From assembly GCF_003918875.1 (NCBI RefSeq), contig NW_025767214.1, positions 620,001 to 684,000 of the forward strand: a stretch of DNA of 64,000 nucleotides, given 5' to 3'. Both the position numbers and the translations under genes were made by a program. This document shows, one piece after another, positions 1-64,000 of the stretch. The stretch is from Haliotis rubra. Lineage: Eukaryota. Under the pieces are notes generated by a model that worked only from the letters and a program-made list of their open reading frames with translations, searched no databases and was not told where the DNA came from. Position 1 is the stretch's first letter; each line of letters opens with the position of its first letter.

Positions 1-418
1 ATTGTTCTCTAACTTACTGGCTCTTAAAGGAAATATCAAGACCCAAGTTGATCATTTGCTAGTAGATTCAATCATTCATCATATATTTTCATGGTTTGTC
101 AATACTGAGATGAAATAATACATATTGTGTAGGCAATCTTAATCCTACAACACTTAATTTGTAATGGCTGACATATTACTGATGCAATTTGTGCCAAAAC
201 TGTTTTAGCCTACTGGCTACTTGATTTTACAAGCACCATATGTACCTGTCTGCTTTGAATATTTTGAATCAAATTGAAATCATTGCATTTGAAATGACAA
301 ACAGGTACTTTGTTGACATATGTGTCTTTTCACATTATCTCATATCTACAATAGTAACAATACATTATAACCCTAGGTTTGCACATTTAATGAAGTGTCA
401 TGGCAACTTTACGACCTG

Positions 419-7398
<6,980 letters not shown>

Positions 7399-7399
7399 G

Positions 7400-7860
7400 G
7401 TGCTTCTTCACCTCGAAAACCGCACCACTTCTCGTCAAATCTTATTATTTAGAATAGCAGCCGACATTTTGCTGTCATGTGATTACTCCTGCGCAAATTT
7501 GCAACATCCGGTTCCAATATACTACTAGAGGTTAAACTTATAGTATTAGTTATAACGATTTCTTTTTCAGTAGATAGACATTTCACACTAATTGACATTG
7601 CATAGTACTTAAATATATACGATTTATATTATTAGTAAGGAATACATTTCGTATTGAAAATTTGGACTGGCAACATAAGCCTTTAATACATTTTTTTAGA
7701 CATAGTTAATGAGTTATTATACCACTCTGATATAAATCAGGAGACTCATTTCCGTGTTATCTGCCCTCAGACTGTGCGTCATATTCGTGCAACAACTTTG
7801 TGACAGTTAGTCAGATTTTTCATCGAATGACTTAAAACATCTGAGGAATCAGTCCAAAGG
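7400..7860. promoter_or_regulatory. Compact divergent promoter region for TMEM184C and spartin, including a probable non-coding first spartin exon
   Basis: TMEM184C ATG at 7398 (-); + strand donor AAG|GTAAC at 7859/7860; CpG-containing segments; spartin acceptor at 8699/8700 just before its ATG. Confidence 0.55.
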
Positions 7861-8706
7861 TAACACGGGTATATTCGAAAATTGTGAATGATACCTGTCA
7901 GTCTGAATGAGTGTCATAAATTGAGTTTCCTGTCACCTAATATTACTTGTAAACAACCAGATCGAATTCAGAGTCAGAGCCCAAGTGTAAAGACTGTCGT
8001 ACGTGTCTACGTTGAAGTGAAATACTGTTCTAAATGTCAATTATTTTTCATTTTAAAAATCTCTCTTAGTAATTAATTCTGTCAAATTTAGATATCAAGA
8101 TTGTGTAGGATCTGGTATGTCTGTTATGTATGAGAGTTGAGAATATATCTGGTACCTCCCTTGATTGTTTTTATTATGAGAGAACCTCATAAAGACATTT
8201 GTTTTCTCTTCACTTCAGTTGTTTGTGAGAAACTGAATTTTTAGAAAATGAACACAATTATGAATGATGAGGAAGACGGTCTGAGTATAAGAATGTATAT
8301 TTTGAATTCATTTTTGAGGCAATACAATTACCTTTGTATCATCAGAATTTGATCACCTACAATAGAAAACAAAGTCACTAATTTTCAAATGGATATGATG
8401 ATGAATTTCCGTAAACATATGGATGTTTTATTGTATATTCCCATCACCATGGACAGCCAAGGTTGACAACATTGCTGTTCTTACTGGTTGAGGGATTTTA
8501 TGGGCTAGTCAATTTGAGCATTTGTAACATTCATTTATAAACATGCTAACAATTCAAGAAGTCAGATCATTGAAAGCTTTTCTCAGTAACTTCCCCAAAT
8601 TGAATGTTCATGATGTAGGTATAATAGAATAAAAAAATATATCTTGCCATATCTGATTACTTTGTAGTGCACAGTGTTTTACTTTTCTTTGAATTTTAGA
8701 CCCAAC

Positions 8707-11700
8707 ATGGCATGTGCACCAGCCCAGAGTGAACAAGGAGCAAGGCCACGCCCCCCTCGACCACCACCACCCAATGTAAGTTCGGCAGAGAGAAGTACAT
8801 TTTCTCATCTCAAGAGGCTTTGTACTAAAGCTCACCAGCATGTGGAAGAGGCTCTATCGCTGGATGAGGGTAATAGAGACTTGGATGCTAAGGAAGAATA
8901 TCTACAGGCACTACACCTCATTGACCAAGCAATGGCTATGGATTGTGAAAAACTGAATTTTACAGCTGATGATCAAAATTCTGCCAAACTAATGCAACAA
9001 AAAATGTCAAAAACCAAACTTCAAATTGAATACAGAATGCAGGCTATTGAAAGGGAAGAAGCTGTTGCAAATTCATATCCTGATCTGGAAGAACGAACAA
9101 GGCTAGACTCCCCTCCATCTTACAACGAGGCGGTGACCTCTGGAGCATCCAGTCCAGTGGTGGCATCTGGGGATGCCATGATGATGAGTTTGGGCGACAG
9201 TATCATGAATGACGAGAGACAGAATGGGGAGGTCACACAACATGCAGATGCAGACAGAACATTTGAGATTGCAGATGGTGTGCAGATATTTTTCATAACA
9301 CCACAAGGTTATGTGAGTGCTCCATCATATCCCAGTTCCCTGTCAGTGTTTAAGTTCCGGGATGAGCAGTGCGCCGGTACCCAGAGGCCACCAACGTTTA
9401 TGCAGGTGAATGATTGGGTATACCCACTGATTCCAGGGATGTCGCCATCTCTCAGGACCACATATGGGGCTTACATGTTCCCCGACACATCCTCTGATGT
9501 CCCAGGTATGTCAGTCTTATTCCTTATACATTTGTTTGGTAGTCGAAACCAGCGTTCAAATGTTAGCATGAAATATAGTGGAATCTGGTCATTTTAATAG
9601 CTGAGGACCTCTGTGATGTCAGATGAGATCCTGTACTTGTGCAGGCTGATGACTATTGATACACTACTGAGAGTATTGAAATCAGAATCTGGTAACCATA
9701 GTGATTGTAGGACATTAGATCTGTACATATAGGATTCATTTCTTGCCTTTACAGGGATTGATCTGTACCTCATTAAAGGCCAATATTTTAATGAAATTGG
9801 CAGCAAGCGTCAGTAAATATTTCTTAGTTCTTAGTTATGCTGTAACTGTTGTTATGGTTTTGAAGAGGTGACCTGTATTAAACTGTTAAATGGAACAAAA
9901 AGAGGAAGAGGCTATGCTAATAGCTAATAATTTTCAGTTCAATGTTAACATTCAATTTGCCTACCAAGGATGTAGGTAATTTATAATTCTTCAACATTTT
10001 TATGTTTAAGATTTGTTCCAGCAGCCTACTATCAGTGAATTTTTGTTGTTCCTGATACACTCAAATATTTAATCTTCAAACATTTACTCTTCAGGAGCTG
10101 CTGTGGGGTTGATGTTGCCTGACACAATGGATGTCGAGGATAGACTGAAGTTTGAACAGCTTCTCCGATCATTGACAGTGATGGAGGACCAAGTTGTCAT
10201 TTCCCCTGAGGGAATCCCATGTGAGCCAGCACCAGCCTACCCTCAGGTTCCTAATGCTGAAGCAGCTCCCGCCTACCCCCATGTACCCCAAGTGTCCCAT
10301 GCAGAACCAGCACCTGTATCCTACCCACAGATCCCAAGTGCACCGATGGAACAGGTACCAAGTGCGCCAGTCGAGCAGAGGCCAGCTGAAGTTGAAGGAC
10401 AGAGGGAGGATGTACATTCAGACACTACCTCAGGGAAAATCTCAAAGGGAATTCTTGTAGGTGAGGACTTTTGCATTTTGTCACATAACTGTTATTATTA
10501 CAGGAGCATAGCACCCGCTTATCTGTTTTTGCTGCAGATCCATGGTATACACAACGTGTGGGGATTCTAGGAGAACTCTATGCTAACCCACAAATACTTG
10601 CTTTTGTATGAAAATTGTGTGAGTGGCAGGACCAACATACCCTTTTCATTAACTTCTTATTCCATCACTGATTTTTTGCACAGTTGCTCACCAGAATCAA
10701 TTTCCGTCAGATAATGGAGACTTGATAATTTATGTATTACCTTACCGGACGCTACACTTTCAGCAACATGTAGCATTAGATAAGTATGAAAAGATTGCAT
10801 GCTCATGTGTTACCTTACCTGATGCTACACATAGCTAAAGGTTTAATATCCGGTAAATATAAACTCATTGTATTTATCCTGAAATGCTCATTTTGGTATT
10901 GTCAGGGATAAGAAAATCTGGTGGTGATAGTGTGTGAAATGCATTTGTGTGTCATCAGTACCCTGGAGCATGAATCATTGTTAATGCTATTAACCATTGC
11001 TTGTAATAAATCTGCTGGAGCAGGCAGGCAATATATGTTATTATAGCTTACCACAACATAATATGAAGCTGTTGAAGAGATAAGAAAGCTAATTTTTTCT
11101 TGTCTGCCACAGCGGCTGACTGGATCTCCTGGGGTGTGGGCAAGGGGGCACAGAAGGCGGGGCAGCTGATCAAGTACGGGTCCGGCAAGCTACAGCAGCA
11201 ACTCAGGCCAGAAGACAGACCGCGCACCATCGACCCTAAAGTACAGAAAGGAGCCAAATATGCTCGACAGGCCACACATGTGGCAGTCAAAGTCAGCTGC
11301 TTTGTAGGTAGGTGACCTCATTGTGGGTTTCTACAGACATCTTTTTCAGTGGCATTTTAGAAGTTGGAAATTACAATATAGACAAACTTTATGGATAACA
11401 ACTTCTTTATTTTGTGAGTGTGACGTTTCAATACAACATTACAATATCTATATCGAAACGTTGCACGCTCGAAGTAAAGAAATTGTTATCCATAACGTTT
11501 GTCTATATAATAGTAGACATTTGTGTGTTGTCAAGATGTGCCCAATAGGCTACGAGATATAAAGGTTTTCAAAATATTAATATTATGTGCAGGTTACACA
11601 TTCCCTATATGTTCTGAGTTTGTTTCACTAAATCAGCAAATCAACCTCAAGTTACACCCTTTAAGATGTAAGTCTGTTTTCTATTGGCTTTTGTCTGTGG

Positions 11701-14700
11701 ACGACATTCTGCTTTTGTAGAGTGAATTCTAAAATGCTTTTGCAGTTTGTGTTAAGTAGTATTCAGGATTTAGGCATGGTCAGTGAAACTCTGAGTGAAG
11801 GGTTCAATGGTATTCAGGGGTGGTCGGTGAAACTCTGAGTGAAGGGTTCAGTGGTATTCAGGGGTGGTCAGTGAAACTCTGAGTGAAGGGTTCAATGGTA
11901 TTCAGGGGTGGTCGGTGAAACTCTGAGTGAAGGGTTCAATGGTATTCAGGGGTGGTCGGTGAAACTCTGAGTGAAGGGTTCAATGGTATTCAGGGGTGGT
12001 CAGTGAAACTCTGAGTGAAGGGTTCAATGGTATTCAGGGGTGGTCGGTGAAACTCTGAGTGAAGGGTTCAATGGTATTCAGGGGTGGTCAGTGAAACTCT
12101 GAGTGAAGGGTTCAATGGTATTCAGGGGTCGTCAGTGAAACTCTGAGTGAAGGGTTCAGTGGTATTCAGGTGTCGTCAGTGAAACTCTGAGTGAAGGGTT
12201 CAGGGGTGGTCAGTGAAACTCTGAGTGAAGGGTTCAATGGTATTCAGGGGTGGTCAGTGAAACTCTGAGTGAAGGGTTCAATGATATTCAGGGGTGGTCA
12301 GTGAAACTGTGAGTGAAAGGTTCAATGGTATTCAGGTATTCAGGTGAGGGAAGTTTTCACCATCATAGATCAGAACCTTATCACTGACCAACCTAATGTT
12401 TTGTTTTCAGTGGGAAAGTTAAGTGATGCAACTGTGGCACTGGGGAAACAGGTGGCGCCACACATTCGGAAACAAGGGGAGAAGATACTGCCGCAGGTGT
12501 TTAAACCTTCCAAAGATGGACAGTCCAAAATGGATGGAGTGTTGGAAGTGGCTGCTAGTGGACTTAAGGGTAACTACAGTGACAGTGTGGAGATGCCAAC
12601 TGTGCCAAGTTTCTTAAGTTTGGGAATGTGAATTATGGTATATTATGTCATATTTGGGATAACACTTTCTTAGTAAAGTACAGATTCTAGTACTTTTGTT
12701 AGGTTGAGTCCCATTCAGGATTTGAACCCACACCCTCAGAGTCAGGCACCTAATCACCAGCACACAAAGTCAGACGCCTAGACCGATTCGCTCAGCCACC
12801 GGCTTCCACAAAAATGGAAGTCGGACAACTGGTAGTCTAGACTGCGGACTTTATGTACCCCTGTTTGAGAGAGTTCACTCAAACACATCTTGTTCAGTTA
12901 GTGTTTATGGAATTTAAAAACATTCATGGAAACGCATAGACACTGACTGCACAAGATTAGCCTGCGAGTGAACTACACATGCTCCTAGATTTCATATGTT
13001 AGAATTTTAATTGAATTCGGTTTTCAACTTCGCTGATACCAGACGTAAATTTAGAGTTAGGTTAGAAAGTCAGTAAGCTGTTAGATATTCATAAATTAGA
13101 TTAGACAATCAGTGGGGTTTAGTTAGTAAAGAAAGTTAGAGGTTGGATATTCAGGGTTAGATTAGTTTAGTATTAGTCGGGTTTTGAACATTAATAGAGT
13201 TAGAATTTAGATATTAGGGGTTGGTGAAATTAGTTAAATTCATCAAGCGCAAAAGTTTACACATTCAGTTAGTTCTTCACACATTCGCTTTTTACCCATA
13301 ACTGTTATCATATTTAGTTCTTCAGTTCCTCATTAGAAATAAGTGTTATAATATTTAGTTCTTCAGTTCCTCATTAGAAATAAGTGTTATCACGTTTATT
13401 TGCTCAGTTTTACATTGTACACAATAAGTGTTATCACATTTATTTGCTCAGTTTTACATTGTAGACAATAAGTGTTATCACATTTATTTGCTCAGTTTTA
13501 CATTGTAGACAATAAGTGTTATCACATTTATTTGCTCAGTTTTACATTGTTGACAATAAGTGTTATCAAGTTTATTTGCTCAGTTTTACATTGTAGACAA
13601 TAAGTGTTATCACATTTATTTGCTCAGTTTTACATTGTACACAATAACATACATACATACAAATACTTATATAGCGCCAATATCCGTAATCCGCTCAAAG
13701 GCGCTCTGGCTCTAAGATGGTCAAGATATCACATATAGTTCAAATGCTTCACCAAAGAGACATGTCTTCAGATTTGATTTAAAAACAGCTAAATCTGGTT
13801 GTGTTCTGAGGTGAGATGGAAGATTGTTCCAGAGATGAGGCCCAGCCATCTCAAGTGACCTGTCACCATATGTTTTTGTCCTAGTCACAGGAATTGTCAA
13901 AAGACACTGGTCATTTGATCGGAGAGAACGTACAGCAGTATAACGGTGGAACAGATCACAGAGGTACTGAGGAGCTAGACCATGTAAACTTTTAAAAACA
14001 AGGAGTAGAGTTTTATATTTTATCGCGGTAGTGGACGGAAGCCAATGAAGTGAGTGAAGAACAGGAGTAATGTGGTCCGATTTCTTTGACAGAGAGACCA
14101 CTCTGGCTGCAGTATTCTGCACCTTCTGAAGCTTGTGTATAAGATTGTTTGGGAGGCCAGCAAGAAGCGCATTACAGTAGTCAAGGCGAGATGTTACATA
14201 TGCCTGAACAAGAGATGCTGTAGTCTTGGCGTCCAGGTATCGTCGAATCATGCCGATGTTACGAATGTGGTAGTATGCGCCCTTCGACAGATGTTATTGA
14301 TGTGTGGCTCCATGGACAGTGAAGAATCAAAAATAACTCCCAAGTTTAAGCACCTCATGGTTTGGCTGAATCTCACACTGACCCGATGCTGAATTTAGGA
14401 AGAGAGATACTGGGTTGGAGGCAGCTTAGGGTGGAAAACTATGAGTTCAGTTTTATCATCATTCAGTTTGAGGTAGTGTGGCGACATCCAGATTTTGATG
14501 CAGCTAACACACTCTTCAATGGTGAGAAATGAAGACACAGCTGATGAGGAAAGTAAGGGTTTGAATGATATGTAAATTTGAGTGTCGTCAGCATATAAAT
14601 GCAGTCCAAGGTTGAAGGATCTGACGATATCACCTAGAGGAGAAGTATAAATAGTGAAAAGTAGAGGTCCAAGAACCGATCCCTGAGGCCGCGCCATAAG

Positions 14701-17700
14701 CAAGATCCTTAGGACTGGAGATGTGACCATCAATGATCACCGACTGATGTCTACCTGCTATGTAGGACTCAAACCACTGAAGAGCAGTTCCTCTAATACC
14801 CATCCTGGTCTCAAGTGTATGCATCAGAATAGTATGGTCGATAGTATCGAAGGCACTACTCAAATCAAGTAGAACCAATACTGCAGCACCATCTTTGTCT
14901 CACGGCTCTCAGTATGTCATTGTGCACTTTAGCGAGTCGCGGTTTCCGTGGAGTGGAAATTCGGTATGCTGATTGCATGACTTGAAACACCCATTTAAGG
15001 TCATGTGTTCCTTGAGTCTTGTTGTGACCACGCGCTCAATCAATTTTGAGGTGAATGGTAAATTTGTGACTGGCCGATAATTTTTAAAAGCTCTTGATCT
15101 AAACCTTTCTTTTTCAGGAGTGGAGTGACAACTCCATTTTTCAATGTATCCGACATCATACCTTCCTGGAGAGATTTATTGACAACAGAGAGGTCAATAT
15201 AGGGGCAAAGGTATCTAGAGAGTTCTTGAGAAGCCATGTAGGTATAGGGTCAAGAATACATGACCGTCGGTGACTTAGAAACAAGTTTCACAATCTCTGC
15301 TTCTGTTGCTGGTTGGAAATGGGATAGGCATGGAAAAGCAGCTATTGATTGGGGCTCAATGTGTGGAAGGTCATCATGTGAAAGTGAGTCTCTGATTGTG
15401 GAAATCTTCTGAGAAAAGAAGTCTGAGAACTTGTCAACTAATTGATCAAGGGATGAATGAGATGGCAGAGTCAGGGAATTATCCTTAAACAGAAGCCTGT
15501 TAGCTATCCTGAACACTTCCTTCTGTCCATCCACATCCTGCAGTGCAGCTTTGTAATAGCTTGACTTGGCTGTCTCCATAAGAGAGTCAACATGATGTCT
15601 CTGGTTGTCATGCATCTGCTTATGAATGGCTAACTTGGTGTGTCTAAACTGTTTCTCGAGTTTACGCCTCAAAGCGTTTAGCTGATCGAATGTCGTCATT
15701 ATACCAGGGTGATTCTGGATGAAGAGTTACAGTACAGGACTTCAATGGAGCATGATGGTCAGCAAGTTTCCTGAGCTGAGTGTCATACAGAGTAACATAT
15801 TCACTGGCGGTGAGATCTGAAGAGCTAGAAATAGCTGTTGTCATATCTAGCTGAAACTCTTGAAGATCAATGTCCTTCCACTTGCTTGAAATGAGATTTT
15901 CTTTCTGGTTAGATCTTTCAACTGAGATGTTGACATTGAACAAGACACTGTAGTGATCAGATCTTACAGAATGATCAAATCTTACGTTACTGACCTTCAG
16001 TTCATTCTCACGCACAATCACCAGGTCTAGAATATGTCCCTGAACGTGAGTTGGCTCATGTATGACTTGAGTTAGGCCATGAGCTTCCAGAATATTGAGC
16101 AGCTTCTGTGCATCTCTGTCATTTGTCTTGTCAATGTGGTAATTAAAGTCCCCACATATTAAGAGCTTACCGGGTGTTGTCGTCAGAGAATCAAGAAGTG
16201 CACTAAAGTCATCAAAGAAAGTACCAGGTTTTGGCGGTCTGTACAACACAATGATGTTGAAACATTGGTTGTCACATGTAAATTGTAATGGTATAAGTTC
16301 AAATGAAGTACATGTATGGAGATTGGCAGCTTTCAGTTTGCGACCAACAAGTTTATCATTGTAGACGATACCAACGCCGCCTCCACGCACAGCTCCCACG
16401 GCCGAAAGCTATGAAATACACACTGCCATTTAGAAAGTAGTCAAATTTAACATATGTCATATTTGGGATTACACTTTCATAGTAAAGTACAGATTCTAGT
16501 ACTTTTGTTGGGTTGAGTCCCATTCGGGACAGTGGCAGTGTGTATTTCATAGCTTTTGTCTGACTTTGTGTGCTGGTGCCTGACTGAGGGTATGGGTTCG
16601 AATCCCGAATGGGACTCAACCCAACAAAAGTACTAGAATATGTACTTTAATAAGAAAGTGTAATCCCAAATATGACATATGTTACATTTGACCACTTTCT
16701 AAATGGCAGTGTGTATTTCATATATTTACAGAAACAATCTGATATGTTCTATACCGACAGTAACATTACTACAGCTATTACACTTCCTCAGGCTATTCTA
16801 TATTGTATACATGTATTATGTTAGATGACATAGGGCCAACTGCCCTTAGAGAAGTGGGGAGTTGTGGTCTGTTGACCAAATGCACAGCCCTATATAGGTT
16901 GTCAGCCATGTTTGTTCTCAGTGCTCTTGTCAAACAGTTAATTACAGTTAATTACCGTGCTCTGTACCTATATAATGAGCCGGTGGCCCCTGTACATGAA
17001 TAAAACATCTTCCGGTATCTACTATAGGATGTCAGCCATGTTTGATCTCAGTGCTCTTGTCAAACAGTTAATTACCATGCTCTGTACCTATATAATGAGC
17101 CGGTGGCCCCTGTACATGAATAAAACATCTTCCGGTATCTACTATAGGATGTCAGCCATGTTTGATCTCAGTGCTCTTGTCAAACAGTTAATTACCATGC
17201 TCTGTACCTATATAATGAGCCGGTGGCCCCTGTACATGAATAAAACATCTTCCGGTATCTACTATAGGATGTCAGCGTATATTGCAGTGGCGATAAAAGA
17301 ACCCAAAGTCAATAAAAGCAAAACTAATACTGTTGAAATTGTTTCCTTACAGATTTGTGAATATTGATCCTAAACGAAAATGTGTACATATTTATTAAGA
17401 TGTAATGGTTCAGATGGACAATAAGGTGGGAGAAAATGAAATATTAGAATATTTTGGGAACAACCAAGTTGATATTTAGCATCAACTGCCAGTCTATATA
17501 TGTACTTGTTAGTTCTACATATACAGAATAATCTAACGTATATGATGGATTGATACACTGACATATCGCGATATATTTCGGACGATAAATCAAAACACCC
17601 TGAGTTCCCTTTGTTGCTATGCATCTCATTGAAATCAAATCTTTTACACCAATTCAGTGAGAAAGGTGTCTAGTTGGAGTAAAAATTCACAGTTTAATAT

Positions 17701-18955
17701 GATTGGTGTATAATTTACATATGAAGAAAGTGTTATTTGAATGAGTTGTGAAACAGGTTGCAGCTGGGTAGCATTCATATTTAAGTGACTTACATAGTAG
17801 AATAAAATATGTCTGCTAATGTTGGGCTTGTTAGTTAGTGGGTTAGTATCTTCATTTGACTGTTTTGTTTTCCGTGAATTATTTGTGTGTTGTGTTTCAG
17901 GGTTTGGGACAGTCTACATGGGGCTGGAGACATCGGCTAAGGAGCTGGCGAAGAATCTGGCAAATGAAACAGTTGGCATCGTCCATCACAAGTAGGTTCA
18001 TACCATACTTTATTAAGAAACATAATATTTTGGTTTCATCCGTAGGCAGAAGGAAAGAGTGGCAAAAATCTTCAATATTTCACAGGTTTGGAAACACTAC
18101 AACAGTTATCCGAGTCTCTTGCCAGCGTAATCATTTTTCACCAGCTAGTCAAACCACAGCTTGGTGCCAGTGAGAGAAACCCACCCATGCCTAGACCAAT
18201 GAGCACTTATATCTCACATTCAGCATGGCGCAGAACGGTGGCCTAGTGGTTAAAGTGTTCTCTTGCCAAAGAGCCTGGTTTGATTACCCACATATGTTAG
18301 AGGCCCATTTGTGGTGTCCCCTGCCCTAACATTGCTGGAGGATTGCTCAAATCGGCGTAAAACCGTACTCCCTGACTCATATACAGCAACATTGTGTCAA
18401 TATCAGACCAAGGGTTAACACTGAACAGTGAGATCATTAGACTTCCGCGAATTTATATAACAGTCTCAGTTTCATTAGTAGACGAATTTAAAGATTATAT
18501 TACGGTGAAAAGTCACTGTTTGTATTTCCAGGTAATAGTAGTTTATCGTACATGTGAAGCTTTGGCACACTGCTGTAGCCAGCAGTCAATTTAGCATGTT
18601 TAATCAGGGTGAAAATATCCTCATCTGCCTCCATGTCAAACTGATGCATGGTGTTGAGCTAGGCAGATTGGAAATATGTTTAGTGATGCTAGCTGGGCAT
18701 GTTCTTCTTCACAGGTACGGTGATGAAGCAAGTAAATTCACCGAAAACACGCTGTATTCTGTTGGGAATGTTGCCATGACGGCCTACAATGCTGACAACC
18801 TCGGCATCAAGGCCATCACGAAGCGTGCAGCAAAGGATGCTGGGAAGGCTGTGTTACACGATCTGCAGGATGAACGAGCCAAGAAGCAAACAAATGGATG
18901 TTGTCAGAACGGAGAGAAACACCCCAGTCCCTCGCATGAAAAACCTCCACAGTAA
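8707..18955 (+). CDS. SPART: Spartin (MIT domain, PPxY motif, C-terminal senescence domain), 6 coding exons
   Basis: Exons 8707-9505, 10095-10460, 11113-11307, 12411-12569, 17901-17991 and 18715-18955, with consistent phases. Motifs [61 protein letters not shown] and [15 protein letters not shown]. Confidence 0.95.
11775..12340. repeat. 44-bp minisatellite, about 13 copies (spartin intron 3)
   Basis: Unit TGGTCAGTGAAACTCTGAGTGAAGGGTTCAATGGTATTCAGGGG; starts at 11777 and 11821 are 44 bp apart. Confidence 0.95.
12645..12815 (-). mobile_element. Repeat with tRNA(Leu)-like head; further copies at 16410-16722
   Basis: Reverse complement GGTGGCTGAGCG..GTCTAGGCGTCTGACT...GTGTGGGTTCAAATCC resembles a tRNA-Leu; 12645-12720 is nearly identical to 16453-16529. 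Confidence 0.6.
13300..13648. repeat. Tandem repeats: 41-bp x2 followed by 44-bp x about 6
   Basis: Unit AATAAGTGTTATCACATTTATTTGCTCAGTTTTACATTGTAGAC; directly abuts the LINE 3' tail. Confidence 0.9.
13649..16390 (-). mobile_element. 5'-truncated L2/CR1-group LINE (APE endonuclease and reverse transcriptase), frameshifted
   Basis: ORF fragments contain [27 protein letters not shown] and SDHY (APE), then [29 protein letters not shown] and SRLDYCN (RT). The 3' end AGCGCCTTTGAG...GGCGCTATATAAG followed by (TATG)n is typical of L2. Confidence 0.93.
16410..16722. repeat. 120-bp inverted repeat pair with a 73-bp spacer containing tRNA-like sequence
   Basis: 16410-16529 is the near-perfect reverse complement of 16603-16722. 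Confidence 0.9.
16895..17277. repeat. 120-bp tandem repeat, about 3 copies
   Basis: Sequence lines 16981, 17101 and 17221 repeat; the ORF 16957..17367 is a by-product. Confidence 0.92.
18236..18380 (+). mobile_element. tRNA-derived SINE, family 1 (degenerate)
   Basis: GGTGGCCTAGTGGTTAAAG head, GCCCATTTGTGGTGTCCCC body, GGCGTAAAAC tail. Confidence 0.75.
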
Positions 18956-19241
18956 AACATATTGTATGATAGGTTCACTTGAACTGTAATTTATATGTAA
19001 AGTGTTTTACAAAAATATGATAAACCGGTATTGTGTGTACTAGTCAGCCTTGCTGGTTACTATTTTAACATTTCTAATATTTAGGATATATTACACGTCT
19101 GTCAAATACCATAACAATACAGATATTAGCTGTATGAAATACATGATATCATCTTGAATCTGTATTTTGAAATGTCAGTCATTCAGTGATCAATTCTAAG
19201 GGAAACTAGACTAACATCACAGGAAGGACCCAGCTGTGGTT

Positions 19242-19621
19242 ACAGCTTGTTCAGCTTGACCTGATCAAGTGAATACTAATGCACTGCGTGACCGTGTCAC
19301 AACTGGTTCGGTCTATTATTGTCAAGGGGTGCACCTTTGTGAGTTGATTGTCAACATGTCCGAACAACCGAGACAAGGTCGCCGTTTGAATAGAAAAATC
19401 GTCAGCAATGTCCTAACTTTCTTTAAAAAAGAAGCTACAGATGGTTTAATGTTTCCGATTCGGGCTGTAACGAATCCATGTATGCATGCTTCATACGAAC
19501 GCAACATTGATAACATGCTTTGCTCCCCTATTTAATGAAGTTAACTCGACCAGCCGTTTGTGCCATTTGACCTCCTGGGTCATGCATATGTAGAGTAGCT
19601 CAGGTCAAGCTGAACAAGCTG
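19242..19621 (+). mobile_element. Tc1/mariner-type non-autonomous element in the putative spartin 3' UTR
   Basis: Perfect 22-bp TIR CAGCTTGTTCAGCTTGACCTGA with TA on both flanks; short internal ORF remnant (MSEQPRQGRRLNRKIVSNVLTFFKKE). Confidence 0.85.
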
Positions 19622-20150
19622 TAGGTCAGTAAACATTGTAACCTTGACCTTTCTCCCAGTTGCTATGTAGAGCGGCTAAATTTGTTTTTGTTTTTGTTGC
19701 TTCCCATGGTATTAATAGAATGTTACACTCACTTCAGTTTAATATAACTTCGTCCCTTCTGAAAAAGGTCTCAAACTTGACACTGAATCAAAGCTCATGT
19801 AATATTCTGCAACACAAATATACTGGGATAGATAAGTGGTGTGAAGTGTAAAGGCACTAGGCTCCTAGTCTGCAGGATGTAGGACATCCTGTAACATAGT
19901 GATACAGGATCCGGATATGAGGGGTAATAAAATGTTGGAGTCTCTGTCAAATAAGAGAGGTATTCGTACATGAACATATGTGGGCATAGAAAAATGTTCG
20001 TTCAAGTCTTAAGTCAAATGGATCAAATGTTTGATTAAAATATAATGTAGTACATAAAAAACATGAATGGATGAACCATTAGTATGTAAATATTTAGTTT
20101 CATTGAGTTTTCTTTATGTCACCTTTGCTGAAGATTACCCATGTTAGGTA

Positions 20151-20390
20151 CCCGTGAAGGTCCGGGTTAGAATGAACCTTCAGTAACCCATGCTTGTCGT
20201 AAGAGGCAACTAACAGGATCGGGTGGTCAGGCTTGCTGACTTGGTTGACACATGTCATCGGTTCCCAATTGTACAGATCGATGCTCATGCTGTTTATCTC
20301 TGGATTGTCTGGTCTAGACTCGATTATTGACAGACCACTGCCATATAGCTGGAATATTGCTGAGTGCGGCGTAAAACTAACTCACTCACT
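20151..20390 (+). mobile_element. SINE-like element, family 2 (no tRNA head)
   Basis: CCCGTGAAG..CCGGGTTAGAAT..GCTTGTCGTAAGAGGC..CTGGATTGTCTGGTC..GCTGGAATATTGCTGAGTGCGGCGTAAAAC(ACTC)n; at least 7 copies in the window. Confidence 0.85.
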
Positions 20391-23300
20391 GAAAAGGAAG
20401 CTCTGTGTTTGCCAGGAGGTGTTTAACTGATTATTCAGTTATTAATGCCATGTCAAGGATTGAGTATCCATGGTTAAAATCCCAATAATGTTCACCAACA
20501 AATCATTATATACACAGTGACACTGACACTGACACTTGACATGAACACTTGATATTGGAATTGGGAGTAGAAAGTGTAATGTGTTGTTTGAGAGCACTGT
20601 TTACTTTAGACATAGCTATACCTGGGACAATCATTTTGTTGTGCTTGAAGACGGACAGTGCTTTATTGTGATAAAAAGTAACATTTGCCAGGACATGGAG
20701 GTGAAGCCGAGCACCTTGTTCTCTGAACAGCTCAATATAATCGTAGTACTGTCAATGGTCTTCTTTGCATTGCCTACTATATTATCTGATGGACAAGTTG
20801 TGTTTGAATGTATATAGTACTTATAAGAGTTGTTGACATCGAGCTATGTGATTTTTAGGATTTGTATAAGTTGTAGAAATGTTCAAGCAGTGGTAGATTT
20901 TTTCAGGAGAAAGAGTATTATTTCTTCAAAGAAGCAACTGGCAGTGCTTGATTGTACATGTAAAACAAATGACTGAGGGCATGAGCCACAGAACCTCACA
21001 ATCCAATGGTCTTCAGTTCATTCTGTGTGAGAACCATGGCATGCTGTTGCCATTTTGTCTGTGGGATCCATCAGGGATACAAAATGCAGGAGTGACTTGG
21101 AGAAGTAATTGGTGACTGAATGAATGGATTAAAACCTGTGCATCTTACATCAATGGGGTAATATCTTATAGAGGTATAAATTTGTAGAAATCAAAATCTG
21201 TGTATTTTGTTTAGATGGAAAGCTGATGATGCTGATGTGTTTTCTTACTGTGCATGACATCAAGATCAAAGTTTGAGGGTGTGTTGAAAATTGGGTATAC
21301 CTGTACATAGATCTGTAATATATTTAAAACTGTATACATGTACCTTTTGGTTAACAAATGACACAAAAGTACCCTGTATTCGTCTCTATCAAAACATTAT
21401 GTACATCAGCTTGATCTGTTTATGTGCATTACAGGTTACATTGTTTTGTTAAAATAAAATAAAATAAATGTTCATACAGCTTTGTGTTAACTTTTTGTTT
21501 TGTTATGAGCCGGGTTCCAAATTCAAAACTACTCTGTGCTGCTGAAGACATTCCGGTTGAGGACCAGTGAGCAATGTGCGTTAAACACTGGTTTGAAGAC
21601 ACCTTGTGCAGTGTTATGTGAGAGGAACATCTGAAGTGAAGCAGGCCTGTCTGACACACCAATCTTCGGCCTTTGAACCAGGGATTGAAACAATCACAAA
21701 TTTCTGGCTTCACTAAGGGATATATCTCTACACAGCAAACTGCTGAATCTCAGAGGATTTGGCCATCCTCCCAGATTGGGGCATACAAAAGCTACTGTAA
21801 CAGAACCTGCTTTACTTGTGGTAGTGATCAAGCAGGAAATAGTTTATCAGAAAGTATCTCTCAAACTTATTTTGAGTGAGCTTGTCTTTTGGCTGTGATG
21901 GAGTTACTTTATCATAACAGTGGCATTCAATTTGTTGCAGGGCAGCCTGTAGAAAACAAGTTCAGGCTGTCGAGACATGACTTTACATCTTCACATAAGC
22001 TGGTGTATTGGCAGATAAATTGGATTGCAATACGTATTTGACAGTAGGCGACACTAATTATACATGCCGATCCTATTTTGTACATTAAAAGTCCCTAAAA
22101 TATATGTTAAGGTTCTGATAACAGCAGTCTCAAAAGAAGGTTGCTCAGTCAGGGAGTCTATTTTCTATTTTATACAGTAGTATCACAGTACATGTATGCT
22201 GTTCTGAATAATGAATGAATGAAAGTCTGCATAGATTTGAATTTAAACCATAAAGATAATTGCACAAATATTCATATACATGTATATTCTTTACATAATT
22301 TCCCACTTCTCAGAAAAATTATTCCATTATGTATCATTTGAAAAGCATTGTGGTATACCGGTTATACCATGCAGTCCTAGGTCAAGACACCTGTGCTGAC
22401 CAAAATCTCCACATTGCTGTGAAAGGTATTACATTCCCATATGATCATACGCGTACTCCTCAGTTCATTTGTGAACATCTTTGCATTCAACACCGTTTTG
22501 AGAACATGTTTAAGTGTTATGACATTCACTAGACTGGACAGAATTTTACTAGTCTGGCTTCAGAAAAGCAATAGCAGGGTTTTACATGACGCATGATTCC
22601 AGCGTATTTGACGCAACAATTTTGTAAAAGACTCTCAAAATATTATCATATGAGTCAAGCTTGACGCAAGTTTTATTGGTGGCCCTCACAATTCAGTTCA
22701 ATAAAATCGATTTGATAAGCAAAAATTGATATTGTTTGATGATAGTTTGACTTTTGCAGAGCTGTCAGATTGTTCCAGAGAACTCAAGAGTCAGAGGAGA
22801 CAGTAATCCTGGCTGTTTGAATTGAACAATGCTGTAGTTTCATTTGGTGGTGTGACATACACAGTTACATACTGAGAATGATAAACACAAAGAAACATTA
22901 AAATTTTCATGACTCCTAATTATTGAAAATGACTCCCAGTAATAAATATTGTGAGTCACCATGACTCACATTTTTAAAAGTCTGTAAAACCCTGCAATAG
23001 GTGAGGTGAAATGGGGTTTAACACTGTACTTGAGAACATTTCGCTCATACTATGACGTGCATGCGTGTGTATGTGTGGCTGCTTGTACCATATTTTAATG
23101 TCATTTGCAACCTTCTGCTCTCCCGGGTGGAAAGGTATTAAGGTGGCAAAACGATTGATTATTACAAAGTACAAATAAATTGTAACAGATGAGACAGCTT
23201 TCTATGCTCTATGCCAAAAGAAAAATGGAGAGACAGATTGGCCTTGAGACTTCAAGAATGCCAGTAACAGCAACTGATACTGGGTGATCACAAAAACAGA

Positions 23301-23714
23301 CTAAAGTTGTTATCTTCAGCAACATTTATTTTATACATGTGCCCTGAAACAAAAGTTAGAGTACCCATAGCAGTCACCTTTCCCAAAATATAATTAGTTT
23401 TGTATTCATGCCAGGACATCAAAACAATATATGAATCAAAAGTACAACTGGCATATGTACCCAAATTTTATATTGAACAGCAACAGAGGCAAACAATAAC
23501 AGTTGGCCACTTGTGACCATTTACTGAATGAAAATTATTGTCTTGATTTTTTGTTGAAGAGCATATTCGTGTGAATTATGAAAGAAAATGTAAAATAAAT
23601 TGGGACAGTTGGCAGCTAGAAGTATCTGATATTGTTGAACATGATTATTGATAAAGCACAAATTTCTTCCATTAAAAGACATGGCCTTGATCAAAATAAC
23701 AATTACATAAAAGT

Positions 23715-25808
<2,094 letters not shown>

Positions 25809-26420
25809 TTAACAAATTACTCACTACATTGCAAATCTATGAATGATTAAAGTAGATGTTTGAAGCTATAATTTGAAAAGAGGATCATATAATTTTAGCC
25901 CAACCAACAATTACTCATCTCAAATAGTGTGTAACAAAAACAAATAGTGTGTATACTGAGCTAAATTTCAGATTATACATATTTCTTGTCTGTAGTTCAT
26001 TGATACCTGAAATTAGACCATAATAATGAATTGGATTTCCGGATTTTCATTATAATCATTTGCAAGGAAGTTCGTTATTTTATTTGGGCCGAATTCAGTT
26101 TGCTGAATAAGTAATAAAGAGTTTTAGGTTAAGTAGGCAATACGTAATCAACCATTTCGAAAAGGCTAAGCAATGTCTTGAAGAAAGAAGCTGTTTCTGC
26201 CCTTTCTTTGTTGCGAACTTTCCATAATGAAATGTACATGACAAAATGGCGGACGTTTCTCGGAAATACTCGTACTTTCCATTTACATCTCAACGCGGAC
26301 GGCATTCGATTACTACGTTCCGGGATTTCTTCTACATACACACATTCAAATCTGCCGTTCTATTGAGAACGTCAAGATAACTCCTGAAGATCAACGTTGG
26401 TTTAAAATAAAATGTCCTCA

Positions 26421-26745
26421 CCTTCTACTTCGTGTCTCTCCTCAGCGTAGATAGAAAATATGACGTCAGGCTTTGGGCGCTTCATATTTATATACATGGT
26501 GACGTCACGTCCTATTATTAGTAACCGATTCTGCGCAGTTCCCCTGCCAACAGCGATCGAGCGGGGATTCTATTTTTAGAGACACGACAGTTTCTAAAAT
26601 TAGATTGCTTGCGCAGCCTGTAATCATCTCGGCTGTTGTCTGATTACGCATATATAGGAATGTTCGTATTCAATTTCGTATCTTACTATTAAGCTCTCGA
26701 AGGTTCTCTGGTAGATAGGGGCTGGTATCATTCATGACGTCACAT
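26421..26745 (-). promoter_or_regulatory. Polyubiquitin non-coding first exon and promoter (TATA, 3 CRE, 2 MEF2-like sites, imperfect HSE)
   Basis: Minus-strand donor AAG|GTGAGG near 26421; TATATAAAA at about 26486-26494; TGACGTCA at 26461, 26500 and 26735; CTATTTTTAG at 26570 and CTAAAATTAG at 26594; CTCtcGAAggTTC at about 26694-26706. Confidence 0.7.
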
Positions 26746-27171
26746 TTGAAAACATGATCGATCGTAATTTCAGCCTCTATATCTATCATATTTTAACCAT
26801 TAAAATGTTAAGTAGTACTTCAGGTCATATGTGGCCTCGATCCATACTGAATAAATTGTCATTGTCATCTTTTAACCATCTATCACCGGCATCCAGGGGG
26901 GTTAACACCAACCAATAATAATTAAGCAAGGTGATTAAACTGTTCTTGGATTGTGCTATTATCCAGTTTTCCTCCTTTTTCTCCATTGCTCCAAGAGTAT
27001 ATTTATGTTCATCACGTACTACTACGTGACATTCAAAGAAAGGGCTGTGATTAATTCACTTCCTCATAGAAATATCGTGTATTGAATGTGATATCTGATA
27101 TTTGAAATCAACGAAATGAATACAGCCTGCCATCAGGTTTGAGAAATTTAACCGAAAAGGGGACGCCATTG

Positions 27172-27325
27172 GCCTTCAGTAACCCGTGCTTGTGGTTTGA
27201 GGCGACTAGCGGGATCGGGTTTTTTAGAACTTGGTTCAGCACGGATCGATGCTCGTGGTATCAATCACTGGATTGTCTGGTTCACATCGCATGTCGCTGA
27301 CTGCAGCGTTAGCAGCAAGCAAACG
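27172..27325 (+). mobile_element. SINE-like element, family 2 (degenerate)
   Basis: CCTTCAGTAACCC..GAGGCGACTA..GATCGATGCTC..CTGGATTGTCTGG. Confidence 0.7.
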
Positions 27326-27806
27326 TTACCATGTGATTTTGTCCTACAAGTGACTTTACGTGCTTCAATTTAGACACCTTGGTACATATGTAATGTATCC
27401 ACGTATCTTAAAAAATTACGACCTCGTGGAATTACAAGCTATTTTATTTCTCTTTGAACGGTTGGGGTGGGTGTGTGTGTGTGGGGGGTGGTTATTTGTA
27501 CATAATGATTTATGCATGGCCGATTTATGTGATATATAAGGTGTAATGTTCACGGTAGATTGTCTATTGTCAGGCGCTCTTGTTCTTTCAGAAACCGGTT
27601 TCTTCAAAGGGTGGACAACCTTTCACCGAAATCATTCACCACACGCACCAATACTTTTTTCATGTGACTTGGCTCCCTCTCGTCTAGTCGCATTATGAGC
27701 AAGTTGGCGACGCGCAAAGCGGATCGAGAACCAGCTTAAGAAGAGGAAGTCCAGTTAACAAATAGAAATACTCGTTACAGAATCATCGAAGGGATCACGT
27801 TCTCGT

Positions 27807-27825
27807 CCAATGAAAAGTCTCCACG
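27807..27825 (+). promoter_or_regulatory. ER stress response element (ERSE) upstream of calnexin
   Basis: CCAAT-GAAAAGTCT-CCACG is an exact CCAAT-N9-CCACG match, about 80 bp upstream of the first donor CAG|GTAAAC (27908/27909). Confidence 0.8.
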
Positions 27826-29125
27826 TTAAAGCGTTGTCCGCGTGGTTGATGTGAGTGTGTATACTCGATCATTCGGTGTAGCAATTCACAAATTCGCGAA
27901 GTATTCAGGTAAACATTTATATGCACTCTTTGTATTAGACAAACGACAACATCACCCATTGTGAATTATGATTTATGCTTTAAACATCAACAGGAAGTAG
28001 TATCTTTTGCAGATCGGCTCATTTTACCAATCGCGTTTGCATGGGAATTTCATTGATTTGCATGCATGAAGCCATTTTATCTTCCCATCATTTGATTACC
28101 AAATCATATCGGAATTGTTTTATCAATTATATCGCAATTACATGTGTTGTTGTTCAACTTGAAACCAATGCTCATCAACGCCGTTGTGGAATACTTTATC
28201 TCACATTTGCAACAGGCATTTCGGCATGTTCATATAGCGAAACATGGTCGTCGGTGTCGTCAATCAAGACAACCACATTTCGATCTGGTTGTAGGACCTC
28301 CCAACTACAAATATATACGACCATTTGCTTGTATTCACGTATTGTAATGATCCTTTGTACATGATGCATAATCTGATGTTTCATGCAAATGAACTTATGA
28401 ATATATGAATGTGATATTACTTACAAAATATTTTTTCTATTGTTTGATGGAGTATCCAGCAGTAGGCAAGCAGAATCAGGGAATGCATACTAATATATGA
28501 TTGTCTGAGCGAGCAATATCAGTGCAGTGGGAAAGGATGCAATCCAAAAAACGCATGTCAGAATGTCCTCGAAAGTCAAGATGGCCACCAACATATACTC
28601 AAATGTCCACTGCAAAAAGTTACCCTTTATTTGTAATCGTTTCCAATATATCAGATGTATATCATACCCTAAAGTGGATTTGTTGCATCTTTAGACCTTG
28701 GATTTGTTGCATCCTTAACATTTTTTCATAAAGAGATCTTTGTGTGAGATTATTAATATCACACAACTTTTGCGGACAGACTTTTAACAGCTAAATAATT
28801 GACTTCATCATATTCATGTGCATTAAACGTGTTAAGTAAAGAACATATTATCTGAGACTTTCAGCTAGCCAGTTGGGATAACTTGAACATTATATGACTG
28901 GCCCGATTCACAATCAGCTAGCATTTGGCTTTTGGACCAGTAGCTATTTCGAACACTGATTAGATTGGAGGTCTCCTCAAATGTTGCTGTTTTACATTGC
29001 TTTGTAATATATCAATTAATAGCCTCCATAAAAAAAGTCAAATACAACGAAAATCTGGACGTGGAAAGTCACGTAAAACACAATCATGTACTTCTGTGAT
29101 AGGTGAATGATTATTGGTCACTGAG

Positions 29126-30534
29126 GGGTGCAGGCTAAAACGGAACCACAGCAAAACGGCACCTGGTGAAAACGGCACCATTTGGACATAACGGAACCTC
29201 GACTTGGCGAAAACGGCTACAAATCTTATGGCGAAAACGGCACCAACTAAAATCTTATGGGGAAAACTAGTTTGTTATAAGATAATCGGATTGCATATAA
29301 TAAATACATCTACTATTATGTCGGAACTATCAAAATTTAAGAACAAGGATGTATTTTTATATTCAAGGATACGATGTGAAAACTACTTTATACGGTAACG
29401 GCGCATTGAATAACTCAACTATCAGTGATATTCTGAACTCGTTACAACAGTTCATTTCTAAAAGTAACCGCTTACAGGTTCCTTTGATGAAATAAAAATG
29501 TGCTTAAACCAAATATAGCTACTGTGCCGACAGTGATTGGAAGTGGGCATCCCATAGCTGATAATCGGATTGAAGAATGTTTAGATAGTAAATACATCTA
29601 CTGTGCCGACAGTGATTGGAAAGGGCATCCCAATTTAGCGTGAAAACATCGCAACCTTTGATGTTTTAAGTACATTTACTCAACTGAAATCGCCCAGTGT
29701 CAAACTCAGTGTCAAAATGAAATTGTTTTTAAAACGCACAAATGTACCCATTGTTTACCGTCGCTGAAATACCTTAGTTGTGCGTGCGACGTTAAATAAA
29801 GCAAATAACAACAACCCATTGTTTGTTAGTTTTTGGTTTTATGGGGATTTTTTTCTTTTTTGGGTATACATAACATAATAATTTTTCTGAATATACATAA
29901 CATATATTATGCAAGCTTAATGATGTTTCATTTTTCATATTTTACCATTTTTATTAGACATTTCCTGAAATTGTGTCACTGCTGTTACGAAATTTGTAAC
30001 ATCATTTTGAAAAGAAAAAATCCAAAGATAATATTTATTTCATGTACATATATATTAAAATATCTAGTTTTACAATATAACATGGAGTTTTGAAATTGTA
30101 TATTTATTGCTTATGAAAAAGACCAAAAATTCAAATGCCACATCTGTGACATCAGCCACTGGAGTTGTGACACATGAACATTGAGTAAAATTGGGTGGTG
30201 TAAAGTAAATATAAAAATATAGTTTCCCTACATTTGTTACTGTAAAGTGTAGAAAAATATTGTAGCATAATTTTTTTGGTTTGATTTTGACTTAAGTTTG
30301 TCGGATACAAACATCTGACATAAATATGCACGGATTTTGAGAATGACTCATATGTTGATATAATCTTGCTAATGTTATAATGAAATGAAATAAAACATGA
30401 GTCAACGTCATACTTTGTTTTATATATGGTGCCGTTTTAGCCCAGAAATCAGTAGCCGTTTTAGCCAATATGGTGCCGTTTTCGCCACACAAATTTGGTG
30501 CCGTTCTGCTGTGGTGCCGTTTTAGCTATAACCC
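29126..30534. mobile_element. Non-autonomous Mutator-like/Foldback element in calnexin intron 1
   Basis: 9-bp TSD GTCACTGAG (29117-29125 and 30535-30543); TIRs over 100 bp built from repeated AAAACGGCACC / GGTGCCGTTTT motifs. Confidence 0.88.
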
Positions 30535-30712
30535 GTCACTGAGTATTGAAATCAAACTAAGAGAGGTCCATTCCAACCACTGTGAGTTTGTAAGTCACTT
30601 TCCTTGGAAATGCCTATATCTGAACCTCACTCAACAAGCTTGTTAAGCCTTGGTGATATTGATAATGTGGAGTAACTTGTGATCGTGGTTGTCATTTCTT
30701 CTTCAGTGAAAT

Positions 30713-33700
30713 ATGAAAGTGCTGCGCAGCCTATTGTTGGTGACGTTGCTTGGGTTGTTGTTTGTACAACTTGTCCACTGTGAGGATGCAGTTGATGATG
30801 AGGATGAAGAAGATGATGATGGAACTGTAGAAGAAGAAGATGACGATGCAACGGAGGAACCACCAAGAGAAAAGGTATGTAATATAGGGTTATAAACATG
30901 CTGAGCTGTTGTGCTCACTTTTCACTGTGCAGGTCATATGTGCAACATTTACGTAGCTAATGATATGATAAGACCAAGAATATCTTGTATTAAGAAGAGT
31001 TAAACCCTTTGTAAAAACATTTTGAATCCTGAAGTTAGGGCACCAATAGTACAATCTATTTGCTGTGTTGTGTAGAATTTACTAGTGGTGGTCCGATTAA
31101 TTGAAATAATCGAAGATTGGTCGCAATGACTAAACAACCAAGCAATCGATCATGTTTTCTAATAATCGAACATAAACAATTTTGGAACACTTTTTTGCTT
31201 TAACAATATTTTTCACAAGGTTGGTTTTGTCTGTTACATTTCATAAGCACTACCAGCTCGTTCCAAGTCAGGAATGAATTTATCTTAAAGACTTCAGCTA
31301 ATGTATGTTCCTAACATACTAGTCATCCTTTAAAGGTGTAAAATTTGCAAAAGCACTTTGTGAAGTTTGCAAAAAACTTGCAAGAACTAGTTATTTCTTT
31401 ATTTTTTTGTGCATTAACAAACATAACCAGGAATATTTGATAAGTAATGCCAACCAATTATTTTCGATGATTGACTGGTTGCAATGAACCAAACATCAAT
31501 TATTATGAGATTGTAACCAATTCCCAATACCTTTCTTAGAAGTCACTATTATTTACCAACTGCTGATACAACATAATGACCTTAGAAAATGACTGTTATT
31601 ATCAGTTTGTGTAGGGACTAAATTGGTTCAGGTTTTAACACAATACTAGTGTATTGCAACTAGGAAAGGTTGATTTAATATTTGTTCTTTGATATTTGCT
31701 TTCAGCCACACTACAAAAAACCAGAAGTCAAAGGAAGTTACTTTTTTGCTGAGCCTTTTGATAACAAAGCAGAATCTATGAAAAGGTATGGTATGACTGC
31801 TGTGTCTCAATGTTTTAGTTGTTAACGTTCACTCAATCACTTATTTTTGTTTTCAAACTTCAGTATGTTAAGTAACTACCCATCCAACCCCAAAACACAA
31901 AGGCAGCCTAACATTATGTTTGAATTTTATGAAGATGAAAAACCAGATTCACTGATATGTAGGACATTTGATTGATTTCTCTCATTCTGTAGTTGCATTG
32001 ATATGCAGGATGTTTTTTGTGGTATACACAATATATGTCCATCACAGTGTTATCCTGCTAGTTCTATGTAAGTGATTCATTTGGTATCATTCGATTTCAG
32101 ATGGGTTCATTCTCAGGCCAAGAAAGATGGAGTAGAGGAAGACCTTGCCAAGTATGATGGTGAGTAGGTCATGGAAATGTTTAGTCAACCAGGGAAAGGC
32201 ATATAGTATGTTTAGACAACCAAGGAAAGGCATATAGTATGTTTAGTCAACCAGGAAAAGGCATTTAGTATGTTTAGTCAACCAGGGAAAGGCATATAGT
32301 ATGTTTAGACAACCAAGGAAAGGCATATAGTATGTTTAGACAACCAAGGAAAGGCATATAGTATGTTTAGTCAACCAGGAAAAGGCATTTAGTATGTTTA
32401 GTCAACCAGGGAAAGGCATATAGTATGTTTAGTCAACCAAGGAAAGGCATATGGTATGTTTAGTCAACCAAGGAAAGATATATAGTATGTTAAGTCAACC
32501 AAGAAAAGGCATTTAGTATGTTTAGTCAACCAAGGAAAGGCATATAGTATGTATAGTCAACCAAGGAAAGGCATATAGTATGTTTAGTCAACCAAGGAAA
32601 GGCATATGGTATGTTTAGTCAACCAAGGTAAGGCATATGGTATGTTTATTCAACCAAGGAAAGGCATATGGTATGTTTGGGTGGTCAGGCTCATTGACTT
32701 GGTTGACACTTGTCATCATATCCTGATTGTGTAGATTGATGTTCATGCTGTTGATCACTGGATTGTCTGATCCAGACTTGATTATTTACAGACCGCCGCC
32801 ATATGGCTGGAATATTGCTGAGTGTGGCGTAAAACAAATCTCACTCACTCATGTAACAGTTTCAAATTGACATGTTAAGTCAAGAGCATATAACAACTTA
32901 AATGTTTTTGTTGTCCAGGAAAATGGGCCTTTGAAGAGCCGAAAGAAAACCCACTGACTGGAGATCTTGGTCTCATTCTCACTGTGAGTATTAAGTGATT
33001 ATAGCACACAAACTAATGGTAAACTTCAACCTTTCAAGTGAGACTATGTATGATATTCACTGATGATAACAGAGGGCTGACTGTAGGAGCCCTGTTGAGG
33101 GACTAACTTACCAACTGTAGTGTGAGGACAGTTTGGAGATTGAAGGTGTGTTTTGAGGTAGCTTCATGATTTCAGCTGTGTGTGTGTAGGTCACAACCAA
33201 GATTTGATAAGAACTTAGAAACTGATTATCTCTAGCTCTTTACCAAAGTATTTTAAGAGTGAGTTGTCCAATTAATTACATGTACACTTAAATATATCTT
33301 CCTGTGATCTTTGTTCCAGTCAAGAGCCAAGCATCATGCTATTTCTGCCAATCTCAACAAACCATTTCAGTTCAAGGACAAGCCCTTAGTAGCTCAGTAA
33401 GTAAATGTTGTGATAGTGCTGGTGCAACTGATGGAATAATCAGTCAATCGGTCTTTCAGTTGATCTTGCTTGTGTCACCGATTGTCGATGTGCTCTAGAA
33501 CTAATCAATGTTCATTAGAGGTGTGATGATACAGAAATTTCACGATACGATACGAATCGCAATATCTTGGAACGATACGATTCGATTCGATGCATATCAC
33601 GATATGCTATCTTTAGTTATTTCCTTAAAAAAGGAAAGCGTATTTTGATAGCAAGTAACAGTGTAAATTTTGACATACTTGTCAATTTCTAGTGAAAATA

Positions 33701-36700
33701 GTAATTCTAATACATATCACGATACGAAAAAAGTATCAATATATTTATCGTCGGATAAAGTATCGCGATTATCGATACTACGATATATCGTCACAGCTCT
33801 AATGTTCATCAAATTAAACTTTATAAAGTATGTTTGTTATTATCCCCTGCTGCTCCTATGTATGCATCAGCGTCCGTATATATGTACATATGTCCAGATT
33901 CTTGTTAACACGATATCTCATGAACTGTTGTACCCAATGTCTTCAAATTTGGTGACAGTCTACATTGGGGATTACGCAGACTCCAGTCGATTTGGGTGAC
34001 CTTGACCTTATCTTCAAGGTCACCATGACACTTTGACCACTGTTCAAACTCTTGTTAACGTGATATCTCAACTAGTAAATATGTTATAGTATTTCATTCT
34101 TCTTTAGCGGCAGGGGACATTGCCATATTAGTGGCAAACACTTGTTGTTATGTTTGTTATATCAAGATATAAACGACTGATGTTGTTTCTTGACTCATAC
34201 AACTGCCATGTACACAACATGCTCACATACATGCCTCAACAGGAAGTGTCCTCGATGGTAGTATTAATTGGTGCCTGTTTCATTTGCATAATGTTATGAT
34301 TGTGTCCTGTTATTGTCAACTTGAGTTTTGTGGTGGTGTCACAATCGATTACTGACCTCCGATTAACGAACTGAATATTGTGAGTAATAACCAGCTCAAC
34401 ATTGTGTGTTCAACTCCAGACCAGATTTGATAGTTGTGGCTGTCATTTCTGAAAACATGCAGGCAGTTGGTTGTAATTATTTACAGGAGTTGTAATGTTA
34501 ATTAATGGTGATTTTTCATTTGGGTTAAATTTGACAGGTGGTTGCACAACTGATGTTTGTGATTCTCTCTACTTAGATATGAGGTGCGGTTTCAAAATGG
34601 CATGGACTGTGGTGGAGCATACGTCAAACTGCTGTCACAACAACAAAAACTTGATTTGGTAAGTGAAGTCCATATTCTTAAATGTGCTTCTATGGTAAAT
34701 GTTTAATGATCTTTTGGCATTATTTGTGGCCTTGGTAAATTCCTGATGCTTTTGAATCTTGTAGATATTGATTTGTGATTAGCCATGTTGTAGCAGAAGA
34801 CATTTGTTACTTTAATCCAGTCTAAACTTGAACTATATCATCCCAGAATTATACTGCTTTCATCAAGTACGTTTGTAGTTTAAATAAACTTAAGGAATTT
34901 TGTTGGCATTAATGTCATGGTTTGCCTTGTATGCTTTATCGAATATTTTATGAATATTCACCAGTGGATTAATAATGTTTTCAGAAATCCTTCCATGACA
35001 AGACCCCCTACACTATCATGTTTGGACCTGACAAGTGTGGCCTGGATCACAAGGTATTGTTGCTTTGATTGTTGCTAAAGAGGAAATTATATGCACACAT
35101 CTTTAATGGGTATCATGTTGATAAAAATGCATGTACAGATAGGGACGCTTGAGAACAAAACATCCTGTTCATGACCATGTATGGTTACTTATTATTAGGG
35201 CTGGGACGATACACTATGTCACGATACGATACATATCGCGATATTATACCTGCGATACGATCGCGATACGATACGTATCACGATACATACACCTTGAAAG
35301 AATGGCACAGTATTAATGATTTAAAATGATTTATTTCAAGGTATTTGTGTATAACAATAGCACTATTGTAATAAACAAGCAAGAAACTCTATCATACTCG
35401 CGTATTTGTCTCTAAATAAGTACTTTAACATGTTTAAGATATAACTGTTATGAAAAAAGGTGTATCGTTTTGTATCAACGATGCGATAGCTGTATCAAAC
35501 TTACATGTATCGCAGTGTATAGATGTATCAGTTAATTTCCCATCCCTACTTATTATTGTCTTGTTTTCATGTATGATATTGTTGAATTAAGCGCAATCTC
35601 AGTGGGTTTGGTGGGATGATCACACTGACTGGTACCCTGGATGTAAGGTCGTTGTTTATAGTATCATTCACTAGATTGTCTAAACAAGATTGCGTACTGG
35701 AAGCTGTCATATAGCTCTTGTTTGGGACTTGTATTTGTGGTGAAATTCATATACTTTGTTTGTTTTTTGTGTAGCTACACTTCATCTTCCGACACAAGAA
35801 CCCCAAGACTGGTGAATTTGAGGTGAGCTATAAACCTTTTTGATGATCATTCTCATTGAGCTATGTTGAAGCACATGAGTGTCAAATGTTGGCCCATCAA
35901 TATCAAGGCCAAGATATTTTAGTGGATGCTTGATGTGTTCACCCATTGCTAGCTGTGAAGTCGTAGGTGAAGCAATATTGAATGGGTACACATGTTTTGG
36001 GACAGGCAATGGTTTTGGGAGTCTATAAAGTTGCATGAATAAGGAGAAAATGTCATGTCCCCTGTTATTGTTACAGGAGAAGCATGCGAAGAAGCCATCC
36101 GGCAATCTGGACAGTTACTTCACAGACAAGAAGACCCATTTGTTCACACTTAGTACGTTACAGACAATTTGTTATTTCAAATACTCACATTAAGATTTGG
36201 ATGTTTGGTTTACTTGATGTGTTCAGGTGAAATTGCACGATGAGTTTCCCAAAATAAAGAATATAATGTGTCTTGATTGTGTTAATATGGATAAACCCAT
36301 GTTTTAATGAAATACCACAATGATGAATTGTGATACTTTATTGATTTTCTCAGTGGGATAGCCTAGTGGTTAAAGTGTTCGCTTGTCACACTGAAGACCC
36401 AGGTTCAATTCCCCACATGGGTGCAATGTGTGAAGTCCCATTTCTGTTGTCACCGGCCATGATATTGCTGGAATATTGCTAAAAGCGGTGTAAAAACATA
36501 CTCACTCGTACTTGCTTTTCTCAGCCCTCTGAATAATTTAGTGGTATGAAAACAGAAAACAATGTAGTTACCATCTTTTTTCAGTTGTGAATCCTGACAA
36601 CAGTTTTGAGTTCCTCATTGACAATGCTGTGGTCAACCAAGGAAGTCTCCTGGAAGATGTGAAGTGAGTGAGTCTTGTACATAGATCAAGGATGCTGGGG

Positions 36701-39700
36701 TAGAGTTGATCTCAAGTAACCAACACGTTTGTTAGACTCGATGAAATGGGTTAATTGTTACAGATAAAATCCAGATAAGCTGTGCATTTGTGTGATCTGT
36801 AAAATATATTGGTGATACCAGCTGGTTTTGAACTTTTTGGAATCAGATATGAAATATGTTAAAAATCCCAATTATGTATCAACACTGGAATTCAACTACC
36901 ATAAGGCCTAAAGAAATGTTGTGGTTCTGATTACCCGACCGACCCTTGAATCCTGGTGCCGACCCTATTTTTCTTTAAGCGGTATGAATAAAATAAGCAT
37001 TCAGATACTATTGTTTTTTTCCTGGCACTGACAGACATCGGTCATTCTGTTAGAGAAAGTCGACATGATGGCCACAAGGTTGATTAAATAAACAATTACA
37101 CATTGATAAATAAGTGTAAGTGTAAAAATACCATATAGGCTTACCAAAGGGCCAAAAATTAAATTGAATTCCTAAAGAAAAAATAACAAATGTGAATTGT
37201 AGCTTGTAACTACTCAGTTTACACATGGCTCAAAAGGTATCTGGAGCCATGTTGATATGTGATTATTTGAACATTTACAGGGTATCACTATGTAAAATAA
37301 ATTGCTTGCATCCATTTCCAGCCCTCCAGTAAATCCCCCTAAGGAAATTGAAGATCCCAATGACAAGAAGCCAGCTGACTGGGATGAGCGTGAGAAGTAA
37401 GTTAAATCTGTCAGGCACTTGCTCACATCATGTCACACCCTTTTGTATTATGTGAGGGGCACTTGGTCACATCATGTTACATCCTTCTGTGCTGAGTGAG
37501 GGGTACTTGGTCACATCATGTTACATCCTTCTGTGCTGAGTGAGGGGTACTTGGTCACATCATGTTACACCCTTCTGTGCTGAGTGAGGGGCACTTGGTC
37601 ACATCATGTTACATCCTGTGTTGAGTGAGGGGCACTTGGTCACATCATGTTACATCCTTCTGTGCTGAGTGAGGGGTACTTGGTCACATCATGTTACATC
37701 CTTCTGTGCTGAGTGAGGGGCACTTGGTCACATCATGTCACACCCTTTTGTATTATGTGAGTGGCACTTGGTCACATCATGTTACATCCTTCTGTGCTGA
37801 GTGAGGGGCACTTGGTCACATCATGTTACATCCTTCTGTGTTGAGTGAGGGGCACTTGGTCACATCATGTTACATCCTTCTGTGCTGAGTGAGGGGCACT
37901 TGGTCACATCATGTCACACCCTTCTGTGTTGAGTGAGGGGTTCTTGGTCACATCATGTCACACCCTTCTGTGTTGAGTGAGGGGCACTTGGTCACATCAT
38001 GTTACATCCTTCTGTGCTGAGTGAGGGGCACTTGGTCACATCATGTTACATCCTTCTGTGCTGAGTGAGGGGTACTTGGTCACATCATGTCACACCCTTC
38101 TGTGTTGAGTGAGGGGTTCTTGGTCACATCATGTCACACCCTTCTGTGTTGAGTGAGGGGCACTTGGTCACATCATGTTACATCCTTCTGTGCTGAGTGA
38201 GGGGCACTTGGTCACATCATGTTACATCCTTCTGTGCTGAGTGAGGGGCACTTGGTCACATCATGTCACATCTTTCTGTGCTGAGTGAGGGGTACTTGGT
38301 CACATCATGTCACACCCTTCTGTGTTGAGTGAGGGGCACTTGGTCACATCATGTTACATCCTTCTGTGCTGAGTGAGGGGCCCTTGGTCACATCATGTCT
38401 CATCCTTCTTTGCTAAGTGAGGGGAGACTGGGTCACATCATGTCATATCCTATCCTGCCTCCGTGGTGTAGTGGTTAGAGCGACCGCCCAGAGAGCAGAA
38501 GGTCGCGGGTTCGATCATGCCAAAAGACGTTAAAATATGGTACTTGTTGGTCCCTGCCTGGCGCTCGGCATTAATGGGTACGACAAGGACTGGTCGGCTC
38601 GGAGTCAGTATAATGTGTCTGAGTGGGGTATTCATGCTTCACTGCGGCATGGTATCTCAGTGGGCTAGCACTATAAAACCAGCTTAAGTCTGGGCTAGTA
38701 CAAGCAGACCCACATACACACGCATGCACATCGTCATATGAGGGAAATATTCTCAAGCACGACGTTAAACCCAATTTCACCTCACTTCACCTCATATCCT
38801 GTGCAGAGTGAGGGGCACTTGGTCACCACATGTCATATCCTGTGCAGAGTGAGGGGGACTGGGTCACATCATGTCATATCCTGTGCTGAGTGAGGGGGAC
38901 TGGGTCACATCATGTCATATCCTGTGCTGAGTGAGGGGGACTGGGTCACATCATGTCAGATCCTTCTGTGCTGAGTGAGGGGTACTTGGTCACATCATGT
39001 CAGATCCTTCTGTCAGATCCTTCTGTGCTGAGTGAGGGGGACTGGGTCACATCATGTCAGATCCTTCTGTGCTGAGTGAGGGGGACTGGGTCACATCATG
39101 TCAGATCCTTCTGTGCTGAGTGAGGGGGACTGGGTCACATCATGTCAGATCCTTCTGTGCTGAGTGAGGGGGACTGGGTCACATCATGTCAGATCCTTCT
39201 GTGCTGAGTGAGGGGGACTGGGTCACATGTCATATCCTGTGCAGAGTGAGGGGGACTGGGTCACATGTCATATCCTGTGCTGAGTGAGGGGGACTGGGTC
39301 ACATCATGTCATATCCTGTGCTGAGTGAGGGGGACTGGGTCACATCATGTCAGATCCTTCTGTGCTGAGTGAGGGGGCTGGGTCACATCATGTCAGATCC
39401 TTCTGTGCTGAGTGAGGGGGACTGGGTCACATCATGTCAGATCCTTCTGTGCTGAGTGAGGGGGCTGGGTCACATGTCATATCCTGCCCAGAGTGAGGGG
39501 ACTGGGTCACATGTCATATCCTGTGCTGAGTGAGGGGACTGGGTCACATGTCATATCCTGTGCAGAGTGAGGGGACTGGGTCACATCATGTCATATCCTG
39601 TGCAGAGTGAGGGGACTGGGTCACATCATGTCATATCCTGTGCAGAGTGAGGGGACTGGGTCACATCATGTCATATCCTGTGCTGAGTGAGGGGGACTGG

Positions 39701-42700
39701 GTCACATGTCATATCCTGTGCTGAGTGAGGGGGACTTGGTCACATCATGTCATATCCTGTGCAGAGTGAGGGGGACTGGGTCACATGTCATATCCTGTGC
39801 TGAGTGAGGGGACTGGGTCACATGTCATATCCTGTGCAGAGTGAGGGGGACTGGGTCACATGTCATATCCTGTGCTGAGTGAGGGGACTGGGTCACATCA
39901 TGTCATATCCTGTGCAGAGTGAGGGGACTGGGTCACATCATGTCATATCCTGTGCAGAGTGAGGGGACTGGGTCACATCATGTCATATCCTGTGCAGAGT
40001 GAGGGGGACTGGGTCACATGTCATATCCTGTGCAGAGTGAGGGGACTTGGTCACATCATGTCATATCCTGTGCAGAGTGAGGGGGACTGGGTCAGATCAT
40101 GTCAGATCCTTCTGTGCTGAGTGAGGGGGACTGGGTCACATGTCATATCCTGTGCAGAGAGGGGGACTGGGTCACATGTCATATCCTGTGCTGAGTGAGG
40201 GGACTGGGTCACATCATGTCATATCCTGCGGTGCATGGTGAGTGAGGGGTAGCCTAGTGGTCTTGTCTCATGCCGAAGACCCAGGTTCGAATCCTCACAT
40301 GGGTACAATGTGTGAAGCCCATTTCTGGTGTCCATCGCCATGATGTTGCTGGAATATTGCTAAAAGCGGCATAAAACCAAACTCAGTCAGTCCTGATGGT
40401 GTGGGCCATTGGACTCTGAGATCCACTATTGATTATTTACAGGCCACTGTCATTTAAATATTTGTAAAGTATTTCTGAGTGCAGCATTAAACAAAGAGTT
40501 AAACAATTACATGCTTATTACATGTATGTGGGTGTATTGTGTTCATTCCGTTATATCTCTGATGTTTTCAGAGGTAACTACAGCTATGTACAAACTTTGA
40601 AATATTTTGTATTTTTTCAGAATTCCTGACCCTGATGCCTCCAAGCCCGATGATTGGTAGGTGCCCGGGGTTTCTGTCAACCAGATTTAAGTTGTGATCC
40701 CTCCATAGAGTTACTTCTGTATTTAAACAGTGACTGATGGACAGACCATGAGACGAGCAGGCAGACATTTTATGAGCTTTTCACATAATATATATACTTT
40801 TATGTAGAGTAAATGTCATGCATAATGTTATTATATATTAGCAATTCCTTATGGAATACTGAGAGACACTTGTTATTTAACTTGCTATTAAAAATATAAA
40901 CAGCAGTGTCGTGTGAACTGGACATATTTAGCAATGTAACTCGTTCTTATGGCATTATAAAATGTAGTAGACGTTTGCATGTGTCCACTGGACATTAACC
41001 ATATCAATTCTGAAAGAGATTAACTTTATGGACAGTGAATGTTGAAAAAAGTTTAAAGGTAAATTGACAAATCTCACAAAAAAGTAAAACATATATGTCA
41101 CCTTCCACAGCACTGATATCTCACCAGTGACAACACCTGGTTTTGTAATCAAATAAGGGTAACACTGCATTGAAATTATGCCAAGGCTCTTCATAATCTC
41201 CAAGACATTAGAACTGTTATGGACAAGTGAAGATCCGGGGTAGAATAGGTCTTCAGCAACCCATGTGCTTGCCATAAAAGGCGACTATGCTTGTCGTAAG
41301 AGGCGATTTAACGGGATTGGGTGGTCAGCTGACTTGGGCACATGTCATTGCAGATTGATGCTCATGCTGTTGATCACTGGATTGTCTGGTCCAGACTCGA
41401 TTATTTACAGACCGCCGCCATATAGCTGGGATATTGCTGAGTGTGGCGTAAAACTAATCTCACTCACTCACTCACTTCTTAGAACTGTTATGTAGTTTTT
41501 TTGCACTGTAGCTAGAGATGGCACTTTTTGTTTCCATGCCTGGTACTCGATGTGAAGGGGGTAAAACATAGTGTAGTAGTGAGTGTAATGTATCATTTGT
41601 AGACTGAACTACAGTCTCTTACAAGCAGCCATATTTACTAGCAGTCAAACATGCTGGCATGAACTCACTTTACAACTGAAATAATCTTCAATATGACATG
41701 AAACACCATTCCACTTCAGGTCACCTTTGAAAATATAACGGTAATGATTAGCTTAGCTTTGGACCGTTTTATTCTGTGGGACTAATGTACTATCCAAAAT
41801 AAGAAACATAACGAAATATGTGAACACTGACATCTGCTACATAACCAAATACTGATATAACCAAATAATGTAATTTTTGCTGCGAATTGTCAACTGACAA
41901 TACTATCTGTGAGATGTGTTATTTATGAATGTGTATGTTACTAGGGATGAGTCTGAGCCCGAGATGATCCGTGATCCGGATGGAGTGAAGCCTGATGGCT
42001 GGCTGGATGATGAACCCCTGTTGGTGCCCGACCCAGCTGCAGACAAACCTGAGGACTGGTGAGTAGGGGTCTTTGTTGTTTGTTGGCTGCTATAGTGCTT
42101 CTGTTGACTCTAATGTTTCACTGTGCAAAAGGATCGGTGGGGTATCTAAGTGGTTAAAGCGTTTGCTCGTCACGCCGAAGACACGAGTTCGATTCCCCAC
42201 ATGGGTACTCTGTGTGAAGCCTATTTCTGGTGTCTCTTTCCCCCTTTTTCTTGATATTTAATTATAATTGTCATAGAGCAGTCTTGGCAATATGATTTCT
42301 GTAAAGTCCAGTTATTTATATAAATGTATAATAGTAATTGAGCTAAGAATTGTCCTTAACATTCATAAACTGATAACATTAATATGGTTTGAGAATCTTC
42401 AACAATTGTGTTCCAGGGATGACGATATGGATGGAGAGTGGGAGGCACCTCTTGTTGGTAAGTGAAGTTCGGGAATAGAATCAAAATTCTTGGATGATGA
42501 AGTGTTTGAAAGATATGTCCTGTTTTAAAATCAACAAAAGTTGCATAGCTCTTTGTCATGTGTGTTCTCTTATTACATTCACCCCATGTGTGCTGAGCAT
42601 AACTTTCTGTCATAGTAATTGTATACATTAGTGTGTGAGTTTACTGGCCAATACATAGTTTTACTCCCCTCAGGCTTCTAACTAGTGGCTTAAGTTGAAG

Positions 42701-45700
42701 ACGATGTATTGAAATCCTCTGTATGTTCATGGGGCACAGGTGTCACAGACGTCCCAGTTTGCTGTAAAGAGTTATCTCCCTTGTGCATGCAATACACCCA
42801 ATTCTGGTTCAGTCAATTATGTTTGTAGGTATGTTGGAATCATTCCTGTGTTGTTCAAGCCTACCCTCCAAGCTTCACACACTGTCATAGTAAGTGACTA
42901 GGGCAGTGTGAAATGTGTAATCAAAACTCACTCACTCCCTCTATATGTTTTCCAGATAACACCAAGTGTAAGGAAGCCCCAGGGTGTGGAGACTGGCAGC
43001 CCGAAAACATCAAAAACCCCAACTACAAAGGGAAATGGTCTGCTCCAATGATAGACAACCCCAACTACAAGGTGAACTTGCTCATGGAGTTACATAGTTG
43101 GCGCTTATACACTGAAAACTATGGTCTTACAATGAATTCATCTCAAATTATCTGCTTATTGTTTTCCTAGCTAAATAGAAACTAAAAAAGAGCATGCGTG
43201 CTTCATATTCCCAGCCTCATGACACCTCATTAAAAATCCTAAATGTAAGCATGCAGCTTGTGTACGTCTTATGGTTGAAATTGTCTAGGATTCCATACCC
43301 ATCTCAGAGCCCTCATATAGATGCAGCATGAGAGATAGTTTAATAAATTTATGGACATCTTTAGGACGTTTTAGAGGAATGTCCTAGGATATATATTCCA
43401 AATAGAAACCCTGAGTAATGGTAGTTTATTAGCATTTCAGTTGTGATATTTGTGGCATCAACAAAATATATCAGTGGAGTTCCCAGGCTGGAAAGTTTAT
43501 TGTTGATAAATAGCTTTTAACATGATTATACAATGTCCTCCATTGCCACCAGCTGGCCGTGTCCACGAATTTGGCTCTCATGTTGTCATAAGATAGCTGC
43601 TAGCTAAAGAGGCATTAATTCACTTGCATAATCCTGTGATTAAGTCAAAAGCATGTGTGTTTTTCTCTTCAGGGCATCTGGAAACCACAAGTCATTCCTA
43701 ACCCAAACTACTTCGAAGACGTGCAGCCATTTAAAATGACCCCCATTGTAAGTACCTAGTGCTACATCATAGCAAGGTTCCTGAGTAACATTTGTTAGAG
43801 CCAACAGTACTAGCATACACCTTGTCATTGCAACTGTAGCACACTTGAGTAAACTGGCATCTATCAGCTGATATTTTACTGCACTGAACACATATGTCAA
43901 ATGTCACAAGTCTGCAGGTTATTACAACTGCTATACTAACGGACTTGACCGTGTTGGCGGTACACCTGAACGTTATACATTATAATAAAGAAGTTGTATG
44001 GCCATTATACTTTCCCTGTTGTTCATGACACCAGCTTCTCTTTGCCACTCAAAGAAGTTAGTTGGAACTTATAATTGTGGCTATAGGTACAGTCACAGAG
44101 TAGAAGTGGGGTGTATTTATTTGTTAACTAGAGAGTATTTCAGCCCTCAAATGGTCATGGTCTTAGTAACATTTTACAGCCAATTCTTATTACTGTTGTA
44201 ATAATCTGTCATGTCTTTTATGACTTAACTCCACCTGTTTGTTTTAGAATGCTGTCGGTCTGGAGTTGTGGTCAATGAGTGATGGAATCGTGTTTGACAA
44301 CTTCCTCATCACAGATGACCGAGTTGTGGCAGAGGAGTATGCAGAACAAACATGGGTTTTGAAAAATATCGAAGAGAGGGCATCCTCTTCTGCTGGGGTA
44401 AGGACGCAATTTCTTTACAACAGTTGGGCAAATCTGTCATTTGTACATAAAATACCCAAATCTTTTGTCCATTAAGTTGTTACATTGTTTACTAGTTCAT
44501 AACTATTCATTCTTATAATGAGAAGCCTAACTGGAAAAACTATTTATATAATGTTTCAACAGACTGTGACAACATCTTCCCATTTGTTCCTAAAACATGA
44601 TAGACTTTACAAACTGTGATAAAGACTGACAATTTAGTTGGTAATTAGAGCGGATATTGTTGACAGATTTTCCCAACTCTTCCATTGACATTATGAATTA
44701 CTATTTCTGATTCTGTCTCCTTAACTTTCACAGTCATGTGAAGATTAAAATTTGCATGAAAGCTTATAAGTAGTATTATCGAACAAAATTGTAATTGTTA
44801 TTACTGGCCTGTAATTTCAAAATTTTAAATTATATCATATCCCCCATATTGTGAAAAAACCCATCTTCCTCTACTTTCAGCGTTCCGTAGTAGATGCAAT
44901 AAAACAGGCCACTAATGAACGTCCGTGGCTATGGGCAGTGTTTATAGTGGTAGTTATCTTGCCCATAGTCCTTATTGTAGCCTATTGCTGTATATCAAAG
45001 GTAAGACATGTGTTGCCACTTTTAGACTGTCTGCATGGCTAGAGGCTTCCCTCACTCCAGCTCAGGTTACTGCTGCACAAAGGCTTGACGTTAGGGATCT
45101 GTTGTACACTTTCATGATCTGTATGTACCTGTGTTCAGATACAGGCAGTCCTGACATGAACAAAGGTGAATGAACAAATTCTATCAACTTGAGTGACAAG
45201 CTATCACTGTCATATCTGAAGTATTGGTTATGACAGTCGTAGCTTGTTCAGCTTGTGAAACATGACAATGTTTCTACTTTCAACTTGAGCGTTTGTTCTC
45301 ATTTTCGAATCAGTTGACTTAGATTTGATGATCGTGTAGATCAGCTGAGTATCAGCTGTTCGAGCCTCTAGAGCAGCACTGACCTTGGCACAATATTTGC
45401 ATGCTGTAAGATACCCAGTTGACAATCATGTCCACGTTACACAGGGATTTTGGACCACACTGAAGTCTGCGGCAGATGACCGCCCGTGGCTGTGGGCCGT
45501 GTATGTGGTGGTCCTCCTGATGCCTATCGTCCTGCTGTCTATATGCTTGTGCCCTAAATCAGGGCCTGTCAAGGTAACAGGCTTCTCCTTGTCGTAGATC
45601 ACACAGAAGAGGACAGATTGTTCCAGGGTCCCTGTAATGTTGTTAATTGACAGTGTGGCTTTGAGCAGCTACCAGGGCAGAAGTACAACATGGGAATATG

Positions 45701-48345
45701 TCAAAAGTTGGAGGTTCCATCCGCAGGTTTCAGACTCACACACTCACAGTATGGTATATGTTACAAAAAGCGTTCCTTTGAAACCATGATTAATTTAATA
45801 ACCCAAAATTTACCCTGGACAGCATCACTGGTAGGTACAGTCCAATGTAACAGAAATTTGCTCTACTCTGACAGTGTAGGTTTTTTTAAAAACAAAAAAA
45901 CCAAATACTTTTTGGACAGATTGTGTGTACCCTGTTAGGTAGATGAGTGTTCAAGTGTCTCCACTGAATGTAGTCTCAATGTGGTAGGTATTTTGTATAG
46001 TCCTTCAGCTATAGTCAGCTGATCATCCTGATCAGGTAAGTGTAACAGGCAGTTGTTAGATTTTTCGTAACTTGCTTATTTACTTCAGTTTAATCCTGTA
46101 CGTTCTGTGTTACAGTAAACTAGGGACATGTTCTAAAATAACCATGAAAACTTCGAGTTGATGGAAGGGACTTTGAACTGTTCTCCAGTTTACTGTACGG
46201 CAGTTGTGATTCAGATTAGTTGTGAAATGATCTGTCCTGACTGTTTAAATATGACATCTGTATGTGTTGGTTTCTAGATTTGATGACTACCTCATGCAAT
46301 TTAACTTTATTTACCAGCTTTTTGTTCCTCAGTGGATTGGATGTTGCAAATCTTGTGTTAAATTCTAATGCACTTGCTCACTTTTTTCAATATCTTTTTC
46401 ATGATTGTAAAAATAACATTCATTACTTTCATAATTTGTAGCAGATATACACTCAACAAAGACATAGTTTGTTGAAATTCTAATTTGTAAACTTGGATGT
46501 CTTTATCACACGATTCGAGACATGTTTAATTAATTACATAATGGTTGAGGAGAAGTATGAAGGTATTATATTCATAGTTACATATGACACCATATCCCAT
46601 AGTATCCATGACAACTTACATCAATGATCGTAAAGTAAACGAATGTTTTGTTGAGTAAAGTGTTCTAAGAGTTGATAACTGTTGGATTGTTAGTCGTATA
46701 CTGATATCACACGCTTCATCATTTCAGCCTGAAGATGTAGATGCCCAGAGAAAGAAAACAGACGAGCCATCACCTGATGATGAGGAGGAGGAGAAAGAAG
46801 ATAAAGCAGAGTCCTCTGGTGACAAGAAGTCAGTCGGACCAGGGGGAGATAACAAAGGGAAAACATCAAAGTCAGATTTAAATGCAGCAGCAGTAAGTGG
46901 ATGTTTACTTTGAGATACACATTCAATCAAAAACACTGTAACTGCACAGTTATGGCCCATTAGGTTTTCTGTGGGCCTCCCTTTTCATAGTCAGGAATGA
47001 CATAAAATGACATAAAATAATACTGGCAGTGCACTGATATTGAAAAACTGACATAAGTAGGTCCGAGTGCAGGTCTGCATAGGTGGTCAGTGCCTCGTAT
47101 GTGTATGGGCAGACTGGGTTCTCTACTTGCCTGACAGAACGTACATGTATACATTTCAAAATATGTTCTAATGTCTTTCTTATAGAATTATGCTGAGAAG
47201 TTTGTTGTAGTTTGAAGAATAGTAAAAAGTGGAAAAGCGGCAAGTTATTTTAGCTGATGTAGCAATTGTGAAGCTACTTCGTCAGTAACCCACAATGGAC
47301 TACTGATGGAGATTCTCTGACAACAGAAGGCTACTGTACATACATGTTATGAAGGGATAGTTCCTATTTCCTCAGACTATTTCCTTGTGTATTTGTGGAA
47401 GACTAGAGGGAAGAAGAATATGAGTTTATGGCCTTCGAGGTTCTGGTAGAGATACGGTTGTTATGTGTATTTTACCTCTTGTCTTGAAACTGTCAAACTT
47501 CTGAATAGGCATTTACAAACTTACATGAAATTGTTGAGATATGCTGACTTAGCAAAACAGTGTTCTTCCTTAATCGCTGATGTATGATGGCTGTTTTATA
47601 GGATGAAGAAGATGATGGTGATGATGAAGATGCAGATGAAGAAGAAGAAAGTGATGAAGTGAAAGAAAACAAATCTAGCTCACCTCAGTAAGACCTTTCA
47701 TTATGTTGAGCTTCATTTATTGTAAGCATTAGTTACTGAGAGTAGCCACAATAGATTTGCTGAATGACTGAAAGGTTATTTGCTTAAGTGGTTAGTGGTT
47801 TTAAGGCACTATTTAGTATGTTGAATCACTCAGAGTGAATCTATATGTGTGTGAAGCCTCTTTCTGAGGTCCCACGCAATGATGTTCCTGAAATATGGCT
47901 AGAAGATGGCAAGCATCCTGGTCACTCACTCACTCGATCACCTGTGGAGATCCGGGTTAGATTTGGTCTTCAGCGAATCCATGAGGCGACTAATGGGATT
48001 GAGTGGTTGTGCTTGCTTTCTTAGTTGACACATGTCATCGTACCCCAACTGTGTCGATCAATGCCATGATGTTGATCACTTGATTGTCTGGTCCAGACTT
48101 GATTATCCACAGAAAGACATACATATAGCTGGAATATTGCCCAGTGTGGCATTAACAACAAACTAAAACCAAAAAAACACACACTCATTCCACTCCCTCA
48201 CTTCATCATATTGTTACTTCATAGTAACATGAAAGCTTCCAAAACCTACAAGATGATAGAGTAGACCCTCTAGTTTTGTGATTTTCTGACACTGTGTATT
48301 GTTTTCAGGAAATCTCCAAGGAGGAGGAAGACCCGCAGAGAATAA
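30713..48345 (+). CDS. CANX: Calnexin (signal peptide, lectin domain, P-domain, TM, acidic tail)
   Basis: Exons 30713-30874, 31706-31785, 32101-32159, 32919-32983, 33320-33396, 34577-34658, 34985-35053, 35775-35822, 36077-36152, 36585-36663, 37322-37396, 40621-40656, 41945-42058, 42417-42457, 42956-43071, 43673-43747, 44248-44397, [44881-45000 or 45445-45573], 46728-46892, 47602-47687, 48309-48345. Motifs [46 protein letters not shown] and C-terminal [10 protein letters not shown]. Confidence 0.97.
32173..32678. repeat. 31-bp minisatellite, about 16 copies
   Basis: Unit TGTTTAGTCAACCAAGGAAAGGCATATAGTA, starting about 15 bp after a calnexin donor. Confidence 0.95.
32678..32850 (+). mobile_element. 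SINE-like element, family 2 (5'-truncated)
   Basis: Matches the 3' two-thirds of 20151-20390 and ends in (ACTC)n. Confidence 0.85.
33516..33801. mobile_element. hAT-type MITE with CGATA subterminal repeats
   Basis: TIR TAGAGGTGTGA / TCACAGCTCTA; 8-bp TSD ATGTTCAT. Confidence 0.88.
33836..34146 (+). mobile_element. Helentron-associated (HINE/DINE-1-like) non-autonomous element
   Basis: Subterminal inverted repeats TATCCCCTGC / GCAGGGGACA, 3' hairpin TTGCCA..TGGCAA, terminal CTTGTT, internal TGACCTTGACC motif. Confidence 0.6.
35196..35548. mobile_element. hAT-type MITE with CGATA subterminal repeats
   Basis: TIR TAGGGCTGGGA / TCCCATCCCTA; 8-bp TSD CTTATTAT. Confidence 0.88.
36354..36508 (+). 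mobile_element. tRNA-derived SINE, family 1
   Basis: A box TAGCCTAGTGG, B box GGTTCAATTCC, shared 3' tail. Confidence 0.85.
37412..40228. repeat. Long minisatellite (about 38-44-bp units, about 55-60 copies) interrupted by a SINE
   Basis: Left unit TGAGTGAGGGGCACTTGGTCACATCATGTTACATCCTTCTGTGC (44 bp); right variant TGAGTGAGGGGGACTGGGTCACATCATGTCA(T/G)ATCCT(TCT)GTGC. Confidence 0.95.
38452..38791 (+). mobile_element. tRNA-derived SINE, family 3 (Meta/MESC-like central domain), inserted in the minisatellite
   Basis: Head GTGGTGTAGTGGTTAGAGCG..GGGTTCGATC; core CCAAAAGACGTTAAAATATGGTACTTGTTG..CTGGCGCTCGGCATTAA; tail GACGTTAAAC..(TCACC)n; flanked by TCATATCCT on both sides. Confidence 0.8.
40246..40391 (+). 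mobile_element. tRNA-derived SINE, family 1
   Basis: GGGGTAGCCTAGTGG..GGTTCGAATCC..GCTGGAATATTGCTAAAAGCGGC. Confidence 0.85.
41226..41475 (+). mobile_element. SINE-like element, family 2
   Basis: Matches 20151-20390; possible TSD TTAGAACTGTTATG on both sides (about 41208 and 41479). Confidence 0.85.
42136..42235 (+). mobile_element. tRNA-derived SINE, family 1 (3'-truncated)
   Basis: Head and body match 54354-54513. Confidence 0.75.
44881..45000 (+). CDS. CANX: Calnexin transmembrane exon A (alternative)
   Basis: ctactttcag|...|gtaaga; 120 nt, phase 0/0; [40 protein letters not shown]. Confidence 0.85.
45445..45573 (+). CDS. CANX: Calnexin transmembrane exon B (alternative)
   Basis: ttacacag|...AAG|gtaaca; 129 nt, phase 0/0; [43 protein letters not shown]. 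Confidence 0.85.
47785..48200 (+). mobile_element. Tandem SINE family 1 (about 47785-47935) and family 2 (about 47941-48165) in the last calnexin intron
   Basis: Degenerate matches to both consensus sequences, each followed by an ACTC-rich tail. Confidence 0.75.
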
Positions 48346-51300
48346 ATCCAAGTCATGTAACTATTTTATGCATTTTACTGTGTACAAGGACTGAGTGATG
48401 CCAAAAGCTTGAATGTGACTATGCCTGGGATCTCTTTGTGAACAAGTCAAAGTTCTGGAAGTACTGGTAGGAACCCCTGCCTTGACCTTGGCCTTTGTCG
48501 TGACCTGTCTGTCATGTCAGCAAGATTACTCCAATACAAACAGACCTGTGGGATAAAGTGCCACCTCAAACAACACCTACAGTAAAATGTATTAAACCTA
48601 TTTGTCATTTTTTAATATTGAAGTTACCTGTTAGAAAAAATTAACGGATATTTTTAGCCCTGTTCAATTTGTATGAAGAATTCTTGAACTGTCAGTATGT
48701 GTCCAACTGGGACCGATTTACATGTTGTCTCCGGACTGAAATATCTGGATGAAGTGTTCAGTGAGAGCTGTGTATCTGCTGCAATCTGGGTGAGGCATGC
48801 TTACAGCTGCCATCTGCAGCATACTATAGCTGCAAGATACAGACTACAGCTGCCAGCTGCAGCATCCATACTACAGTGACCAGCTGTCAGCATGCTATTT
48901 ACAGTTACTGAATGCAGCACTGGACTCCCAAGACAACCTGACACATCAAACTTCCATCCCAGTGACAAAGTGTAGGTCGTTCATGTCACTAATGCTTAGC
49001 TCAGTTTGAGATTGTTTTCATTTTTTTAATGAATTTTTTTAAAGATTACTGTATATTACACTTTTAAAATCAAATTAATAATACAGGGTACAATTTGTAT
49101 TTTCCAAGTCAATAAAATTCAAAGATAGGGGCATCAGCTGTCATGGATGAATCACACATTTATTATATCCTTTCAAAGACCACCACTAGACACGAGTTGT
49201 GTGAATGTTGTACAGTGTGGAGTCCTTGTGAGAATTCTGTGCCCTGATGTTTCCGTGTACACCCAGGAGATGGATGTCCTTGTGTCAGCAGACGGCATGA
49301 ACGCCTGGCCTCCAACGTTGACATGTTTCAGTTGCATTTAGAAGCTGTAGCTCAAAGACGGGATTGACCTATGGATCTCAACTTCTTTACTTCAGTTCAT
49401 AGGATCAGTAAGCACACAGTGCCAAGGATCTAGAGAATACTCTGTCTTGCAATAAGACTTGCTTAAAGAAGGAACTAGGATGCTTTGGAAAGAAAAGAGG
49501 TTGAGTCCAAAAGTGAATCCCGGTCTAAGGTCCTGAGTTGTCCAGACATCTTGTGCCCCATTGCTGTTGATTTGTTGCCTGTCTGTAAGTAGAGGTTGGA
49601 CACTGTCATGTACATATTAACCCAGTGTGATATTGGTGTGTATGAGATAATAAATGGGAGATCTGACATATGCCAGCATGTGTGTTAGGATGGACTCGCA
49701 CTGTGCAGGCTTCCCTCTAAATCATAAGTGTATTTCAGAAGCACACTTAACAATGAAAGTCTGTCAGTCAATGATATAACACTAATAGTTTCCCTAATTA
49801 ACATAGGCTTATGATGTTCTTAATTCTGAGAATCCTTTAAGAAAAGGGCTCTGGTCAGTTACTTCCTACTGAAATTTTCAAATTTGCAATAATCAGTAGA
49901 CCTACATAGACCATGAATCCTGGGTCTCAGATTCATTCAAGGCACCAATGACAGTTGGTAGAACTTGAAACGGGTAACGCCGAGCTGGAATAAATAAATG
50001 TGATTTTGTCACAGATTATGCCATCCAAGAAAAGCGGCTTCTCATAAGATAGTGGTTTGCCTTGGTTGCTTGTGAAGTGATGTCATGTACTGGGTAGTTG
50101 TTCAATTGTAGATAGATCATACTAAAGTCATTCCCTTCACTGTGTACTGTTAATACTACAGTATTATGACTGTATTGCAGGCTTTCCTGCCACCACACTT
50201 GACATAGCATTGTACACAAGCCATCGTGACCCTATTCCACCTGAAATACAGGTAAATGCCCTCGTTAACCACAAAGCTCAGATTCACAGGTGCATCATCA
50301 GGTGGTCAGTCATGATGAATCCAGTCATTAGGAACAATCACCATGTGACAATGACTTGTAGTGAAATATTCATTTGGTAGTTGAAGAAGACACTTTTTGT
50401 ACATTAATAACTGTGTGGTAAAGATGTGTTTGTGTGGATGTGTATTGATGTTAAGAACCGAGCAAGTCCTACCGTGTGTTACAGATATTTTCATCCTTTG
50501 TTATAACATCAGTATACCTAAGGTAATACTGATAGGTTTGCAAAATAACATTGTCAAGGGTTATTTTGCCAGTGTTTACCATTTTGATTAGATGTCTGTA
50601 ATTGTTTTATTGTCAGTATCTTACACGCTGTCTGTATATTTTGTTTTAAGTCATGATTATTTGGTTTAGTGAAAGATAACAATGTTCAGATCTATGAAAA
50701 CATTTCTTAAGTTGTTGAAAACTTTCATAACTTCCAGGTATGTCTGTTTTTTGTTTTGTGCTTTCACAGGACAGTCTTTCTACATACACACGTCTTGGAC
50801 AACCAACGGAATTGGTACATGCAAGTTGCATTGACTATAATGAATCGTTATAATACTTTCTCATCACAATATTTGACATGTTCTGTATGTTAAACAGTAT
50901 TTACACGGCTCCTAAACAGTTTTCTTTTGCACAGTTGGGACAATTTTCTTCTATCCTGTTTTTGTTGCTGTTTTGTGTATTTGATTGTTTTCATAGGCTT
51001 TTCTCCTGAAATCTGAAATATAAATTGGAACCAAATAAGGCTGTCCAGTGTTTAGAATGGCATTGTTCAGAGATTGAGAAAGGTTTCTGAGACACAGTAT
51101 TCACATGATACTAATGAGCAAGATCAGGGTACACAACAGTCTGGCAGAATCTGTTTTCATTACTGTTCAATCCTTGTGATTGTTGTAAAACGACCACTTG
51201 AAATACAGTTTGGAATTTGTTATCCTTGATCTGTTGTTTTATAATTGAGTTTGAGTTCTATTACATTTTTAAGTAAATGTCTTAATTAAGGTTTTTTTCA

Positions 51301-52206
51301 GCACTTTCTTTTCAGTGGAATTCCACTAGGGCAATATAAATCAGAGATATAGTAATACTATAATTGGATTTTGTTTTGAAAAATGTAATCAGAAATTAGA
51401 ACTTAGTTTTACATGATAACTATTGGACGTTTTAGTTGGCTTCGTTCAGCAGTATATCCAGATCTTCCGTACTCATGAGTCCGTGTTCATCTGTGCACAG
51501 ATGATGTGATGCGGAGGGAATCTTCCCAGTATGATCAAACAAGATAATGATGGAGGTTGCATCACAAACAGTTTGGGACAAATACTTTGATTAGAAAATA
51601 ATGCGGAAATTTGAAATTTCACTATAATTTCTCTTTTACCTACAACTTTGAAAAGATGCAATATGATATCCACCCAATCGGTTGTATGGTACACGTTCCT
51701 CATTCTGAATTGCTCGCCAGGTTGTGCTCTCATTGATGGATACGAAGCTGATACTACCCACAGTCCTGGAAGTTATGTTTTGTGTGTGATAAGAGATGTT
51801 AAGAAAGCAATTTTTATCCTATTTGGAAGTTACCCATTGCCTGTTGTCATGTTGTACTATTTAATTACTCATAATCATGTGAGAATAAAAAAATGTTTAC
51901 TTTTCATGACACTGTACTTGTCTTTTCGAGGCTTGGGAAGCTGTGCAGAATTGTGTCCCTTTGATGTGCCAGGATTTGCAGATTGTGGCATCAACACTGT
52001 CATGACAAGTACAATTGATGTTTTCGCTTCACGAAGTATTGAATGCCACTAGAAGTATCACATTGGGGTTTTCAACAGCATGCTGGCACAAAAGTGTGAT
52101 CCATCTCAGCAGGTGGATGGGTTTAACAGAAACCCTGACCAGAGCTGTGGCCTGGTGAACAGAACATGTCTTGAAAGTGAAATGTCGTGCTTCGATCATC
52201 CATGTC

Positions 52207-52432
52207 TTGTTTGTTTTGTTGATTAACTCCGCACTCTGCAATATTTCAGGGGTCTGCAAATAATAGTCTGGACCAGACAATCCAGTGATCAACAGCATGA
52301 GCATATATCTACATACTTGCTGAAGGATGACATTTGTCAACCAAGTCCGGGAGCCTGATCACCCGATTACATTAGTCGCTTCTAACAACAAGCATGCTTG
52401 CTGAAGACCAGTTATTACCCGATTGTTATGGG
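52207..52432 (-). mobile_element. SINE-like element, family 2
   Basis: Reverse complement of the 20151-20390 consensus. Confidence 0.8.
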
Positions 52433-53180
52433 TCAGTTTCCATGTCTGCCATTATGGGGCTGAACTGAGGACAGGTCAGCTCAGGGCTGGTATTTGGTGT
52501 TCATGTGAAACTGTAGCATGGTACTTCTGGGATAGCATCATGAAGGCAGCATAGTTTGAAGTGGTACATGCACTGACGTTTCACTACATAAGTTAAAAGT
52601 TTGTCTAAAATGCCAATCAAACATCTACATAAGTGCAATAATATTACATGCAACCTAAAACCCTACTTCACCTCACTTGTTTGCACATATGGAGTAACCC
52701 CAGGCGTGTGATTTAGGCATGGATGAGGCACAAATGTTTCGAAGAGTGCAGTGTATGAACACCCTGCTTGTGGGAAATAAAACTTTTCCAACTGCATAAA
52801 TCAAGCACCACCCACATTTTTCATATGCTCAGTACGAAACACGTCATGTTGCTTTGAAAACCACATTGCATGTATTAAAATGGAACCTTACATATTTTAC
52901 TCTGATTAAAACAAAAAGGAAATTGAAAAATGATGATGACCACCAATCTGAATGTCAAACAGTTCCCAAACGATTGTTGATATTGTATGAACCATCCCTC
53001 GCCTCTTAAGACAAGCATGGGTTACTAAAAACCAATATTCTAACCCGGATCTTCACGGGACCTCGGGCAGAGTATTACATTTTGAGCACAGTAATTGGTC
53101 TCAAGGGACATATGTCAATCCTACCAAGGCGGAGCAAAAGTTATCAAGCAAGTGATCAATAATTGGATTGTCTGCTTCAG

Positions 53181-53252
53181 CAGGGGCGGATCCAGAGAGG
53201 ATTTCCCTGAGGAGCATTTCTCCCCTTCTCCAAAATCCTGGATCCGCCCCTG
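53181..53252. mobile_element. 72-bp mini-MITE nested in a family-2 SINE fragment
   Basis: Perfect 15-bp TIR CAGGGGCGGATCCAG / CTGGATCCGCCCCTG interrupting the SINE motif GGATTGTCTG..TCCAGACTCG. Confidence 0.8.
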
Positions 53253-53639
53253 TCCAGACTCGGTTATTTACTGACTGCTGTGATATAGCATGGACATTGT
53301 CGAGTACGGCGTTAAACAGCATACAAACATGAGCGATGTCTGGAATGAGGTAATCTTTCAATCAGCCACTTCCCATATTGTATATGAGTTGCATTCCTTG
53401 ACATCCTGTGTCCTACTGATTCAACAACACCCAACATCCGATTGCGATGTCCCGCTTCCTTCCCCATCCCTGACCTCAAGGAACAATGGGCTGTTTGTAA
53501 CTGGCAATGTTTGTACAGATGGTCATCATTATGTTCTGTTTGACTGAGACATGTATTATTACTATATGCAAGAAACCTATAGGACTGAGGGTTCTCATCT
53601 GGCGTATCCGTCCTTATGTGTCCAGGTTTGTCAGGGGCG

Positions 53640-53800
53640 GACGGGTAGCCTAATGGTTAAAGTGTCCCCTCGTCACGCTGAAGACACGGGTTCGATTCCC
53701 CAGATGAGTACAATGTGTGAAGCCCATTTCTGGTGTCCCCCGCCGTGATATTGCTGGAATATTGCTGAATGCGGCGTAAAACCAAACTCACTCACTCACT
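53640..53800 (+). mobile_element. tRNA-derived SINE, family 1
   Basis: Full head, body and (ACTC)n tail. Confidence 0.9.
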
Positions 53801-54007
53801 AGGTTTGTCAGCGTCATACCTGTGCCCACTGGTTTCATCAAGATGGTTAACTTTGGTGCATCAGTTTAAACCTTTCTCCCAAATCAAACTCACTCAACAT
53901 GATATAAAATGAATACTATATGAAGCGACATTCTTCCAATTTCGTTCAGTGTATCTCGCTGGTTCCACTTATCACTTGGCAGAACACAGTAGAGATCATA
54001 TATAAGA

Positions 54008-54230
54008 GTGTTTGTTTGGTGTTTAACACCGCACTCAGCAATATTCCAGCTGTATAATCAAGCCAGGACCAGACAATCCAGTGACCAACAGCATGAGCAT
54101 CGATGTATGCAAGTGGGATACGATGACATGTGTCAACCAAGTCAGCAACCTAACCACCCGATCCTGTTAGTCACCTCTGACAACAAGCATGAATTGCTGA
54201 AGACCAATTCTAATCCAGATCCTCATGGGT
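54008..54230 (-). mobile_element. SINE-like element, family 2
   Basis: Reverse complement of the family consensus. Confidence 0.8.
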
Positions 54231-54353
54231 TATTAATATGGGGTGGGCAGATATTTCATTGACTTTCCAGAAGAGAAGTTTCTAATTGATGTTTAGATAC
54301 ATATTACGTAGTATTACAGAAACTGTTTGTGTGTTCCTGCCCAACTTTGGGCG

Positions 54354-54513
54354 ATGGGGTAGCCTAATGGTTAAAGCGTTGGCTCGTCACGCCGAAGACC
54401 CGGGTTCGAATCCCCACATGGGCACAATGTGTGAAGCCCATTTCTGGTGTCCCCCGCCGTGATGTTGCTGGAATATTGCTAAAAGCGGCGTAAAACCAAA
54501 CTCAGTCAGTCAG
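54354..54513 (+). mobile_element. tRNA-derived SINE, family 1 (young copy)
   Basis: Near-consensus copy flanked by the direct repeat TCCTGCCCAACTTT (about 54335 and 54513). Confidence 0.9.
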
Positions 54514-54551
54514 TCCTGCCCAACTTTACCCTTATAAAGGATACTGACAGG

Positions 54552-54876
54552 CAGTGTGCGAAATAGGTTCCAAATTTTGCAAGCCAGTCGGGATAGCTAT
54601 GCCTGATAGTTACTAGCCCACAGAATAATTCACTAATCCGACATTTGAATGGAGACACGGGTTTCATCATTAAGCTGCTAATATGATGAACAATTTCATC
54701 AGGCCATAATGTGGCATGATTTAAAAGTGTATTATAACTTAACAAGTTTGACCTTTTTACAATATGACCCCATGAAAATTCACTAGCCAGTCGGGCCAGT
54801 GATTGTGAGGATTTACTGGCCCGACTTGATTTTTACAAGCCACGGGCTAGCGGGCTAGTGGCTATTTCTCACACTG
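54552..54876. mobile_element. hAT-type MITE
   Basis: TIR CAGTGTGCGAAATAG / CTATTTCTCACACTG; 8-bp TSD CTGACAGG. Confidence 0.88.
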
Positions 54877-56269
54877 CTGACAGGTGGATTGTGACATTGT
54901 TGTCTATAGTTTTGTCATGATTTTGAAACGTTTCCTGTGAAATAAATAAAATATAAATGGTTTAGTGATGAAGCCCACCACATTTTGATTCTCATTCATC
55001 GTAATTGCTGCTACCAAAAGGAATTCAACAGTTATAATATACCCTTTGAAGGGACATAGAAGTTGGTTACAATTACAATTATACATTTTAATGAGAGATT
55101 TCATGAACCTCACCTAATCATGTAGGTGTGTTTTTGCCCAAGAACAGAATTGAAAAACTAAATGTTTTCAAAAACATTTAACATTTATATTTTATTAACT
55201 TACTTTTCAGTCACAATCAGCTGAAGGTTGAGTAGTATTTTCTTTTGGTTTTTCCGCAGTATTGCACTTTTCTATATAAACTGTAATGCTATATAAACTG
55301 TTTTATATACATGCCAACATTTTGAAAAACAACTTAGTCAAATTGTCCAGACATACCTTCTTTCCTTTGTAAGCTGTGTATTTTCAGAATGAGTTATTGC
55401 GGTATTTGGCTAATTATATCCAATAGGTAGTATTGAACCATCTGATTCTCTACACAAAACCAGTGTTGGTCTTGCCATTATCCGCTTACCACAGGTTCGA
55501 ATTTGTCTTTTGTTCGAACTCAAAGATGTCAGCAGTATATCAGCATTAATGTATTCCAGTAGTGGGAAGCCTCAACAAACCTCTTTCACTTTGACCAGAC
55601 ATACTGTGATATGACTGAAATACTGGTTAAAGCAGAGTTAAACTCAGATCACTCACTCACAGATTTTTGGAATAAAAACAGAAGACAAACGTGCCAAAAA
55701 TTAAATTTATTACGTCCATAGAATAAGTTTGCATCAACTTAAATTCATCTTAAATGCTAATGTTATGGTGCAAGTGTTAAAACAAATAATAACACGTCAT
55801 AAATTTTCATGAAGTGGCCTCCACTTCCCCATAGCCACACCTTCAACACCAAACAATAAACAGTAACCACTGACACTGACAGCTGAAACAAAAAATAGTC
55901 TGAGAGGAAGAGAGATGTATTTATAAGTAAAGTTAACATAACCTGCCATATCTGCAGAATGCCATCATACTTGCTCTGTATGTTATATTCTTTTTATGGC
56001 TGTAATGTAACATTCCAAGAAACTATCACATGAACACGAGAGGAAGAGAGATTATAAGTCAAGTAAACATAACCTGCTATATCTGAAGATTTTAAAGTTG
56101 TTTTTCTTTCATTAAATACTTCATCAATAAGAATCAGTGAGGTGTGCAGGAACATAAATGACAGATGTGGAAGACAGGCGGCAACTATTCTGCTACTGAC
56201 CAGCACAGCATCTAGAGCTCTAAAACCATTGTTGGAGTTAATGCTGTCCAGGTTTGGAAACGGGGGTGG

Positions 56270-57315
56270 CTGATTGTGGCTTGATTTACACTGCATCCAC
56301 TGTAAATGGGTAGAGGAGTAAACACAGATTCATCAAGATCTCTATCCAATGAAGTCTGGCTGATTGTTGCTTGATCAAGACTGACTCTACTGTAAATGGG
56401 TAGAGGAGTAAACACAGATTCATCAAGATCTCTATCCAATGAAGTCTGGCTGATTGTTGCTTGATCAAGACTGACTCCACTGTAAATGGGTAGAGGAGTA
56501 AACACAGATTCATCAAGATCTCTATCCAATGAAGTCTGGCTGATTGTTGCTTGATCTAGACTGACTCTACTGTAAATGGGTAGAGGAGTAAACACAGATT
56601 CATCAAGATCTCTATCCAATGAAGTCTGGCTGATTGTTGCTTGATCTAGACTGACTCTACTGTAAATGGGTAGAGAAGTAAACACAGATTCATCAAGATC
56701 TCTATCCAATGAAGTCTGGTCTGATTGTTGCTTGATCTAGACTGACTCCACTGTAAATGGGTAGAGGAGTAAACATGGATTCATCAAGATCTCTATCCAA
56801 TGAAGTCTGGTTGATTGTTGCTTGATCTAGACTGACTCTACTGTAAATGGGTAGAGGAGTAAACATGGATTCATCAAGATCTCTATCCAATGAAGTCTGG
56901 TAGATTGTTGCTTGATCTAGACTGACTCTACTGTAAATGGGTAGAGGAGTAAACATGGATTCATCAAGATCTCTATCCAATAAAGTCTGGCTGATTGTTG
57001 CTTGATCTAGACTGACTCTACTGTAAATGGGTAGAGGAGTAAAAACACAGATTCATCAGGAATCACAATGGGTAAAGTCTGGCTGATCTCTGTTGCTTGA
57101 TCTTGCAGATCTAGACTGACTCTACTGTAAATGGGTAGAGGAGTAAACACAGATTCATCAAGATCTCTATCCAATGAAGTCTGGCTGATTGTTGCTTGAT
57201 CCAGACTGACTCCACTGTAAATGGGTAGAGGAGTAAACACAGATTCATCAAGATCTCTATCCAATGAAGTCTGGCTGATTGTTGCTTGATCTAGACTGAC
57301 TCTACTGTAAATGGA
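56270..57315 (-). repeat. 90-bp tandem repeat, about 11.5 copies, open in one minus-strand frame
   Basis: Period of 90 (56300, 56390 and onward); translates to (RVSLDQATISQTSLDRDLDESVFTPLPIYS)n. Confidence 0.93.
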
Positions 57316-58744
57316 AAGAAGCCTCAAAGTGAAGTCATTGAAATAGCCACCATGTTTAATTTACAAAGGTCTGTCTGTGGCATAATTCACTGCAGACAGT
57401 AACAGGCATGGAATGAGGTGGTGACTGAGGTTTGGCATATACATGTACTGGTGCCACCAGGGATTGACATACCACATGGGCTGAGAGATATAGCTCTGCA
57501 CTCAAATAGAAACAAACCAGTAAGGTCATTTGTGTGAGTTGCATTTATGTAAATTTAGGATATTCTACAAATGAGACAAGGGCATTTGGACTGATAAAAC
57601 CATCATCCTGTTTATTTAGATACTTGCTTGATATGGTGAGTGGGATTTGAAACAGGTTGTTCACACTGTCAAGGATGCTGTTGTAGAAGACTGAAGATCT
57701 AGGGGGTGGGCATGTTGGGTTTGTGGCGAAAGGAACATTGTCACCACTCAGGCTACCCCCAATACCCCCTCCATTTGGTGGTGCCTAGGACTATTAGGGG
57801 AGGACAAGTGTCTGGTGTCCCCAGCCATGGGACACAGTAATTATGAATTTATGATTTAATGTAGAATTCATTTCACACAATGTAAAATATATACCAGTAG
57901 GTATTGCTAGTGGCTTGTTTATATGAATGTTTTACATCCTCATACAGGAATATTGCTGGAGACAAATGGTATTTGTTTATTTCATGATTTCAATATCTAG
58001 ACATTCTTCTAAATCTGCAATTTGAGATCTATCTGTAGGACAGTTTGAATGACAATCAGTCAATATCCTGCAAATGAACCACCTGAAACCCTGCCTTGGT
58101 GAGTGTAAAAGACAGTGTACTTGTGTTTGACATGGGAAATGTTAGGGTTAAAACCTGACACTAGCTCTGTAATGCTGTTTTTATGTATGGATGAACATAC
58201 CTCTATACTTGATCTTTACACCAGATCAAAGTGAAACACAGCATAAACTGATGAATCCAGGTATTATTCCAAGATGGCAATCAACAGAAACCTGTCAACA
58301 ACATACACATGAAATTATTTAAATGTTGATGATTCGCCATTTTTAAAAGGGTAGTTTTTCATGTAGGCAAGATGATATCATATTTATGTATCAAATGAGG
58401 ATGATGGTGAAAACGCTTATGACTGACAAGGTAAGAAATTAATTATATTATTATGCTTCATAATTAGTAATTTCAACTAGCCTGAAAAAATATGTAAAGT
58501 TGTTGCTATGAACATAATGCTACAAGTGGTAGTCTACAAAGAAATGTCTTAAGTCCTTGAAATGAACATGAAATGCTCAAATATTTTCTATCATCCCTGT
58601 TTTGAACAACTCACCACCTAACTGCACACACACTCTTTAATGAACCCAATATTTCCATCCTTTTCGAGGCATTATCTCAAGGAATCATTTTAGTGGCCTT
58701 CTGTGCTATGAGATGGAGAACTATTAGCCTTGAACTCAGCAACC

Positions 58745-58758
58745 GTTGCCCTAGCAAC
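58745..58758. promoter_or_regulatory. RFX X-box motif
   Basis: GTTGCCCTAGCAAC matches GTNRCC-N2-RGYAAC; function untested. Confidence 0.5.
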
Positions 58759-59719
58759 ACTAGAAATGGTTATTTTTACAAGGGATTTTAGCATTCACAA
58801 TAAGGAAACGTGCTCCTACGTCCAGTGGAATATAATAATGTAAACAAAGCCGTACACCGAAAAAAATTGTACTTGATTGATCTCGATTCTATCTTCGCTG
58901 ATTCTATCTTATGGCATGTAGAGACAGAGCCTAATGGGAAGGAAACTATCAACTCGTACACACGAACATGTATCCGCAGGGGTAAAAAAATAGGATTGCC
59001 CGACTCCCGGGTACAGTATGTATTCGACGTCGGACAGGTAATAAATGCATTTTAACTTGCCCGGTGGCAAGTGACATTTACAAATCAGCCTAACTTGAAA
59101 ATGGTATGTTGCGTACATAAGTCGACTCCCAGCGATGGGGGTGTAATCGTGGCCAAGACAACTGGCAGTTACTGAGCCAGTACCGATAATTGAAACTTCG
59201 GTCTGCATTATTCACAGAAATCACAATCATATAGTGTCTACTCACGTCTCGAAATCAAGTGTAGTTGACAGAAAATGGATACTTATATATATTTTGTTTC
59301 GCTAAATATATTCATCGTAGCTGGACGATCACATGTCAACAAACTGGCTTTGTTATATTACCCCATTCCATGTGCGTACAACCAGGGAGACTCTATAAGG
59401 GGGAGTGGTCACTCCTCGGAAAGCTCCTAAGCTATGCCTCGGCTCGTCACGTGACCAGTGCAGCCAATATGGCGGCAGCGTAGTTTTTAAGATTGAGCCC
59501 GGTTTATTTTCAACAGCTGATTACATACGCTGAGTGTTGTGACAACTGAAAACCTACATGTAGAAGATAAGTTACCTATTCTGTCACTTCATTTGAAGTC
59601 AAATACTTGTTATTAGTGTCAGTATAAGTACAGTAGCTTTGTAGTAAAGTTTCAAGTGGGCATGTTGTAGCTCACTGGCTTCAATTCTCAGTACACAGCG
59701 AAGAAAGACTAAATTATAT

Positions 59720-60832
59720 CGCTAAAAACTTCTTTCACATATTCGTTTAATTTTTAGAGGAAATATACCTTTAGTTAAAAGGTGTTTGCAAGTAATAGTG
59801 ATATTTTATGACTAAAAATTTGTTAGGGTGTATTTGAGGCGTGTGAAAAATATGACATATCGCCGATCTGCCATTGAAATACTACAGGGCGTTGTTTGAG
59901 TGTTTCTAGTTAGTGTTCAAAAACATCTTTCACATACACCTTCAATTTTTAGAAGGGAAATATCCCTTTAGTTAAAAGGTGTTTGCAAGTAATAGTGATA
60001 TTTTTATGACTAAAATTTTTTTGTTAGGGTGTATTTGAGGTGTGTGAAAAATATGACATATCGCCGATCTGCCATTGAAATACTACAGGGCGTTGTTTGA
60101 GTGTTTCTAGTTAGTGTTCAAAAACATCTTTCACATACACCTTCAATTTTTAGAAGGGAAATATCCCTTTAGTTAAAAGGTGTTTGCAAGTAATAGTGAT
60201 ATTTTTATGACTAAAATTTTTGTTGGGTGCATTTGAGGTAGGAAAAATATATTTGAGGTGTGTGAGTTGTTTCTAGTTAGTGTTCAAAACATCTTTCACA
60301 TACACCTTCAATTTTTAGAGGAAATTATACCTTTAGTTAAAAGGTGTTTTGCAAGTAATAAAGTGATATTTTTATGACTAAAATTTTTGTTAGGGTGTAT
60401 TTGAGGTGTGTGAAAAATATGACATATCTCCGATCTGCCATTGAAATACTACAGGGCGTTGTTTTGAGTGGTTCTAGTTAGTGTTCAAAACATCTTTCAC
60501 ATACACCTTCAATTTTATGTGAGGGAATATACCATCAGGTGAAAAGGTGTTTGCAAGTAATAGTGATAGTTTTATAATTTAAAAAATTGTTAGTGTGTAT
60601 TTGAGGTGTGTGAAAAATATGACATATCGCCGATCTGCCATTGAAATACTACAGGGCGTTGTTTGAGTGTTTCTAGTTATTGTTCTAAAACATCTTTCAC
60701 ATACACCTTTAATTTTTATGAGGGAATATACCATCAGGTGAAAGTTTTTGCAAGTAATAGTGATAGTTTTAATTTTTTTTTGTTGTTAGTGTGTATTTGA
60801 GGTGTGTGAAAAATATGACATATCGCCGATCT
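59720..60832. repeat. Tandem repeat of about 200 bp, 5-6 copies, each with an internal inverted repeat
   Basis: AAAACATCTTTCACATACACCTTCAA...TTGAGGTGTGTGAAAAATATGACATATCGCCGATCTG recurs at about 59920, 60121, 60287, 60487 and 60687. Confidence 0.9.
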
Positions 60833-61989
60833 GTTCTGATACGCCATTGGTGCTGTGATGCTTGAGTGTTATAGTTCTAAAACTTCTTTCTTTCTTGTTG
60901 ATCTTAGTATTTGACAAAACTGGAAAGGTGTTTGCAAGGCTTTGTGATAGTTCTAAACTTTCTGTTCTTGAGGGGTCTGTGACAGTGTCAGTTAACATTC
61001 TGTTAATGTCAATGCCCATGTCATTCCACACATGCAATAAGATATCTGAATTAGTTACTAATGTAAAAAATGTCTCAGAGTAATTTTTTTGAAAAAGGAC
61101 AGCTGATGTTAACATGTGTTCTACCGATAGTTTGCGTTCTTTAACATGTTTGGGGGAGGGATGGCCGTGGTGTATCATTTATTCTTTCATTCACTTACCA
61201 TGTTCGTGAGGGTCCGTATAACCTAGTGTTGATTATACATTTTACATTTATAGAACAAAAACTGTAATTAAAATTACGCAATGCTAGGATATATTTCTTT
61301 GGGTTAAATATTAGTGTTCTGTATTCTATTTTACTGATGTCTTCATCAGAATTCATCCCGTTATATTATTGTGCATGTTTGAACTTGATCGCCGGGAAAC
61401 GTGGGCACAGCTCATTGCTTTTTTCGGCTCTATATACGAGACAAATACACACGGCAATCCTAATCCCTGCAAATAATATAATGCCTAGCAAAACAAATTA
61501 GAACTGAAAAGGTAAAAAATCTCGTCTAGTGATGTTTAATTGCAAATTTGACGTCTTTACTGACAAAGTTGTTTTCTGTTGTTCGTCCACGCGAAACGGT
61601 ACGATGTCGTTCTTACTGGTCACCTGAAAAAAGTTTGGCTGACGAAAGTGTTACCCGTAGGTATAAGCCGACCCCCTTCTACAAGCTGTCGTTTTTGGTC
61701 TTCAAAATTCGGCTTATCGTACCTAATCCGAACTTCTAAAAGTTAACTCGTAACCACAATTTTATTGTCACATTTATAAACATGGGCACGAGTTCGTTTT
61801 AGATTCACCGCACACCTTGTTTTCATTTGCGCTTAGAGGGGTGGGTCGTATTTCAATACATTGGGACTAGGTTTCTTCTTGCATTAGTTAGTACAAGAGG
61901 GCAATCGCTTAGGAGATGATGTTATAGTCAGTGGGCATGGCGACAAGAAAACACGGTTTGTAGCTGTCAATGATTACTAGACCGCGATA

Positions 61990-64000
61990 ATGTCACAGCG
62001 ATCTATTTCAAGTTTCTTTGGCGGCGGGGAAAGAAAAGAAACAGAAAAAAGAAAATCAGATGACATAACGGGCAGCATTTCGTCTAAAAACAAGAAATAT
62101 GACACTGAAAAACGGCAAAGAAAATTTATTTCTTCGTGGAAAACTCTTTACCCCTGGGTTGTTCACGATGAGGAACAAAACGTCATGAGGTGTGAAATTT
62201 GTGTTAAATTTCCAGACATTTGTGCTAAAAACAGGAAACATGCTTTTGTAGATGGGTGCAACAATTTTAGACTTGATTATTTGAAAAGTCACGATACTTC
62301 AGATGCACATCTGGAATGTGTTTCATATCACAAAGCGGCTCTAAAGTCGCAAGGGAATGTGGACTGTTCTTCAAGTATACCTACCAGTATAAGTGAAACA
62401 GCTGCAAAAATTAAACCAATAGTGAAAGCATTCAAGTCTATTGACACATACACCCTGAGAAGACTTGACAGGTTGTTCATTACAGCGTTTCAGATCGCGC
62501 ATAAGGGGAAACCCCTTAGTGACTTTGAAGCGAATCTTGAGTTACTTGAACGTCTTGACGTGGATGTGGGGACCAAATATCGTAACAACGCTGGTGTACG
62601 TTCCTTCATTCACGCAATAGCCCTTTCCTTTCGGAAAAGTTTCCTTAGCGAGCTAAAGAATGCCAAATTTCTAACAATAATGAGTGATGGCAGTACAGAC
62701 ACCGCTGTTATGGAGCAGGAAACAGTTTTTGTTAGATATGTGAGTCTGTCGGGGGAACCCATCTCTTTCCATGCCGCAACAGTCCCTCTGTCTCACTGCC
62801 ATGCCGACGGCGTTCTTGAAGGAATCAAGTCAGCTGTGTCCACACTCGGCTTTACATACGAGAATCTGGTGGACCCAGACTATGCAGGACCACACTTGGT
62901 GTCAGTTAATTTTGATGGGGCTGCTGTAATGTTAGGGTCAAAAGGTGGTGTGGCAGCCAAAATCAAGGATGATGCAAATTATGTTGTGCCTGTGCATTGC
63001 ATTGCACACAAGCTAGAACTTGCCGTTTTAGACTCTGTGAAAGATTTGCCACAACTTGCTAGCTTTGAGAACACTTTGAAACAAGTTTTGAAGTTTTACT
63101 ATTATAGCCCTAAAATGAGACGGGAACTAAAGCAAGTTTCAGAAATTTTCAACACTGAGCTTGTTAGTCTGTCTGATGTCAAGCAAGTGCGCTGGTTGGC
63201 AAGCAAAATCCGTGCTGTTCAAGCATTAAAGATTGGATTCCACACAATCATTAACCACATTGAATCTGTGGCAACAGGAAGAACTGAACAAAGTGCAAAA
63301 GCCAAAGGATGGCTGAAGAAAATGCTGACCTCTTCCTTCATAAAAGTTATGAGTGTACTTCTTGATATTCTCCCAATCCTTACTGAGGTGTCTCTTCTGT
63401 TCCAGACAGAGGATTTGCTCATTATTGAGGTAAGTGGAGCCCTTGAAGGACTGATACTGAAGCTCATGAATCTCAAGATCGAACCTTTGCTAGTTGGTGA
63501 ACACATGAGGAATTTCTCTGACAAGTACAACCACGAGACAGGTACCTATGATGGTATCAGACTCAGAGACAGTTGTACTCCCATCATCTTCAAGGAAGAT
63601 GTCTTCCTGAACTCATTGCTTGATGGTATGATGAAGTACCTTGACAAGAGATTTGCATGTTTCAGCCAGAAACCACTGAAATGTTTCAGTGTGTTCAACT
63701 ATGCTGATTGGCCCTCTGACAGAGCAGCACTGAGTGTTTATGGAAACACAGACCTATCTGAACTGGTAGATCACTATGCCTTGCTGTTTCCTGATGAAAA
63801 GTCACTCATCCTGCGTGAATTCACAGAACTCAAAGGGCACCTGAAATCATGCAAACAGCCTGTGCTTGAAACATACATAAAGTTACTGGTTGATAAACCT
63901 GAAAGATTTGTGCATGTTATCAAGATTATTGAATTGATGTTTGTCATGAGTCCCGGAACCGCGGTTTGTGAAAGGCTTTTTTCAAATATGAACCTTGTCA
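61990..64000 (+). CDS. hAT-superfamily transposase (ZNF862/Tip100-like), uninterrupted, truncated by the window end
   Basis: 670 codons from ATG 61990 with no stop. TTF-type zinc finger (W..YPW..CEIC..H..S..H), IMSDGSTD, NFDGAAVM, HCIAHKLELA, VRW and TAVCERLFS supply the DDE triad and CxxH. Confidence 0.92.
   Translation, partial: MSQRSISSFFGGGERKETEKRKSDDITGSISSKNKKYDTEKRQRKFISSWKTLYPWVVHDEEQNVMRCEICVKFPDICAKNRKHAFVDGCNNFRLDYLKSHDTSDAHLECVSYHKAALKSQGNVDCSSSIPTSISETAAKIKPIVKAFKSIDTYTLRRLDRLFITAFQIAHKGKPLSDFEANLELLERLDVDVGTKYRNNAGVRSFIHAIALSFRKSFLSELKNAKFLTIMSDGSTDTAVMEQETVFVRYVSLSGEPISFHAATVPLSHCHADGVLEGIKSAVSTLGFTYENLVDPDYAGPHLVSVNFDGAAVMLGSKGGVAAKIKDDANYVVPVHCIAHKLELAVLDSVKDLPQLASFENTLKQVLKFYYYSPKMRRELKQVSEIFNTELVSLSDVKQVRWLASKIRAVQALKIGFHTIINHIESVATGRTEQSAKAKGWLKKMLTSSFIKVMSVLLDILPILTEVSLLFQTEDLLIIEVSGALEGLILKLMNLKIEPLLVGEHMRNFSDKYNHETGTYDGIRLRDSCTPIIFKEDVFLNSLLDGMMKYLDKRFACFSQKPLKCFSVFNYADWPSDRAALSVYGNTDLSELVDHYALLFPDEKSLILREFTELKGHLKSCKQPVLETYIKLLVDKPERFVHVIKIIELMFVMSPGTAVCERLFSNMNLV

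Follow-up and report, generated by a model that had tools for sequence, protein, structure and literature searches.

Alternative membrane anchors are known from Drosophila Dscam1, where exons 17.1 and 17.2 offer a single-pass protein a choice of transmembrane segment. Each of these tandem homologous exons, of which one is used, supplies a type I protein with its transmembrane and juxtamembrane part and leaves the ectodomain and most of the tail as they are; the two forms are thought to target different membrane territories. In SNAP-25, exons 5a and 5b are mutually exclusive and shift a palmitoylated cysteine cluster, which is the sole anchor of a protein without a transmembrane helix. In alpha-tropomyosin, exons 2 and 3 are kept apart by steric exclusion, the branch point lying too near the upstream donor.

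Mammalian calnexin has one anchor exon, and its pools are set by reversible acylation and phosphorylation. Its anchor comprises Pro494 and Cys502/503, which are palmitoylated (DHHC6), and the protein is found in translocon and mitochondria-contact pools (PMC9913998); the proline kink and the two palmitoylated cysteines decide whether calnexin is sited at the ribosome-translocon, in the rough ER or at ER-mitochondria contacts (PMC9913998). This work makes the case that calnexin's ER site and partners are fixed by the anchor with its pair of acylated cysteines rather than by the chaperone domain, and it has probed the role of the anchor solely through mutation and changes in acylation. Vertebrates have a calnexin paralogue, calmegin, instead of a second anchor exon.

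We analyzed the calnexin gene of the abalone Haliotis rubra within a 64,000-nucleotide stretch of contig NW_025767214.1 (positions 620,001 to 684,000 of the forward strand; hereafter the window, in whose own numbering all positions are given). The coding region (30713..48345) lies on the + strand, as do all features described below, and consists of 22 coding exons when two anchor exons, A and B, are both counted; it encodes a signal peptide, lectin and P domains, an anchor, an acidic tail and an 11-residue end followed by the stop codon. Calnexin-like isoform X1 of H. rubra (P0271) matches the window at 100% in 21 exon pieces that span 30713 to 48342. The protein has the plan of its family (signal peptide, lectin domain, P-domain repeats, one anchor, acidic tail and basic C-terminal retrieval motif): KPEDWD and GxW motifs are recognizable, the basic C-terminal end carries an RKxRRE-like motif like that of mammalian calnexin, and PF00262 is on record for all homologs.

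The last lumenal constitutive exon (44248..44397, ending ERASSSAG, with donor gtaagg) is joined in RNA to its predecessor (43747>44248) and onward to either anchor exon. Exon A (44881..45000; RefSeq isoform X2) is the canonical-type anchor, with 120 nt or 40 codons preceded by ...ctactttcag and followed by gtaaga; exon B (45445..45573; RefSeq isoforms X1 and X3) is the alternative anchor, with 129 nt or 43 codons between ...gttacacag and gtaaca. Both are phase 0/0, stop-free and bounded by AG and GT. Beyond them lie the first cytosolic tail exon (46728..46892, donor at 46893), reached by RNA joints 45000>46728 and 45573>46728; a second, acidic tail exon (47602..47687), which ends in CA followed by the donor GTAAGA and beyond which an RNA contig continues; and the last coding exon (48309..48345), read from the sequence, with the basic ER-retrieval-like end and the stop codon.

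Exons A and B alike encode [ED]RPWLWAV, a 22-residue hydrophobic stretch with a central proline, and two juxtamembrane cysteines at the cytosolic end of the helix, spaced as CC in A (...AYCCISK, with the pair in YCCISK) and as CxC in B (ICLCPK). The two exons, 444 nt apart, agree at 16 of 39 aligned residues and at 51% of nucleotides; the common residues include RPWLWAV, the proline and one cysteine, and 10 of the 16 conserved codons differ synonymously. Exon A shares the mammalian anchor plan of RPWLW, mid-helix proline and cytosolic-face CC followed by basic or serine residues. Where mammals act on one anchor by reversible modification, the abalone gene hard-wires a second anchor, B, by splicing. 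The tandem arrangement of A and B, with one exon used and the remainder of the protein unchanged, resembles that of Dscam1 17.1 and 17.2; Dscam1, however, is a surface receptor and calnexin an ER-resident chaperone, for which a difference in localization between the two forms is a prediction. Both calnexin modules keep a membrane-adjacent cysteine pair, in contrast to Dscam1, and the calnexin pair is spiralian and far older than any single genus. Like SNAP-25 5a and 5b, the calnexin exons are similar in length and differ visibly in the spacing of acylated cysteines (CC versus CxC, acylation being predicted here), but calnexin exchanges a whole helix and both flanks.

To follow exon use we relied on assembler contigs, which drop rare variants, from four RNA runs (samples) of one study. 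All four one-exon junctions (44397>44881, 44397>45445, 45000>46728 and 45573>46728) were present in each of the four runs. Neither the A-to-B joint (45000>45445) nor the joint that skips both exons (44397>46728) occurred among these contigs. Exon A had depths of 18.9, 19, 7.4 and 18.2 and exon B of 22.4, 17.1, 7.9 and 24, with flanks of about 31-42; the depths of A and B together thus approximate that of the flanking exons, and the ratio of A to B was near 1:1 in all four runs, in which use of the two exons showed no tissue or stage difference. Splicing picks A or B, yielding two calnexins with the same lectin and P-domain part and the same acidic tail on different anchors. Homologous adjacent exons of the same phase and similar length, exactly one of which is found per transcript, constitute a mutually exclusive pair, with the reservation that rare forms escape contigs. 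The original prediction had described two intact, canonically spliced phase 0/0 anchor exons, with synonymous divergence around a retained motif, and had proposed that isoforms swap the anchor module, one exon per mRNA. The sequence confirms the former, with RNA joints fixing the outer boundaries at 44397 and 46728, and the additive depths and four junctions, with both exons expressed and the A-B joint unseen among contigs of the four runs, bear out the latter.

Exclusivity might be less than strict, such that transcripts with both exons (giving a two-helix hairpin anchor and a lumenal tail) or without either (a soluble calnexin) are meaningful products. The lengths of A and B are both multiples of 3, so frame-dependent decay would remove neither form; moreover, models containing A and B together exist among RefSeq or older entries for Ostrea, Crassostrea, Mytilus coruscus and Lingula (632 and 634 aa in Ostrea edulis RefSeq), and an Octopus X4 model stops short of the anchor. 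These A+B models may, however, be ab initio products; the four runs lack both diagnostic joints, with the summed depth of A and B explaining that of the flanks, and a 46-nt A-B intron in the nemertean Tubulanus rules out A-to-B joining in that animal. We regard such products as improbable, although minor both- or neither-exon forms may still occur in abalone because contigs lose rare variants.

It is hardly credible that the gene makes a single real isoform and that the other exon is noise in splicing or a duplicate that is decaying or out of use. Published mollusc calnexin cDNAs do give one form each (A-type in oyster, P0298; B-type in Littorina littorea, P0389), and a scallop calnexin paper does not mention isoforms, but A and B are at about equal depth in the four runs, both are intact and show a dN of 0 among three Haliotis species, and each has type-specific orthologs in three phyla.

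We then compared the pair across species. The genomic order A then B recurs in H. asinina, H. rufescens, Magallana, a further mollusc locus (L008), Lingula and Tubulanus, and similar length and phase 0/0 were likewise found at six other calnexin loci. In other loci, A and B peptides cross-match each other's exons with E values of 1e-7 to 1e-10. The pair ranges over gastropods, bivalves, the brachiopod Lingula and two nemerteans, that is, Mollusca, Brachiopoda and Nemertea, and B-type orthologs occur in all of these groups. Mean cross-species identity was 0.64 for A-A and 0.63 for B-B comparisons and 0.36 for A-B; over the ten juxtamembrane residues, B-B identity was 0.77 and A-B identity 0.14. 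Since each exon is nearer to its orthologs in other phyla than A is to B, the likeness of A and B is not due to chance, and the higher identity within than between types indicates a duplication older than the split of these phyla. The alignments trace the pair to the ancestor shared by molluscs, brachiopods and nemerteans, or earlier. In a tree of 43 columns, A exons formed a clade (support 81/82) that grouped with ordinary calnexin anchors (94/90), and B exons of molluscs and Lingula formed another (96/98). By sequence and tree, exon A corresponds to the ordinary anchor of calnexin (...AYCC...), and exon B is a distinct module.

All aligned A exons carry the CC pair without variation; of the two cysteines in B exons, only the second never varies, the first position being C or W. 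In octopus the alternative exon has lost its Cys, and the tail it carries is a different one. The residues specific to B, AVY...LLSIC.CP[KR][SA]GP[IV]K, are near-invariant and include the tyrosine, the serine, CxC and P-[KR]-[SA]-G-P. H. asinina and H. rufescens have an identical exon B, and across the three Haliotis species dN is 0 for both exons, while dS is 0.035-0.20 in A and B versus 0.25-0.34 in the upstream exon; islands of conserved intron sequence accompany both exons. This substitution pattern marks both A and B as under strong purifying selection. The old duplication with both copies selected that had been predicted is thus found as A/B pairs in three phyla and dN of 0 in three Haliotis, and the cross-species search recovered both exons in other molluscs and a brachiopod. 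A protein search with exon B only returned a single fragment (P0151), which led to a caenogastropod B exon; the caenogastropod A- and B-exon contigs belong to one assembly accession series and do not overlap, so that they do not establish linkage there. A region-restricted search with the Lingula B exon gave no candidates, and several contigs retrieved with fragments of lumenal exons stopped short of the anchor exons.

Arthropods also have an alternative calnexin anchor exon, present in RefSeq isoforms of Daphnia, Ischnura, Macrosteles and Tachypleus. It likewise is phase 0 and about 120 nt long and takes the place of the anchor between the same pair of constitutive exons, but it lies 5' of the ordinary exon (in Daphnia), whereas spiralian B lies 3' of A, and it is without the cysteine pair, ending ...Y[IV]W[FY]L[WR][RK]R. 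Homology with spiralian B was supported neither by this exon order nor by the tree, whose 43 columns cannot settle the matter. Judging from these sequences, the arthropod exon probably arose by an independent duplication.

Several routes by which A and B could be kept from being joined were considered. Steric exclusion of the alpha-tropomyosin kind fits Tubulanus, where the A-B intron, whose branch point probably lies about 21 nt past the donor, is 46 nt, a length at which A-to-B joining would be sterically blocked. It does not apply to abalone, oyster, Lingula or L008 because their introns measure 243-483 nt and have an ordinary branch site close to the acceptor (in abalone, 444 nt with a branch-like TTGAC at about -24). 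U12/U2 incompatibility was rejected for abalone, all donors being of GTAAG or GTAAC type, and so was frameshift with nonsense-mediated decay, given that both exon lengths are divisible by 3.

Another route is competing long-range RNA pairing in a docking/selector arrangement, with a duplex 45329-45352 x 46011-46034 spanning B and a folded A-B intron. The window does contain inverted repeats, its A-B intron folds better than shuffles (z -3.8), and a terminal stem between the exon A donor region (45001..45021) and 45416-45441, just 5' of exon B, is predicted in the A-B introns of all three Haliotis with one compensatory change. Yet that stem is weak (shuffle fractions 0.02-0.10) and missing in oyster, Lingula and Daphnia, and the 45329/46011 and 45105/46024 pairings (I3 and I6) collapse in H. 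rufescens and H. asinina, for which reason we rejected them as conserved elements. Extensive folding of the A-B intron was likewise rejected as a robust property, its z being just -1.6 and -1.1 in the two congeners. No single site pairing alternately with a partner beside each exon was found, three-way complementarity being absent, and a pairwise duplex scan among the conserved intron islands gave nothing beyond a z of about -3. We give pairing of this kind little credence as the cause of exclusivity. A separate stem in the intron before exon A, with its 5' arm at 44414..44439 and its 3' arm at 44661..44686, is the core of 32-nt, 78%-complementary arms (44408-44439 and 44661-44692); this core is kept in the three Haliotis with one G-C to G-U change and closes the predicted fold.

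Trans-acting control is suggested by GCAUG elements. UGCAUG lies 33 nt 3' of the exon A donor (45032..45037) and 46 nt 5' of the exon B acceptor (45398..45403), both conserved in three Haliotis, and 127 nt 5' of exon A (44753..44758), a copy shared with H. asinina and lost in H. rufescens. Three UGCAUG lie no more than 150 nt from the alternative splice sites, against 0.23 expected (local excess, P about 0.002). The oyster has UGCAUG at A+39 and GCAUG at B-41, and GCAUG precedes exon B at -37 in L008 and at -8 in a caenogastropod; the element is absent near the anchor exons of Lingula and Tubulanus and missing downstream of A in the caenogastropod contigs. A (U)GCAUG that lies within about 50-150 nt of a regulated exon and is conserved in position is the placement expected of Rbfox-type regulation, and such placement is found in the sequence here. 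Among candidates for control of exon choice, the conserved elements 3' of A and 5' of B rank first. By itself, GCAUG control does not account for A and B never being joined.

What the two anchors do may be approached by analogy with mammalian calnexin. Most likely they would divide a single chaperone between two pools, which may differ in acylation geometry (CC versus CxC with a proline-rich turn) and in partners within or beside the membrane. Exon choice would probably be set by factors acting in trans on the conserved islands of intron sequence next to A and B, with the Rbfox-type GCAUG elements as best candidates. By analogy with mammals we infer that the exchange of A for B may switch palmitoylation, localization or partners. 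Alternatively, the two anchors could be functionally interchangeable, the pair being kept only because its expression is partitioned or because it serves to regulate splicing. RPWLWAV, the mid-helix proline and two cysteines are common to both anchors, and A and B are near 1:1 in the samples seen; still, plain anchors are usually free to drift, whereas type-specific residues are kept here over more than three phyla, chiefly in the C-terminal half of B (P[KR][SA]GP), and arthropods separately retain a second, very different anchor exon. Interchangeability seems to us unlikely. We consider it likely that the overall account holds, in which one-or-other anchors form an old, selected pair that would sort calnexin into two pools under trans-acting choice.

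The abalone gene thereby offers a natural anchor swap: two full modules on an otherwise identical protein, similarly expressed and found in at least three phyla. It opens the questions of what the transmembrane segment of a chaperone contributes, how CC and CxC-Pro affect acylation and tail orientation, and whether invertebrate cells hold two calnexin pools. More tentatively, the calnexin anchor may be a recurrent target of duality, a reading we put forward as possible rather than probable: the spiralian A/B and arthropod exons would have evolved independently and been kept for more than 500 million years, calmegin and reversible palmitoylation would serve vertebrates, and B would define a partner-specific pool (translocon-bound, say, as opposed to one at contact sites or in smooth ER) whose use per cell type is controlled by GCAUG/Rbfox-type elements.

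No paper describing the A/B anchor exons was found among the open-access papers searched. The original prediction knew of no description of this arrangement, which stands for these papers but not for databases, RefSeq already annotating both H. rubra isoforms, with exon B in X1 (P0271) and X3 and exon A in X2 (P0270). A/B isoform pairs are also annotated in Patella, Ostrea, Crassostrea, Dreissena, Sinanodonta, Mytilus, Physella, Littorina, Lingula, Tubulanus and Lineus. With these isoforms on record, the arrangement is present in gene databases, though undescribed in the papers searched. Mollusc stress studies that measure or clone "the" calnexin have followed either a single isoform or a mixture that they did not resolve; the cDNA from oyster is A-type and that from periwinkle B-type.

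Calnexin is encoded on the forward strand at 30713-48345, as mapped with P0271 (NCBI: calnexin-like isoform X1 [Haliotis rubra], 606 aa), a protein that matches the window at 100% in 21 exon pieces; this match identifies the DNA as that of blacklip abalone. Between the last lumenal exon (44248-44397) and the tail exons (46728-46892, 47602-47687 and 48309-48345) lie exon A (44881-45000, 40 codons) and exon B (45445-45573, 43 codons), all on this strand; A and B are both bounded by AG and GT, free of stops and in phase 0 at either end. Both encode, in the same order, a juxtamembrane segment on the lumenal side, the motif [ED]RPWLWAV, a helix of 22 residues with Pro at its centre, and two Cys on the cytosolic side (AYCCISK in exon A, ICLCPK in exon B). 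Aligned, the two peptides agree at 16 of 39 residues and the two exons at 51% of nucleotides, with synonymous differences at 10 of the 16 codons conserved between them. Re-reading the sequence confirmed every detail of the original prediction of two paralogous anchor exons with canonical splice sites, and the H. rubra RefSeq isoforms X2 and X1 contain exon A and exon B, respectively. Isoform X3 (P0272, 569 aa) also has exon B and ends three residues past ...SDLNAAA, so that the acidic terminus and basic retrieval-like motif are both missing; this early stop points to an alternative 3' end beyond 46892.

Use of the two exons in RNA was read from assembler contigs of four H. rubra runs from one study, placed on 41900-47800 of the window. 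All four runs contained the joints 44397>44881, 44397>45445, 45000>46728 and 45573>46728, each GT..AG, and the usual assembly bubble set a 177-nt contig (29 nt, A, 29 nt) against a 186-nt contig (29 nt, B, 29 nt) between common flanks. Neither the both-exon joint 45000>45445 nor the neither-exon joint 44397>46728 occurred among the contig joints of the four runs, although contigs drop rare variants, so minor forms of either kind may escape such data. Depths of A and B were 18.9 and 22.4 in run X1 (flanking contigs 33 and 35.9), 19 and 17.1 in run X2 (31.4 and 33.3), 7.4 and 7.9 in run X3 (flanks merged with A and B), and 18.2 and 24 in run X4 (38.7 and 41.8), which by contig depth gives each exon a share of 43-57%; A and B together thus account for the depth of the gene. 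These data directly support the predicted mutually exclusive splicing in abalone, rare forms aside. Gene models that read through both helices in frame are on record for Ostrea, Magallana, Mytilus coruscus and Lingula (P0172, P0275, P0301, P0278, P0286), and are probably prediction artefacts.

Among 120 named calnexins retrieved by a profile search, together with sister isoforms taken from cluster look-ups, two anchor types recur: A (S[VI]VDA..DAT.[ED]RPWLWAV[FI]…LPIVLI[IV]AYCC) and B, which opens with W..L..AA[ED] and closes with [KR][SA]GP[IV]K. One and the same gene carries isoforms of both types in the annotation of gastropods (H. rubra, H. asinina, Patella vulgata, Physella acuta, Littorina saxatilis), bivalves (Ostrea edulis, Magallana gigas/angulata, Dreissena polymorpha, Sinanodonta woodiana, Mytilus), the brachiopod Lingula anatina and the nemerteans Tubulanus polymorphus and Lineus longissimus. 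The order lumenal exon, A, B, tail exon held in 6/6 fetched loci (H. rufescens, H. asinina, M. gigas, Lingula, Tubulanus and the mollusc locus L008), with all exons in phase 0 and of lengths divisible by 3. Over 43 anchored columns mean identity was 0.64 for A-A, 0.63 for B-B and 0.36 for A-B (0.35-0.44 within species). In a maximum-likelihood tree of these columns the A exons formed a clade (support 81/82) that grouped with the single anchors of flatworms, ecdysozoans and deuterostomes (94/90), the B exons of molluscs and Lingula formed another (96/98), and a single clade for all B exons was not rejected (p-AU 0.40). Exon A corresponds, on this sequence evidence, to the ordinary calnexin anchor, and the type-wise identities and the tree together indicate a duplication older than the split of molluscs, brachiopod and nemerteans. 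Among three abalones dN was 0 for both exons, with identical peptides; dS was 0.035-0.11 for A, 0.06-0.20 for B and 0.25-0.34 for the upstream constitutive exon, and 90-120 nt of intron adjoining each alternative exon formed conserved islands. Low dS with such islands is typical of regulated alternative exons. The expectation of an old duplication with both copies under selection was therefore upheld by the A/B pairs across these phyla and by dN = 0 in both exons.

In the calnexin of a compact genome (L002:9983-10612, Logan SRR23372228) the sole anchor shares one exon with the last lumenal segment and is B-type (…LLSVWCCPNSGP…); this lineage seems to have kept the B module only. Octopuses (P0291, Octopus sinensis X3; P0289, O. 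bimaculoides X2) pair an A-type isoform with a divergent alternative anchor (…AAEDNPWLIVTYGMIIVIPIILMSLYIISRGG…) that has no Cys and a different, short hydrophobic C-terminus in place of the acidic tail. Arthropod calnexins, too, carry an alternative anchor exon (Daphnia magna, D. pulex, the damselfly Ischnura, the leafhopper Macrosteles, the horseshoe crab Tachypleus; P0315, P0334, P0371, P0354, P0374), which lacks the Cys pair, ends in Y[IV]W[FY]L[WR][RK]R, lies upstream of the ordinary one in D. magna (L017:3008-3390) and does not group with spiralian B in the tree. It probably arose by a duplication of its own, in which case this solution would have been reached at the calnexin anchor more than once.

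Mutually exclusive exons of tandem-duplicate origin form a well-known class, with Dscam1 a case of alternative transmembrane exons and SNAP-25 one of shifted acylation sites. The calnexin anchors differ in several respects: firstly, Cys spacing is CC in A and CxC in B; secondly, B has a Ser within the helix and Tyr instead of Phe after WLWAV; thirdly, a P-[KR]-[SA]-G-P turn conserved in B lengthens it by three residues ahead of the common tail. Ten juxtamembrane residues are 0.77 identical among B exons and 0.14 between B and A, and the constraint on them in B is, as judged from sequence, greater than a plain anchor would need. In mammals the anchor is tilted by a mid-helix Pro, DHHC6 palmitoylates Cys502 and Cys503, acylation alters tail orientation and half-life, and calnexin shifts with it among the ribosome-translocon complex, rough ER and ER-mitochondria contacts (PMC9913998); the module affected there is exactly what differs between the two abalone isoforms. 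The two anchors may be functionally interchangeable; the best reading is that they would sort one chaperone into two pools through differing acylation geometry and membrane-proximal partners.

Several candidate enforcers of exclusivity were eliminated in abalone: frame-dependent decay, since each exon is a multiple of 3 nt long; steric exclusion, since the A-B intron is 444 nt with an ordinary branch-like TTGAC ~24 nt before exon B; and U12 incompatibility, since every donor is U2-type. In Tubulanus A-to-B splicing is impossible because the 46-nt A-B intron leaves no room. The pairing of two long-range duplexes, 45329-45352 with 46011-46034 and 45105-45125 with 46024-46044, breaks down in H. 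rufescens and H. asinina. The A-B intron folds more stably than shuffles in the window (z = -3.8), an excess not matched in the two congeners (z = -1.6 and -1.1). A predicted closing stem between the exon A donor and 25 nt before exon B recurs in 3/3 abalones with one compensatory change, but is weak and missing in oyster, Lingula and Daphnia; a 17-bp core stem before A (within 44414-44439 and 44661-44686) is kept in 3/3 abalones.

GCAUG was the most consistent signal among candidate control elements. UGCAUG lies 33 nt after A and 46 nt before B in 3/3 abalones; oyster has UGCAUG 39 nt after A and AGCAUG 41 nt before B, UGCAUG precedes B by 37 nt in L008, and GCAUG precedes it by 8 nt in a caenogastropod. 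Within 150 nt of the alternative splice sites of the window, 3 UGCAUG were observed versus 0.23 expected (P about 0.002). The pattern is absent beside A and B in Lingula and Tubulanus. Its placement would fit position-dependent control by an Rbfox-type factor, an element after an exon activating it and one before repressing it; taken alone, the pattern does not account for the absence of A from transcripts that use B.

No paper describing the pair was found among the open-access papers searched, and neither the 2023 calnexin review (PMC9913998) nor a scallop calnexin paper mentions isoforms or splicing. The calnexin cDNA cloned from oyster has the A anchor and that from Littorina littorea the B anchor, and each was treated as 'the' calnexin. 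Automatic RefSeq annotation already has the pair, in the H. rubra gene itself and in many species, so the supposed novelty of the arrangement holds for published descriptions and not for annotation: the pair is an undescribed, though annotated, instance of tandem mutually exclusive exons.

Repeats were also observed at the locus. Just upstream of the real last lumenal exon of H. rufescens (L013:17309-17764), that exon's acceptor and first ~50 nt are tandemly repeated ~8 times with a 55-nt period, a feature of neither the window nor H. asinina. An intronic short interspersed repeat (42097-42293), in which ARAGORN called no tRNA, stacks RNA contigs with varied flanks to a summed depth of ~30,000. 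A 2.8-kb minisatellite of two related arrays (37414-40228; units of 40-44 nt, ~60 copies) fills a calnexin intron.
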